Source: Cyanidioschyzon merolae (lineage: Eukaryota). Taken from it: a stretch of DNA of 64,000 nucleotides. Below the pieces are notes generated by a model, which was not told the origin of the DNA, searched no databases, and saw nothing but the letters and a program-made list of their open reading frames with translations. The DNA lies in the NCBI GenBank assembly GCA_000091205.1, contig AP006498.2; one strand, given 5' to 3'. Positions 1 to 64,000 of the stretch are shown piece by piece. Position 1 is the stretch's first letter, and every line of letters starts with the position of its first letter. The position numbers and the translations under genes are program-made.

Positions 1-82
1 ATAGCTTTGTACTACCCCTCATGCCACCCTCGTTGCCACGGCACGCGCAGCATCACCGAAGGCACCCCAGGGCATCGCGGCT

Positions 83-1153
83 TTGGCCCGCCTCCAGTCA
101 AGCGCGCGCGCCAATTCGGCAGCGATTCGAAACCGACGCGACGACGCCCGGGCGCTGAGGTGCAATCGTTTTTTCTCGAACGTGAGAAGGCCGTTGCAAG
201 TAACCGCTTCTGTGGGGTGCGCTCGTTCCTCGAACCACATAACGCCTAGACTTGGAATACTTTCAGAAGACAATTTATTCCTAGGAACTGTCTTGCATAT
301 AACATCGTGCTTGTGGAGAGGTTGCGGCGCTACATGGGCGTTTTGTATGGAGCAGCAGAGCCAAAGACCAAGCGACGCCAGCGCCTGGGAGCGAGGAACG
401 CCACAACCTGAAACGAGCCCGCGTGCCGATCTGGCGTCATTGAGGCACGCAGAGGGATATGCAGAAGATCCCTTGTTGTCTACGGAGTTCATCGGTGAGA
501 TCGACGTGGACCAGTTGGTTGCCGAACTGGAGAGCCAGGCGCCACAGCTTCTATCTCAAGGGGGAGGCTTTTTCGCGGAAAGCTCGTTTGGTGAAAGCAC
601 CCGAGGCGCGCCTGAGGCGAGAGAAGTTCCCGGCATACAGCGCGGTACAGTCGCGCCCGCTTATGTGGAAAGGAGCGTTTCTGGTGGCGTCGGTAACGCT
701 GCTGCCTCAACCGGCGCCAGGCGTTACAGCAGTGGCTCCGCAGCAAGCGCCAGCACCAGAGCTGTTGGCCTTGAGACGGCCGAGGTCAGCTCGTTTGAGG
801 TGAGCTCGCTCGGCAAGCGACCTAGTGCGCTGGGCAGCCCATTCTTGCATCGGAGTCGCAGCCTCACGGCAAGTATGGCTGCAGCTGCTGCCGCCGCCGC
901 CGCTGGAGTCGGCTCAAGCGCTGAGTTTCGCCAACAGTTCGAGGAGCGGCTACGCAAGCTTGAGCAAGACTACATGGAACTATGTCGATATGTGAATGAG
1001 ATCCAGGCCAACGTGGCCATAGAAAGACATGTGGAACTCCATCGTTTACAGCGAGATAATGCCGAGCTCGCGGCGCTGAACCGCCGCCTGGCCGAGGAAC
1101 TCGCTCGTATGCAGAAGCGCCTCCAGGAGGGTCACGGCGGAGCCCAGTCGTGA
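83..1153 (+). CDS. hypothetical Ala-rich protein with C-terminal coiled-coil (may start upstream of window or at a later Met)
   Basis: 356-aa ORF; heptad-like C-terminus EERLRKLEQDYMELCRYVNEIQANVAIERHVELHRLQRDNAELAALNRRLAEELARMQKRLQ; poly-Ala tract; no recognisable enzyme family. Confidence 0.3.
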   Translation: MARLQSSARANSAAIRNRRDDARALRCNRFFSNVRRPLQVTASVGCARSSNHITPRLGILSEDNLFLGTVLHITSCLWRGCGATWAFCMEQQSQRPSDASAWERGTPQPETSPRADLASLRHAEGYAEDPLLSTEFIGEIDVDQLVAELESQAPQLLSQGGGFFAESSFGESTRGAPEAREVPGIQRGTVAPAYVERSVSGGVGNAAASTGARRYSSGSAASASTRAVGLETAEVSSFEVSSLGKRPSALGSPFLHRSRSLTASMAAAAAAAAAGVGSSAEFRQQFEERLRKLEQDYMELCRYVNEIQANVAIERHVELHRLQRDNAELAALNRRLAEELARMQKRLQEGHGGAQS

Positions 1154-2119
1154 ACGCGAGCCCCTATTTATACGAACAGGCTGGGATTCCATTGCCGCGG
1201 TTGCCGTCATTGCCATACGTGCACGTGTTTGGGCATGGTAATGCGCTGGAAGGCAAACATGCATTTAAAGAGTGTTTGACAAAACATCACTGCAAAGAAA
1301 GTACTGCCAAAGGCGATTCAGCCAGAGACTCCATGCGCATTGCAGCGTTCGTGTCTTGAGCGGTATGGAGTGCGCTGCCCGCTTTCCAAGACGAACACGC
1401 CTCCGAGTGCGCCGGTGGCTTTCCGCAACTTCAAGCGACACTGTGCTGCCAGAGACGTTGCGCCCAAGATATTAAAAAACAAGGAGCGCAAACGATGTCG
1501 AACGCGCCAACGACCAAGTGCAGTAATCCAGCGTTGAGGCGCTACCCTCTCGAAAAACGGCGACTCGTTGGGAAGCCACCAGCAAAACAACCCTTCTTTG
1601 CGCTCATCCCCGAGGCAATACCTTCTTGCCACGTGACCCGAACGTCGTGCACAGGTCTCAGGTTGCGCTATGCGCCGCTGCAGCTCCTCTACACGGGTAG
1701 CAGCCGTCGTGCACCAGTGTCGCAACCCAGTCCCCTGGGCGACGTTTTCCGCTCTGTCTCACCGCCGTGTCAGCCGCGTGTCAGCTTCGGTGCGCACAGC
1801 TGCTGACCATCACACCCATACATATGCGACTCGAAAGCACTAGGTTGCTTCTATCCCGGGCCCATGAAGCATAACCGCTCTGGCATGCACACCCAGTGCA
1901 CACTGCCGCTCCAGTAGATGCGGCAATTGCATCGATGATGAGCTTGGACTGCTGCTGCAAGGGCGCGCACGACCTCGACGACGACGACGACGACGACAAC
2001 AACCACGCCCGTCGTGGCGTTCGGCTTAGGGCTTTGGGAGCTACCTGTCGTGAGCACGCTACATGCCTAAAGCTTGCAAGGTTTACCGACACTTTTCAGG
2101 TCCTTGATTCGGTGCAACC

Positions 2120-3052
2120 ATGTTCATCTCGTATAGTGTCAGCAGCTTGTGGCGAGTGAGCGATTATGACACGAGCTTCGTGTCATCAACGGGTCCACGC
2201 GCCCCAAATAACGAACGGCAACGGCGGGTAAGCACACGTCCATTTGCGCAGAACTTGCGTCTGGCAGAGGAACCAGTCTGGGATCGCAGACAACTTATGA
2301 AGCAAGCTGGAGTTCTGCTTGAGTTGCTGGCGATAAGCTCTGTTGCATCAGCCAAGGCAGCACAAGTTGCAGACAATCCGCCGACACAGCACACCAGCTG
2401 CCGAGCGGGGACTCCGTTCGCGAAAGTGACCGATAAAGCTCGTTTCGTAGTGCAAATAGGTACAACTAGTGGAAGCGAGCGGCTACCTCTTGTTATAGGG
2501 CTCTTCGGCACCGAGGCGCCTGAAGCGGTCGAGCGTTTCAAGCAACTCGTGGAACAGCGACTGGTGCATCACGGCCGACAACTCGGCTATTCGTATACAA
2601 CGGCGTCGCGCATCATACCTAACCAAAGGATTGAACTGGGTCGTATATCGCAACTGGAGGACTTGGCAACAGCTGATGGTGTCCCACTTCGCCCGAGGAT
2701 GCTGCTCTCCCCGGGGACCCGGGATCGTAACGCACTCCGGCATCGATGTGCTGGGACTGTATCGATTCCGCATGAGCCGGGACGCGGTTTCGAGTTTTGC
2801 ATTCTACCTGTTGATGTATCCGATGAGCATGCATTTGTTCAGGAGCTCGATGCGGAAAATGTTGTCATTGGCTGCGTGATCCAGGGTATGGATACCGTGC
2901 GCCAGCTCAACGAGATTCCAGTGAGTCGACCTACCCCGCGTGACATGCTGCGGCGAGTGGGGCAGGCCCTGGGCGACGTGCGTGCTCGCCAGGATCCAAC
3001 GTGGCGACCGCTGCGTAAAGTACGCATCCTGGAATGCTCCTTAATTCCCTAA
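2120..3052 (+). CDS. divergent cyclophilin-type PPIase-like domain protein (TLP40/CYP38-like pattern)
   Basis: 310-aa ORF; LFGTEAPEAVERFKQLV resembles the cyclophilin ELYG..AP.TVENF segment; GTVSIPHEPGRGFEFCIL resembles G.LSMAN.GPNTNGSQFFIT; VIGCVIQGMDTVRQLNEI resembles VFGRVVEGMDVV; N-terminal extension could be a targeting peptide. Confidence 0.45.
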   Translation: MFISYSVSSLWRVSDYDTSFVSSTGPRAPNNERQRRVSTRPFAQNLRLAEEPVWDRRQLMKQAGVLLELLAISSVASAKAAQVADNPPTQHTSCRAGTPFAKVTDKARFVVQIGTTSGSERLPLVIGLFGTEAPEAVERFKQLVEQRLVHHGRQLGYSYTTASRIIPNQRIELGRISQLEDLATADGVPLRPRMLLSPGTRDRNALRHRCAGTVSIPHEPGRGFEFCILPVDVSDEHAFVQELDAENVVIGCVIQGMDTVRQLNEIPVSRPTPRDMLRRVGQALGDVRARQDPTWRPLRKVRILECSLIP

Positions 3053-4328
3053 GGGATTTGAAGAGATATGGTGATCTCGATTCACAGTGAGCGCGTCCAT
3101 GCATCCTGCTCAGCAAGGCACAGAGGATCTGGGCATTCGAATCTGCGCCAAATGATGGGAGAACAGCTCTTTCGGAGGGAGGACGTCCATGCTCGTGTAT
3201 GCACAGCTTCGATATCTGCTTCCATTTCCCTGAGGAGGGAGGATGCAAATTCAGGAACTTGTCCAAGACGCCGGGTGACGGCTTTATATGAGCGACGGCG
3301 TCGTTGTTTTTGCCTGTGTACATGTTGCGTGGATTCTTCTCCTCTAACGAGTAACAGAGCCTTGGTTGTTCGTCTTCCAAGGTGTTTGTTTAGCAAGCGA
3401 TACGTCTCGCAGAGGAACAGGAACGCAGTCTATATACAAATATGGGGTCAGTGGGAGTCTTCGTGAACCAGCAAGTCGTAAACATGAGACTCGTTTCATG
3501 CTACATGAAACAACGAGTCGATAGTTCGACACAGGGGAAACTTGGATCGTGCATAATTCACTGGAGAACTGAGTGTCAGGAACCGTCCTTTTTCAAGAAC
3601 CGTCTAGGGCAAGGCGGGAAGCGCAAGGGTGCGCTGCGTCCAAGGGCCTCGCGCAACTGGCGGCTGTCCCCCAGTGCCGACGAGGCAGCGATATGCCCCG
3701 ATACCATCTCAAAGTATATTGGAGCTCTGAAAACTCTTGCATATGAAATAGCTCGGGATTCAATCTCTCAACGCCAAGGCGGTATCCAGGTCAACAATGC
3801 ACCCGTCATCCGATCCGTTTATTGCCGGCAAACTGAAACGCGTCGCTTCGCCTGCGAAACGCTACCGCGAAGCTCGCTATGCACTGTCGGCATCCGACGA
3901 GTGACCGACGCGTCAAAAAACGCTCTTCGGGTGACACCTCCTTTTCATGGAACCAACCTGTCCGAGAGAAAGTTTCGGAGTACGGTCGCTTACGGCCTTG
4001 TCCTGGACCGCAGTAGACCCGGTGAAGCGGCACAAGTCAACAGCGCGTACTCCTTGCGCTCATCAGTTCTTGCACTATGTATACTTGGACACAGTGAGCG
4101 CACCCGCTCCGCCAGGGAACCGCAACGAACGTCCATACCTATTTTATGCAGCAGCTGGAAGCCTATGCGTGGGCTCGAACTGAGCCCACACACATCAGCT
4201 GTGAATCCCTCTGGCAGTCGGTCCGCTGACGCTCGTAAGCGGAGACCGCTCCACAGGCACTCAACAGGCCTGATGTCGGCAAATCACAGCCTACCTTTAA
4301 CCGTGCAAGTGACTAGCGCCACGGAACA

Positions 4329-7300
4329 ATGACGTGCAGTTGGGGACAGGTCGCACCCAGCGGCGCTCTTGCCTCAGCGCGAACGTCTAGCAGGTGCACT
4401 CGACTGCCCGTGTTCCAGTGGTGTGCGCAAGAGCCCGCTGCATTGAGCCTAGAGACACCGCCAAAAACCCTCTTTCGTATCACTGGCCCATATCCTGCTT
4501 GGGAGAGAGAGCGCATTCCTCTCGTCTGGCGTACGTGCAGCGGCAGCGGAAAGTGCCTACCCCAAAATACCGCTGCCGCCGTGGTTGCTTCCGCGACTCA
4601 CAACCTCAAGGCCTTCAAACGTTCTGGTTCCCTCGCGCGTCGGCTACGGCTCCTACGACTGTGTCTGCTGACGCAGCCTCTTACGGAAAACGTGCTCTGT
4701 CTTCCGCTCATGTCCGTGGAGGATGTGTCGGACATCGTTTTCGAAGAGGAGAAGCTGAAGTTTGTACAACTCGGCCGCCTCGCTGAACCTTCCATCCGAG
4801 CAGAGGCGGTGCAAAAACCCCGAGGTGTGCTCGATCTCGGAAAGTCTCTGGAAGCAGCTGCGCCAACAGCACCAACAGATGAGCTCTCGGAACGACACTA
4901 CCTCTGGCAGAACCATTGTGTAGTTGCAGCACCGTTGAATGTACTCCTTTTGGCCACTGAGGACCGTCTGGTTCGCCTGCCACTGGCAGAGACGCTTGCT
5001 GCCGCCCAGCAGTACCAGAAACCAGAGCTACTGCGGGAGAACCCGTTTCCCGAATGGGACGAGACCCTACCGGGCAAGAGTGGCCCAGCGAGCACCGTTC
5101 GTTCTGCTCCGTTTGATACGAACACGTTCGGTGCAGTCTGCGACTTGCAGGTAAACGTGGACCTGGCTGTTGTCGCTGTGAATACGACTCGGGGGCGGGT
5201 TCTCCTGTACACGCTCTCCGACTTGCGCTTGGCACGAGTGCTGCCAGATGCGTTTGATCGCTTATGGTGCTGGATACCGGAGACGCCGGCGGGTGCCGTG
5301 CTCACGAGACGAGCGGACCGTTGCGCAGCTGTGGTAGCAGACATCGTCGAAGCATCGACCAAAGCCCAAGTACTCGATGTACCCGCGGTACAGACACTCG
5401 TCATGGTTCCGGGGAGCAATGTTGTGCTGTGCCTCGTGTTCAAGAATCATCAGTGGAGCTGCGTTCGTCTCAGGGTGCGTAGCCAGAGCGTATCAGACGC
5501 TACAAACGTCACAGTGGATTCGCTGGACACGACCGTCTTGCAGACTGCAGGAAAGTTGCAGGCCATCTGCCGAATGACGCCTTTGAATGCCTCCGAGTTC
5601 ATCATCGCGTACACGGAGCAGGACAGTCTACTTGTGTCTCCGGATACGATCCAGTTCGCTCTGGTGCGTCTCGCTGGAGTCGAAACGTCCCTGCGCGGCA
5701 CGCCCGAAGCATCCCAGGTGACATCGTTTCGCGCCCCGCACTGGATCACTTTCGGAGAAGTCTGTCCCATTTTGTTGGATGATGAGGAGGATAGGAGCCG
5801 CTGGTTCACTTTCCTGGTGGCGCTCCCCGGATGGGGTCTTTGTGTGTGCGCGTTGGCACCTAGCGATGAACTGGAGCTTTTGGGAGATAGCCGCTTTCAA
5901 GAATCCGTGCCAGCTTGGCGTATTTTGCGTCCGCCTGACGCGTACCGAGCACAGTTACCCGCTTTCGAGAACAGTGAGTATGTGCGGATTCTCGGCATGG
6001 ATGTGTTCTACCGAAAGAGCAGTGCGAGCGGGGACACACCCAGCGCTGAGGTTTTCGAGCCACTCCTTGTCGTCTTTACGAACAACGGACTTGTACATTG
6101 GTTTTGTCTCCAGGGACGGGAGCGTTGTGCTGAGCGTCCCCCTCGAGAAAAAACATGGGCTCGTGCACCCTTCTCGAAACGCTTGCTTACGTTGCCGCCG
6201 GCCACGACGACGACTTTGGAACTGCGTGAATCTGCATTGGACGATGTTGCGGCATCGCGGCGAGTCCCTGCTGCTGCGGACGTTGCCACGAGTACCGGTA
6301 CGGCCACTAGGGCTCCTAGAGATGTTGCCACTGCCACCGGAACTGAAGGCGCTACTACCCGGACTGGTACGCATGCGACTGCCGCATGGAACCAAGCACC
6401 CCCGCGGATGGAAATGTCGCTATCCGAATCCACGTCAGGAGCGCTCCCTGAGCAAGGCAGACATCAGATAGATCCGGAACGTTCCGTTTTAGGCTCTAGA
6501 CAAGAGACGGAGTACCTGAAGCATTCAGCGGAACACCGCACGCATTTTTCGAGCGAAGCCAGCCGAGCGGAACAGCACCAGCTCGTGAAATCCATCCTGC
6601 AGCTTGGTGTCACGGACACAGAGGCGGTACCAGTTCCCGACGCAGATATCCGTCATGACGATGAACAAAACATATTGAAACAAATTCGTGAACAACAGCG
6701 ATTCATGCTGCGACAGATGTGGGCGACCGTGGATCAGTTCGCACGGCTGGTTGACTTGTTTTCCGATCAAGTCGAGGAACAATCGTCTCGAATGGACGCT
6801 TCGCCACAGCACGCCGCCCAGACGGCGTCGACACGCTCGCTACAGAGCCTCAGTGAACAAATTCATGACATTCTGAAACAGAGCAACGAATGTCTTGATC
6901 AGTGTGCGGCATCCATAGGGCTTGTCTGGAAACAGGTGGCACCGCTCGAGCGTCAAGTTCAGCTGATGCAGCGGGAAGCTACCTTATCGGTTGCGTCCAC
7001 GGACTCGGACCTTGCACTCGATTCCTCGACCAGGCGGTTCCTTCAACACGTGCACCAGATTGAACGTCAGGCGGAACGAGTGCAGGAGATGGTGGACCAC
7101 CTTGAACGCCTCCTGAGGAGTAGGCACGGGGGCGCGAGTTTGTCATCACACCAACGGACTCTGTCATCAACCGGCGTCACGGAAGCGATGGGACAATTAC
7201 GATACCAATACGGGGAACGGCTGCGGCAGCTGTACGAGACGCTCTTCCGATGCAGCGTAGCCACTGCGCAAGCGGAGCAAGCATGGGAAGCCCTTGCAGC

Positions 7301-9521
7301 GCGAGCACAACGCATCTCCGAACTGTTACAGGATGAGAGGTTGCCGGCAGCACGGGCGGCGCTCCAGCGACTACTCTCACAGAACGACGACCAGGAACAG
7401 CAGTTTTACTCGGAGTTGTTCGCAGACAAGTTTCTGGTGCCACCAGGTGCACCCCTGTTGAGGAACGCACCCGACACCAGTTCCGACAGCAGAGCGAGCC
7501 CGACGTTCCCCAGAGCTGAGACGACGCTTCCGTCGTCGCTGCGATGCAGTCGTAGTGCCTTGCAAAACAGAGTGCGGCAAGCACTGCGTCATCAAGCATT
7601 GAAACAAGGTCGTGATGCTATTGGTCTCGCGGGGCTGCAAACAATTCAGCACTACGCGAGGAGCTGGAGTGTCTCATCAACCCCGGATCCGTCACCAGGG
7701 GCTTCCTTGTCACGTTCGTGTCGTCGCAGCGAGCCTCCTAGCAGCCAGACCAGATCACCGTCGCAGCGTCTCGAGTTGCGACAGACAGCAGATGCGAAAA
7801 CTTTCCCCGAGGGAGCGTCCGTCGCTCATGCATCTGCAGCAGCAGTTACCGTCACTGGAACCCAAGCACGCGATCCGGGTATGCATCCTGATCGGAAAGC
7901 AGACGAGATATCTGTGCGAAGGACACTTTCGATCGAGCGACCAGGTGCTGGTGAAATAGGATCGGAGCATCCCAGTGCTTCATCGTCGATCACGGTGCCA
8001 TGGCGTTTGAAAACGCCGTCGCAAGCGTCCGCCAGTCAAGCGCCTGCCTCCAATGATGCTCCTGCTACCTCTAATGACGCCCAACGTGTACGGCCTCAGA
8101 ATGGGATCGCATCGTCGAGAGAGCAAGCGCCGGAGCAGCTCGGTCATGATCTGAACCCTCTGGCGAAAGAGCAACACCGAGGGAAAGCAGCGAACGCTGG
8201 TTTCGAAGATGCGCTGCAAGCGGTATCTAGTCTCGAGATGTCCAGCAAAACAGAAAGCAAGACGCCGCGCGATACCTGCCAGCCATCTGCCGATATTGAA
8301 GCGAAACCAGCAACAGGCACCGGACTCCAGGAAACAGCACAACGGAAATCTGCAGGTTCACCAGTGCAAGTTTCCTGGACCAGAACACCGCAGAGCTCGC
8401 AGCCGCTCGAGGCTTACCCGAGTACGTCGTTTCGAAGCACTGCTGCTGCTGCTGCTGCTGCTGCCGGCAAGTTTGACGCCAATGAACGCAGCGATACGAA
8501 TTTGCCTGTATCTCGTTTACCAGAGGAAACGGAACCTGAACAAGCCAAAAGCGAGACTTGGGCATCGAAACACGCGGAACAAACGCTTGCTTCCGATACC
8601 CAAACCGCAGCGCAGCGTATAGAAACGACCACATCGCTCATGATGCAGCCAGGCGTTGCATCGACAAAGCCAGAGCCGAGGACGAAAGACATCACCGCAA
8701 GCGCCTCCACTGAAGACGACACCAACAGTCGGATAGATCGTGCATCGGACTCGGTAGCGCTGGCATTGTCGCCATCGTCAGCACCGAGCGCAACGCAAGC
8801 GCCAACACCCGTCGTACCCGGGAAGCAGTCCAGTGAAACCGGTGCCGCCAATCTACCAGCGTTACCCGCCTCTACGCCTTTCGAGGGCATACATGCGTCA
8901 GAGAACGTACCACAGGTGCCTGAGGGTGCTCGTGCCGCCATCCAGTTCGGGCTGGTGCATCGTGAGCCTCCAGAGCGCCCCGCAGCACAGCATACCACCT
9001 CGACGACTGGGTTCTTCGCGGGCCCATCGGTGTTCACGAATCAAGCTCCGAAACCAGTATTCGGTGCACCTTCTACCCTGGGGAGTGGGTTTGGGTTCAA
9101 TGCACTGACACCGGGGTTTCCAGCTGCAAGCAGCAGCAGCAGCAGCAGCAGCAGCATCCCAAGTACAGCGAGTTCGGTATTCGCCGCGCCTGCTACGACC
9201 TCACCTGTGACGTTTGGTCAGTCGCTGGGCACGGGTACCGGAACGCCGCTGTCGTTTGGGGCACTCGCACAGGCACCGCAACCTCCGAGTAACCCGTTTG
9301 GAGCACAGCCTGCTACACCAGGTGCGTTCGGAGCCCAGGGGCCAACGAACCCTCGTCCAGTGGGGTTTGGGTTCGCCACTGTTGGCGCCCCGAACGACGC
9401 GGTATCCACTGGGAGCCAGCCGCCCCGTGACAACACCAGTTGGTTCGGTGGCGTATCGGCTGCAGCTGGAACGAATCGCCGTCCGCTGCAGTCACCAGCT
9501 TTCACCCAACGTCGAGCTTGA
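4329..9521 (+). CDS. FG-nucleoporin, Nup214/Nup159-like (N-terminal folded region, central coiled-coil, C-terminal FG repeats); probable true start near 4710 (MSVEDV...)
   Basis: 1730-aa uninterrupted ORF; central region rich in heptad-like Q/E/L/R segments; C-terminal 250 aa dense in FG, GFGF, PFG, SFG, FGA motifs (FGAPSTLGSGFGFNALTPGF ... PLSFGALAQ ... NPFGAQP ... GAFGAQ ... VGFGFATVGAP); Ser/Ala/Thr-rich linker; (CAG)n and (GCT)n tracts encode poly-S and poly-A. Confidence 0.6.
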   Translation: MTCSWGQVAPSGALASARTSSRCTRLPVFQWCAQEPAALSLETPPKTLFRITGPYPAWERERIPLVWRTCSGSGKCLPQNTAAAVVASATHNLKAFKRSGSLARRLRLLRLCLLTQPLTENVLCLPLMSVEDVSDIVFEEEKLKFVQLGRLAEPSIRAEAVQKPRGVLDLGKSLEAAAPTAPTDELSERHYLWQNHCVVAAPLNVLLLATEDRLVRLPLAETLAAAQQYQKPELLRENPFPEWDETLPGKSGPASTVRSAPFDTNTFGAVCDLQVNVDLAVVAVNTTRGRVLLYTLSDLRLARVLPDAFDRLWCWIPETPAGAVLTRRADRCAAVVADIVEASTKAQVLDVPAVQTLVMVPGSNVVLCLVFKNHQWSCVRLRVRSQSVSDATNVTVDSLDTTVLQTAGKLQAICRMTPLNASEFIIAYTEQDSLLVSPDTIQFALVRLAGVETSLRGTPEASQVTSFRAPHWITFGEVCPILLDDEEDRSRWFTFLVALPGWGLCVCALAPSDELELLGDSRFQESVPAWRILRPPDAYRAQLPAFENSEYVRILGMDVFYRKSSASGDTPSAEVFEPLLVVFTNNGLVHWFCLQGRERCAERPPREKTWARAPFSKRLLTLPPATTTTLELRESALDDVAASRRVPAAADVATSTGTATRAPRDVATATGTEGATTRTGTHATAAWNQAPPRMEMSLSESTSGALPEQGRHQIDPERSVLGSRQETEYLKHSAEHRTHFSSEASRAEQHQLVKSILQLGVTDTEAVPVPDADIRHDDEQNILKQIREQQRFMLRQMWATVDQFARLVDLFSDQVEEQSSRMDASPQHAAQTASTRSLQSLSEQIHDILKQSNECLDQCAASIGLVWKQVAPLERQVQLMQREATLSVASTDSDLALDSSTRRFLQHVHQIERQAERVQEMVDHLERLLRSRHGGASLSSHQRTLSSTGVTEAMGQLRYQYGERLRQLYETLFRCSVATAQAEQAWEALAARAQRISELLQDERLPAARAALQRLLSQNDDQEQQFYSELFADKFLVPPGAPLLRNAPDTSSDSRASPTFPRAETTLPSSLRCSRSALQNRVRQALRHQALKQGRDAIGLAGLQTIQHYARSWSVSSTPDPSPGASLSRSCRRSEPPSSQTRSPSQRLELRQTADAKTFPEGASVAHASAAAVTVTGTQARDPGMHPDRKADEISVRRTLSIERPGAGEIGSEHPSASSSITVPWRLKTPSQASASQAPASNDAPATSNDAQRVRPQNGIASSREQAPEQLGHDLNPLAKEQHRGKAANAGFEDALQAVSSLEMSSKTESKTPRDTCQPSADIEAKPATGTGLQETAQRKSAGSPVQVSWTRTPQSSQPLEAYPSTSFRSTAAAAAAAAGKFDANERSDTNLPVSRLPEETEPEQAKSETWASKHAEQTLASDTQTAAQRIETTTSLMMQPGVASTKPEPRTKDITASASTEDDTNSRIDRASDSVALALSPSSAPSATQAPTPVVPGKQSSETGAANLPALPASTPFEGIHASENVPQVPEGARAAIQFGLVHREPPERPAAQHTTSTTGFFAGPSVFTNQAPKPVFGAPSTLGSGFGFNALTPGFPAASSSSSSSSSIPSTASSVFAAPATTSPVTFGQSLGTGTGTPLSFGALAQAPQPPSNPFGAQPATPGAFGAQGPTNPRPVGFGFATVGAPNDAVSTGSQPPRDNTSWFGGVSAAAGTNRRPLQSPAFTQRRA
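9131..9155. repeat. (CAG)8 trinucleotide microsatellite inside nucleoporin CDS (encodes poly-Ser)
   Basis: cagcagcagcagcagcagcagcagc read directly. Confidence 0.9.
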
Positions 9522-10063
9522 GCGGATGCAACGTTTCTTGCTCCTGCTCAGCGGGTACAGCGCACCCCGTCTAGTACGAGGAAACAGTGAGCGCGTCTGT
9601 ATCCCAGACTGCTGCTGCTTCGGATACGTCCAGGGCAGCATCGGTTATGTTCGCGGGCGCACGATACGTTCTACGTTGAACGACTTGCTTAAAGTCATGT
9701 TTCGTTCTCCTCCTTGTTCTGCTTCTTAACCGAGGGCGTGGTGCGTCCGTCCATGTCCGTGCCAAGGGCGGTTCATGCGCCTTCGGCACCGAAATCCAGG
9801 TGCATCACATCGTTCCACGCTTGTGACAGTATGCTTGGACGCAACCAAGGTACCGCTACTGAACGAGACACGGTACTGGAACGTGGTCATTTCCTACAGC
9901 AGGGGCAGCGTGTCACCCACAAAAGGTCCATCCGCGGTTCGTAGCGACCTTTTTTCGCACGCTCAACCGAGCATACATCTCCTAGGTTTGTGCTGTGGGT
10001 GCCTCTGAGGACAAAAGCTCCAAACGTGAGAAGCTTGAGGCGTTGGCAGTGCCGTTCATCGCC

Positions 10064-11197
10064 TTATGAGGACCATCTTCGTTTCGCAGCCTCTTGGTCA
10101 GGCTGCCAATACCAGCTGGGTGCCTGCAAACGCTCTAATGCGGCCGGGTTGTAACGATAGTTCAGAAACAGTTCTTCATCCTGCAAATCGCGCAAAGCGA
10201 TGAGAACGACGCCCGGAATTTCGGTTAGAGACATGTTATCCTGGTGCCCAAGCGAATCGAACCAGTGGCGAAACCGAGACCAGAGCATCGACGTAGGTCC
10301 AAGTATCCCGGATGACAGCTGCCGATACTTCGTAAATAGTCGATTGGGGATAAAGGAAAGCAGGCTCGGTTCCAGACGCTGCAAATCGAAATTCCATGCA
10401 CAAGGCATGACGTTCGCTTCCCGTCCTCGAGGCGGGTGGTTAACGCGGTGACCCAGCGCGTACGGGTTGAGGCCCACCCAACACTCATGGAGCGATTCAG
10501 TTTGCCGCGTATGTCGGACAACGCTCTCAAGTGCATGATCAAGGATCGGTATATTCATGAGCCCACGTGACACTTCGAGGTTCGGATTTGCGTCGACAAT
10601 TACACGATCGTAGCGGGCGAATAGGTACGGATTCTGGGCTGTGATGTACGGGTACCCGGGTATCGAGGTCCAGTGCCGGACCCTGTACGCAATGCCCGGA
10701 TAGAATGCAACAACGGAACCCATGCGGGCGTGCCCGTTCAAGATGACACCATATCCTGCATTGACATTGGATTGGCTCGGGCGCAAACTCAAGGTGAAGG
10801 CTGGCCCGCTCGTAGCCGCAGAGGCGCTAGTTGGCATACTCGCTGCTGCTGCAAGTAGATTGTGTACTTGACGTGCATTGACCCGTTCTATCAAGCGTGA
10901 CTGGGCGCCCTGATCATCAAGTATGTGCTGTGGAGAGTCTGTCTTCATTTCGAGAGAAGCGGAATGCTTCCAAACCGATAAGGCACGGCGAAACATGAGG
11001 AGTGGACTGCTTGCGCGCGTTGCCTGCTCCGCCGACGAAACTATTTCCTGAGCGAGCGCCCGCGCCTGTTCGAAGCCTTTTTCATAAGATACTGCGAGAA
11101 GAAAGAGCTGCATGTTATCGCGTTGGTGTTGTAGCTCGCGCCAGTTCGTCTGGCGCTCGCTCAGCGCGTCGACGAGACGCGTCCATAGCCGTCGCAT
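10064..11197 (-). CDS. SET-domain protein (putative protein lysine methyltransferase, SETD/LSMT-like)
   Basis: 377-aa ORF; GYGVILNGHARMGSVVAFYPG (SET N-region GxG), LGHRVNHPPRGREANV (NHSCxPN-like motif), EELFLNYRYN (ELTxxY-like post-SET motif) in the correct order. Confidence 0.45.
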   Translation of the reverse strand: MRRLWTRLVDALSERQTNWRELQHQRDNMQLFLLAVSYEKGFEQARALAQEIVSSAEQATRASSPLLMFRRALSVWKHSASLEMKTDSPQHILDDQGAQSRLIERVNARQVHNLLAAAASMPTSASAATSGPAFTLSLRPSQSNVNAGYGVILNGHARMGSVVAFYPGIAYRVRHWTSIPGYPYITAQNPYLFARYDRVIVDANPNLEVSRGLMNIPILDHALESVVRHTRQTESLHECWVGLNPYALGHRVNHPPRGREANVMPCAWNFDLQRLEPSLLSFIPNRLFTKYRQLSSGILGPTSMLWSRFRHWFDSLGHQDNMSLTEIPGVVLIALRDLQDEELFLNYRYNPAALERLQAPSWYWQPDQEAAKRRWSS

Positions 11198-11595
11198 GCT
11201 ATCCGGTGTCGTGGCGATTCAAAGGTTTCGACCGCTCTGTGTTAGCCAACGGGTAAAACGTAAACAATCTGAGGGATCAATGGAAAATCCCACTCTAAGG
11301 TTCACGGAGCAGTGACCTGCTCGAACCTCGAACGCCAGGCAGAAGCTACATAAGCACAAGGCCACGGGACGAAGAAGCGCTGCCCAGACCCGCGTGTACT
11401 TCCGACAGCCAGCGCTCGCGTACAGATCCAAGACTTTTTCATAGAACCATACGTCAAACTAGTGTTATTCTAGAGACGTGCCGTTAGCATTGGCAACGCT
11501 TGGTGGAGCGCTAGCGTGCGCTTGTATTGTATGGACGGCAAATGGACTGGAGTGTATTCGGGTGCGGGGTACACGCGCGAACGACGTTGCTTGCG

Positions 11596-11930
11596 CAGAC
11601 AATCAGAATGTCCGTCTCGTTCTATAAACTACTGGTATGAACGTCTCTGCGAGTCGCTTGTCGTCAGGATGTCCGTCTCTTTCCATAAAATACAGGTATG
11701 GCAAGTTTCTACTTGCCGCTTGTCGTCAGAATGTCCGTCTCTTTCCATAAAATACAGGTATGGCAAGTTTCTACTTGCCGCTTGTCGTCAGAATGTCCGT
11801 CTCTTTCCATAAAATACAGGTATGGCAAGTTTCTACTTGCCGCTTGTCGTCAGAATGTCCGTCTCTTTCCATAAAATACAGGTATGGCAAGTTTCTACTT
11901 GCCGCTTGTCGTCAGAATGTCCGTTTATTC
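11596..11930. repeat. tandem minisatellite, 5.3 copies of a 61-62-bp unit GTCCGTCTCTTTCCATAAAATACAGGTATGGCAAGTTTCTACTTGCCGCTTGTCGTCAGAAT; first unit diverged in its middle
   Basis: units start at 11610, 11671, 11733, 11795, 11857 with partial copies at both flanks; copies 2-5 identical; each unit contains a perfect 7-bp stem / 4-nt loop hairpin GGCAAGT-TTCT-ACTTGCC. Confidence 0.9.
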
Positions 11931-12421
11931 AAGCAAATTTCATATATGCATCATTTCGAGGAGTCGGTGAAATCGTCCGTTGTTCGCCGCGCACGCATCC
12001 TGGCGTTCGGGATGCGCGCGGCGTTCGCGCAATCTTCGGACGGCTCATGTTATGATCGAGTTTCCCCGCTGATGTTCCGGAACAAGTAGTCAGATGTTTC
12101 CCATCCCTACCACTGGACCACGTCAAATCAAATGTACTCGTTTATACAGCATAATTTTGATCAAGTTCCATGACATGTGAAACGCAAACTGAGCCGCGTA
12201 CGCTTCTTGGTTCCGAGGCCTCTGGTATCTATCGGTCCGTGCTGAGCAGCTCACAAGCACATGAAGACCAGTTTCGGTTCGTCGACGCTGTACCGCGTCA
12301 TGCGGCGGGGCGCGATAGCGCTTCTAGTTCAGCCCTGCAATGAGGTCGGCCTAGCACTTCACGGTTCTTGGGCGTTCTTGGGCATGATTTAAATATTTAC
12401 GCGACAAATCTAGACGACTCG

Positions 12422-13690
12422 CTAGGCCTGCGCGTTTGCCTGCTTGTCTAGCGGTTTCCGGGCGACAATAAAAAACGAGGGTGTAAAAATTCCCAGCTTT
12501 CCGGCCGCGATAAGGTCTCTAGCTCCATCCATGAGCGTTCGACTCATTTTCGCGCTGCCTCTAGGCGCGATGCGCACCGTCTCCAGTGCGGAGACCAGCG
12601 CGTGCGTCATATAGTGCCCCAAACGCGTGTGGCGAAAGCCGCTCCAATGGAAAGCGTTTTCACCACTCAGTGGCGTGTACCAGGGCTTGATGCTGAGCGT
12701 CGTGGCATCGTAGGCGTCCTCGATTTGAAACCCAACTTGTCGCATAGCGTTGACGATTTCTTCTGTTTTCATCAAATCCGGAATGCCGTTCCCGATCTCG
12801 ATACCAAACTTGAGCCGCTGGTGTTCCGAAGCAGCGGCATCGAAGCGATCCGTAAGCGCCCATTCGTAACCGACAAAACGAGCGCCTGGCTTCAGGACCC
12901 GGAAGACTTCACCGTAGGTTTTCAGCTTGTCGGGACTGTGACAGGTGGCTTCGATCTGATACGCACCGTCTTTTGAATTTTCTTCAAAGGGAAGGTTATT
13001 AAAGTCGGCTTTGATTATCGTGCACTGATCCATGAGACCATCGTCCTCGATATACCGAAGGCCACGAAGAATCTGGTAGTCACAGATATTCACGCCGACA
13101 ATCTGGCAGCGTGCGAAGCGAGCAATATTCCGAAGCGGGCCTCCGACTCCACAGCCAAGGTCAATCACCGCAGCCCCAGGGTCCAGCTTGAGCCGTAGAG
13201 CAATCGTGTACTCGTATCGGCGCGTGGCTTCCCGAAACGTCTCATCTGGCCCGTAGACTGCAAAGTGGAAGCTTGGACCCCAACCCCACTCGTAAAAGTC
13301 TGTTGCAATATCGTACATGCCGTTGCTTAACTCTTTATAGCGGCGTTTGCGCAGCGCGATATCCTCTGCGGAGCCAGAGCCGCGCGCAAACAAGGTCAGG
13401 TACTCTCTAAGCTCCTCCTCAGTAGATTTTCCAGTCGTTTTCGTGTGCCCTCTGCGACCTACAACTGGCAGGAAACGGAACAAGAACTCCCAAAAGTTCG
13501 CCGCAGCGTCCGCGCTCTTCGCCGTAGCCAGCTGCCAAAGGCCGCCGTCCTTTCGAATGGGCACCTTTAGCAACGTGAACCGGCGGTTTCTCGCGCTTTG
13601 GCGAGCACCTGTCCCTTTCCTAATGCTCTCGCGTGCTCCAGGTGTACTGTCCTTTGTTCTCTTGGTCATTTTCGTACGTAGCGCTACCAA
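12422..13690 (-). CDS. SMT1: sterol 24-C-methyltransferase (SMT1/ERG6 family, SAM-dependent)
   Basis: 422-aa ORF; YEYTIALRLKLDPGAAVIDLGCGVGGPLRNIARFARCQIVGVNICDYQI (SAM motif I LDxGCGxGGP), YQIEATCHSPDKLKTYGEVFRVLKPGARFVGYEW and C-terminal sterol-MT region; N-terminal about 60 aa are Arg/Lys-rich and may not be translated. Confidence 0.8.
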   Translation of the reverse strand: MVALRTKMTKRTKDSTPGARESIRKGTGARQSARNRRFTLLKVPIRKDGGLWQLATAKSADAAANFWEFLFRFLPVVGRRGHTKTTGKSTEEELREYLTLFARGSGSAEDIALRKRRYKELSNGMYDIATDFYEWGWGPSFHFAVYGPDETFREATRRYEYTIALRLKLDPGAAVIDLGCGVGGPLRNIARFARCQIVGVNICDYQILRGLRYIEDDGLMDQCTIIKADFNNLPFEENSKDGAYQIEATCHSPDKLKTYGEVFRVLKPGARFVGYEWALTDRFDAAASEHQRLKFGIEIGNGIPDLMKTEEIVNAMRQVGFQIEDAYDATTLSIKPWYTPLSGENAFHWSGFRHTRLGHYMTHALVSALETVRIAPRGSAKMSRTLMDGARDLIAAGKLGIFTPSFFIVARKPLDKQANAQA

Positions 13691-13829
13691 CGCGAAGCCC
13701 TGCAGCGCTGTGGGCCACGCCGCACAGAGCGCCTATTGGTGTGCGCCGCTCGCTCAAATCCTGCTCCGCCGATCGCTCTATCAACGTCTGGCGTACAAGC
13801 AACGTCCCAAGTTGATCCATCCATCTATG

Positions 13830-15300
13830 TATTTATACTCAGCAAAACGGATATCTTTCTAGGACCATAGAGTGTGTATAGAAACCTACTGACAGACGCC
13901 CCGTAGCATCAATGGACCCATGGGCTGCAATCAGCTTAAGTTTATACCTGCACACTTCGTGCATCAAAGGCTGCGTCGCAAAATTCACTCGTGTCTGCTC
14001 CGCGAGTCTCGTCTTCAGCACCGCTTTCCGTCTGACATTGATGGCGGTGTAAAAGTCCCAGTTCACGAATTCCATGCGTTTATCGCCTCTGGTGAAACGG
14101 ACGTATGCAAGGATGCCTCGAAATCATACCCTCCGTGCCACTAGTCTCGTGGATCTCTCCTCTTCTTCCTCACCTACTCTTCTTCGCACGACGGTCGGCG
14201 AGAAAAGGATCTTTTTCGTTATTTTTCCGGGAGCCGGCGACACCGGGCCTCCAGTATCCTCGATTTCCATGTACATAACTTTTCCTTGATTCTTTTATTT
14301 CTTCAAATAAATGCAGTTCTTTGTGCCCGTAGATAAGGAACTTCCCGGAGGGAGTGGGACTTGCGGAAGAGAGCCGAAACGTGTCCCGGTGTGTCATTGT
14401 GTGCCGAACGCTTTCGTGATTCGCCCAGTGGAGTGATCGTCACGTTTCACGATACAAAACGCTCCTTCGATGTGGTTGAGTCAAGTCGCGTACTGAGGAG
14501 TGAAAGGCGGCTCTACTCCGATAGAATCGGCAATAGCTCGAACACATGGGTAATGGTGAAATGCAACGTCGTCGAATGGACGGACGTCACCAGACTTCAG
14601 CGAGAAGTCTTCAATGATTCGACGAACTGTGTTCTGTTGTATATGCCTTCCCCAGGAGCGAAACGGAGACCTCCAAATGAGTCCACATCAGCAAGAACAG
14701 ATGATGTCCTCGTTCTGTTGGGGATCGATCGGACATACGACGATCCGCCCCTCCGCGAATACCCATGTACCATCCGACAGTTTCATCCGAATCAAGTCTC
14801 ATTGACTCAAAAAACAAACCAAAGTCCCTGTGCTTCACATCGATCGTGGCGTTCCAGGAACGCTGTAGGTGCAAATTCTGTGGAAGATGGCGGTGATTGA
14901 ACTAGGACTCTTTTTTGCGATTAGATTCCAGTGATCTCAGGATCCGCACCATCAAGCTGTTGAGAATCAGAGATGCCGGTTGCGGCTACTATGGTCGCTT
15001 TTGTTGCTCGTAAGTAGTTCATGTTGAAACCATTGACCGAAAGCAGTATCTGATATTACCATTTTTTGGCGCGGAGCGCAGATACTTGTTTCACTCAGTA
15101 TTCCTCAAGCATTTGAGTACTGTGTCAAGACTCACCTGAAGGAAGAATGTTGTCCTTCTTGCACGATTCAGTAAAGAATATATCCTGCAAACAAGTCGTC
15201 GACGATGCATACGGCATGTAGCATCATGATGTCGATCTACTGCTACACACTGAGAAGGAGCATTCGATGACACAGACACCAGAGATGGAACGTAACTGAG
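13830..15300 (-). mobile_element. decayed Fanzor (TnpB-like) element copy with multiple frameshifts/stops; 3' tail (right end) at about 13830
   Basis: minus-strand peptides MEFVNWDFYTAINVRRKAVLKTRLAEQTRVNFATQPLM (RuvC-III region and conserved tail), KSYVHGNRGYW (compare [11 protein letters not shown] of the intact copy) and ETVGWYMGIRGG (RuvC-I region); nucleotide homology of about 70-80% with 44160-45600 along about 1.4 kb. Confidence 0.6.
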
Positions 15301-15612
15301 ATGAAAGACGATAACACCGTATTCGATACAGAACTATAACATAAGGGTCAATGTGGACACATTTTCTAAGTGACCTACATGAACTCTGGGGCTGTCGCCT
15401 AACTTTCATAACCGCAAACTCTTCGCGTGGTTTCCAGTGCTCGCTGCTGCGTCTCCACCACACTGCCCTGTAACCTAGTAGTTGCAGTGGAGGCTGCCGG
15501 TGTGGAGAAGCAAACGGGCTGTATACCGTGAACGTGACAGCGAGCGGCGAGTCTTCCTAGAACGTTCCTGTTCGCTGGCCGGGAGTGTAAACCTGCACCG
15601 GGCCTCGCCATC

Positions 15613-17028
15613 ATGTGGTGGAGCGCACTTTCGCGAGCAGCACAGCAGCGAAGCTGTTCGCTGTGGACGCCACTTGCGTGGCATTGGCGTCAGCGCTTCG
15701 ATAAAAAATTGGACCTGAGTTCGCGCTCTGCGAGCACAGACGTCGGGGCCATCATCGGCAACAACGAGAGTATACAACGCAAGCTTGCTGTCGATCCGAC
15801 TCGTCCGCGCGTTCGGAAACGCAAACCAACAACGCCGTCAAACCGTGCTACCGCTTTGATCGACTTTTCAGTGCTTTACCGAGGTCCTCCAGTCAAGCGA
15901 CTTACCGGGGGACTGCGGCGTTCCACCGGGGGGCGGAATAACCAAGGCCGCACGACTGTCTGGCACCGGGGCGGTGGACACCGACGCCTCTACCGGATTC
16001 TCGACTTGCATCGACGTCAGTACGCAGGATTGCCGGGCTGTGTTGAACGTGTAGAGTATGATCCAAACCGCAGTGGCCTCATTGCTCTACTGAGATATAC
16101 GCTGCCCGAGAAGGACGCGTCATCGGATACGACGACGACGACGTCGTCGTCATCAACGACGGTGTTTAGCGATCTGTATCGAAACCTTGCCAACGCACTA
16201 CAAGGAGCGACGACACCGCTGCCAACGTCGCCTTCTCCGGAGCCGAGACTTGTGTATCTTCCTTACGAGGTAGCGAAATCCGGGGCAGGCACGTCAGTAT
16301 CGGAGACTGGTACCAGTGCCCCGGCGACGATCACGGCAAATTCGTCAACGAATGCCTCGACGGCTTTGCCCAGCAGTGACGCCCCTGTGGAGCCATCGCG
16401 ACGCCCTGAACCAACAGTTCACATGGAAACCATTCGATCGAATGTGCGAGTTCTGAAAAGGCGCTCCGGATCCAGCCCCAAAACCCATCTATCGTACATT
16501 CTATGCCCGCAGGGTATTCGAATCGGGGACTTGCTGCTTTCTCGCACAGATGGCCCCGTAGAACCGAAACCGGGGAATGCGTGCCCCCTGCGTTACTTGC
16601 CCATCGGTACCACGGTACACAATATCGAAATGCGACCCCGCTCTGGAGGGCAACTCTGCCGCGCCGCCGGCACCAGTGCTCAGTTGCTCGAAAAGGACGA
16701 AAAGCGCAAACGAGCTTTATTAAGATTGCAGAGTCGTGAGGTGCGCTACATCCACTTGGACTGTATGGCCACAGTAGGCGCGGTGAGTAATCCAGAGCAT
16801 CGCAACCAATCGATTGGCAAAGCAGGTCGAAGTCGCTGGCTAGGCCGTCGACCAGTGACGCGCGGTGTCGCCATGAATCCGGTGGATCACCCGCACGGCG
16901 GCGGCGAGGGCAAGACCAGTGGCGGGCGACCGTCAGTGACCCCGTGGGGAAAACCAACCAAAGGGTATCGGACCGTGCGAAAGCCACGCGGTGCGAATTT
17001 CATCGTACGAAGGCGTTTCAAAGAGTGA
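15613..17028 (+). CDS. organellar (bacterial-type) ribosomal protein uL2, nuclear-encoded, with N-terminal extension and an internal low-complexity insertion of about 120 aa
   Basis: GRNNQGRTTVWHRGGGHRRLYRILD, VEYDPNRSGLIALL, PIGTTVHNIEMRPRSGGQLCRAAGTSAQLL, MNPVDHPHGGGEGKTSGGRPSVTPWGKPTKGYRTVRK and FIVRRR match uL2 signature segments in order; insert TTTTTSSSSTT...PSRRPEP between N- and C-domains. Confidence 0.8.
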   Translation: MWWSALSRAAQQRSCSLWTPLAWHWRQRFDKKLDLSSRSASTDVGAIIGNNESIQRKLAVDPTRPRVRKRKPTTPSNRATALIDFSVLYRGPPVKRLTGGLRRSTGGRNNQGRTTVWHRGGGHRRLYRILDLHRRQYAGLPGCVERVEYDPNRSGLIALLRYTLPEKDASSDTTTTTSSSSTTVFSDLYRNLANALQGATTPLPTSPSPEPRLVYLPYEVAKSGAGTSVSETGTSAPATITANSSTNASTALPSSDAPVEPSRRPEPTVHMETIRSNVRVLKRRSGSSPKTHLSYILCPQGIRIGDLLLSRTDGPVEPKPGNACPLRYLPIGTTVHNIEMRPRSGGQLCRAAGTSAQLLEKDEKRKRALLRLQSREVRYIHLDCMATVGAVSNPEHRNQSIGKAGRSRWLGRRPVTRGVAMNPVDHPHGGGEGKTSGGRPSVTPWGKPTKGYRTVRKPRGANFIVRRRFKE

Positions 17029-17672
17029 CTGTGCACGAGCGGGAAAGCGGCGACGTATCGCGCGTACTGGAGTGGATGGCGACTCCCGGACCCTCGCCGC
17101 AGAGGTGCACCCGCAACGGCTTCCGATACGATGGTCTGGTACGCGCGGGACCGTTCGACATTCTTGGATGCTGCTTGGCGTGGATCGAACGCTCAACCAT
17201 TTGTACCGTACTGAAGCGGTGACACCAGCTTGACGGCACGTATATGAGGCTACGTCTGGCAAGCACGTTATGCTCGGTAAACATCTCGACGCTTTTTCCG
17301 GCTAGACATTACACTGAGCAAAGTGAAACACAACGCTTAGGAGAACAAACTCGTTTAAACGTACTCCACTGGATTACCGCGATGCGTTGGCTGGCATCCA
17401 AGCCGGGTGTTCAGCCTCAAGGGCGCACGCTCGCCTGACACCCGCCTTTGATGCCGGCAGATGGTCGCCGTCGGCTCCCCGGTACGCTGAGGCTCGAACA
17501 CTTCTCCAGTGCCTCTATGCTTCTGATTTTCCTATCCTAAATGCATTAAAAAATGGTCTGTTTGCCTCGACTAGATACGAAGCACGACTGAGAACGGTTT
17601 TGTCGGGCGCACAAGGTTGCTCCCGCGGGCGGAAGCCACGTCAGTCGTAGGCTCGCGCACCTACCTCCACAT

Positions 17673-17999
17673 CTACTGAACCTCCGAGCCAAAGGATGAC
17701 CCTGCTAACGAGTCCACTTTGGCAATGTACTGACGCATGGCATCGTCAGCACTCATGCCTTTCAGGGAGTTCCAGGCTTCCCATTTGGCGCGTTCCTTGG
17801 GGTTAAGTATTCCCGGCTTTCCAGTGTTGCAGTCTCCGACCTTTGCCTGCTTGAAGCGACCATAGAGATACTTTTGATCATCCTGTGAAACAGATGACAG
17901 TGTTTTCACGTGTTCCGCAGCTTTGTCGAATACCTGTTTAAGGTTGCTCATACTCGTCACGAAACGCGAGCACAATACGCACAGCTCCGAGTCGGGCAT
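17673..17999 (-). CDS. ACBP: acyl-CoA-binding protein (ACBP/diazepam-binding-inhibitor family)
   Basis: 108-aa ORF; FDKAAEHVKTL, KYLYGRFKQAKVGDCNTGKPGILNPKERAKWEAWNSLKGMSADDAMRQYI match the ACBP fold signature (KQAxxGD, KWDAW). Confidence 0.8.
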   Translation of the reverse strand: MPDSELCVLCSRFVTSMSNLKQVFDKAAEHVKTLSSVSQDDQKYLYGRFKQAKVGDCNTGKPGILNPKERAKWEAWNSLKGMSADDAMRQYIAKVDSLAGSSFGSEVQ

Positions 18000-18100
18000 C
18001 TGGCAGTGCAGGTGCTCTCGACGGGGGTATCTGGCGCGGCAGTCGCGATCCGCGGCGCTTTCGTTTGTGACGCTCGGCGATCAATTCGTGACAGCACGAC

Positions 18101-18101
18101 G

Positions 18102-18133
<32 letters not shown>
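18101..18133. repeat. (TGCG)8 tetranucleotide microsatellite
   Basis: gtgcgtgcgtgcgtgcgtgcgtgcgtgcgtgcg read directly; lies in the 5' flank of ACBP. Confidence 0.9.
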
Positions 18134-18139
18134 GCAGCG

Positions 18140-18280
18140 GCTGGAATGCGCACCTAATCGGAGAACGCTGGCCCAAGTAAACGTTTTGTCAATGAAAAAA
18201 AAGCTGGAATGCGCACCTAATCGGAGAACGCTGGCCCAAGTAAACGTTTTGTCAATGAAAAAAAAAGCTGGAATGCGCAG
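18140..18280. repeat. direct tandem duplication, 2.2 copies of a 63-64-bp unit GCTGGAATGCGCACCTAATCGGAGAACGCTGGCCCAAGTAAACGTTTTGTCAATGAAAAAAAA
   Basis: unit starts at 18140, 18203, 18267 (third truncated); about 150-300 bp upstream of the ACBP start codon. Confidence 0.85.
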
Positions 18281-19133
18281 GCGCTCTGCATTCGCCAAAT
18301 GCGATCGTGCGGTGCCTGCTTCCGCTGCTGCTTCTCGCGCATTCGGGCCCTGGGCAGTGCCTCGTACATTCGTCGATACTGTACCACACGAGTCGATCCG
18401 GCTGCATCAGAGAGCAGCAGCTTTAGCGGGATACGAGTTTTGGTCGAAGGTAGGTCGTTTAGATTCAAGGAGCTCATGATGTGGAGTTTTGAAGTGAATA
18501 GCGCCCGCGACATCACCCGAGTCGATGCAATCTGCTTTCGCTGATGCGGGAGACGGAGTATTTCCGATCACAAAACGTTTACGTTGACCATGTATCCCAG
18601 ATTGCGGAGTGGTTACTGGTTTTCGGGAAAGCGTTCATTATAACGCAACCTACCTTCAAGTTCTATGGCCTGTTCTCAGATATTCTGGTCGTTTTGTTCG
18701 TTCTATTATGCGCCGAGTTCCTGTCTTACTGCACCCGCCGTGGCGCTTATGCCGTTGAGGCAGATGCTTCACGGAGCTGAATAGCATTGCCATATCACTA
18801 GCGGCTTCGGTTCGAGGCATGATTCATTCGACATGGAGTCGGGCTATATGATTATCCTGGGAGCCTGCAAGCTGCGCAAACAGGCCGACAGTCTGCGACA
18901 GCGTGAAGCGATAAGCTGGGAGTCCATTGCGACCAGGGCGACGCCCAGATGTAGCGTTCCAGTCCCAGTTCCAGAATGAACTGCATTGCGGGCGAGTTGC
19001 TTGGATCTCCCTACAGCTTTAGCTACTGAGGGGTGAATGAAGCACGAGCCTAGGGGACATTCTTGGACATATCAAGGATCCGTACGAGCAGGAATTTCGA
19101 GAGGCCATCAGAAACCGTTTCGCGTCCCACTCC

Positions 19134-21017
19134 ATGAGTATTAAAAAGGCTTCTTCAGAACTAATGCATATGGTGAAGGAGATTTATCGCGACATGACTG
19201 ACATCATAACAGTGGAGGTTCCGGAAGAATTTTGGAACAGGAACTTTATTCGTCACCTGATGCCTGGCACATGGGAAACGTCAAAGAGAGATGAACTCGT
19301 GCGTGCGTTCCACGAGGGTCGCGCCGAATTCCGCTTCAAGGGTACTCGATACAGGGGCGATAGGGATATTTACGACTATGGGGCTATGAAGTATCTCACG
19401 AACCTGAAGAACCATTTGACAACCAACCTCGAACGTTTCATAATAAGAGCCGTATTTGCGCTCTGCCCGGGCATCTCTCGCAAAGGGATATGGGCGATTA
19501 TCAATGACATCACGAACGATCGCAAGCATGAAGATGGGGTCGAATTCGTCGACAAGAAGGAGTCAAACGAGAGCACGAATGAAGCTTCTGTGATCCGTGC
19601 GGTTGTACAAGAGCACCGTGCAGTCGTGGGGCTGGCGAATCCGCCAGAAAAGATATCAGAGTTGAAAAAAGATAAGGAAAGATACGATCGCCTCGTCCTG
19701 CGCTATTTCCTGTTTTTGGACCGAGAACTCGAACGCAAGGCGGAGATGAAACTGAGTGAGGAAAGCAATGAAGAGTGGGAGAGACAGAAGGCTTTCCTAG
19801 TGGGTAAGCGCTTCAATGGCGTTCTGTTGTGCAACATAAAGTCACATTTCGTGAGTATCGACTCCGGAGTCCTCTAAGGCATCATGAAGGAGATCTGTCC
19901 GGAGTTCGATGTCAGCAGGGAGGAATTCACCGGCGAAACCCGTCCGACGTACTGGAAGAGTATCTTCGATTTCAAACGTCTCAAAGTGAGCAGGCAAAAG
20001 TTGTTCACTGGGATAATCGAAACCGATGGAGTAGCCATGTCTGTAAACTATCGGCTGTTGAAGAAAGATCGTCCAGTTCCGCCCTCGGCTTCGCCAGTGA
20101 CGAAGGATGAAGAAAAGGAGGAGGCCGGTCCTGCGACACAGGATGTGCAGGATAACGACCTTGTCGTTGGCGCGGCGAAGGATGAAGATGAGGAGGAGGC
20201 GGGTCCTGCGACGCACAAAGTGCAAGATAACGACTTTGCCGTTGGCGCGGACCCCGGAAACACAAATATCATCACCATGGCAGTACCCAAGCGTGTGGAA
20301 GATGGCGCTGACGGCAACTTACGTCAGAAAGACATGCGTTTGTTGAGATTCTCGAGAGCGAGACACTATCGAGAATCGGGAATCATGAATGCGAGGAAGA
20401 AAATCGAGACTTGGAATGCTGGAATAAAGGACCACTTGGAAGCTATGAGCGAGGTGACGAGCCGAGGAGCGGGCTTTCAAGCTTTCCGGAAATTTATGAA
20501 AGTTCGCGTTGCTCACTGGGATGCGCTGTGGGAAGAATATACAAAGCCTCGGTGGGCTCGTCTGCGTATGAATCTATACTGTGGGAAGCAGCGGGCGTTC
20601 GCGAACTTTTTCAATCAGTTGAGCGCCCTGAAGGAGGATGAAAGTCAGAGGCTCGTCGTAGCATACGGAGCAGGGCGCTGGAAGACCCAAAAAGGGTGTA
20701 CGCCAGCTCCAACTACAAGAACGTACAAGGAGTGTGCACGGCGTTTCGTTACGATACCTGTAGATGAGTTTCGAACATCGTATACACACCACGAGCTGGG
20801 TTGTACACTTCAGAGAGTGGAGATGGAAAAGTGCCAGAGGAGCCCTGAGGAAATCGCAAAGTACGCACCGCTGACGGAGAAGCAAATGGAAAGGATGGCG
20901 AAAGGTCGACGACTACTTGCATTAGTAAGTACAACCAATGATAGCAAGAAACGTATGGAGTTCGTGAACCGAAACTTTAACGCCGCTATCAATATAAGGA
21001 GATGTGTGGCGCTGTAG
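19134..21017 (+). CDS. Fanzor-like RuvC nuclease (TnpB homolog); two track ORFs (19134..19877 and 19884..21017) are in the same frame and separated only by one TAA
   Basis: Ruv[19 protein letters not shown] (GxDPG with catalytic Asp), Cys/His cluster [20 protein letters not shown], Ruv[22 protein letters not shown] at the C-terminus (TnpB/Cas12 RDxNAAxNI class); total about 625-660 aa; in-frame extension upstream to 19041. Confidence 0.7.
20118..20264 (+). repeat. internal tandem duplication (2 x about 72 bp) within the Fanzor ORF immediately N-terminal to and including RuvC-I
   Basis: [24 protein letters not shown] / [24 protein letters not shown]; DNA units gaggaggccggtcctgcgacacaggatgtgcaggataacgaccttgtcgttggcgcgg... 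and gaggaggaggcgggtcctgcgacgcacaaagtgcaagataacgactttgccgttggcgcgg... Confidence 0.75.
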
Positions 21018-21326
21018 AAAAGACCCTCCAGAGTTGAGAGAATTTCGTGGGACAACCTCTCAAAGTGGAACTATATGAGAAAAAGTTGAGAGAAGTAGTA
21101 GGTGGCCGGTCCAAAAAAGGGGAGGCGTCTGCACGTCAGTTGGCGACTTCGTGTCTAGGGCGCATTCGCCGCCACTACTGTACACCGCTGGCGACTGCTT
21201 TCGACTTTTGAAAGGCGTTCGCTGTCGCTGCCATGTGCTTCCGCAAAACCGCCTCCTCTGAACGGCCTCGACATCCGCTTTCGCAATAAAAGGCTCCGCG
21301 GGGTTTCCAATTGCTAAAACACGAGC

Positions 21327-22376
21327 TTAAAGACGGCGGTGTCTTTGAAAGATAAACACCGACTTGTCCCCGAGATCGTCCCGGATATTCTGCACAAATT
21401 TCCGTAAGGAAAATACCGTCATGAAAATGGCGACTACTGTGCTCAACGCGAGTCCCGAGTTTCCGGACGCGGTGCTCCACCAACCCAAGAAGTGTCCACC
21501 AACGAGTACCGGGACCAGCATGGCAAGCACCGACGCTTCTGCGCGTCGGAAACAGAACGCTTCCTTGAAGAACACGCCTGTCAGCGCCGCCGCCACCCAG
21601 CCGGCTCCCGTTAGAACGCCAACTGGATGCTGTATCAACCAGTGCACATACAAGTCGTGCGTGTTTGTCCATACCATCCACTCACTCAGTGCCGAGGTGA
21701 GTATTCCAAAGCCCAGCAAATACTGCAGCGCTCGATGAAGCGGCTTCAAGTAGATGTGGATGTAGTGTAGTGCGATACCCAGCCCGGCGACGCCACTCCA
21801 GTAGAGCGCCTCCACGAACGCAGTCGACCTGAATTGAGCCAAGTCCAGTGGGAGCTCTCCGTTCCCACTCGTTAACCAGGCCGCTCCAACAGCTGTCACA
21901 GCAGCTAAGGTAACCAACGCCATGCCCGCACGGTAAGCGCGCACCTCGCGAACGTCGGCCTCGGTTAGGAACCACTCACCAAAGGCGCCGGCGTACGGAC
22001 CACCGAGAACTTTATCTTCGTTTTGGCTGGACTTGAACGAGTTTGGTGAGAGCGACAGGCGCCAGCAGCGCTCCATACCACCATTACAACGCCGGCGACC
22101 TTGTCGTCGCTGCTGAACGCACCTGCTGTTCCGTGCTCTGAGCAAGGCGCGCATCTCAAATTGACGAGACGCTTGCCGACAGCACGTCTTGCTCCCATGT
22201 GTGCTAGGTAATAAAACCGTTCGAGAAAAAGACGAGTAAACAAAGTTGAAAGTCATGACGAACGGACCGTCGACGAGAGCGAAAAGCGCGTCTCGAAACC
22301 CAAGGAGATTATCGTTCCAGTGTTTCCGCCACTGCACGGCGGCCGATGACGACTTCGAGCTGCATACGCGGCACAA
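21327..22376 (-). CDS. predicted multi-pass membrane protein of unknown function (true start probably an internal Met)
   Basis: 349-aa ORF; at least 5 hydrophobic helices (MALVTLAAVTAVGAAWL, AFVEALYWSGVAGLGIALHYIHIYL, LLGFGILTSALSEWMVW, VGVLTGAGWVAAALTGVFF, VLAMLVPVLVGGHFLGWW). Confidence 0.4.
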   Translation of the reverse strand: MCRVCSSKSSSAAVQWRKHWNDNLLGFRDALFALVDGPFVMTFNFVYSSFSRTVLLPSTHGSKTCCRQASRQFEMRALLRARNSRCVQQRRQGRRRCNGGMERCWRLSLSPNSFKSSQNEDKVLGGPYAGAFGEWFLTEADVREVRAYRAGMALVTLAAVTAVGAAWLTSGNGELPLDLAQFRSTAFVEALYWSGVAGLGIALHYIHIYLKPLHRALQYLLGFGILTSALSEWMVWTNTHDLYVHWLIQHPVGVLTGAGWVAAALTGVFFKEAFCFRRAEASVLAMLVPVLVGGHFLGWWSTASGNSGLALSTVVAIFMTVFSLRKFVQNIRDDLGDKSVFIFQRHRRL

Positions 22377-22514
22377 CGCTGGACTTGGATACGAAACCCG
22401 GTACCTGATTCAAATCGAAGTTTGAACGGGTAGCTGTGTATCTCGAAAATCGAGGCTGTATATATACAAGAACGAAAGAGTGCAACATAGCGAGCTGTTG
22501 TTTGTGGCACTTTA

Positions 22515-22895
22515 CATATTGTGAGTAAACCAGAAAATGTTCCACGGATACTGGGGGTAGATTCATACCCACCAATAGAAACATCCGAGCATTTATGGAC
22601 TGGCCGCCTGCTTTCGGCATCAGCTTCTCCTTATAAAAGCATCAGAGGCTGCATCATGATTTTAGATCGCCTCAGGTCTTCAAGTCTGTTCTTCAGTGCC
22701 GCAAATCGTCTGATATCTATGCTCGCGTTACAGTCTCGTTTCACAAACTCTAGGCGTTTATTGCCACTGGTTGAACTCATGATTGCAAGCATTGCTAGCA
22801 CTGGTGCCGTCAACCACTCTACAGTTTCGTCTGTCGCTCATCTTCTCCTTTTCCCATTTCTTCGTTATTTGCTCTTCTTCGCTCCATGTTCGGCG
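22515..22895 (-). mobile_element. Fanzor 3'-terminal fragment A (C-terminal about 110 codons with frameshift plus conserved tail), inverted relative to fragment B
   Basis: minus-strand peptide AMLAIMSSTSGNKRLEFVKRDCNASIDIRRFAALKNRLEDLRRSKIMMQPLMLL (RDxNAxxNIRR); tail ...GGAACATTTTCTGGTTTACTCACAATA ends about 22515. Confidence 0.65.
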
Positions 22896-23245
22896 AGAAG
22901 AGCTATTTGCCCGACGACACAATGATGAGCCTGTCGTGGCACTGAGGTCGCGAGTTCTAGCAATCCTTGCATATCTGCGTTCAACCAGAGGCAATAAACG
23001 CATGAATTCAGTGAACCGAGGCGTCGACGCCAGCATCAATATCAGACGAGTTGCAGTGCTAAAGACGAGCCCCCAGGAGCTGACGCGAGCCAACGCTGTC
23101 CGGCAACCTCTGATACTCCAGGTATTCCGGGAGAAACGGAAGCCGATAGCATTCGACCGCTCCATAAATGCCACGAGACGTCTCCAAGTGGATATACCAT
23201 GCATCCCCATGATTGGGGAATGTTTTTCGTTTTATCGTTATTGCC
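22895..23245 (+). mobile_element. Fanzor 3'-terminal fragment B, forms a palindrome with fragment A
   Basis: peptide RSRVLAILAYLRSTRGNKRMNSVNRGVDASINIRRVAVLKTSPQELTRANAVRQPLILQ; conserved tail to about 23245; about 70-75% nucleotide identity to the reverse complement of fragment A. Confidence 0.65.
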
Positions 23246-23372
23246 CGCGGCGGCTTCAGAGGCGTTGTCGCTCCGCAGGGTTTCCAGCCAAATAGCTTCA
23301 ACGCACTACGCTGGCACGTTTTCGGCACTACCGCCACCAGCTTGTCTGTGTGTTGGTGTATTTATCTGATCC

Positions 23373-26300
23373 ATGCGTCTTTCCGAGAGGCCGTGGTCAC
23401 CGGTGACGCCTTTCTTGGGCGCCTTTCAGTGTTTGCGGCGATCAGTTGATCCTGAAGCTGCAAGCTCCCGGAAGACGCCTGTCGACGGGGTACGGACGAC
23501 GACTCGAAGTCACTCGGTAACCGCTGTCGGAATAGAACGCGCTAGCTCGCTCGTGTCAAACGTTACTGAGGATGAGCTTCTTGATCAGTCGATACGCCCA
23601 GAACTTGTGCGACTCTTATCGAAAGGCGAGGGTGCACTCAAGTCCGAAAAGGAACCAGCAGCGCCCGTTACGGTACGTCTGCAGCTGAAACGCTGGCGAC
23701 GACGAGAGGCGTCCTCGGTAGAACACTGGAATCCAGCGGTTACGTGCCATGTAAGGCAAGGTCCCGACTGGGAGACCGCCTACGGTTCATGCCCAGCATC
23801 TGTCTACCTTGATGAGTTGGACTCGCTCTGGAGTATTTGTCAACGAAGTGCGCTGGATTCATCGAACACGGAGCAACCACAGCGCGTTGCATTAGCCGAT
23901 CGGTTGTGGTCTCTGTCGCTTCAACTACAAAGCATCGTGCATACTGGACGAATCAACTGGGCCAAACTTGCAGGTGCATGCGAGAGCGGCTGCCTGAATG
24001 CTTCCGGGCCTCGTCACGATACCGTTTCGGACTTGGGCGGTTCATCGACGACGCGTCTCATGACGGATGACGGACAAAACCTCCTGAATCATTCGTCCGA
24101 ATCTCCTTCATGTTACCAAGCGCCCGCTCAGGAGACGCATCATGACGATTCACCATCGTGGGTGTCGTCCAAGACGAGTCAAGGCAGTGCGGAGCTACCA
24201 TCGGTGCCGCTTTCACCTCAGATACGCCCGAAAGCAGCATTCGTATCCGCTGATATGGAACTAGTGGCTATTGCCGATGATCAGGGGCGGGCGGCATCGT
24301 ACGCTGACGGTGAGCATGCCACAGCAGTGTGTGCAAAGCTCGTTTCATGGCCCAGCGACGACGACGACGACGACGACGACTCGCAAGTATGGGATGCCTC
24401 TGCAGACGAGACGATGCGACGCTCACGAAGAAAGCACGTGCTCCGGATCCCGAAAGCAAAGCAGGAATACCTCGTGTCGGTACCTGCGTCATGTCCACAC
24501 TGGGGCATCTGGTGGCTGCCTGGAACCGCAATCCTCGAACCGCTCCTGGAGATACTGGAGAGCCCTACCGCCTCGATCGCCGTTGTTACCGCGACGCTGG
24601 AAACACTAGAGCGCCTCCTGCGGCGAGGAGCTGCTCGTGGCCTTGTGCTCGATGAACAGCGGGATGTTGTTGTCACAGTGGCGACAAGTAGCGTAGCAAC
24701 CGACGCAGGTTGCACCCAGGGATCAGCGACTGCCTCTATAGAAAGCTTTCGCGTACTTGGCCGCCGCTGGCTTGACCTCTACGCCCGGGAACGGGTGCTC
24801 GCGAGACTCGTGGTGGTTGCCCTCACGCGCTGGTATCAGCAGCAAGTTCGCGTAGCCGGCGCCGAGTCCGCTCTACTTTGCTTTCTTCATTTGGTGCAGA
24901 CCATTGTGGACGCTGGCGTTCCCAGTCTCGATGGAGACGCTGTCGCGTCTTCTACCGCTCTGAATAGAGACACCGGTGCCGCCTCGAGTTGCGGAGCATT
25001 GCCAGTCAGCGCGCTCGAGTCGCTCTGCCTGATGTGTCTGCACTGTGCCGCGGGACGTCATCGACTTCGTTCACCGCTGTTACGACGTCGCGGGGAAGAG
25101 GTGCTGGTGAAGATCAGTGAACTGCTCTTCCGTCGTGCGTCTGGAGCAGCAATTCGCAAGTGGATGCTTCGGCTGATTGCAGCGATGATAGACCCCACGG
25201 TTGCGGATGCTGCGCTTGTCATTTGTGGTGAAGACGCAGCGTCGATCACCGCGGAATCGTCATCTCCGGGGGAAACGGTGAACGATGATCACGTTGCAAA
25301 CCCCGTTTCTGAACTCCGTCGCATCCTCTGGGAGGACAAGTCCACTGGACGCGCTGCCACGGAATGGCTCGGCCTCGGCCTGCTGAACAGTTCCGTGGAT
25401 GCCAACCGTCGACGAAAAGAGACACAAGTACTGGGATTACGCATGCTGCATCCAGTTCTGGATGCCCTGATCCAGGCTCAGACGCCCATCTCCGAGCAGG
25501 TGCTGGGCGTGGATGCAACGCTTCGAGCGCTGGTGCTGGGTCCACTCAGCCTGGCCTTGTTGCGCTGTTTAGCCCAGAGCGATGACGCCTTGTGCGCAGA
25601 GGTACATGCGTTAGCGTTTCCACTCGCGCTCAAGCTCGTGGAATGCCTGGGACCGGAGGCGCTCACCTTTTTTCATACCCTGTTGACTGTGATCCTGCCG
25701 AGCGCCCTGGAGGGTGTCCGCGAACCCGCGATGCGCTCGAACGGCTCCGTTGCTCAAGAGCTGTGTTTCCCGCTGCTGCGTCAGCTGCTGTCGCGTCTGG
25801 ATCTACTCTGGAGCGCCTACCTTGCCTATGACTGCAGCCTGCAGTTTGCCGACGCTCTCGGGCCGCTGTTCCAGGTCATCGCGAACGCATCGCACCCGTT
25901 TGCGGTACCGCTCATGGCTACGCTGCTGGAGAGCCTCCAGCAACGCGACTGGGGTCCACGGCCGCTGCGGCTAAAGCCCTGCACTGCCGCGGACTGGGAC
26001 ACTTTGTACCAGCAGCGAGCACAGAAGCAGCGACGTCAACAAGTGCTGGATACATTGGCGGGAAACGGGGCCTCCCAGCGAGACTGGAATGCCACTGACT
26101 TGTGGAAGAGTCTCCAGAAAAGTCAGCTGCTCGGCGAGGGCACTCCACCAGAGCCAGCAGCAACACCATCTGCAGCGTCTTTGCTGGCGCAGTTTCTCCG
26201 CGCTACACCCGAACTTGACAAAGTCCTCATTGGCCAAGTGATCGGCAGTCCAGACCCGTTCAGTCAACAAGTGTTGGCTGCTTACGCGCAGACCTTTGAC

Positions 26301-29300
26301 CTGCACCAGCTTCCCATTGATGCAGCGCTGCGTCTCTTTCTCGAGTCGTTCCGCTTGCCAGGAGAGAGTCAGAAAATCGATCGCATCATGCAGGCATTTG
26401 CCACCCATTACTTTAACCAGAATCAGGGACCATCGTTGCCGCTGGCTTCAGCAGACGCTGCTCATGTACTCAGTTTCGCGATGATTATGTTGAATACGGA
26501 TCAACATCATGGACAGGTGAAGCAGCGCATGACTCTCGCAGATTTTACGCACAACAATCGAGGTATCAATGACGGTGACGATCTCCCTGCGGCCTATTTG
26601 CAGGGCATCTATGAGCGCATTCGTCAACAGGAGATACGACTCAGCGATGATCACGGTGTTGCTGCGCTCGACCGTGTCCACTGGGAGGCACTGCTGCGGA
26701 ACCAGCAGCATGCCCTGCAGGTAGGCAGCGGGCATGCCGAGCAGCTCTGGACGTCCCCAAGACGTGCTGCAGCGTGTTTGCTCGGTTTCATCTGGCCTAC
26801 GCTGCTCGAGGCGTTTGGATCACGACTCGTGCTGTTACTGTTTCCACCGGGAGTCGCCAGTGCAGAGGCCGGTGCCACGACTGCACATTCGTCGTCGACG
26901 ACGACGTCGACGCTGTCCAGCGCCCTGACAGAGCGACCCCAGTCCGCGGAGCACCGGAGCATGCGGCGTGCTGGGCGTTTGCTTAGCCAGGGCACCAGCA
27001 GTGGTAGCGGTAGCGGCTCTGAGCATCCTGCCGAGCCGCTTCTATTACCGGTGCTTGGTGCCGCTGACCCGTCATGGGATCAGGTCGAAGAGGACGCTTT
27101 GCCGTCGGGCGATGAGTCACGTGTCCAGTTGCAGGAACGCTGGCTCACACGTTGGGATCACTGGAGACGTACCATTGTTGAGGATCAAGGCCCGTGGCTC
27201 GTTCGCTATCGAACCCGAGCTGCGCTCCGCGAGGCCGTTCTCCGTCTCTTTTGTCGACTGGGCTGGACTGCGCATCTGCTGGCGATGCCTACGATTCTTG
27301 GACAGGTGCTCGAGCTTCTGACGCTGCTCACGGGTGTCGTCGATGATCGTTGGCCAGAGCCGACTCCGGAAACCGCAAGCCACCGCTGCTCGCTACCAGA
27401 AGCTCCATGTCCGTGTATCCAAGCACCTGAACAAGATGAAGCGGTCTGGGTGTTTCTAAGTCACTGGAAACGCTCCCGCCGGAAGACGCGCTCTGCTACC
27501 TGGCTCGGACGACATCGACCAGCACAGCAGGTTCTGGTTGCAGTCCTCGGGCTAGCAGCTCGGTGTCTACCCGGTTTGGACGCCGCCGCCTGGTGTGCGT
27601 TAACTGCGCTCCAGTTACGGCTGGTGGAGATGCGCCTCACGAGTCCGCTGCTCATCGAACCCGAATTCGTGAACTGGCTGCCGGCACTCTGGGCGCCCGA
27701 CGGGACCCTGTTGCTGCCGGGACGCTTTGCACCGCCCTGGGCGTCTATGCTGCGGGATCTGGCTCTTCGAGAGTGCCCTGAGCTGCAGTTGCTGCGGCCG
27801 TCAGCGGCGGACGTAGCGTCGCCTCAGCCGGAGCCAACCAGTCTGTCGGGGTGCGTGGCGGCCGGTACACCCCAGTCACCACAGCAGCGACACATGCGAA
27901 AGACTCGTTCCGCTGAGGAACGCCTCGAGAGGCGCACCAAACACACTGCTGCCGATGCCGACACCCAGAGCCTCATCGCCTCCAGAGGCATCGGAGGCGA
28001 TGACGGTGATGATGATGAGGATCATGCAACTGCGTCTGCTGCACAGCATACCGTGGATGCCCCTAGACTGGGTGACAGGATGCAGGTGCTACCCCAGGAG
28101 CTCGTGGATATGGCCGACGATTCCTCCGAGGCCAACAGTTACGGTGCGAGCGGAAGCGGGCTCTTGGCTACGCTCCTCAGCGGCATCGGGTTCGGATTCA
28201 GCGGCACCGAGACGAGTACCAGCACCAGTGCAGACTCCGCTGCGGCCAAAGGGCGTCCTCGACACGACAAGACGCAGACCGGCGGCGACAATGACCTTGA
28301 GCGAGCGCGTTCTTGGCGAGCTGTCGAGCGACTCATCGCGGATCCCGAGCCAGACGAGTTGTCGGACCTGGATGCGTATCGCAGTCCAACGGAATGTGCA
28401 CCTTCTACTCGAAACGCAGATGCCTCGCTTTCGCAGCCTGCAACGACGACGACAACCACCGCTGCCGATACAGGCGCTGGGAAGACAACAGCCCCTGAAA
28501 CGGAGCCGTGGCGGCGTCTGGTCGTCGAGGACTCGTGGGACCTCGTGCGAGCGGTTTTCCCGCGGTATCTACGGAAACCTGATATGGACGCGGAACGAAG
28601 GGCGCTTACCCGCCGCTGCCTAGTCTATGCCCTGCAGCAAGCGAACCTCTTTGACCCGGCTCGTTGGATGACGGCTTCCGCCGGACTGCTGGAGGCTCTC
28701 GGCCATGCAGCGCGTTGGGCGTACCAGCTGCCGATGCCCGCGGCAACACGGCCTGTTGCACTGGAAACCCTGCACCCAGACTCGGGGAATCAGCAGCACG
28801 AGCAGCACCAGCAACACCAGCAGAAACAGCAGCAGCCTGAGAGCGCTCTCACATCGACCTGGACTGTGTCAGCATGTCGCTGGTTTCCGCGTAGAGCGCT
28901 GTGGCGGTACGCACACCTCAGCGCCGCAGATACCGCAACCTGGCGCAAAGCCTGGCTCCTGGAACATGTATCACTGGTTGTGCTGAGTGATGTGGGACGA
29001 ATGCTTGCGCACTGGGGCGTGCTCCAGGAGCTCGTGCACATGGAAATGGCCACTGCCGTCGATGACCCGACGCTTTCCCTAGAATGTGCGGTGTTTGCTT
29101 TGGTGCGTTTGGTGCTGCGTGTGCTTGCCGTAGCGGAGCGCAACTTGTCCGATAGAGTCTGTTGGACAATTCTGGCGGCTGTCTACAAGAATCTGCGTCT
29201 GCTGATGCCGTTGGCGACCTCCGCCTTCGACGCGCTTTGTTTACCGGTGTTGGTTGCACTGGGAACGATACTGGAGCGGTATCCACGCTGGATACCCCCT

Positions 29301-30533
29301 GAGGACGGCTGGGAAACGCTGTGTCTTGTATTGGAGCGTGCTCTCCGACAGTCAGAGTCGACGGTGCAGGTAGCTTGGCAGGTGCTCATGCTTCTGCTTG
29401 CGCGGCTAGATCAGCAAATGGAGCATGGAACGCTCCACGAGACCGAGGAGTTTTCGCTCCAATGTCTCGAATTGCTTCTCACGGCGATCGAGCAGCCGTA
29501 TCGTCCAGCAGCTACTACTGCTGCATCCACTGGCACAAATGCCGTCTCTCCATATGGATGCTTTCAGCGCTTGTTTGCACAGCGTGCGGCTCTGTTGACT
29601 GGAGCCGAGCGTTGCTTACCGCTCCTCGGACGTCTCGCACGTGTCGTCGCTACCCACCGGTCCATATCGGTACGCTACGAAGCCCTGGTAACACTGGAAC
29701 GCATCCTGATGGAGCCGCTCTGGCAGAATATCTCGGAATCGTCGCGCGTAGAATTGTTTACCGGTGTGTTGCTGCCGCTCGCTGAAGCGCTGCAATGGGA
29801 GGTGCTCTCCAACGAGAGCACGTTGCACACAGATCCGGTGCTCCGAGAGCGCCTTCTCATCCGCTTGGTCATGGTGCTGAACCGGTTCTGGCTTTTGCAG
29901 CACATGCTGTTGCAGCAAGTACCAGAAACGACCATCAACGACTGGTGGATGCGCCTAGTGCGCATCCTAGGTGACCTGTACGCTGTTGCGGTACGGCGTT
30001 CGCGAGCACAGCGCCTCGCTGGCGTCTCCGACGGCCGCTGGGCATCGGCACCGGTGCCTGTAGCGGCCTCGGAGACGCTCGCGGAGCACATCCATGAGAC
30101 GCTCAAGAATACGCTCCTGGTTATGGTAACGGGTGGTTTTCTGGATCCAACTCTGGAGCTTGCTGGTGCAGAAACGACCGCTGTCACTGAGAATGCGTGC
30201 AGTACAGCTGCTCGACGTTGGTCGGAGACGTTCACGCTTCTGGCTCCGCTGTTTCCCGCGCTCGAGGAGGACCTGTTGGGACTTTTGGCGCAAGCACCGA
30301 TGCATCGCTCTCGCGCTGTTCAGCGAGACACGGACGCCGCCCATACGCTTGCCGAACAAAAAATCAGTCCGACACCCGTGGATGTTCCACAGCGACCGGA
30401 TGATGTCACGACGCATACACTGACCGAGACGAGCGCTCAGACAACGGACGCCAGCACGTCCACCTATGAATCGGCAGCGCCGAGTGCGGTGCTCTGCACC
30501 GACGAGCACTCCTGTACCGAACTGGACAAGTAA
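23373..30533 (+). CDS. Sec7-domain ARF guanine-nucleotide exchange factor, large BIG/GBF1-like
   Basis: 2386-aa uninterrupted ORF; Sec7 catalytic region FRLPGESQKIDRIMQAFATHYFNQN ... AHVLSFAMIMLNTDQHHGQVKQRMTLADFTHNNRGINDGDDLPAAYLQGIYERI (FRLPGE and MLNTD motifs); flanking HUS/HDS-like helical regions; several low-complexity inserts. Confidence 0.8.
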   Translation: MRLSERPWSPVTPFLGAFQCLRRSVDPEAASSRKTPVDGVRTTTRSHSVTAVGIERASSLVSNVTEDELLDQSIRPELVRLLSKGEGALKSEKEPAAPVTVRLQLKRWRRREASSVEHWNPAVTCHVRQGPDWETAYGSCPASVYLDELDSLWSICQRSALDSSNTEQPQRVALADRLWSLSLQLQSIVHTGRINWAKLAGACESGCLNASGPRHDTVSDLGGSSTTRLMTDDGQNLLNHSSESPSCYQAPAQETHHDDSPSWVSSKTSQGSAELPSVPLSPQIRPKAAFVSADMELVAIADDQGRAASYADGEHATAVCAKLVSWPSDDDDDDDDSQVWDASADETMRRSRRKHVLRIPKAKQEYLVSVPASCPHWGIWWLPGTAILEPLLEILESPTASIAVVTATLETLERLLRRGAARGLVLDEQRDVVVTVATSSVATDAGCTQGSATASIESFRVLGRRWLDLYARERVLARLVVVALTRWYQQQVRVAGAESALLCFLHLVQTIVDAGVPSLDGDAVASSTALNRDTGAASSCGALPVSALESLCLMCLHCAAGRHRLRSPLLRRRGEEVLVKISELLFRRASGAAIRKWMLRLIAAMIDPTVADAALVICGEDAASITAESSSPGETVNDDHVANPVSELRRILWEDKSTGRAATEWLGLGLLNSSVDANRRRKETQVLGLRMLHPVLDALIQAQTPISEQVLGVDATLRALVLGPLSLALLRCLAQSDDALCAEVHALAFPLALKLVECLGPEALTFFHTLLTVILPSALEGVREPAMRSNGSVAQELCFPLLRQLLSRLDLLWSAYLAYDCSLQFADALGPLFQVIANASHPFAVPLMATLLESLQQRDWGPRPLRLKPCTAADWDTLYQQRAQKQRRQQVLDTLAGNGASQRDWNATDLWKSLQKSQLLGEGTPPEPAATPSAASLLAQFLRATPELDKVLIGQVIGSPDPFSQQVLAAYAQTFDLHQLPIDAALRLFLESFRLPGESQKIDRIMQAFATHYFNQNQGPSLPLASADAAHVLSFAMIMLNTDQHHGQVKQRMTLADFTHNNRGINDGDDLPAAYLQGIYERIRQQEIRLSDDHGVAALDRVHWEALLRNQQHALQVGSGHAEQLWTSPRRAAACLLGFIWPTLLEAFGSRLVLLLFPPGVASAEAGATTAHSSSTTTSTLSSALTERPQSAEHRSMRRAGRLLSQGTSSGSGSGSEHPAEPLLLPVLGAADPSWDQVEEDALPSGDESRVQLQERWLTRWDHWRRTIVEDQGPWLVRYRTRAALREAVLRLFCRLGWTAHLLAMPTILGQVLELLTLLTGVVDDRWPEPTPETASHRCSLPEAPCPCIQAPEQDEAVWVFLSHWKRSRRKTRSATWLGRHRPAQQVLVAVLGLAARCLPGLDAAAWCALTALQLRLVEMRLTSPLLIEPEFVNWLPALWAPDGTLLLPGRFAPPWASMLRDLALRECPELQLLRPSAADVASPQPEPTSLSGCVAAGTPQSPQQRHMRKTRSAEERLERRTKHTAADADTQSLIASRGIGGDDGDDDEDHATASAAQHTVDAPRLGDRMQVLPQELVDMADDSSEANSYGASGSGLLATLLSGIGFGFSGTETSTSTSADSAAAKGRPRHDKTQTGGDNDLERARSWRAVERLIADPEPDELSDLDAYRSPTECAPSTRNADASLSQPATTTTTTAADTGAGKTTAPETEPWRRLVVEDSWDLVRAVFPRYLRKPDMDAERRALTRRCLVYALQQANLFDPARWMTASAGLLEALGHAARWAYQLPMPAATRPVALETLHPDSGNQQHEQHQQHQQKQQQPESALTSTWTVSACRWFPRRALWRYAHLSAADTATWRKAWLLEHVSLVVLSDVGRMLAHWGVLQELVHMEMATAVDDPTLSLECAVFALVRLVLRVLAVAERNLSDRVCWTILAAVYKNLRLLMPLATSAFDALCLPVLVALGTILERYPRWIPPEDGWETLCLVLERALRQSESTVQVAWQVLMLLLARLDQQMEHGTLHETEEFSLQCLELLLTAIEQPYRPAATTAASTGTNAVSPYGCFQRLFAQRAALLTGAERCLPLLGRLARVVATHRSISVRYEALVTLERILMEPLWQNISESSRVELFTGVLLPLAEALQWEVLSNESTLHTDPVLRERLLIRLVMVLNRFWLLQHMLLQQVPETTINDWWMRLVRILGDLYAVAVRRSRAQRLAGVSDGRWASAPVPVAASETLAEHIHETLKNTLLVMVTGGFLDPTLELAGAETTAVTENACSTAARRWSETFTLLAPLFPALEEDLLGLLAQAPMHRSRAVQRDTDAAHTLAEQKISPTPVDVPQRPDDVTTHTLTETSAQTTDASTSTYESAAPSAVLCTDEHSCTELDK
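24357..24380. repeat. (GAC)8 microsatellite inside Sec7 CDS (poly-Asp)
   Basis: gacgacgacgacgacgacgacgac; protein DDDDDDDD. Confidence 0.9.
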
Positions 30534-30576
30534 AAAAGCAAGACGATGAGGCGCGCATTGCAGTGCATGCTCGATG

Positions 30577-30595
30577 GTGTGTGTGTGTGTGTGTG
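30577..30595. repeat. (GT)9 dinucleotide microsatellite in the 3' flank of the Sec7 gene
   Basis: gtgtgtgtgtgtgtgtgtg read directly. Confidence 0.9.
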
Positions 30596-31577
30596 CATTC
30601 TGAAACCGCTCGCGATTGTGTATGATGGAAAGCAACGTTCACAAATAGGCGTGTAGGTGCGTAAAGGCGTATACGCGTCTGTGTGTGCGTCTGCGTATGC
30701 ATTCGTGCATTCCTCTTTGTTACATCGACCTCTTCGCGGGGAGACGAGTGCAAACGTCGCGAACCGGGTGCATAGAGAGAGGCCAATAGCGCACAGTTCG
30801 CTGCGAAAAAGGACCAAGAAACGAGACAAGGTAGATCGACCGTATCTGCATGGCTACACCTGATCGGAGTGCACCCTTCTGCAAACGATGCGGTTTGGTT
30901 CAGATCGTAGGCACCCAAAGTCATGCGCCTTGGTGAGAGCGTTTCATGGTGCAGAGCAGTCGCGCTCGCCTTGTCCCGTGTCGTCTATTTGTGATCAGGG
31001 CAAGTGCGAGGCGTCCAGCAGCGCACAGAGTTCAACGCTCGACTAGGTCGCTCGGCTCGTACACTCTGTGGTATTGTTGTTGTGACTGCGGTTGCCGTGC
31101 TCTGGGGAATCAGCGACAAGCCGCGAGCATTCCATCTGGGGATGGTTTTACGAAACGTCTTCTCTTTGCTGAACCCCGGCGGGTTGGCACTTGAAAGGAC
31201 TCCACAGGGCAAGTGAACGCGTACGAGCACCAGCGCGTCTTCAATCGTGTGCGGGCACTTGTGGAAAACGCGACGCCGACTGGACTTGCAGGATGCATCA
31301 AGCTGTTCATCGCGAGTTTCGATCGCGCAAGGAATCAAGAACGACACGGTGCTTGCATGACAGCTAGCCTCGAAAGCGATGAACAAAACACCACCGATCG
31401 AGGCCTAACATTGCAGTGACGCAATAACGGATCATGAACGGCATTGTGCTTGCATCAAAAGGTCGTACCTGGTTGGCCTGGAACTTTGGCGCTGCCTCCA
31501 CAACGATAACTCTCGGAGCCACCACCATAAAATGAAATTGCGTGCTTCTTCACTTGATACCCGAGCGCACATGCGCT

Positions 31578-32555
31578 TCAGCATATGTGCTCCGTGGCGA
31601 GCACACAAAGGATGCCACTGACCAAGCCAGTCATTTGCCAGAGCGTGCGCTGCATATGCTTTCGACGTGGACTCGCGAAAGTTTTCGTTGCTCCCTGATG
31701 AACCGGAGCGAAGAACGGTACAGTTTGTTGCATCTGAGATAGCAGATTCGTTGTGGCGAGGTAGAGGAGTCCACCTGCGGCGAACGGGGCTACTCGCCGT
31801 TGGACAGAAGCGAGCATCATCGGAACAGAAGCATCCAAGGATTCGCCTAGTCGATATCCAAGCATCCAGTATCCACAAAAGACGACCAGTGCACCAGCAA
31901 CAGCACTCAGCGAACATACCAGGTTCAGGTAGAGCGCCCGGAACGGGGTAAAACCTGCCTGTACGAGCACCAGGTAGTCACTGATCTCCTGCGGGAGCTC
32001 GTGCAGCCATACCGCAACCGTCGTGATGATCCCGTTTCTTCGTTGTGTCAGAAAGGCAGCTGCAATCGCCAGCCCGTCGACAAAGTTGTGGACACCGTCG
32101 GCGATAAGATTCAACCAACCCACTGGTGCAACAGGTGCCTTGGACGCGCTCGAAGCAGGTCGCTTGCCGTCAGCAGTCGCTTCAACGGTAGCGTTTGGAG
32201 TCGCACTTAGGTGCAGCCACTGTACGAACTTCTCCAGAAGAAAAAACGTGACGAGTCCAGTCAGCATGCCGCCCGCAGTCACGTGATCGTGAGCGTGGTG
32301 GTGCACACTTTCGTGGTGCGCCGCGACCTCGGCCCCCGCAAAGCACCTCGGCAGCAGGTGGAACACGACGTCAGCCAGGAGTGCTCCGGCAGCGAATCCA
32401 CTTCCGATGTCGCTTAGTGGCATCGACCACGGGGAAGCGCGCCGCACGACTCGCTTCCCGAGCGGTAGACATAGCAGTGCTGCAGCTGCGGTAGCCGACG
32501 CCGACACCAACGCCCCCGCCACCGACTCCAGGAACGCACGCCAGACCTGGAGCAT
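31578..32555 (-). CDS. ZIP-family (Zrt/Irt-like, ZupT-type) metal cation transporter
   Basis: 325-aa ORF; HNFVDGLAIAAAF and HELPQEISDYLVL signature helices of the ZIP family, His-rich loop HHESVHHHAHDH, multiple TM helices. Confidence 0.75.
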   Translation of the reverse strand: MLQVWRAFLESVAGALVSASATAAAALLCLPLGKRVVRRASPWSMPLSDIGSGFAAGALLADVVFHLLPRCFAGAEVAAHHESVHHHAHDHVTAGGMLTGLVTFFLLEKFVQWLHLSATPNATVEATADGKRPASSASKAPVAPVGWLNLIADGVHNFVDGLAIAAAFLTQRRNGIITTVAVWLHELPQEISDYLVLVQAGFTPFRALYLNLVCSLSAVAGALVVFCGYWMLGYRLGESLDASVPMMLASVQRRVAPFAAGGLLYLATTNLLSQMQQTVPFFAPVHQGATKTFASPRRKHMQRTLWQMTGLVSGILCVLATEHIC

Positions 32556-34759
32556 GTTGCAGGTAGCGTCTTTTGAAGCGTTCGACGGCTAACGCTCGGG
32601 CACGCAAACTGCACCAGGGACCTAATCAAAGTCTGGAACAACAATACCACCGATAACGGCAGTAGCGCGACCTGGAGGCGCCAGCGTTCCGAGCAGCACG
32701 CTCTGGTGCTGGTCTCCCGTCCATGCCTCTGGGGCGACGCCTGCGGATATGCAGCAAACGGTGTCGGTGCGGCGGGAGTCAGCGCCAGATATTGCACATC
32801 TAGTCACATACTGCACAGCATTCGAACACCCTGTGTCGTGCAGTGATGCCAGGCTCATGGCACATGAAGCAAGGAGGTCGTTCGGGATCATGATCGAGAC
32901 GCGAACCTCGCAATCGAGCGTTTCGCTGGTGGTGTATTCACCATTGCGACGCTTTCGGTTGTCGCAAGACGGCGTTTCCAACGTCGAGGTTACTCATTTC
33001 TATTGCCGTCTGGCTGTTGGTTGCCTGGTTTCACAGTACACAAAAATGAACCTGTGGAGGAAGAACCGTTATGCAGTTTGATTTGTTGGTTTTCACGTCG
33101 CAGGCGGGCCACGCACTGCGGCACGATCACGCGTCGTGCAGCACCGACATGAGGCACTTGATCCTACGCTGACAATACTTGAAGCGTCGTGACTTCAAGG
33201 ATCATCACAAACGATACAGACACGTCCTGGATGCGTCTGCAAACCATTCTTATCGTGCGAGTTCAACGTGTCTGCGCAGGATCTCCCCAGATACGGGATT
33301 GCTGGCGGCGACCGGCGAAGAAAAGCGTACCGTTCTGTTGCGGAAGCTCTCGGGAATCACGAGGTTGCGATCCATGTTCTCGTTGGCAAGAAGGCGGAAA
33401 TGGATCCCGAAGGCCTCTGAATGCCGAACTGACAGCGGATGCTTCGAGCGACACTGGAACGGCTGGATCTGTCGTCGTCCTATGATGACGGGGCAGGCTT
33501 CGCCATGCCTTAACGGGCGTCAATGCGCGCTTCGGAAATCCACAGCGCTTCACCGAGTGTTGATTACTCCACTGCTACGCCGAAATGGTGCGCCTGGCAC
33601 GACAACACAACGCAGACACCGCTGATGCCTTCTCCGGACAGCAGCGAATCCATCGATCACCGACGATGGTAGCCGCGGTTTACGGAGCGTGTTGCAAGCG
33701 GGATGGAATTATCTTGGAAGAGACGCTCTCCGTGAGGCCTCTATACGGGTTCTTCGCTGCATCATCATCGGTTCAATGCGACGAATCGATACGTTCTGGC
33801 GATCGAACGAGGTTCGCATGGGTACTGATTGAAGCCAGGACACGTGAAGAGATGCATGATGTGGAAACGGATCTACCGACTGTGCCCTTGTACGGAATAT
33901 CGCCTTATCGAATGGCATGGATACCAGCAGCGCTCGATGAAAGCAGGTCTCCAGGTAATGGACAGCGACGAGGTCGGTTTCGCCCGAGTCAGCGCTCACT
34001 GGGGGTAGAGGCGGCAGCTGTCGCGAACGAGAACCTGTCTTAAGCTCTCCGTTGCGGTTGCTGAACACGATGGAAGCTCGAATGTTTTGTGCTTATCGAA
34101 ACGCCTATCGCGTACGCTCGTCCAAGTTGGAGTCTGCCTTGCCGATCACGCCGCCAACGCCATTTTTCCTAGCAATGACTCCTGCCTTGACGCTATGAGC
34201 GTCATCGTCGTTTGGCACTGTCAACAGCGTGTTTTGTACAACATCGTATCCGCTCAAGCCCCCAGTGCATACCTGGACGGTTCCTTCTGCAATAACGATC
34301 TTGGTGTGCTGGTCCGGAGACTTGGCTCCACAGGGCGTCTGATCGCCGAGCACGGGCGCACAGCTCGAGCTGCGCTTTCGAGGGCGCCGCCGTCGAGGCA
34401 ATCTTGCTGACGTGTCCGATTGGATCCGTGCACGCGCCGCGATGCCGCCGGATGCGTGAGCGCCACGTGTCGGCAATCAGCCAGGTGGCGCACGCACGAT
34501 GCGCTGTTTTTGGTGCTGCGGACACGTCACGATCTGGAATTCACTGTAACCGTCCATCAATCGCATCGCGGTAGCGATGCTGACGCACGCCGTCTCGATC
34601 GAAAGCATTTGCGCAACGATGCAAATCGTTCAAATCTGAAGTGTTTTCCCTTGAACACTTCCGGTGTAGGGTAAACTGAAGCTTATGGCTAGAGTCGTCG
34701 CGCAACGTTCATGAAAAGGGCGTAAACAATCGCACCTGTTTGCGATATGGCTCGGCGCT

Positions 34760-35554
34760 ATGCTCCGCTTTACCTCAGTACAGTCGTTGACGGCACGTCT
34801 AGCCGCAACGGTCGTGGGTTTACCGCCAACCAAGCCCCTAGTCTTTCCACGGGAGACTGTGAGCGAAACGAGCACAGGCATAGGCGTGGATAGCGACGAA
34901 CTAGGACCAATCGCCCCGGTTCGCGTCGCAACCACCGAGCACCATCGCACCTGGGCGCGTCCAGTGGTGTCGTCGAGGGACCTCGCACCGAACGACACTG
35001 GACCTTGTTTGAAAAAGTCACAGGTCTGCCCCAGGTGTGGCAAGGCGTTATCTGGGCGCGGAAGCGTGCACAGGCATATCCGCGTTGTCCACTTAAACCG
35101 TAGGGATCATATCTGCCAAGTCTGCTGCGCCCAGTTTTCAGAGCGCAATGCCCTACGTCGCCATGTCCGTGCCGTCCACGAGAAGCGCTTCGAGTACATA
35201 TGCAAGGTGTGCAATGCCCAATATCGCTCGGCGAAAGGATTACACGTTCACTATCGTTCCAAACATTTGGGCCTTCGTCCTTTCCAGTGTTTGTTTTGCG
35301 AGAAACGCTTTGTGAGCGCCGTCCACCGTGAAACGCACGTACGCGCCGTGCACATGAACCTGCGCGAGCACGGCTGTCCACACTGCGCCTATCGAACAAC
35401 GACGCGCGTCGGCCTCTTGTCGCACATTCGAAGGATGCATGATGGTGTAGAACGACAGCCATGTCCGGAGTGCATTCGTGAATTCCGTTTCAGTGAATCG
35501 TTAAGGAAACACTTGCGTCAATTTCATCGCTGGCAAGATGACGATTTCTGGTGA
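34760..35554 (+). CDS. C2H2 zinc-finger protein with six tandem fingers
   Basis: CPRCGKALSGRGSVHRHIRVVH, CQVCCAQFSERNALRRHVRAVH, CKVCNAQYRSAKGLHVHYRSKH, CLFCEKRFVSAVHRETHVRAVH, CPHCAYRTTTRVGLLSHIRRMH, CPECIREFRFSESLRKHLRQFH. Confidence 0.7.
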   Translation: MLRFTSVQSLTARLAATVVGLPPTKPLVFPRETVSETSTGIGVDSDELGPIAPVRVATTEHHRTWARPVVSSRDLAPNDTGPCLKKSQVCPRCGKALSGRGSVHRHIRVVHLNRRDHICQVCCAQFSERNALRRHVRAVHEKRFEYICKVCNAQYRSAKGLHVHYRSKHLGLRPFQCLFCEKRFVSAVHRETHVRAVHMNLREHGCPHCAYRTTTRVGLLSHIRRMHDGVERQPCPECIREFRFSESLRKHLRQFHRWQDDDFW

Positions 35555-36262
35555 ACAATTGCAGTGTGATCACGTCCGATGTGCCACGGGGCGGCCGTCC
35601 CCTGCCATGCATTCGTCTGGCTGGACGCTGGGTCGATGCGCTCGTGGCATGTGGCATCCATGGTTTTTGGGTTTTACAGGTGCAAAGTTGATGCTGATGC
35701 CAAGTGGAACACGAGAAGGTATCGAATGAGACTTGCGGTTTTGTGCAAGCGCCGATACTGATGCGTGGGATGCTGTGCTAGGGATGCCGCTGCCGCGGCA
35801 GCAACAGCATCCTCATGTTCGGAGCGATTTTAACGGGCGGCTGTTTGCATTCAACTAGCAGTATCGGCACGGAGAACTGAAGATTCGACTTCGAATGCTC
35901 CGATTGGCAACCATTAAGAGACGCTTTCCCCGAGATCGAGGCAATTCGTGCGTTTACGCCTCATCTGCGATCGACAGGGCAGCACATTCTGGATACCTAT
36001 TGCGCGTCACGTTTCGACAATGACGCTCGAAAGGTCGACCATTCTGTGTGTGCCCCTTCGACGTCGTCCGTGCAACACGAGCGTCCGCGAAGCAACGCAC
36101 ATCACCGGATCCAATACTTGCCTGAACGCAGATACCCATCGTGCTTCCCAGGATCCAAACTAGATTCACTGATCCAACACAATAAAGAAATCCCCCGATC
36201 AAGAGCGTCCGTTGATCGCACCATTCGCTACCGGGTCGCGTGTGAAACGCTCTGAGCAAGAC

Positions 36263-37732
36263 TCAGTGCTGGTCCTTTGAGATCGGTATCCGATCCTGGC
36301 GGCTTTCGCGCTCCTCGTTGGGATCGTCACGTATTTCGAGCCGATACATCCGCACCATTTCCGGATTATCCTTTTCGGTGTACCAGTATTCCACAAAACG
36401 TCCGTCGGGGCTCTCGATTCGCTCGACATCGAGCTCGTCAAGATCGACCTCGCCAGGGCGATTTCGAAGTCGACTGACAAAATCATCGTTTCCGTTCATC
36501 CGAAAGAAGGATTCCTCGTCTTCATCGATGCTTGGTGTGAAGAGGCGGTGATCATTGGCCCTGCGCGATGCTACCGCGAAAGCATTGTTCGCATCTCGGA
36601 TGATCGGTTCTGGATGGTGCGGTTTCGGGTTGAAGCGCTCGTGCTCTTGCCGAATCATGTAACTGCGCAACAGCATTGCGCCACAAAACTGCACAGCTCG
36701 TAGAAACCACGGGTTCCTTATCAGCGCTTGAAGCGGTGAACGAGGATACCGCTCATCTGCTCGAGAGCGGCGCTTGTCATAGATGTAGACCAGCACCTGG
36801 GTATCCTCAGGTCCCGTTTCCATGCCGAATAAATCTGCTTCCAACGGGAAAACGAATCGACGAATCCCATCGTAAAGCTGCGTAATCCATGGCGTATCGT
36901 CTGGTAGCTTTCGCTCGCCGGTTTCCTCTATCACCGGGCATTTGCTGGAATTCTCTGCGACAAAGACGGGAAACCGGACGGCTTTTAGCGGCCCAGTGAG
37001 ACGTTCAATAAGTAAGTACACGTAGTCACGACGACCGCGGACGTATTCGGGGTAGCTCAGCGAGTCAGGCGGCAATGATTGACCATGGGTAAAGACTACC
37101 ATCATGTGGCGAAGCACTTCTGCCCCGAAAAATTCCATCAGAACTTTCCAATTGTGGTAATCAACTAGATCAGGGCGGGTGTCATCGAGACGCATGACGT
37201 AGAGAATAGCGTGGAAGGAACGCAGATAAGGATGCTCATCCGCACCCCGAGCGTCGAGGAGCTTTCGAAGCCGTTGGACCTGCCGTCGACTAGCTTCTAG
37301 GCCGCTGCGTCTACAAGGTGCTATCCCTGGGGTATCAATGAACTCGATCACCACGGAGTCGACTTGTCGAGCACATACTTGCGCGTTTTTCGTTCCCCGC
37401 TCCCACGCAGACACAGAGCACAGGTTCTCGTTCAGGAGCGTGTTGATCAGGGACGACTTGCCAACACCAGGTGCTCCCACGACCAGAAATCGCAGCCGTG
37501 GCACTCCTTGTCGTTCCGCTGCCAGTGCGAGACGCAGAATCGCTTGAGCAGTCGGCTCGGGTACGTCCTCAAGTGCAAGCACTTGCTCTTCGTAAACGTC
37601 AGAGTCTTCTAGAGGATAGGCAAAGGTTCCGTTTTTCCTGAACAGCGAAACAGGCCGCTGGGTAACTTGCCCAGTTCGATCTGGTGAAGCACGCTGTTCC
37701 GCTTCATTCTTGGTAGGCGTCTCCGAGTCCAT
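36263..37732 (-). CDS. Toc34-family (AIG1-type) GTPase, plastid outer-envelope import receptor-like, with about 170-aa C-terminal extension
   Basis: LVVGAPGVGKSSLINTLL (P-loop), IEFIDTPGIA (G3), AILYVMRLDDTRPDLVDYH..VLMEFFGAEVLRHMMVVFTHGQSLPPDSLSYPEYV..PVFVAENSSKCP matches Toc33/34 G-domain pattern (ILYV.RLD, VLTHAQ..PPDGL.Y, ILVENS..C). Confidence 0.65.
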   Translation of the reverse strand: MDSETPTKNEAEQRASPDRTGQVTQRPVSLFRKNGTFAYPLEDSDVYEEQVLALEDVPEPTAQAILRLALAAERQGVPRLRFLVVGAPGVGKSSLINTLLNENLCSVSAWERGTKNAQVCARQVDSVVIEFIDTPGIAPCRRSGLEASRRQVQRLRKLLDARGADEHPYLRSFHAILYVMRLDDTRPDLVDYHNWKVLMEFFGAEVLRHMMVVFTHGQSLPPDSLSYPEYVRGRRDYVYLLIERLTGPLKAVRFPVFVAENSSKCPVIEETGERKLPDDTPWITQLYDGIRRFVFPLEADLFGMETGPEDTQVLVYIYDKRRSRADERYPRSPLQALIRNPWFLRAVQFCGAMLLRSYMIRQEHERFNPKPHHPEPIIRDANNAFAVASRRANDHRLFTPSIDEDEESFFRMNGNDDFVSRLRNRPGEVDLDELDVERIESPDGRFVEYWYTEKDNPEMVRMYRLEIRDDPNEERESRQDRIPISKDQH

Positions 37733-38754
37733 GACCTGATCGGTGGCTAGTCGTATCGATTAGACGCAGTGCGCTCCCGACACATGCAGCCGAGCCATAG
37801 AGCGCAAGCGGTATCGGTGCCGACGCTCTGCCCGGTCCGTGTCAGTCCGTAGACTCTGGTACCGGGGCTATCGCTTGTTATCGGTACACCACCAACGCCC
37901 GGGGATAATCCTAGTGCCAGAGGTCTATATAAGCTTCGCTTGCGGACGCCGCACGCTCCTCGCTGCCGGACTTCTCTGGCAGGCGCAGGCATCTGCGAAT
38001 GGACTGCGTTCGATTGCGTCGGTGCCCAGCAGCGAGGCACTTGTGAAATCGATGGATTCTGGTTGAACAATCGACTCCCATACTGCGAGAATCTGGAGAA
38101 GCGGTGGGTTCCTCACTGGATTACCGAAAATAATTGTGGACTCGGGAGTACCGTGTTCAGATCAAACGATAGATCTTACGCCATGCACTAGAAAACCAGA
38201 TTCGATTGCTAATGGACCGCTGAACTCGTCGCTCTGCTCATGCCTTGCGATCTTTTCCGCAGGTTTTCTAGTTTTCGAGACTGGACCATTGAAATGCTGC
38301 AATTAGAGCTTAAAGGCTCATAGAATTTTTAGGATGCTTGGTCGTCGCGTTTTCGGAGTTGCTTTATCGATTTTTTGTCGCTGGTATTTCGTGAGTTACG
38401 TCCATGAAGATGATTCGTGACATCCTCGAGCAGGGGTTCGTAAATTAACCGATCTCGTTATCAAATGTATGCGAACAAGCCTGTGCTCTTCTCTGCTTGT
38501 GTGTATGATGCTCAAATCGCCTCTTTCTCATGTTTTCGACCAGCTCTTTCTTGGCAACTCGTGTGCGTGGCAACTCGTACACCTGCATCGACAATGGGAA
38601 AAATCAACGTCATCCTTTGACGGCTTGATGACAAGCTCAGACCTAGATCCCACTGCGCCTGTGACGTCAAATCATCGATTCCGTTCGAAACACGAATCCT
38701 GTTCTCTTTGCGGTCAGCGACAAAACGGCATTCCCCAGCAATACGATGCCTTTC

Positions 38755-38843
38755 ACGGGATATGCTCCCAGATGCTCCCGTCTCTTCTGTTTCCTTGGAA
38801 AAGGGACTTGGAGTCCAACGATTGCAACGATCGCCTCGAGTGA
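38755..38843 (+). repeat. copy 1 of a short (about 90-nt) dispersed conserved element; second copy at 57645-57737
   Basis: about 80% identity: CACGGGATATGCTCCCAGATGCTCCCGTCTCTTCTGTTTCCTTGGAAAAGGGACTTGGAGTCCAACGATTGCAACGATCGCC vs AACGGGGTATGCTCTCTGAGGCTGCCGTCTCTTCTGTTTTCTTGGAAAGGGCTTGGATGCGGGTCCAAGTCACCGCTGCGATCGCT. Confidence 0.5.
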
Positions 38844-39754
38844 GGAGGGTGTCACAGCTCTGCGCAGATGCACGTAGACTGAACGAAAACTCGCAACTTG
38901 CACTTCCTCATGTATTCTGCCTCCGGTGCTTGTTCCATAATGGATAGCATCGCGTTCCACAAATTCTCTATCGAGTCAGAGCGCGTGCGCTTGAACGTAT
39001 AGCGGACAGACTGCTCCTCAGGGGTATCGCCTGGTAGGAGCCCGTGATCCTATGGCACGTCATCGGGCCCATGAACAGAGGCGAGCATCGAGTGGAGCCT
39101 TCTGTACCCGCCAAGGTCTTGCACCGAGCGATGAAGCAAGCGTTCTAGCGCCACGCGGCTGCCCTCGGAGCAGACTTGAAAGCCGTCATTGGCGTACAGC
39201 AGCACCTGACCACATCCCAGTCTCACTGCTGCAAACGGCGCGCCGACGCCCTATACGAAGATGCTGTACAATGGCGAGCGAAACGTAGATCGCAACTTCA
39301 GCTTCTGCACGAAATCCGTGAACATCATCGGGAAGCCGCGAAATCCGGACTTGGACGCTCCCATCAACATCCTTCATTTGAGAACACTGGAGCTAGACGG
39401 AAAAATTTAATCGCCGGATTCAAATCCAGAGATGGTACGGAGCAAAAGGAATCAGTCACTGAACTAGCCCCAGATGGCATACGGTGTGCTGGTATCACTA
39501 CGAAACATGCCGCACTTGAGCCTCGGCATCCGTGGTAAACGACCTGTCCATTTGATCTAAATTGACTAGAACGGACACGCCATCGGGAGAAAACTGTATC
39601 CTATCCTTTTTGTACATTTAAATCCATTTATATGCTATAACCTCCCGTTTCTTCAGCGCTCCCTCGTACCAGGGCGCGCTCGAGCGAGCGGCGCGCAGGC
39701 GCGCCCGGAGATCGACGGCCGCCGCACGGGATCGACGCTGTACGCTGCGCCCAC

Positions 39755-41266
39755 ATGACGCGAAGCAAGTTCACGCCTGGTCCGTTCCCGTGTGGCGTCA
39801 TGTTTGTTGCATCGAATAGCATTGGAACGTCGTTATTTGTGACAGGAAAGACCCATGTTCGGCATTTGCAACCTCTAGCAAAAAACGCCGGCAGCTGCAG
39901 TGCAAAGAATACTCGAAGGAAATCGAGGATGCAAGCAGGCGCTACCACGCTCAAAGCGGTTGCCTCGGAGCGCCGTTTGTGCACGCAGCGCTCCGAAGAG
40001 ATCATGCGTGACGCCGTCAACGTTATGCCCGGAGGCGTATCTTCCCCGGTGCGAGCTTTCCGATCTGTTGGCGGGAACCCAATCGTTTTTGAGTCGACGA
40101 AGGGGAGCAAGATAGTTGACGTGGACGGCAACGAGTATATCGACTACGTCCTTTCTTTTGGACCTTCTGTTGTCGGCAGCGCGAATGACGAAGTTATCGA
40201 GGCGGTATCTACGCAGGCTCGTAAAGGGCTATCGTTCGGAGCGCCCTCTTACCTTGAGAATCAACTAGCGCACGCGATTATCGATGCTGTTCCCAGCGCC
40301 GAGATGGTGCGTTTCGTGAGCAGCGGCACCGAGGCATGCATTTCGGCGGCTCGCTTGATGCGAGCCTATACTGGTCGCGAAAAAATCATCAAGATGACGG
40401 GATGTTACCACGGACATGGTGATAGTTTCCTGGTATCAGCTGGTTCAGGTGTGGCGACACTCGGACTGTCGGATTCACCTGGTGTGCTGAAGAGCGTTGC
40501 TTCGGCAACCATCGTTGTCCCGTACAATAACATTGAAGCCATTCGGGAAGTTTTCCGAAAGCACCAGGGAGAGATCGCTGGTGTCTTCCTCGAACCAGTA
40601 GTCGGAAACAGTGGCTTCATCGAACCACTGCCGGGGTATTTGGCGGAGCTCCGGGAGATTACCAAACAGAATGGTGCGCTTTTGCTTTTCGACGAAGTCA
40701 TGACTGGCTTCCGGATTAGCTACGGCGGTGCTCAGAGTCATTTTGATGTCACACCTGATCTGACGACGCTCGGAAAGGTTATTGGCGGGGGCTACCCGGT
40801 GGGTGCGTACGCCGGCCCGCGCCATATCATGGAAACGGTAGCGCCGGCTGGCCCGATGTACCAAGCGGGTACACTGAGTGGCTCTCCAGTCGGCATGGCC
40901 GCTGGCCTGAAAACGCTGGAAATCCTCCGCCGCCCCGGCACCTACGAGTACCTTCAGCGCATCACCCAACGACTTGTCGAGGGGCTCCTCGACGCAGCGC
41001 GCTCCAATGGCCATGAGGCATGTGGTGGGTCGCTTTACTCGATGTTCGGGATGTTCTTTACCAAGGGACCTGTTCACAATTTCGAGGACGCAAAGAAATC
41101 GGACACTGAAAAGTTCAAGAAATTCCATCGTGGAATGTTGGAGGAGGGCGTTTACTTGGCTCCGTCTCAGTTCGAAGCCGGTTTTACGTCGCTTGCGCAC
41201 ACCGAGGACGATATCGAGCGTACTATCGAAGCGGCTCGTCGTGTGCTCGCGCGTATTCCGGCCTGA
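39755..41266 (+). CDS. hemL: glutamate-1-semialdehyde 2,1-aminomutase (C5 pathway of tetrapyrrole synthesis), with N-terminal presequence; likely start at Met 39929
   Basis: [137 protein letters not shown] match GSA-AT (class-III PLP aminotransferase) throughout. Confidence 0.85.
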
Positions 41267-41946
41267 GAACCCGTGAAAAGCGATTTCCACCTAGCCTCTG
41301 CACCGCTGTTCCGGAACCATGTCGTAGACGGCACCTGATTTGCCAAACAGTTGAAACCGTGTGCACAGTGCCGTGCAGTAGACAAGAGCCCAAAACGAAG
41401 CATCGCTCTTGAATGAAAATGAGGCCGCAATGAAATCTGTAAACCGAGGAGCGTTATGTACCCGTGCGTCAAGGGTTCGAAAGGTGGATGAAAAGCGTTG
41501 GCAAACGCGAAAGCTGCCTGTGCACCTCACTGTATCCGTTGTTTCAGCACCGGTGATGTTTGCAGCGTAGGTGTCCCGCTCGCGATCGATGTCAACGCTG
41601 CGATCTGTTATCAATCGAGCGCAGAGCCAGGTCTCGTCAGCCTTTGAAATGGCACCAGACGGCGTATCTCAGAGCGAACAACGCGTCTCTCGAAGCACGA
41701 CTCGAATGATGAAGCGTCGACATCTGCTGTGCACAGTACGGATGCGAGTTCGAGGTGTCTCTGTGTGGCCGTCCGGGCATAGCCGCCCGGTGCGCCCCGA
41801 CTGGTACCGTACCGAAGCCTCGGTACTTGATGGAGCGACTCTTTACAGCTACCACACAAGAGCGATACGCAAGAGTCTCGGCTGGTACTGAGTAGCACCA
41901 CGCTTCGTATCTCCGGGTTGCAATGTCCATGATGCAGAGCGCGTGA

Positions 41947-43560
41947 TTACGCTGTGCTCTGGGCGGCGCCAAGCGCCATGGCTAAGAGCTGCAAAAGCAC
42001 CTCTGCAACGATGAGAATAATGATGATCCACTCTAATCGATGCTCGGTTCGAACGTGAACTTCATCACGGAAAAGCATAAACAGATCCTTGAGGATTTCG
42101 AGCCGTTGGTTCAGGAGTTGACCCCTTTTTTCGGTATCCAACCAGCGAGCTGTTCGCTCATAGAGCGGTTCGACCTCTTCATTCTCCCAAAACCAATCCG
42201 GTGTTCCTAGCAAATCTGTCTGGAGATTAAAGTAGCTTCTGTACAAGTGTACCTCGCCGCTCATGCGCATGACATCGCGAGCACCTAGCCGAAGTTCGCC
42301 GAAACGCACCAGGTCCAGTGGCACATTGCCACAGCGCTCAATCAGAAGATCGACACTGTTCTCGAAGGAGCCCAGCTTGCAAGACTGGGCCAGTGCGTGC
42401 GAGATACCCGCTTGGACCTGAACCAACTCTTCGTCGCTGAGGTCGGCCTCCTCTAGTTGCGTCCATTCGTTTTCCGCTTCAGCGTTTGGATCTAAAATCG
42501 CCGCTGGAGGTGCTGCGATTCGCATGCCAACGAGCTGAGAGCGCTCGACCAACGCCCCCGGGAGCATGATGTTGTCGTTCTTGATTCGGGCCTTATCTGC
42601 CTCGTAACTATAAGTGTAGGTGAAGAATTCTTTCTCCATTTCCGCAGGTGATAACTGACCGTTTTCAAACGCTTGGAGCCAGTCTAAAATGCCCCATTCG
42701 CCAGCTTCGGATAATCCCCAACACACGAGGGTACCATACGAGAAGAAAAAGATAGCAGCGCCAGCGACAACATCTTCCACTTCTTGGTTATCGTCAAGCG
42801 CAAAGCTCGGGTCCAGCGCCTCCTCTGCGTCCATCGTTCTCCACGACGGGTCCATGGTGCGATTCATGCGCTGCCTCGCGAGACCTGCTCGGTTCTGCTG
42901 ATCGTTTGGCGGGGATGCTGTTGTTGGCAACATCTCGGTGTGTTCGTCACCGGATCTATCGTTACCACAAGGGAGCCTGCTCCCTCGAGCGTCTTCCCCG
43001 GATCGGAGAAGTTCTCGAATAGCGCCAATACGGCGTCGACTTGGGCGCCTCTGGAGCAGAAGCAGGTCTCGCGATAGACGCCGTACCGTCAAGTTGGCTT
43101 TCGAAGTTATCTGCTGCAGCGCTGCGTACAGCGCCCGCAAGTCATACGTTGTGCACGTGCAGTATGTGGATAACCGACCAACAAAGCCAAGTGCTGCTTT
43201 CTCGCGCAGAGGTTCCTCCCGCTCGAGACGTGCACGATGTCGGAGGCCGGTTTTGCGAGGCAGCGGCATCGTCGGCGTCGGCGCCGCCCCAGACGGGTTC
43301 CCGACACCACCGCCAGCAGCGCTCGGTGCTACTAGCCCGGAAACATGCGCTGGACCTGTGGTTCCAGCGCCCAGTGCAGCCGGTTGAGAGAGGTCTAACT
43401 TGATCTCATTGGGTGTTGGCAGCGTCCCTGCGGCTGGTGCACCAGAAGCACCAGCCTGGAACGAGGTTTGGCTCGGCGGTAACCGCGTCTCAGGTGTGCC
43501 ACTGCCGATCGCTGAGGCAAACTGTTTCAGAAGCGCCGTTCGCTCACTTGGCGCCGACAT
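41947..43560 (-). CDS. DUF155 / RMD1 (required for meiotic nuclear division 1, YagE)-family protein with long disordered N-terminal region
   Basis: C-terminal 280 aa (FFSYGTLVCWGLSEAGE ... YTYSYEADKARIKNDNIMLP ... ISHALAQSCKLGSFENSVDLLIERC ... LYRSYFNLQTDLLGTPDWFWENEE ... RLEILKDLFMLFRDEVHVRTEHRLEWIIIILIVAEVL) fit the DUF155 pattern including C-terminal TM helix. Confidence 0.65.
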   Translation of the reverse strand: MSAPSERTALLKQFASAIGSGTPETRLPPSQTSFQAGASGAPAAGTLPTPNEIKLDLSQPAALGAGTTGPAHVSGLVAPSAAGGGVGNPSGAAPTPTMPLPRKTGLRHRARLEREEPLREKAALGFVGRLSTYCTCTTYDLRALYAALQQITSKANLTVRRLSRDLLLLQRRPSRRRIGAIRELLRSGEDARGSRLPCGNDRSGDEHTEMLPTTASPPNDQQNRAGLARQRMNRTMDPSWRTMDAEEALDPSFALDDNQEVEDVVAGAAIFFFSYGTLVCWGLSEAGEWGILDWLQAFENGQLSPAEMEKEFFTYTYSYEADKARIKNDNIMLPGALVERSQLVGMRIAAPPAAILDPNAEAENEWTQLEEADLSDEELVQVQAGISHALAQSCKLGSFENSVDLLIERCGNVPLDLVRFGELRLGARDVMRMSGEVHLYRSYFNLQTDLLGTPDWFWENEEVEPLYERTARWLDTEKRGQLLNQRLEILKDLFMLFRDEVHVRTEHRLEWIIIILIVAEVLLQLLAMALGAAQSTA

Positions 43561-44159
43561 AAGCCGCTACCCTGCGCTGAGAAGCGAGGCCTGTGTCCCG
43601 CGACTAGGCGCAGGTACGCCTCAGATCCAGTGCCTGCAGATGACGCCATGGATGTTGTCAGGAAATGTCGCATTTGGCGGGATGCTTGCTTTTTGGTATT
43701 TATGTCCATTATTATCTATACGTTTTCAGATTGCCTTTTGATGATATTTATTGGGCAGGCGGGTTCCTCCTCGCCGGCCAGGGATCCTCGATCGCGCCCT
43801 TGCCACGAGCACGCAGCGGCGTATTCCGCGTACCGCGCCCTATTGCCGAGTACCACCGCGCGCACTTTCCCTCGGAGATATGAATTCGTTTCCAGGTTCT
43901 CATCGGTGTTCGATACTGCCTTGAGCTGCGCTGCACCTTCTACGATGCAGTTTCCAGTGGCGTTGGTAGCAGATGTCGAGTAGACGAGCATCGCTGGACA
44001 CCGGTTACGCCCGACAGAACGCGGATCCGTCTGAGCGTGGCATCATCGTTGACCCTTTTATAGAAAGTGGAGGATCTTTTTCGCACGAACCGGGCCAGTC
44101 TGGACAGCGCGATGCCTAAAGGTATTCGGGAGCCCGTCTGGAATGCGGAATCGCACGAT

Positions 44160-45600
44160 GCTGGTCGACGATTATTGTTCGTGAAACAAAAAATGTCCCA
44201 CGACTATGAAGGGTAAAATGAATACCCGAGTGCAGATGCCTCCCAGCCGTTTCTTGACCAGCCGCCTGCTAACGACATCAGCTTCTCGTTATGATAGCAT
44301 CGGAAGCCGCCGGACGAGGGTCGCTCGCGTGAGCTCCTCGGGTCTCGTCGTCAGCACCTGGCATTGTCCGATATTGATAGCAGCATTCAAGTCTCGGTTC
44401 GCGAACTCCCCGCGTGCATTGGCGCTGGCTGAAGTCATCAATGCAAGGATTCCTCGAACTCGTGTCCTCGGTGCCATTTGGTGCTCGGCCAGCGCTCCGT
44501 ACCATTCTGTCGCCGAAGCGCTGCGCGGCCTTCTCTCCATCTCGACGTTCTGAAGTGACCACCCCAGGTCATCCAATAGATTATGTATTTCTTGCATATA
44601 AATGCTCTTGTTTCTGTCCTTAGGTGAGGACGTTCCCGAAGGGAGACGGATTTGCGGAAGCAAGACCAGATGTACCCTGGTGCCGCCATGTGCTTAGCGC
44701 TTTAGCGATTCAACTAGTGGAGCGATCATTACGTTTCATGGTAATAACACTCCTTCGATGGGGTTCAGCTGCAGGTTGTACTGATGCATGAAAACCAGCT
44801 CTTCCCCGATAGAATCAGCAAATGCTCGGACGCGAGGGATGTGCTCAAATGCCTCGTGGTACAATAGAAGCAAGTCGCGAAACGTTACACGAAAAGTCTT
44901 TTATTTATCGACAAAGTGGTTGCTGCTGATATATGAGCGTTTTCTACGTGCGAAACTAAGACAGCCAAATGAATTCTCTATAGCTAATACAGCTGATGTC
45001 GTCGTTCTCTTCGGGATCGTTGATATAGTCAGCCGGCTCCCTGATCCGCGAATACCCACAAACGTTCCGACAGTTTCATTCGAAGCAATTCTCATCAACT
45101 AGAGAAAAAAACCAACGTCCCTTGGCTTCGTATCGATTCCGACGTTCCAGAAACGCTGTAGGTGCAATTTCTGTGGAAGGTGGCCGTGCGTGATCTACGA
45201 CTCTTTTTTGCGACTGAATCCTAGTGTTTACGGGACCGCACGAACGAGCTGTTGCGAAACAGAGAAGCCTGTGGCGGTTACGATCGCCGCTTTTGCTATT
45301 TGCGTAAGATGCTCAACCGGTCCTTTTCTACCATTGACCACAAGCACGCTTTAAGAATACAATTCTCTGCCCAAGGCGCGTATACTTGTTTCGTTCTGTG
45401 TTCCTCAACCATCTGAGTACTGTGGTATAACTGTGCTTATGGAGGAATGCAGACCTCTTCGCACTGCTCAGTAACGAATGCATCCTACAGGCAAGTCACC
45501 CACGATCTGTTCAAAACATAACATCATGACTTCGATCACCTGCGATAACCTGCAAAAAGAGCATTCGGTAACACGCAGGCGTGGTTGAGTAAAATTGAGT
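44160..45600 (-). mobile_element. decayed Fanzor (TnpB-like) element copy 2; RuvC-I Asp replaced; conserved 3' tail ends about 44180
   Basis: minus-strand peptides LQNVEMERRPRSASATEWYGALAEHQMAPRTRVRGILALMTSASANARGEFANRDLNAAINIGQC (RuvC-III), ETVGTFVGIRGSGSRLTISTIPKR (RuvC-I with D to I); tail GAGAAGCTGATG..GGCGGCTGGTCAAGAAACGG..GGGACATTTTTTGTTTCACGAACAATAATC. Confidence 0.65.
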
Positions 45601-46377
45601 TTCCAGAATATGACTAGTGCTGAGCATGCGATAACCGCCCCAGTGCATCCCTGAACCTTCAGCGGCATCTGCAAGGTGGTGTTTCTCTTTGGATGTCAGA
45701 TCTGACTCAGCGCCGGTCAAATGTGCAGCATTGATATGGACGCCGTGTCGAGTCCCCGCAGCTGGATGGATGAACTGAATGATCTCATGACGAGAACTTG
45801 CCATGTCTTTCAAAATTCGACGAGAGGACACATTTTTGCGACTTTGGGTCCTGTCACGCTCCTGGGCACTTCTACGAGCCGTCATCGTCACTGACATTGC
45901 ACCGTAAACATCACAGAGACATACGCTGTGCTTGTGGCGCTGGTCAATTCCACCGATGGTACGGGGGCCGAAGACCAAAGCTCCTCGCTTGCAGCGGATC
46001 TTTGGGAAATCGGTAGGACGATGAGGGTCTCTGTGTTTTCGCGATAATATGATGAACGCTGCGATATCAAAAAGCAGCGCACTGTAGTCGTCAACCAGTT
46101 GCCCGGGAAAGTCGTTTCTGGTGTATGCATGCGGCTTCCCAGGCTCGCTGTATCGCTGATTGATCCAGACGAGTGGCTTGTTCCCGGCAGCGACGAAGAG
46201 AGGCACAGCATCGATCTCAGCTGCGTAGTCTTCGAACGCTTTTGAGCGATGAAAAACGATACTGTCTACGATCAGGACAGAATAATTTACGAAGCAGTAC
46301 CCACGACCTGCTTCGACGGAATGATGGCATGTTGAAGGAGCTTGGCCATTCAGTGATTTGCAGGCGACCACACACAA
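45511..46377 (-). CDS. endonuclease/exonuclease/phosphatase (EEP, ExoIII/APE-like fold) family protein
   Basis: 288-aa ORF; C-terminal motif order and spacing typical of EEP: GVHINAAH (GDxN-like) about 85 aa from the end, WGGYRMLSTSHIL (RxDYxL-like) about 45 aa from the end, AGDRSHDVMF (SDHxP-like) at the end; CKSLNGQ near N-terminus; N-terminal motifs weak. Confidence 0.4.
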   Translation of the reverse strand: MCVVACKSLNGQAPSTCHHSVEAGRGYCFVNYSVLIVDSIVFHRSKAFEDYAAEIDAVPLFVAAGNKPLVWINQRYSEPGKPHAYTRNDFPGQLVDDYSALLFDIAAFIILSRKHRDPHRPTDFPKIRCKRGALVFGPRTIGGIDQRHKHSVCLCDVYGAMSVTMTARRSAQERDRTQSRKNVSSRRILKDMASSRHEIIQFIHPAAGTRHGVHINAAHLTGAESDLTSKEKHHLADAAEGSGMHWGGYRMLSTSHILETQFYSTTPACYRMLFLQVIAGDRSHDVMF

Positions 46378-46833
46378 CTGAATCGTCGCTAGGGCGGATT
46401 TCGTCGGAATGCTCGCTTGTCTCCTCTATACCAAAAACCGTATTCGGGTAATGTTTTTCAACACGGCCAGATCTGTTTCCAATGCACAACGTTCAGGGCG
46501 AGGACTATGTTATGAGTGGTTCATCCACCTGCTCACCATAAAACGACTGAGTTTTACAAGCGGCGCCGTTTTCCCGCACGCTCGCCGTGATAGCCTCAAG
46601 CCGATTCGTCACCTCCCTCCAGTCTACAGCACACATTCCCACCATTGAATACTTGTGAGAAACACGAATCAAATCATCAAGAGCGTGCTGGTCCAGGTAC
46701 TCCAGGATTCAGTGCTCGCAGCGTAACAATACTAAGGCCAGGCGAGGGAATCTCGAGCCGAGCACTCTTACGAGCACTCAGCGGTTCAGGTTTCCAGCGT
46801 GTCGTCGGCGGTTGTTTTCAACCCAGATACCAT

Positions 46834-47850
46834 CTATACGTCTTCACCCTGCGAAACTGGTGCCCCTCGAGCTCTCTTCGCACCAACTGTTCGTTTCCTC
46901 TTCGGTTCAGGAGCTTCGGAGCCTTCGAGTCCTTGCTCTGTAGTCGAGGCATCAGCACATAACCAGTTCTCCTTGTCTTGCGTGATTCGATGTTGGACGC
47001 GCTGGACGGCGTCACACATGCACTCTAGCTGCTGCTGATACGCACGCCAATCCTCAGCTGACATTTGTCGCCTTTCTGCAAATCCTGGCAGCACGATATG
47101 ACCTAAACTTTCAAGTTGAACCCAGTGACGCGTTGTTGATGGCGAAGTTGCGGCTTGCAACTGGAGCCACTCTCCGGCAAGGAGCTGGTGCAGTCGTTGC
47201 TGCTGGACCTCAGGAAGAGATTGCAGCAGAGTATGAACGTCTTGCCACTGCTGCTCACGAGACAAAAGACGTAGTTCGAACTCTGCTTCACGAACACGCG
47301 TTTCAGGGAGGGCGAATCGTTCGCGATTTTCGCGCAGGCGTGCAACGACCACTTCTCGAGAGGGATTCGGACCCTCGTTGATTACTAAACCCATCTTCGT
47401 CTTCGCCCCGGCCTTGATTTTTTCCCTGTTCACTAAGAAAACCTCAGCCGGATCAATCTGAAGCCCAGTAAACTCTGCGAGCGATTGCTGTCCCAGGAGT
47501 TTTTGCGTTTGCAGGTTCAGTTGGGAGATCGTCTTGCCGACAAGGTACCCGCTCTGTACTATCTGGGACCAGCGCCCAACACCGTGCACCATCAAACACA
47601 GACGCAAGCGGTGAACCTCGTCTCCAGTCCATCCAGGCGACAAACTAAAGTTCCAAAGAGACAAAGCGTGAGGTGCAGCGGGCCCTGGCTTCATGTCTCC
47701 CTGCAGGAGCACAAGCCCAGCGTCTCCAAAGCGTTGACCGGAATTTTGGCGCCAGCATGCGTCGACTGTTGCTGGCGTTTTGCGCGCCAAACTCGGGCGT
47801 TGAACTTTTGTTGTGCGCTTGAGAGCCTCGCCGGCATCTTCGTGACGCAT
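46834..47850 (-). CDS. Myb/SANT-domain protein with coiled-coil region
   Basis: WTGDEVHRLRLCLMVHGVGRWSQIVQSGYLVGKTISQLNLQTQKLL fits the Myb/SANT repeat (W..EE..L....G.G.W..I......GRT..QC); Q/L/E-rich C-terminal half. Confidence 0.4.
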   Translation of the reverse strand: MRHEDAGEALKRTTKVQRPSLARKTPATVDACWRQNSGQRFGDAGLVLLQGDMKPGPAAPHALSLWNFSLSPGWTGDEVHRLRLCLMVHGVGRWSQIVQSGYLVGKTISQLNLQTQKLLGQQSLAEFTGLQIDPAEVFLVNREKIKAGAKTKMGLVINEGPNPSREVVVARLRENRERFALPETRVREAEFELRLLSREQQWQDVHTLLQSLPEVQQQRLHQLLAGEWLQLQAATSPSTTRHWVQLESLGHIVLPGFAERRQMSAEDWRAYQQQLECMCDAVQRVQHRITQDKENWLCADASTTEQGLEGSEAPEPKRKRTVGAKRARGAPVSQGEDV

Positions 47851-48681
47851 ATAAACATTAGGATTCAGCGAGCTTTCTTCGCGAACAGGCCCAGACGCGT
47901 AGATTCAACTTTGTACTATTGAGCATACGTTTGACTGCGCTCGGTGGGGGTTTGTGTACGAGCGGGTGTTGCCAGGTTGTCACTTCAACTTGAAGCAGCA
48001 CGAGTCTCGCGTGTTGGCACTCGGGTCCACGTTGGTGTTCACGAGACCGCTGTACGTACCCGTACTGTGGCAGGAAGGTGCATTATTTGCGCCTCTCGTT
48101 CTGAAACTGCGTAGAGTGTGTCCGCGTGGTGCGAGCTGGCCCGAAGCAGCCTTCGCTTGCGCATCGCCTCAAGCGAGTGTGCTGGTGCACTTGACTCGAA
48201 GAAGCTCTGAGCGGGACGATCCGGATTTTTCGGTGCGTTCTACGTAGTGTTCACTTGTGGTGAACGATAACACCAGTGTGAACGGTTGGGTGGTACCGTG
48301 CGAAACGTTTCGCAAGAGGGCACAAACAGACGCGCTCATTGCCTTGTGCAGCAGCCGAGTTTGAACCGAGGCCGTTCCGGAATAGGTCTCGCTTCCTGTC
48401 TGTTCGCAATCTTCAGGCAAGTACAGTGTTGTTCAGCAGCAAAGCGCACACCGGAAACTACGCACCTTTTGTCAGTACGAAGTTATCATACCCAGTGCTG
48501 TGCTTGCGCCGGCGGTCTCATCGGTGACACCCGAATTCCCCGCTCGGACGTATTCGTGAGTTTCGCTCTGCAGAGTCACGCGCGGCAGCGTGGATTCCTT
48601 AGAGGGAACCACTCTGAAAGATTGGCGAGCTTCTCAAAAATCACTCGCGCGTACAGGGCGTAGCTCGAGCTATTTGAATAA

Positions 48682-50274
48682 ATGACGAAGCAGGTCTCCG
48701 CTTCGAATGCATTCGATACTGTATTGACGGCAGCACGTTCTGCAAAGAAGGAATCACCGCAAACTGACTCGTCAGCTTTGCAAGAGAAACACCGTAGAAA
48801 GCCTCGTGCTGACAAACGCTCTATCAAGCAGGAGCACACCCCTCTGGATACGGTTTCGTCATCTGATTCCGCGGCTCCCTACTGTTTGGAAAGTGTACCG
48901 CGGAATTCGAGCGATGGCGCACCGGGTTTGCAGCCAAACGGTTTATGTAATGTTGCGTCCTGGAAGAACATACAACCGCTTCGAACGTACGTGCACCAGG
49001 GCGCAGTCCACTGCCTTGTCATGAGCCCGTCGGGGAGCGTGCTGCTCTCGGCGTCGACTCGTGGCTCACTCTGCCTCTGGGATGCGCAAGTTGGCGACCA
49101 CATTCAGCTTCGGGAACTGCGCGATACCCGAGAACATGTCTTTAATCGATATATCGAAGAATATCTGACAGCTCGCTTTACCCCCGATGAACGGTATGTG
49201 GTCGCCGCCGGAACCCGACGAGATCGCCACCTTTGGGACTTTGACGAGTCTGATTGCAAGGTGGTGCCGCCTGCAATCAAAATATTCGATGTTGTGAGTG
49301 GCGAGGTCCTAGCCGACCTAGAGGGTCACCTAGAAGAAGTCTTCTGTGTCCAAATATATCGCGAGTTGGGCGATCATGGACCCTGGATGATGATGAGTTG
49401 CTCCCAGGACGGCACAGTCATACTCTGGCGGTTTGCCGCCAACGGTACCGCTTTCAACACTGCCACCAAAGAGCGTGTCATTTCGCTGGAAGCACTGGAC
49501 GTCGAGCAGCTTGATCCAAACTATGTCTCTGGTATCTCTTTGAGCGAGCCGACTGCACGAGATGCGATTCAAGCGCTGGCACGCCAAGTAGGTGTCGCGC
49601 CCAACGAGTTGAATGGCGAGTCCTACATCGCCACCTGGTGTGCGTTGCTGCCGGCTACCGCTGCGCGCTATGCGTTGGTATCCGTCGACACTGGACTGTG
49701 TGTACTCGACCTGAAAGCCGGTCGGGTGATTGCCAAGTTCCCAGCCCTATTCACGGCGATTTGCGATTCCTTTCTCGTGCTGGATGACGTCGACGAGGCT
49801 GGTACGCGTTACTTTTCGCTAGCGGTCCATGGCGTAGAAGCGCTCTCCGGCGACGGGCGCAATGCCGAACAGATTCGCCCCGATCGATGTTTGCTCTGTC
49901 GTCTGTACGTTCCAATGAAAGACGGTGATCAGTGGCGTCTGATCACGGAGCAAGAGCTCAGTCATTCAACGAAATACGTTTCCAATGTCTGGCCCTCTCG
50001 AATCAGTGCAGCTGCGGGGCAATGGGTTGCAGCGGGAACAGAGCACGGCACGGTTTGTGTTTGGGATCTCACAAACCGTGGCCAACATCTGCTGACCCTC
50101 GTGGGCTCGCACGACAATCAAAGCTGTGTGCGGGACCTTATCGTTCATCCAACACGGCCATGGCTCTATAGCGCTGCTGATGACGGTACCATTCAGGTTT
50201 GGGCGGTGCCTTCTCCGGCGGACGCCGGGGACCCGCATGCGCCTACCTCGAATGGCATGTGTGGAAGCATATAG
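48682..50274 (+). CDS. WD40-repeat protein
   Basis: 530-aa ORF; repeated WD-like blades (LSASTRGSLCLWDAQ, VVAAGTRRDRHLWDF, MMSCSQDGTVILWRF, AAGTEHGTVCVWDL, SAADDGTIQVWAV). Confidence 0.6.
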   Translation: MTKQVSASNAFDTVLTAARSAKKESPQTDSSALQEKHRRKPRADKRSIKQEHTPLDTVSSSDSAAPYCLESVPRNSSDGAPGLQPNGLCNVASWKNIQPLRTYVHQGAVHCLVMSPSGSVLLSASTRGSLCLWDAQVGDHIQLRELRDTREHVFNRYIEEYLTARFTPDERYVVAAGTRRDRHLWDFDESDCKVVPPAIKIFDVVSGEVLADLEGHLEEVFCVQIYRELGDHGPWMMMSCSQDGTVILWRFAANGTAFNTATKERVISLEALDVEQLDPNYVSGISLSEPTARDAIQALARQVGVAPNELNGESYIATWCALLPATAARYALVSVDTGLCVLDLKAGRVIAKFPALFTAICDSFLVLDDVDEAGTRYFSLAVHGVEALSGDGRNAEQIRPDRCLLCRLYVPMKDGDQWRLITEQELSHSTKYVSNVWPSRISAAAGQWVAAGTEHGTVCVWDLTNRGQHLLTLVGSHDNQSCVRDLIVHPTRPWLYSAADDGTIQVWAVPSPADAGDPHAPTSNGMCGSI

Positions 50275-51107
50275 TGCCGTTCGCTGATGACGAGTGCTCG
50301 TTGTTCGTCTATCGACACGATCATGGCGGCGCCCGAGCGTTTCGACTCGATGGTATCGTGGACCGGGTCGCCACCTGGATCGGACAGCTGTAGACAGTCC
50401 CGATTCCAGACAAGAGGCATGGAAACGGCCGACGTTACGGAAGCAGCTCCCGGGCGGGCAATGTCACGCTAAATTCGGGCTAGACGAGGTCGCTGCTTCC
50501 GATGCTAGGCTTGCGCGTCTTGGAAGGAAACGTATTGATCATCACACAAACATGCGGTTCGTACTGGAGTCCGTAGCTGTGATTCCCAAACTGAGGTAAC
50601 GGATCATTCCCGCACAGCCAGTGCATCGACGAACGCATCAGATACCTCAGGGTACGTTTGCGTGCCTGGAATATAAACGATAGCCCGCATTGGCTAGGCA
50701 GCTCTTTACTGGCCGCGTTGCAGCTTTGGTACCGCATCCGCAGTGTCCAGCATGCTCGCGGTGGGCGTTACTGGCTCGACGCGGCTCCCGCACCGTCCAC
50801 GCTTGTGTATCGAGCAGCGTCAGGTGCGCGCCCTGCGACGTAGACGCCGCTGCAAGAGACAACTCCTTCTTTTGCTCAGCTCGACGCTGGCGTCATGATG
50901 CAGGCTCGAGCGAGCGGGTGCGTGCTCACGCTTGAGCAACGAAAACGCGGCCAAGACGTTCCAGATGGCAGCATGCGCTTCTCCAGGTACGCGTGTCGCG
51001 TACGGTGTATCCGGCTTTGCGTCCAACAGCCAGCAGTTGCCCGCGTGTTCTTGTATGGATCTGGTGCTGCATTTGCTTCACGTATTCATTCCGAAGCATC
51101 CGAAGAG

Positions 51108-51305
51108 CATCGATAGATGCTGGCACTCGGGTGCAACAACAACAACAACAGCAGCGATCTATGCGCAAAGCAATATCCTCGTGTTACGGTAGCCGGGCAC
51201 TGTAGTCATCGATAGATGCTCGCACTAGGGTGCATCAACAACAACAACAGCAGCGATCTATGCGCAAAGCAATATCCTCGTGTTACGGTAACCGGGCACT
51301 GTGTT
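51108..51305. repeat. direct tandem duplication, 2 x 99 bp (about 93% identity) containing a (CAA)5-(CAG)2 tract
   Basis: CATCGATAGATGCTGGCACTCGGGTGCAACAACAACAACAACAGCAGCGATCTATGCGCAAAGCAATATCCTCGTGTTACGGTAGCCGGGCACTGTAGT at 51108 and near-identical copy at 51207. Confidence 0.85.
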
Positions 51306-51575
51306 CCGTGTGCCGTGCGAACTACAAGTCGTACGACATGCTCGACTCGCGTGCAAACTCCCAGTTCAGTACCAGGAAGCTCGACATCCTCGCCATGCGA
51401 TCTCTCTCAACACCGTTACGTCCCAGCGCGATAATCTCGAGGCACCAGCGGGTACCCGTGTCTCGTGTGTCCTCCTATCAGCGGTGACAGCAGTTGTCGC
51501 TCTCTGCTGATCAAGGCACCTATCCAATACTTTGCAATCGCAGTCAATCGTCGTCTAGTGCCTCCAGTGCACGGT

Positions 51576-53222
51576 TCAAAGCATTTCTCTGAGCCGCCGC
51601 ATACGACGCGCCAGCACCACGTGCGGTTCATCTGGTTCCACCGGAAGCACCGGAAATGGCTGGCCTCGAGCACGATCCACAATCAGTGCGTTTGCCGCCT
51701 CAAGACCCGTCACATAGGCCTTCTCCTGCGAAAATGAACCGTGCCTGGTATCGATCCAGTCGCCCGCAAAGTAGACATTATTTTGAAGGCCTGCATCCGT
51801 GGCGCGAACTTGTGGAAAGTGTCTGTAAGAGCCCGGCCGAAAGTGCGTCACAGCTCTGGGTGCACGAACCACAGTCGAGTCTATGACGCGAGCTTCGTTC
51901 ATGGCAGAAGCAATGCACTTGCGCAGAATCCGGTCACAGTGCTCCACAATCGAGTCATTATCCCAGACCAAGAGCGACGATGCGCCGTACAAATCCATTT
52001 CAATGACCTCACCAGGTGCATCACCAAATGACTCATCGTGAAGCGCATTCAGATCGAAAAAGGTGCCACCGATATCAGCATCAAAGCCGAAAAATGCATT
52101 ACTCGGACGGTGGAGACGCATTCGGCGATCATAGTACAAGCGTACTGCAAGAACATCTACACTTCCCAAATGCATGAAGCGGCGAAACTGACTCGAGTGT
52201 TTCGCGAGCGCTGCCGACTGCCGTACGAGCGCCTGGGCCCCGGAGATACCCACTGCGAAGATGACGGCATCAACGGGCAGGCGTTCTGGACTATTGCCCC
52301 CGTCCTGCAGCATGAGAGCGTCAACATGGCCTCTGGTTGGATGCAGATCAACGTCGACTACGCGGGTGCCTAGGCGCAGGTCGAGGCCGCGCTGTTGCGT
52401 CATGACTTGTAGCCAGGGTTCGAATACGCGCTCTGCTGTGGTGCCACGGACCCATTTCACGTCAAAGTCACTTTGGTGCGCGAGAATGAAATAATAGAGC
52501 ATACCCAGCGCACCGCTCGCAGAGCACAGCTCACTCGGCGCAAACAAGCCTACCAGTAGCATCGGTTCGAACGCGTTTGTGATGAGACGTTCACTACAGC
52601 CGTAGCGGGTGAAAAGCTCTCGTGCCGTCATCTGGTCATATTTTCTCCATGCTTCTGGCGAGTTGTCAAAGTCTGCCACGGCGTCGAAGAGCGCGAACGC
52701 TGAAAGTCGATCCATCCACGGCAAGCGATAGAAGCGCGGATATATCATGGTGCCGAGTGGGCTCGGTAGTCGTGGCAGCTCGCTAAAGAGCGGCGACTCT
52801 GCTTCCAAACCGGCTGGCGAGTACTGGGCGCTACGGGTGAATCGCGTGAAAGGGTCTGCGTCTCCTGCTAGCCTCAACTGACGATAGACCAGGTCGAAGA
52901 TATTTACATAAGGCTTCCAGAAACCGTGGACGCCAACCTCTACCGGCCTGTTTTCACGCTGAACCCAGCCAGCGGCAAGGCCCCCGATGGATTCACGGCT
53001 CTCGATGAGCGTCACGTGGAAAGCCTCGCGGTTCCGTGGAGAGCTCGTAAGCGCATGGGCAGCGCCGAGTCCAGCCCAGCCCCCGCCGACGATCGCGACC
53101 CGCAGCGGTCTTGTTCTCGATTCAGGGTCCGCGCTTGCAATGCAAGTTCGAAGGCAACGCTGGCGACTGAGGTTCTTGCAGTGACGCGACTGTCGCCTGG
53201 TTGGAAGCGCGCTCTGAAACAT
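51576..53222 (-). CDS. FAD-dependent oxidoreductase of the amine-oxidase / phytoene-desaturase family (carotenoid desaturase/isomerase-like), with N-terminal presequence
   Basis: VAIVGGGWAGLGAAHAL (Rossmann GxGxxG), GGLAAGWVQRENRPVEVGVHGFWKPYVNIFDLV (PDS-like GG..W....E.G.H.F...Y.N), C-terminal FAGDWIDTRHGSFSQEKAYVTGLEAANALI (PDS-family FAD tail); about 40-aa Arg/Ser-rich N-terminus. Confidence 0.6.
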   Translation of the reverse strand: MFQSALPTRRQSRHCKNLSRQRCLRTCIASADPESRTRPLRVAIVGGGWAGLGAAHALTSSPRNREAFHVTLIESRESIGGLAAGWVQRENRPVEVGVHGFWKPYVNIFDLVYRQLRLAGDADPFTRFTRSAQYSPAGLEAESPLFSELPRLPSPLGTMIYPRFYRLPWMDRLSAFALFDAVADFDNSPEAWRKYDQMTARELFTRYGCSERLITNAFEPMLLVGLFAPSELCSASGALGMLYYFILAHQSDFDVKWVRGTTAERVFEPWLQVMTQQRGLDLRLGTRVVDVDLHPTRGHVDALMLQDGGNSPERLPVDAVIFAVGISGAQALVRQSAALAKHSSQFRRFMHLGSVDVLAVRLYYDRRMRLHRPSNAFFGFDADIGGTFFDLNALHDESFGDAPGEVIEMDLYGASSLLVWDNDSIVEHCDRILRKCIASAMNEARVIDSTVVRAPRAVTHFRPGSYRHFPQVRATDAGLQNNVYFAGDWIDTRHGSFSQEKAYVTGLEAANALIVDRARGQPFPVLPVEPDEPHVVLARRMRRLREML

Positions 53223-53260
53223 GGTAAGCTGCGCGAGTGTCTTCGAACGAAAAAAGGAAA

Positions 53261-53371
53261 GCTCCGCGGCGGGGAGTCGAACCCCGGTCTCGACGGCGTT
53301 GTGAACTGCAACTGCGTCGACAACGTCGTATTCTGGCAGTTACACGAAAACCGTTCGTTAAACTACCGCGG
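53261..53371 (-). tRNA. tRNA-Asp(GTC)-like gene, 111 nt: perfect acceptor stem and T-arm (B box), predicted canonical 21-nt intron after position 37 and about 17 extra nt in the D-arm
   Basis: minus strand TCCGCGG-TA-...-CGACG-TTGTCG[ACGCAGTTGCAGTTCACAACG]C-CGTCG-AGAC-CGGGGTTCGACTCCCCG-CCGCGGA-G; 7/7 acceptor pairing, T-stem CGGGG/CCCCG with loop TTCGACT, anticodon stem CGACG/CGTCG, mature loop TTGTCGC (U33, anticodon GTC, purine 37), G73; D-arm not resolved. Confidence 0.5.
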
Positions 53372-55088
53372 ATGGAGGAATATGATGATGTGAATGACCG
53401 ATCACAATTGATATATAAATGCATTGGCGGGTGATGCGCGTTGGCGACATCGCGGCAGCCGAGGCAGCTGGCACCGACCGCGTTGTGACGCAGGCGTTCG
53501 TGATCGCGCTGCGCAGCGGTCTAGTGCGGGCGACTTCCTGAAGTCGTGCTTCCGGTCTCCCGGGTACGACACTGCACCCATCGGGCCGGTTTGCTGTGAG
53601 AGCGCAGCTCTGGACACGGTGGACCGTGGAAATCATCCGAGAAATGGGTACGTTTGAAACCTAAGTGACTGAGAGTGCTCGCAATCGCACGAAATCCCTG
53701 TTAGATCCATCGATCATGTGGGGAGGAATTCCCTCAGTCATTCGAGACTGGGCGGCATCCGCGGTGCGTTCCACCAGCGCAGCGCTATCGGGCTTTCGCA
53801 CGAGTCGACGCGCTCAGCTTCTGCATAACCGGTTTTTCTTGGAGTTGAATCACTTGAACGAACTGGGATTCCCCGGGTATGCCATTTGTGTTGGAAACCT
53901 GTGAAGAGACCGGGTTGCCTTTGAGGCATCTCAACGTTCCGCAGGTCGCATACCAGTGCATCCATCGGGATCTGCGCCTAGACTGATCTAGCGCTTTCCC
54001 TCGTATGCTGAGTCTGTATCCGAAACTGGCTGTGGCGCCAGCATTTTTCTTTTTTGTTTCACAGAAAGCTAACTTAGAGCAGATATGCCTGCGATGACGC
54101 TATCTCATACCCGCACCCAGAAAAGCGTCCGCCACGTATCCAAGCACCGCTTCCCATATTTGCCCGCGAAGATACACATCATTTCCTCCGTTCCACTCTG
54201 TGGCGAGTCTGTCGTGATCCCCATCAATGACACCTATCGCGCCGGTGTGCATGCAGCAAGGATACGAGACGCGTTTACCGTAACACTACGAGCGTCTGCT
54301 CGAGATCTCCGCTCCATAACGAATCATGATAATGATGATATATGTCAGTCAAACGAAAGCGTTTCACGACCGTTGCTAACGAATATATCCCCAAACGCGC
54401 AAACGGCTCCCAGCCTTTTTCGCCCGATCGACTGGTATCGTTTTCAGATTTTATCCCTGCAGAGTTCGAGCCTGAAAGACCGCCCTATAAAGTTCGCTCG
54501 CCTCAGCTCCCCAGGTCTGATCATTAGCACCACACATCGTCTGATGCTGTGTGAAGTCTTGGTTCGGGAACTCCATGCGTATATTCCCGCATGTTGAACT
54601 CATGTTTGCAAGAATTGCTCGAACACGTACCCTCTGTGTCACAAGAATCTTGTCATCGCCCCGTGGGGCAAATACCTTCTATCGTCTATCTCTCCATATT
54701 TTTTTATTCTGATTCTTCGTTCGAAAGTCGGCGAGATGAGGGTTTTTTTTCGTTTTTCCGGCAGCTGGTGATCACGTCCCCGCAGGATCCTCGCCTTTTC
54801 CGTCCATACATTTCCCTCGGATTTTTATTTCTTCGAATCAGCGCACGTCATACATACTTCCTATGAAAAGTAAAAAAGCATTTGATGACACTTACCTGGT
54901 TATGGAACACCCTTTAGTTGAGGCATTACCATCATGGTACACTTGTCAGGAAACAATGCCCCTGTCTCATGCAAATGCAGACGCCTATTGCGCGTCGAAT
55001 CTGCGTCTGCGACTGCTGCGTCGATTGCGCAGTTTTCGAACACGAGCGCTCGCCCCCAGTGCCTCTATTCGAGCGTTAAACTCGGGTT

Positions 55089-56864
55089 ATGACCGAAACA
55101 AACCATAATAGTTTAGGGACGGGAGGGAGACCAGACTCGCCTCCACCCTACGTACCACAGCACATATACTCGCGAGAAGACTTTTTGCTGGTGCGTACCG
55201 CGGCGGCTGACACGGCGGTGAGTCTGGCGCCGTCGTTGCCGGTGGCAAGTCCTCGGGCGAAGGAGCGCTGGACGCTGCGCCTCGTGCACAACGACTGGGG
55301 TGCTGCAGCTGCTTTGCCCTCCTCAGGGTCACACCTTGAACGTACAGGACGTGCAGCGCGCCCGGAGGCTAGTGGACGGCGCCAACGACGCAGTGCACCA
55401 GGTGCTCCTGGAGCAGCGACCTCCGAGCACGCTGTGGTACCGGTTCAGCTGCCTGAGCTTGTCCCTGTGAGTGAAGACTGGCTGAAGCCGCATCCTTTGT
55501 TAGACCTTACTCAAGACATTCCCTTAGAGGAGACCGGCAAGGAAACCAAAGATGGCGACGAGTTCGTGGACGGCTTCCTCGAGCACGCCCGCAAGGGGGA
55601 AGACCTCCTCGTGCTGGACTTTGAAGCACAAGATCAGTCGCAAGGGTCTAGTCTTTTGCCGAGTGTTCAACCGGGCAAGCCACGCAGCACCATCGGCGCT
55701 CGTTCGGCACCCGATGATGCCGAGCTGATCGCACCGCTTCATGATATGCGACTGAGCGGAACAGTGAGCGGATTCTCCGTGGATACAGCTGAGCCGCCCA
55801 AGCATCATGCCCAGTTTGCTGATTCGGAGACACCTGGTGGAAAGACAGGTCCGTGGGCGGGCTCACAGCGACCTGTTGCACAGAGCTGGCATGCCGCACC
55901 AAGCATCGGCACTGCGACCAATGTCTCGAACCAGCGGGAGACGTTCGCTGGAAAACCTCCAGCGGAGACGACTCCTGCCAACCCCCATCCGGCATCTTTT
56001 GGGGATATTGGTATGCTTGAGAGTCGACTTGGTCGGTGGACGCATCGACAGGCCGATGTTGCACCAACTGGTCCCGGCGACCGGAGCGCTCAGGAGTACA
56101 TCCCTGACCGGGGCGCACCAGTTGCAGGCGGCGCCACAAGACGGGAGCAAGACCCCCGTGCAGAGACGCTCTCGCCAAGTGTCCTGGCGTTCTTTAACCA
56201 GGTACGGGCACAGGCTGCAGTTTCGAATCCACCGTCTCGTGTGATGGAGACGACGTCTGATCAGCAGTACGCAGCAGTGACAACGCATCCGAGACCGGAG
56301 TCTGGAACGCGTTTCCCCGCAGATGCAGACCCCAGTCTCTACGCATTATTCGGTAGATATCCTGTGCCGCCACTGAGTCAGCTGGGTCCACCGCCGGGAT
56401 TCGGGTTTCCACCGCACCTGGAACAAAGCGGTGTTATGGACATGCAGTCAAATTTTGAACAGCAACGGCAACGACCGCAGCACGTTGCACGAGGACTGCA
56501 TATCCCGCAGCCGCAGCCGCAGCCGCAACAGCCGCCACAGTCGCAACTCCCCACGCTCAATGTTCCGTATCAAGAAGCGTTCCCAGTGCGAGGCGGGCCC
56601 CCGTCGGGATCCACGTTGGGTGCTTTAGTCCCAAACTCGGAACTAGATCCATCGCGAACAGGTCATATTCCGCAACCAGTCTTCATCCAAACGAGTTCGT
56701 GGATATCAGGGCCCGCTCAGAACGGTCCATTCGGTCCACTGGATACGTTCCCGAATGGTCCTGTTCCGTTTGACGCGCAAGCACCCTATGCACAAAGCAC
56801 CGACCCGGCCAATCGACATTTTCGTGATCAGAAATGGCCACCGAATCTGTCTTATCAGCCATAG
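55089..56864 (+). CDS. hypothetical Pro/Gln/Ala-rich low-complexity protein
   Basis: 591-aa ORF; PQPQPQQPPQSQLP, Pro-rich throughout, no recognisable domain; codon-level periodicity consistent with coding. Confidence 0.35.
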   Translation: MTETNHNSLGTGGRPDSPPPYVPQHIYSREDFLLVRTAAADTAVSLAPSLPVASPRAKERWTLRLVHNDWGAAAALPSSGSHLERTGRAARPEASGRRQRRSAPGAPGAATSEHAVVPVQLPELVPVSEDWLKPHPLLDLTQDIPLEETGKETKDGDEFVDGFLEHARKGEDLLVLDFEAQDQSQGSSLLPSVQPGKPRSTIGARSAPDDAELIAPLHDMRLSGTVSGFSVDTAEPPKHHAQFADSETPGGKTGPWAGSQRPVAQSWHAAPSIGTATNVSNQRETFAGKPPAETTPANPHPASFGDIGMLESRLGRWTHRQADVAPTGPGDRSAQEYIPDRGAPVAGGATRREQDPRAETLSPSVLAFFNQVRAQAAVSNPPSRVMETTSDQQYAAVTTHPRPESGTRFPADADPSLYALFGRYPVPPLSQLGPPPGFGFPPHLEQSGVMDMQSNFEQQRQRPQHVARGLHIPQPQPQPQQPPQSQLPTLNVPYQEAFPVRGGPPSGSTLGALVPNSELDPSRTGHIPQPVFIQTSSWISGPAQNGPFGPLDTFPNGPVPFDAQAPYAQSTDPANRHFRDQKWPPNLSYQP

Positions 56865-57644
56865 CGCGATGATTGATTTGGATTACGAAGGAACCTTGCT
56901 TCCAGCGAACTGCACCCGCGCTTTCTAGGTTCCTTGTAAAAAATCTCTGGGACTACTCCTCCGAGCGCTATCATGTTTGAATCATACGAGAAGCGGGCGC
57001 TAGCTGGTTGTTGCGCTCATTCCGGAGCGCGAGGCGCACCCGATCACTACGACCTGTTGATAGGGGGTACAATCCGCGAATACCCCAGCGGGTACCGTGT
57101 CATCTATCATGGTAGGATTCCAAGCGGGACGCTGAACGAATCGCTGTGTTCCTGCCTTTCGACTTTATTCCGAAAGCTTTTTAGGTGATACTTAGTTTCG
57201 ACATCCGAGGAGCAGCACAAAGGGCGTGCGCGTTCATACGGACTTTCAGGCATGTAGAATGCGTTTTCATTGAGAATCCTTCGACTCCTTACCGCTGGCA
57301 TTCGTTAGGATACAGGAACCGAGATGGTTCACGGCGCCAACGACCGTGGGTTTGTCAAATAATCGATATCGTTATCCTGCTCATGCGCAGGGGTCCCCAT
57401 GCGTCTCGATCCCGTTGGTCAGGCATACTGGAATCACGCATTCTTCAAATATTCGATCGTACTGGTTCAAAGCAACTCGTGGGCACAGCTATTCATGCCT
57501 CAGGACTGACGAAGAAAACGATTCGACGACGTTTCTCGACGACTTGTTCACACGCTCGTGCAGAAAGTTCACTGAGCCTGTCACGTCTATTTATAGATTC
57601 CTTTTGAAAGACAGATCCCCCGTGACCTAATGGCCATCTAAAAA

Positions 57645-57737
57645 ACGGGGTATGCTCTCTGAGGCTGCCGTCTCTTCTGTTTTCTTGGAAAGGGCTTGGA
57701 TGCGGGTCCAAGTCACCGCTGCGATCGCTTCCAGTGG
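57645..57737 (+). repeat. copy 2 of the short dispersed conserved element (see 38755-38843)
   Basis: about 80% identity to 38755-38843; hairpin CTTGGA-TGCGGG-TCCAAG (copy 1 has TTGGA-G-TCCAA, i.e. stem preserved with a different loop). Confidence 0.5.
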
Positions 57738-59571
57738 AGCGTGCTTCAGCGTTGTGTAGCTAGGGTATGTAAAAGGATCGACATTGTTCGAATGGGTACC
57801 AAGCTCAGATTTTCCTTCCGGTACCTGCCTCGTTATGGACAATATCGTGTTCCGCAAATCCGATTGTTTTAGGGAAAACGGCATAGAGTGGATTATGGGT
57901 TATCTTGGTGACTACGAGTTATTCTCAATGGCCCGACTCGAATCGGAACATGCTCAGGGCCGTCAGGAACGAACCTGGAGTCAACATATGCGTATCTCAG
58001 CAACTCTGGGCCTCCTCTTCGATCCGAGCTGGTGCCTCGTGCTCGTACCGCCACGGCTATGCGCACTGGGCTCATCGGAGTGTGCTTTCCGCCATTCGAT
58101 CGTATTTTCGGATCGAAGAGTTCCGTAGAAGCATGAAGATCAGTGTTGAACGGGGCACAAAAAGTATGTATTGCACGGTTGGCAGTGGCGGTGCAACACC
58201 CATGCGTACCAGGCACCTCAGTAGAACAATTCAGTGCGAGCAAGAAAGATTTCCGGGGGTGTTTCGGAAACAGCTGCATAGCATCTTCAAAGAACATCGC
58301 CACTCCCGGAGAAAACGCGTTTGCTGCGAAATGCTTATCGCCTGGTCGTCCGTATTTGAGTGTCAACATGAGCAATTGGGCAAAAACGCGTAAACGAAAC
58401 ATGTCGAGATTTTTCTCCTCGTCAATTCGGAGACGTGCGCTGCTCCGTCCACGAGTTGCCCATACAAAGAAAGGTCGAAATTTTTGTACAATGCGTGATT
58501 TTATCATGCTCCTCATCAGGCAATAAGAATAGTGGAGGTTAGTCCTTAAGGCTTGGATGATTACATAGGTTATGGTACGAGCTCGTGTTCGACGGCATCG
58601 CAAACCATCTTTACGTCGTTGAGGATATGAATTCCAGGGCCAAAAGCGCCGAGGAAGCCACTCGAAAAAATGAACCGAAAAGTCTACACCTATGGGTGAG
58701 TTTGTAAACCTTTATTGCTGCATTTCGAATTCCGAGCCTGCATATCTCAAAAAGTTTCGAAAATGTCGACATGCAGGAATAGCATGCATAGGACAGTGTC
58801 GCATTTTACTCTGCATTGATCCTAGTTCGCGGTCGATGCTTTCGTACTGCACTCTCCCAGTGTAGGATACCGGCAACGAGTGGCATTGCAGCAACATGCA
58901 AACTGTTCGACACCCGACCACGTTACAGTATGCACGAGCTTCGACAGTTCCGGGAATGTGGTGTACCTTCGATCACGAAATGCGCTCGCTCTAGCGATAC
59001 AAGGTCAAAGCGCCAGTTAATGATCGACTTGTTCTCGACTTGTCTTGCCCAGCGATGCATCTCGGTGCCAAAGCGGCCCGTAATGTACATGATACTGTAG
59101 ATCAACAACCGGAGCTCCCAATGCTGCGAATCCACGTGGTCGCTCTTTTCGGAATACGGCGGCAGTCGAGCTTCCTCTCATTGCGATTTCGATCACCTCG
59201 AAGGCGCTCGCTCACGAGACACGTCATACCGGTCGGTCCTCGCGGTGCCGAGACCACGCTTTCGACAGATCGTATAACATCCCGCAAGATGCTCCGTTCG
59301 TGCGACAGATGTTATCCCGTTCACCATCTTTGCGAGCAGACTGTGCGCTACCGCTCGATCTAACGCAGTCTCGCGAGACGCTGTGTTCGTGTGACGGACG
59401 CTGTCGTGTTCGCGATCACAGCGCCGGAGCACCGCGTTTCCAAAGGCCGCATTGCAGCGTCAATGCACCTTCGTAGGCAACGATCGGTGCCCCGTAGAAG
59501 CTGTCCAACGCGCTGATGTTCTCCAGGACACCGTCAAATGCACAGACGTCCGCCCAAGCATCGTCATTTGT

Positions 59572-60105
59572 TTAGGGCGCCGTTTTCGGGCCTGCTCCAG
59601 ACGGCAACTCCCAGCGAATGATTGTACGTAACGCCTGGTTCAGGTCTCCGTTTGCTTCGCGTAACAGCTGCTCAGCCTCAGCTTTGGATACGTATACGGC
59701 ATTGGCTAGCTCTGCAATATCCGCATCCGAGACGCGCACGGCAGCGAGTTGCTTGCGCCGAAGCGCTTGTGACTCCAGTTGTCTCAGTGTCTTGTCGCTC
59801 AGGCGGAGTTTTGGCAAGTCGTCGGAGGCCGCTCGAAGCAGGCGTGCTACTTGAGCCTCATCAGCGGACTCGTCTCCCTCAGGCCCAGTCTCCGTGAGTT
59901 GTGCGATGTCCCGCTCCGTTTGACTTCGTTCACTGCGTGCTGTCGACTTTTGCGTAGCTTCCCGAGCGGCAGCATCACGCTCTTCGCTGCTTACTGGTGG
60001 AAGCTTTGTTTCCGCACTCATGACGACGCGACGCTCCCGTGCTTGCGTTCGACGACGTGCAGCTCTTGAAACGCTGTAGCACCACGTCAATCCCAGGAGC
60101 GTCAA
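59572..60105 (-). CDS. HYPK-like / NAC-alpha-type UBA-domain protein (huntingtin-interacting protein K family)
   Basis: C-terminal VRVSDADIAELANAVYVSKAEAEQLLREANGDLNQALRTII matches the HYPK/NACA UBA-like helix bundle (ISQ.DI.LV..E..VS...A...L.E..G.V..AL..L); acidic, charged N-terminal region; likely start MSAETKLPP. Confidence 0.45.
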   Translation of the reverse strand: MTLLGLTWCYSVSRAARRRTQARERRVVMSAETKLPPVSSEERDAAAREATQKSTARSERSQTERDIAQLTETGPEGDESADEAQVARLLRAASDDLPKLRLSDKTLRQLESQALRRKQLAAVRVSDADIAELANAVYVSKAEAEQLLREANGDLNQALRTIIRWELPSGAGPKTAP

Positions 60106-60961
60106 CGAAACTTTGCACGATTCGTTATACCGCGTTCAATGAATCGTAAGTACACTGTGATACAAAGATTCGAGATATTGATCGACAAAAACTCACCAGG
60201 TTTACACCAAACACATAGCTATGTACGTCGCCGTACGCTGTGAAAGGTCGTTAGCAATCACTCATCAACATTGCTCGCTTTGCAGCGTCGCTTGCGGACG
60301 TGTTCTCGGACGTTGCTACGCACCGTAACGGAGGATCGTGTTGATACGCGTTCATCCTGCCGATTTCGGCAGGACGAGACGCTTGAAGGCAATAGAGCGA
60401 GTGGACACGAGTTGCTGACGCGAAACTGGCGCACGAAAAGGTTCTAAGCGGTGCGTTGTTTGGTAAAAGACGCCAAGCGGGTGCCATAGATTTTGCATCC
60501 GCTTTGCAGAGACGAAACTGGCAAACAAAACGATTTAGAGGTTTACTTTCCGCAAAGAAGAACGCCTGGTACCGGTGGTAGTAGTTCATAAACTGTATCC
60601 AGCGGAGAGGCAGGATTTCTAGGAAAACAGAGTAACGATACGGCTGGAAAAGGTGGCGCTCTTTGCACGAGTTCCACCGGCCTTGGAAGCGTTGCAAGAG
60701 TGCGCATCCATCAGCACAACGCGCGGTGTGTGTAAGGTGTTCATGGATGGCCATGAGTACTCGCAGCTCGCTTCCAAAATCCCTTGCTTTCTCACGAACA
60801 TGCATGGCTTTCTGTCGATCCATGACCTTCCTCAACAACAGCTCCGGTTCACAAGACAACGTGAAAGACAATGGCGACTCGCTGCCGCAGCTTGCCGCAC
60901 GTGCACCCGTCTGACCTGGCCACCACGGTACGCTACGCAACGAACGCGCACTGCAACACTC

Positions 60962-61783
60962 ATGGCAACGTTCGATGTTCCGACGAGAAGCTTTCCTGTA
61001 CCTGAGAAGACGCGTACGTACCTCCGGAGGCAGCCGCTCATTGTCTGCATTCGGCTCAAGAGCTTCATCCTGGACCAGTATGCAGGCGCTCGAGATGCAC
61101 TTGAGGCGCAACGCAAGAGGTTGCTGACGCTTGCCGCGGGCCATGGTGTTGAACTAACCGACCAGGAGAGCCAAACTGCCGCAATGATCATTCAGATCGT
61201 TGAAACTCTTCAGAATGCGGGTCTACACAACTTCGAAATCACCATGGACATGCCAGGAGTGGAATGGGCACTCCGCTACCTTCACGAAACGAGAGGCACA
61301 AGCATCCTCCTGGGTGCAGGCACTGTGCTCCACGCGAGTCAGCTGGAAAGGGCGATCGCCTGCGGCTGCCGCTTTACCATGTCGCCTGTGTTCCTACCCG
61401 GACGATCTGAGCAACTCATTGCTTATGCTCGCGAGCACAATGTCCTGTTCATACCGGGTGCTGCAACTCCTTCGGAGTGCGTTCAGGCCTCGCTAGCTCT
61501 TGGGGAATATCAGCCTGTGAAGGTGTTCCCCGCTGATGTCGTCGGTGGCCTGCGATTTATTCGGGCACTGGCAGGCCCCTTGAGTCATATTCCCCTGATC
61601 CCAACCTCGGGCGTAACCTTTGACGTCGTTGAAGACTACCTATCTGCAGACAATGTGTACGCAGTTGGTGTGTCACAGCAGATCCTTCCGACCTCACGTC
61701 TACTGGCTGGCGACTGGCCTCAGATTCACCGTCTGGCCTGCGTTTGGCGGAAAGCCGTGGAGTCTGCCGCCCCGAGTCCATGA
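60962..61783 (+). CDS. eda: 2-keto-3-deoxy-6-phosphogluconate / 4-hydroxy-2-oxoglutarate aldolase (Eda family); track ORF starts at 60653 but homology begins near Met 60962
   Basis: LIVCIRLKS, FEITMDMPGVEWALRYL, ILLGAGTVLHASQLERAIACGCRFTMSPVFLP, NVLFIPGAATPSECVQASLALGEYQPVKVFPADVVGGLRFIRALAGP, IPLIPTSGVTFD follow the Eda pattern (GAGTV, F.VSP, .PG..TP.E...A...GA...K.FPA...GG..Y.+AL.GP, PTGGV). Confidence 0.75.
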   Translation: MATFDVPTRSFPVPEKTRTYLRRQPLIVCIRLKSFILDQYAGARDALEAQRKRLLTLAAGHGVELTDQESQTAAMIIQIVETLQNAGLHNFEITMDMPGVEWALRYLHETRGTSILLGAGTVLHASQLERAIACGCRFTMSPVFLPGRSEQLIAYAREHNVLFIPGAATPSECVQASLALGEYQPVKVFPADVVGGLRFIRALAGPLSHIPLIPTSGVTFDVVEDYLSADNVYAVGVSQQILPTSRLLAGDWPQIHRLACVWRKAVESAAPSP

Positions 61784-62426
61784 TTACGGAACACTGCCGC
61801 ACCGGCGACTGCAGGCAGAAGCGACGACACGTTCTCCTGGTGACTGACCAGGTGCAAAGGTAAAGCGGACACTGCTGCTCCATATCCATTTCCCTAAATG
61901 GCGAAAGAGCGCCCGTCGTCCGCAGAAAAATGCCCCGTATTCCGCAAAGAGGTCGATGCAGATTTTGAGAGGGATTTCCATTGCGGCCACTGGCAGTGCG
62001 AGTTGCATGCACCACAGAACCCAGTGACGCTCGCACCAGCGAGCTCGATTACGGTGAACAAGCAGTCCCGCAGCAGCACCCAGCTTAGATGAACACAACA
62101 CGAGCCTGTCTCAAATCGAAACGATCTGGTCGCAAGACAACCATCTGAGAGGCGTTCGTTGGCCTCCGCCTAACCTCAAGCCAATGCTCAGCGGCAACCG
62201 TTCCGGTCGTATCCCGAGTGCACCCAGACGTATCAATGGGCGCTTGCTAGCGCACGATGTTCGAGATGTCTTCGACCAAGCGGATAAGTGCCTTTTCGCC
62301 GCTGAAACACCTAGTGCAGTCTATGCACTTCCGGGCTCTGCAAGTGTTGTTGTTGGCACACACACACATCCCCGGAAACTAGCACGCAATCCAATGCTGC
62401 GGCTCTATCGCCATTGCCCACAGGAC

Positions 62427-63002
62427 TCATCGGAAAAGTCGCAGTTTAGGAAAGTACCCTCGAAGCCGAGACCGCGGCCCCGGTGCGGTTGCCAACGCAG
62501 TGGAAACGGCTTCGGGTTGCTCGGTCCAGACAACGTGCTCGATTCCATCGACCTCAAGCGCCTGCGCAATATCCTGTATCGCCTTCTCGTCAGGTGCTTC
62601 TAATACCAATGTCCGCATCTGTGTACCTTGAGCTTCCTCACAGTAAAGCTGAACATGAGGGCTCTGTTCCCGAAAACGCCACACTGCAGCAACCGCAGCG
62701 TGAACGCCTTGCGCTATAACAGCTCCAGTCGGCCAGTTGAACGGTGCCTGTAATAGATCACGTCGGACGACAACGTACTGCACCAGTGGATCCGTAGATT
62801 GGCTCATCATCGTCAGGTTGCCCGCAAAAACGTTTCTTCGACGGGAGCAGATGCACTTTTTCGGCGGGGATAGCCAATGCGTCGTCCAAGGAACGATCCA
62901 GCCACAGCTCCGCCAAGGTGCGCTCCTGACCATGCACGAGCAGCTGGAGTAGCAGCAGTGAGCAGCGAGCGAAGAAGCACTAGGAGAGGTAGTCGCAAGC
63001 AA
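62427..63002 (-). CDS. PTRHD1-like peptidyl-tRNA hydrolase (PTH2-fold) domain protein
   Basis: LVQYVVVRRDLLQAPFNWPTGAVIAQGVHAAVAAVW ... QGTQMRTLVLEAPDEKAIQDIAQALEVDGIEHVVWTEQPEAVSTALATAPGP ... YFPKLRLFR colinear with PTRHD1 (VQYVVLRRDL..WPLGAVVAQACHA..KVVLEAPDE..EQPENI..ALRP..YLKKFRLFK). Confidence 0.6.
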   Translation of the reverse strand: MLATTSPSASSLAAHCCYSSCSCMVRSAPWRSCGWIVPWTTHWLSPPKKCICSRRRNVFAGNLTMMSQSTDPLVQYVVVRRDLLQAPFNWPTGAVIAQGVHAAVAAVWRFREQSPHVQLYCEEAQGTQMRTLVLEAPDEKAIQDIAQALEVDGIEHVVWTEQPEAVSTALATAPGPRSRLRGYFPKLRLFR

Positions 63003-63366
63003 CAGCTTCGGCTGCTAAAGCCAGCAGGGCGCTTTCGCTATCACACCCTGCGAACGCTTTTTAGCGTGTATCAGAGACAGTTGTTTCTCAAAAATCAAAA
63101 AAAAGCTTGCCTCAACAAGAAGCTCTATCTTAATGTAGAGGCTGCTGCTGAAATGACGAATGTTCATGCAATCGTCTCGTCGGGTGCACTGGCGTTTGAG
63201 GCACTCGCGCCCGACTGGCCACCGACTTGGCTTCTGGGGCGGTATCGCTACCTCGTTTCAACCGCGCAAGACGACGCTTACGAGACCTCGGGAGCGTTGA
63301 ACGCTACCTCCAAATCTTGCCAACAATTCACGACGTTTTCTGTGAGGATATTTCGCCGCCCCCTCA

Positions 63367-64000
63367 ATGGAGCGAGGAATCCCGGAGGAGATACTGCGAG
63401 AGTCGACAGACGCCATCGCACAGCGTGCACGTCTCATTGAAAACGAGGTGCGTGAACTCCGGCGTGAGGAAGAACGGCTTCGTCGCGAAATCCAATCCCT
63501 AAACGAGAGAGTGAAAGAGAATGAGGAGAAGATCAAGCTCAACGCTCAGTTACCGTTCTTAGTCGCGCATGTTGTGGAAGTGCTCACGCCGGCCGCTTTG
63601 AAGCGAGCGCCCCCGTCGCTCACCGGGCCAGGAACGCAGAGTGCGCCACACGCTGAGACGGCCTTAGCAACGCAGCCGAATGGTAGTGTTTCGGAAACTC
63701 AAGGCGAAGCAAGGAACCAGCGTTTGGGCTCGGGTGCACGCGGAGGGAGCGACCTCATCAACCGGAGCTCCGGTATCACCAGCGAGACCCAGACCCCGGG
63801 CGCTGCCGATCACGAAGACGACCTTGACGACGCTGAGGAGGATGAAGGCGCTGCTCAAGAGTCGGATGCCAATCAGCAGTCACCTGCGGTCGTTGTGAAG
63901 ACTTCCACCCGACAAACAGTGTTTTTGCCCATCCCTGGACTGGTTGATGTCTCCGAGCTCCGCCCTGGTGACCTCGTCGGGGTCAACAAGGACAGCTATT
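63367..64000 (+). CDS. RPT5: 26S proteasome regulatory ATPase subunit Rpt5 (PSMC3/TBP1), 5' part; continues beyond window; contains about 100-aa low-complexity insertion
   Basis: [67 protein letters not shown] and [37 protein letters not shown] match Rpt5 N-terminal coiled-coil and OB segments ([21 protein letters not shown] ... [37 protein letters not shown]); open to the end of the window, hence absent from the ORF track. Confidence 0.75.

What the first reader, a model, noticed from the sequence alone, without database searches (positions are those of the whole stretch)
53261..53371. tRNA-Asp(GTC)-like gene of 111 nt: canonical anticodon-loop intron plus unexplained extra sequence in the D-arm
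Seen in sequence (minus strand): 7/7 complementary acceptor stem TCCGCGG/CCGCGGA with G73; textbook T-arm CGGGG-TTCGACT-CCCCG (B box GGTTCGACTCC); variable loop AGAC; anticodon stem CGACG/CGTCG enclosing 28 nt. If the 21 nt ACGCAGTTGCAGTTCACAACG after position 37 are an intron, the mature loop is TTGTCGC (U33, anticodon GUC, purine 37). The T-arm, variable loop and discriminator all match eukaryotic tRNA-Asp. The D-arm region is 34 nt (normal 15-17) and contains a CGAA-CGGTT-TTCG hairpin, suggesting a second intron at a non-canonical position or a degenerate gene. Established knowledge: some intron-poor algae, notably Cyanidioschyzon, have tRNA genes with multiple and non-canonical introns and permuted halves. 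The gene sits 39 nt upstream of the PDS-family ORF on the same strand.
Basis: partly seen in the sequence, partly recalled or inferred. Interest (0 to 1): 0.55.

Follow-up and report, generated by a model that had tools for sequence, protein, structure and literature searches.

The report
Two-intron tRNA-Asp gene, red alga
This is a working aspartate tRNA gene of the hot-spring red alga Cyanidioschyzon merolae that is interrupted by two short introns, one in the usual place and one in the D-loop; this kind of gene was already described for this genome in 2013.

Summary
The window is Cyanidioschyzon merolae 10D nuclear DNA: two ORFs are exact matches to BAM81889/BAM81890.

Removing 18 nt from the D-loop (53355-53338) and 21 nt at position 37/38 (53317-53297) leaves a 72-nt RNA. 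ARAGORN calls it tRNA-Asp(GTC) with a normal cloverleaf.

The 37/38 intron sits in a good bulge-helix-bulge motif: central helix TTGT/ACAA paired 4/4, with two 3-nt bulges. The D-loop intron fits only a relaxed motif, and its exact ends are inferred, mainly from restoring G18G19.

Syntenic orthologues exist in Cyanidiococcus and in two metagenomic relatives, and all carry both insertions. Exons are 71/72 identical, whereas intron 2 is 12-14/21 identical and flanks about 55-60%. The most distant relative has two compensatory stem changes. All have an upstream TATA-like box and a downstream T-run.

This is the class reported by Soma et al. [quoted passage not shown] I therefore rate it already known and of low interest.

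The parts
53262..53372 (-). Whole tRNA-Asp(GUC) gene: 111 nt, three exons and two introns, position 1 through discriminator G73
   Evidence: Sequence read. The spliced product is called tRNA-Asp(gtc), 72 nt, by ARAGORN.
53356..53372 (-). Exon 1 (g1-17) TCCGCGGTAGTTTAACG: acceptor 5' strand, U8 A9, D-stem 5' strand GTTT, D-loop A14 A15 C16 G18
   Evidence: Identical in Cyanidiococcus (L004) and in L005.
53338..53355 (-). Intron 1 (g18-35) AACGGTTTTCGTGTAACT: 18 nt in the D-loop between G18 and G19. Boundaries are inferred.
   Evidence: In a constrained enumeration this is the only excision that restores GG in an 8-nt D-loop, and it ranks top for bulge-helix-bulge fit in four of five sequences. 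Central helix: T12:A33, T13:A32, A14:T31, A15xG30. Helix h': A19:T29, C20:G28, G21:C27. Bulges: CG|A and CT|G. All differences among Cmer, L009, L004 and L005 fall in the loop g22-25.
53318..53337 (-). Exon 2 (g36-55) GCCAGAATACGACGTTGTCG: G19 to A21, D-stem 3' strand GAAT, A26, anticodon stem 5' strand, loop U32 U33 G34 U35 C36 G37
53297..53317 (-). Intron 2 (g56-76) ACGCAGTTGCAGTTCACAACG: 21 nt at the canonical position 37/38
   Evidence: Central helix TTGT (53323-53320) pairs with ACAA (53302-53299) 4/4. Helix h is the 5-bp anticodon stem. Bulges are CG|A and CG|C. There is no h'. The 3' part TTCACAACG is invariant in L004 and L005, while the 5' part varies so that the intron is 12-21 nt long.
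53262..53296 (-). Exon 3 (g77-111) CCGTCGAGACCGGGGTTCGACTCCCCGCCGCGGAG: C38, anticodon stem 3' strand, variable loop AGAC, T-arm, acceptor 3' strand, G73
   Evidence: It holds the only GGTTCRANYCC match in the 64-kb window.
53411..53419 (-). TATA-like element TTTATATAT, 47 to 39 nt upstream of position 1; putative RNA polymerase III promoter
   Evidence: TTTATATA occurs 37-47 nt upstream of the gene in all four lineages although the rest of the upstream sequence has diverged. Soma et al. 2013 (PMC3728597) describe TATA-like promoters for C. merolae tRNA genes.
53250..53261 (-). Trailer CTTTCCTTTTTT with a run of 6 T (53255-53250); putative RNA polymerase III terminator
   Evidence: A T-run follows the gene in all orthologues. 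It is 7 T in the metagenome strains. T-stretch terminators are described in PMC3728597.

Best explanation
This is the nuclear gene for cytosolic tRNA-Asp(GUC) of Cyanidioschyzon merolae 10D, interrupted by two protein-spliced introns.

Inferred pathway: RNA polymerase III starts downstream of the TATA-like box (about -47) and stops at the T-run, giving a linear precursor. [quoted passage not shown] By analogy with tRNA-Phe and tRNA-Ile in this organism, the D-loop intron is probably removed before the 37/38 intron. A ligase joins the exons, the ends are trimmed and CCA is added.

The product is a 72-nt tRNA, UCCGCGGUAGUUUAACGGCCAGAAUACGACGUUGUCGCCGUCGAGACCGGGGUUCGACUCCCCGCCGCGGAG. It has G73, GUC, C38 and a G10-U25 pair.

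Shown here: the organism, the exon/intron layout at the 37/38 site, the cloverleaf after in-silico splicing, and conservation and synteny.

Inferred: the exact ends of the D-loop intron (G18|G19), transcription, splicing order and aminoacylation.
For: Organism: ORFs 51576-53222(-) and 48682-50274(+) are exact matches to BAM81890.1 and BAM81889.1 of C. merolae 10D.

Spliced product: ARAGORN calls it tRNA-Asp(gtc) with a standard cloverleaf and an 8-nt D-loop AACGGCCA. It aligns without gaps to yeast (55/72) and human (50/72) tRNA-Asp sequences recalled from memory.

Intron 2: central helix paired 4/4, two 3-nt bulges, 5-bp helix h. This matches the geometry in PMC4090602, in which the first two anticodon bases pair with the intron within the 4-bp helix.

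Intron 1: the best bulge-helix-bulge candidate among excisions leaving a 7-11-nt D-loop, and the only one restoring GG at the right spacing, in Cmer, L009, L004 and L005.

Orthologues upstream of the same PDS-like gene: Cyanidiococcus yangmingshanensis (L004), L005/L006 and L007. Exons are 71/72 identical, against 12-14/21 for intron 2 and about 55-60% for flanks. In L007, exons are 61/72 and the introns are 22 and 60 nt.

Structure: 100% of stem cells are paired, with compensatory changes at the pair G7:C66 (GC to AU) and at a T-stem pair (GC to UA).

Signals: TATA-like box and T-run in all lineages, as described for C. merolae tRNA genes.

Literature: 27 of 43 C. merolae tRNA genes have introns, 14 introns are in the D-loop, 17 are at 37/38, and nine genes have two introns.
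Against: - No expression or splicing data for this gene could be examined.
- The D-loop motif is weak. The central helix is 3/4 paired and helix h is absent. The modelled structure is about 1.5 kcal/mol less stable than leaving the region open (-24.1 against -25.6). The minimum-free-energy fold of the D region is a different hairpin with a 2x2 internal loop that puts no junction in a bulge.
- In L007, the homologous junction is only one of three comparable candidates.
- In L007, the 37/38 intron pairs only 2/4 in the central helix, by my reading of the sequence.
- ARAGORN accepts thousands of alternative deletions as tRNA-Asp, so it cannot fix the intron ends.
- With three distinct sequences the covariation statistics are weak: 46 of 500 shuffles reach the observed value.
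- The text of Soma et al. 2013 does not name Asp. The figure and supplement that would list it were not available.
Confidence: 0.9

Rival explanations
1. Same gene and same two introns, but the D-loop intron is cut in a different register: removal of g16-33, or the equivalent g14-31 to g17-34. The mature D-loop would then be AACUGCCA, with U in place of G18 or G19.
For: Excision g16-33 scores as a bulge-helix-bulge-like motif: central helix 3/4 (all G-U wobbles), helix h 4 bp, helix h' 2-3 bp. ARAGORN also accepts this product as tRNA-Asp.
Against: - It removes the near-universal G18G19 needed to pair with the T-loop (established tRNA knowledge), although C56 is present.
- Its helix h takes G6 and G7 out of the acceptor stem.
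- The modelled structure is about 10 kcal/mol worse (-14.6 against -24.1).
- The homologous excisions in L007 pair 1/4 (g16-37) and 0/4 (g17-38) in the central helix, by my own reading of the sequence. The g16-37 register is absent from the ten best candidates that one search lists for L007.
- A19:T25 is broken in L005 and L009.
Confidence: 0.07
2. A decaying tRNA pseudogene whose D-arm has been damaged by an insertion. The cell's tRNA-Asp would come from another locus.
For: tRNA detectors fail on the genomic sequence. The D-loop motif is thermodynamically weak.
Against: - Exons are 71/72 identical to Cyanidiococcus while flanks are about 55-60% identical.
- Both insertions, the TATA-like box and the T-run are kept in four lineages.
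- L007 has compensatory stem changes.
- The genome has only 43 tRNA genes that just cover the code (PMC3728597), so a spare Asp gene is unlikely.
Confidence: 0.02
3. Only the 37/38 intron is removed, and the extra 18 nt stay in the mature tRNA as an oversized 26-nt D-loop.
For: No direct evidence that the 18 nt are removed was available.
Against: - No cytosolic tRNA with such a D-loop is known (established knowledge).
- The segment differs in length and sequence in L007 (22 nt), while the flanking D-loop bases converge on ARYGGCYA.
- D-loop introns are the commonest ectopic class in this genome, 14 of 42 introns.
Confidence: 0.01

Closest known systems
Multi-intron ("highly disrupted") nuclear tRNA genes of Cyanidioschyzon merolae 10D (Soma et al. 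2013, Sci Rep 3:2321, PMC3728597), e.g. tRNA-Phe(GAA) with a D-arm intron plus a 37/38 intron
   Same: - Same genome.
- Colinear exons interrupted by short introns (18 and 21 nt, within the reported 11-69 nt range).
- One ectopic intron in the D-arm plus one at 37/38.
- Relaxed bulge-helix-bulge motifs at the junctions.
- Upstream TATA-like sequence and downstream T-stretch.
   Different: Nothing of kind. The D-arm intron here lies in the D-loop (inferred between G18 and G19) rather than in the D-stem as in tRNA-Phe and tRNA-Ile (12/13). I could not see the figure that lists each gene, so I cannot say whether the published intron ends for Asp match mine.
Archaeal tRNA genes with multiple or non-canonical introns (Crenarchaeota, Nanoarchaeota; strict hBHBh' motif, i.e. 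the bulge-helix-bulge core flanked by helices h and h'; Marck and Grosjean 2003)
   Same: [quoted passage not shown] The junctions lie in 3-nt bulges flanking a 4-bp helix.
   Different: This is a eukaryotic nuclear gene. Neither motif is the strict hBHBh': intron 2 lacks helix h', and intron 1 lacks helix h and has one mismatch in the central helix. The enzyme is a Sen2/Sen34/Sen54-type endonuclease, not archaeal EndA.
Chondrus crispus nuclear tRNA genes with D-loop (20/21) or T-loop (58/59) introns, some also with a 37/38 intron (PlantRNA 2.0, bioRxiv 10.1101/2021.12.21.473619)
   Same: Red-algal nuclear tRNA genes carrying a D-loop intron plus the canonical intron. tRNAscan-type tools miscall or miss them.
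   Different: In C. crispus the D-loop introns are reported always at 20/21. Here, no excision at 20/21 gives a sensible D-loop.
Circularly permuted tRNA genes of C. merolae (Soma et al. 2007)
   Same: Same organism, and the same bulge-helix-bulge-dependent processing machinery.
   Different: This gene is not permuted. The 5' half precedes the 3' half, and acceptor strands 1-7 and 66-72 are in normal order.

Membership tests
C. merolae intron-disrupted nuclear tRNA genes (Soma et al. 2013) | [quoted passage not shown] | tested here: met
   Two flanking ORFs are exact matches to BAM81889.1 and BAM81890.1 of strain 10D, on a 908,485-bp record.
C. merolae intron-disrupted nuclear tRNA genes (Soma et al. 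2013) | Exons join colinearly into a canonical cloverleaf tRNA | tested here: met
   The 72-nt spliced product is called tRNA-Asp(gtc) by ARAGORN. All 21 stem pairs form in three distinct orthologues.
C. merolae intron-disrupted nuclear tRNA genes (Soma et al. 2013) | Intron-exon junctions can form a bulge-helix-bulge motif or a relaxed variant (types hBH, HBh', or lacking the central helix) | tested here: met
   Intron 2: central helix 4/4, both 3-nt bulges, helix h 5 bp, no h'. Intron 1: central helix 3/4, helix h' 3-4 bp, both bulges, no h. It is weak in energy terms but within the range the paper reports, -11.1 to +1.15 kcal/mol.
C. merolae intron-disrupted nuclear tRNA genes (Soma et al. 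2013) | Upstream TATA-like sequence and downstream T-stretch | tested here: met
   TTTATATAT at 53419-53411 and a T-run at 53255-53250. Both are kept in all orthologues.
C. merolae intron-disrupted nuclear tRNA genes (Soma et al. 2013) | Precursor is transcribed and both introns are removed in vivo | not testable with these tools
   No RNA data were available. The paper's per-gene figure and supplement are not held.
Canonical eukaryotic tRNA intron | [quoted passage not shown] | tested here: met
   Intron 2 follows G37. T32 pairs with intron A(-3), as part of TTGT/ACAA.
Strict archaeal hBHBh' motif | 4-bp central helix, two 3-nt bulges, and flanking helices h and h' of at least 2 bp each | tested here: not met
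   Intron 2 has h' = 0. Intron 1 has h = 0 and one mismatch in the central helix.
tRNA-Asp identity (yeast AspRS determinants, recalled from Putz et al. 1991) | G73, G34, U35, C36, C38 and the G10-U25 pair | tested here: met
   All are present in the spliced product. C38 depends on the 37/38 splice site as modelled. Aminoacylation itself was not tested.
Circularly permuted tRNA gene | The 3' half is encoded upstream of the 5' half | tested here: not met
   The gene order is colinear.
Group I intron in a tRNA gene | A self-splicing intron of hundreds of nucleotides with a P1-P9 core | tested here: not met
   The introns are 18 and 21 nt. There was no Rfam intron hit.

The most novel reading that the evidence does not exclude
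The two-intron layout of tRNA-Asp may be ancient and under selection. That would include an ectopic intron splitting the near-universal G18G19 pair of bases. The layout is shared by Cyanidioschyzon, Cyanidiococcus and a 67.5%-GC relative known only from a metagenome. Almost every base of the 18-nt D-loop intron is constrained.

The gene has also stayed 37-44 nt upstream of the start codon of the same PDS-like gene in all four. This hints at a functional coupling between the tRNA gene and expression of its neighbour. The 2013 paper, as far as its text shows, did not make cross-species comparisons.
Probability: 0.3. Interest if true: 0.35.

Novelty: already known. Interest (0 to 1): 0.15.

Why it matters
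The finding shows that a careful reading of raw sequence can recover a tRNA gene that ARAGORN and Rfam both miss. The biology, however, is established. C. merolae was shown in 2013 to have ectopic and multiple tRNA introns in 27 of its 43 nuclear tRNA genes, spliced through bulge-helix-bulge motifs.

The small additions here are comparative. The same two insertions are kept in Cyanidiococcus and in two metagenomic relatives. Variation is confined to the intron loops. The gene is tightly and stably linked to the PDS-like gene downstream.

These data give a natural set of sequences for asking which intron bases the C. merolae endonuclease needs. That is of modest use to people working on tRNA splicing.

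Tried and rejected
- **ARAGORN, default and intron mode:** nothing found. At lowered thresholds (-ps90, -ps80) it gave a spurious tRNA-Ala(tgc) with a 28-nt "intron" over the same span. I rejected this because it mispairs the D and anticodon arms and ignores the GTC loop.
- **Rfam:** nothing at gathering threshold. At permissive threshold there were only a partial tRNA hit (13.5 bits), a mascRNA hit caused by the T-arm, and a weak sR11 hit.
- **Exhaustive in-silico splicing:** of 20,349 deletion pairs scored with ARAGORN, 2,119 were called tRNA-Asp(gtc). ARAGORN therefore cannot fix the D-loop junctions.
- **Unconstrained bulge-helix-bulge scan:** many chance hits spanning unrelated parts of the gene. 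It became useful only after requiring a 7-11-nt D-loop.
- **Free and constrained minimum-free-energy folding:** this recovers the 37/38 helix but not the intron-1 motif.
- **Metagenome pattern scan:** two true hits, both C. merolae-like strains, and three chance matches (L008, L010, L011). No spliced form was found, and no new lineage.
- **Literature:** full-text searches for Asp in the C. merolae tRNA papers and for the gene sequence itself found nothing. The supplement of Soma et al. 2013 is not held.
- **Bacterial promoter and terminator scan:** no sites, as expected for a eukaryotic polymerase III gene.

Full report
**What is there**

On the minus strand, window 53372..53262 reads TCCGCGG TA GTTT [26 nt] GAAT A CGACG [28 nt] CGTCG AGAC CGGGG TTCGACT CCCCG CCGCGGA G. 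It is followed by CTTTCCTTTTTT.

The only error is a one-base shift in the coordinates.

Standard detectors do not see the gene:
- ARAGORN found nothing, with or without its anticodon-intron option.
- Rfam found nothing at gathering threshold.
- The Rfam tRNA model reached only 13.5 bits, E = 5.7, at permissive settings.

**Where the window comes from**

The ORF at 51576-53222(-) is identical to BAM81890.1/XP_005537926.1, annotated "similar to phytoene desaturase precursor". The ORF at 48682-50274(+) is identical to BAM81889.1. Both belong to Cyanidioschyzon merolae strain 10D and lie on a record of 908,485 bp. The window has 55.4% G+C.

This is the organism in which ectopic, multiple and permuted tRNA gene structures were discovered.

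**The intron at 37/38**

- a 4-bp central helix H, flanked by two 3-nt bulges;
- an outer helix h on the exon side and an inner helix h' on the intron side.

In a precursor, the first two anticodon bases pair with the intron within H (PMC4090602). Cleavage after the second base of each bulge is recalled from established knowledge.

With that geometry, the 21 nt ACGCAGTTGCAGTTCACAACG (53317-53297) fit exactly:
- Positions 32-35 (TTGT) pair 4/4 with intron ACAA.
- The bulges are C36 G37|A and C G|C38.
- The 5-bp anticodon stem serves as helix h.
- There is no helix h'.

Removal leaves the loop UUGUCGC with anticodon GUC and C38.

In the relatives L004 and L005, the 3' part of the intron (TTCACAACG) is invariant. 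The 5' part differs in sequence, and the intron is 12 or 17 nt long. That is the pattern expected if only the pairing strand is constrained.

**The D-loop intron**

The D-stem GTTT/GAAT (G10-U25, U11-A24, U12-A23, U13-G22) encloses 26 nt instead of about 8.

ARAGORN cannot locate the intron, because it accepts thousands of different deletions as tRNA-Asp. I therefore listed every excision that leaves a 7-11-nt D-loop and scored each for BHB geometry.

In C. merolae, in a strain variant (L009), and in L004 and L005, the top candidate is removal of g18-35, AACGGTTTTCGTGTAACT (53355-53338). Its features are:
- H: T12:A33, T13:A32, A14:T31, A15xG30 (3/4).
- h': A19:T29, C20:G28, G21:C27.
- Bulges: CG|A and CT|G.
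- h: absent.

It is also the only excision that restores GG at the normal spacing. The resulting D-loop is AACGGCCA. Yeast tRNA-Asp has AAUGGUCA (sequence recalled from memory).

All differences among these four sequences fall in g22-25, the loop of h'.

The motif is weak:
- The modelled structure is about 1.5 kcal/mol less stable than leaving the region open.
- The minimum-free-energy fold is a different hairpin.
- A rival register, g16-33, gives AACUGCCA. It costs about 10 kcal/mol more, borrows acceptor-stem bases, loses G18G19, and by my reading of the sequence fails in L007. It is not among the ten best L007 candidates.

I put about 0.65 on the exact ends and about 0.9 on there being a spliced D-loop intron.

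**The spliced product**

Exons 53372-53356, 53337-53318 and 53296-53262 join to 72 nt. ARAGORN calls this tRNA-Asp(gtc) with a standard cloverleaf.

It carries G73, G34 U35 C36, C38 and G10-U25, the yeast aspartate identity set (recalled knowledge). It aligns without gaps to yeast (55/72) and human (50/72) tRNA-Asp.

**Comparative evidence**

The PDS-like gene and the WD40 gene next to it are syntenic in three further lineages:
- Cyanidiococcus yangmingshanensis (L004, GCA_026122185.1; protein 75% identical);
- a JGI metagenome lineage (L005/L006; 77%);
- an ENA metagenome contig (L007; 62%; 67.5% G+C).

Each has the same tRNA-Asp gene just upstream, with insertions at both places.

| Compared with C. 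merolae | Exons | Intron 1 | Intron 2 | Flanks |
|---|---|---|---|---|
| L004 and L005 | 71/72 | 16/18 and 14/18 | 12/21 and 14/21 | about 55-60% |
| L007 | 61/72 | 22 nt, diverged | 60 nt, diverged | about 50% |

On the spliced alignment, all 63 stem cells are paired. Two pairs show compensatory double changes in L007: GC to AU in the acceptor stem and GC to UA in the T-stem. With only three distinct sequences the shuffle control is not impressive (46 of 500).

In L007, the junction homologous to G18|G19 is one of three comparable candidates.

**Expression signals**

TTTATATA lies 37-47 nt upstream of position 1 in all four lineages, although the rest of the upstream sequence has diverged. 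A T-run follows each gene.

Soma et al. 2013 report that C. merolae has no identified TFIIIC box-binding homologues. [quoted passage not shown]

**Mechanism (inferred)**

1. Polymerase III transcribes a linear precursor.
2. The Sen2/Sen34/Sen54 endonuclease cuts both motifs. By analogy with tRNA-Phe and tRNA-Ile in this alga, the D-arm intron is removed before the 37/38 intron.
3. The exons are ligated, the ends are processed and CCA is added.

None of these steps was tested here.

**Comparison with what is known**

This matches the class described for this genome by Soma et al. 2013 (PMC3728597):
- 43 nuclear tRNA genes, just enough to read the code;
- 27 genes with introns and 42 introns of 11-69 nt;
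- 17 introns at 37/38 and 14 in the D-loop;
- nine genes with two introns;
- strict or relaxed BHB motifs.

PlantRNA 2.0 states that these non-canonical introns are annotated for C. merolae.

With about one gene per anticodon, the Asp(GUC) gene is necessarily in that set. The paper's text does not name it, and the figure and supplement are not held, so I could not compare intron ends.

The gene is not permuted, it does not carry a strict archaeal hBHBh' motif (BHB with both flanking helices), and it is not a group I intron host.

**Verdict**

The finding is already known in kind, and almost certainly as this very gene. Interest is low.

The modest new points are the cross-species conservation of both introns and the conserved 37-44-nt spacing to the start codon of the PDS-like gene.

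Noticed in passing
window 53223-53261 (-); L004, L005, L007 downstream of their tRNA-Asp genes: The tRNA-Asp 3' end lies 39 nt (window), 44 nt (L004), 40 nt (L005) and 37 nt (L007) before the first in-frame ATG of the PDS-like ORF. The spacer sequence itself is not conserved. Either the mRNA has a very short 5' UTR that starts inside the spacer, or it reads through the tRNA gene.
   Followed up: partly
L007 (ENA ERZ1300892, NODE_46, 89,891 bp): This contig keeps the tRNA-Asp / PDS-like / WD40 synteny of C. merolae but has 67.5% G+C, against about 55% for the C. merolae and Cyanidiococcus loci. Its tRNA-Asp introns are longer, at 22 and 60 nt. It appears to be an unidentified high-GC relative.
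   Followed up: no
window 53381-53435 (+): A weak match to the archaeal C/D-box family sR11 (13.4 bits, E = 4.1, well below gathering score). It overlaps the TATA-like region upstream of the tRNA gene. The region is not conserved in L004 or L005 apart from the TATA box, so this is probably chance.
   Followed up: partly
window 53250-53261 and 53228; L001-L003, L009, L012: Hot-spring metagenome and Logan contigs carry near-identical C. merolae-like strains. They have a T-run of 7 T instead of 6 and one G-to-A change in the spacer. In L009 there is also a T-to-C change in the loop of the D-loop intron, along with small upstream differences.
   Followed up: partly
window 53262-53372 (-): At lowered score thresholds (-ps90, -ps80) ARAGORN reports a spurious tRNA-Ala(tgc) with a 28-nt intron over exactly this span. 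Relaxed settings on disrupted tRNA genes can give a confidently wrong anticodon.
   Followed up: yes
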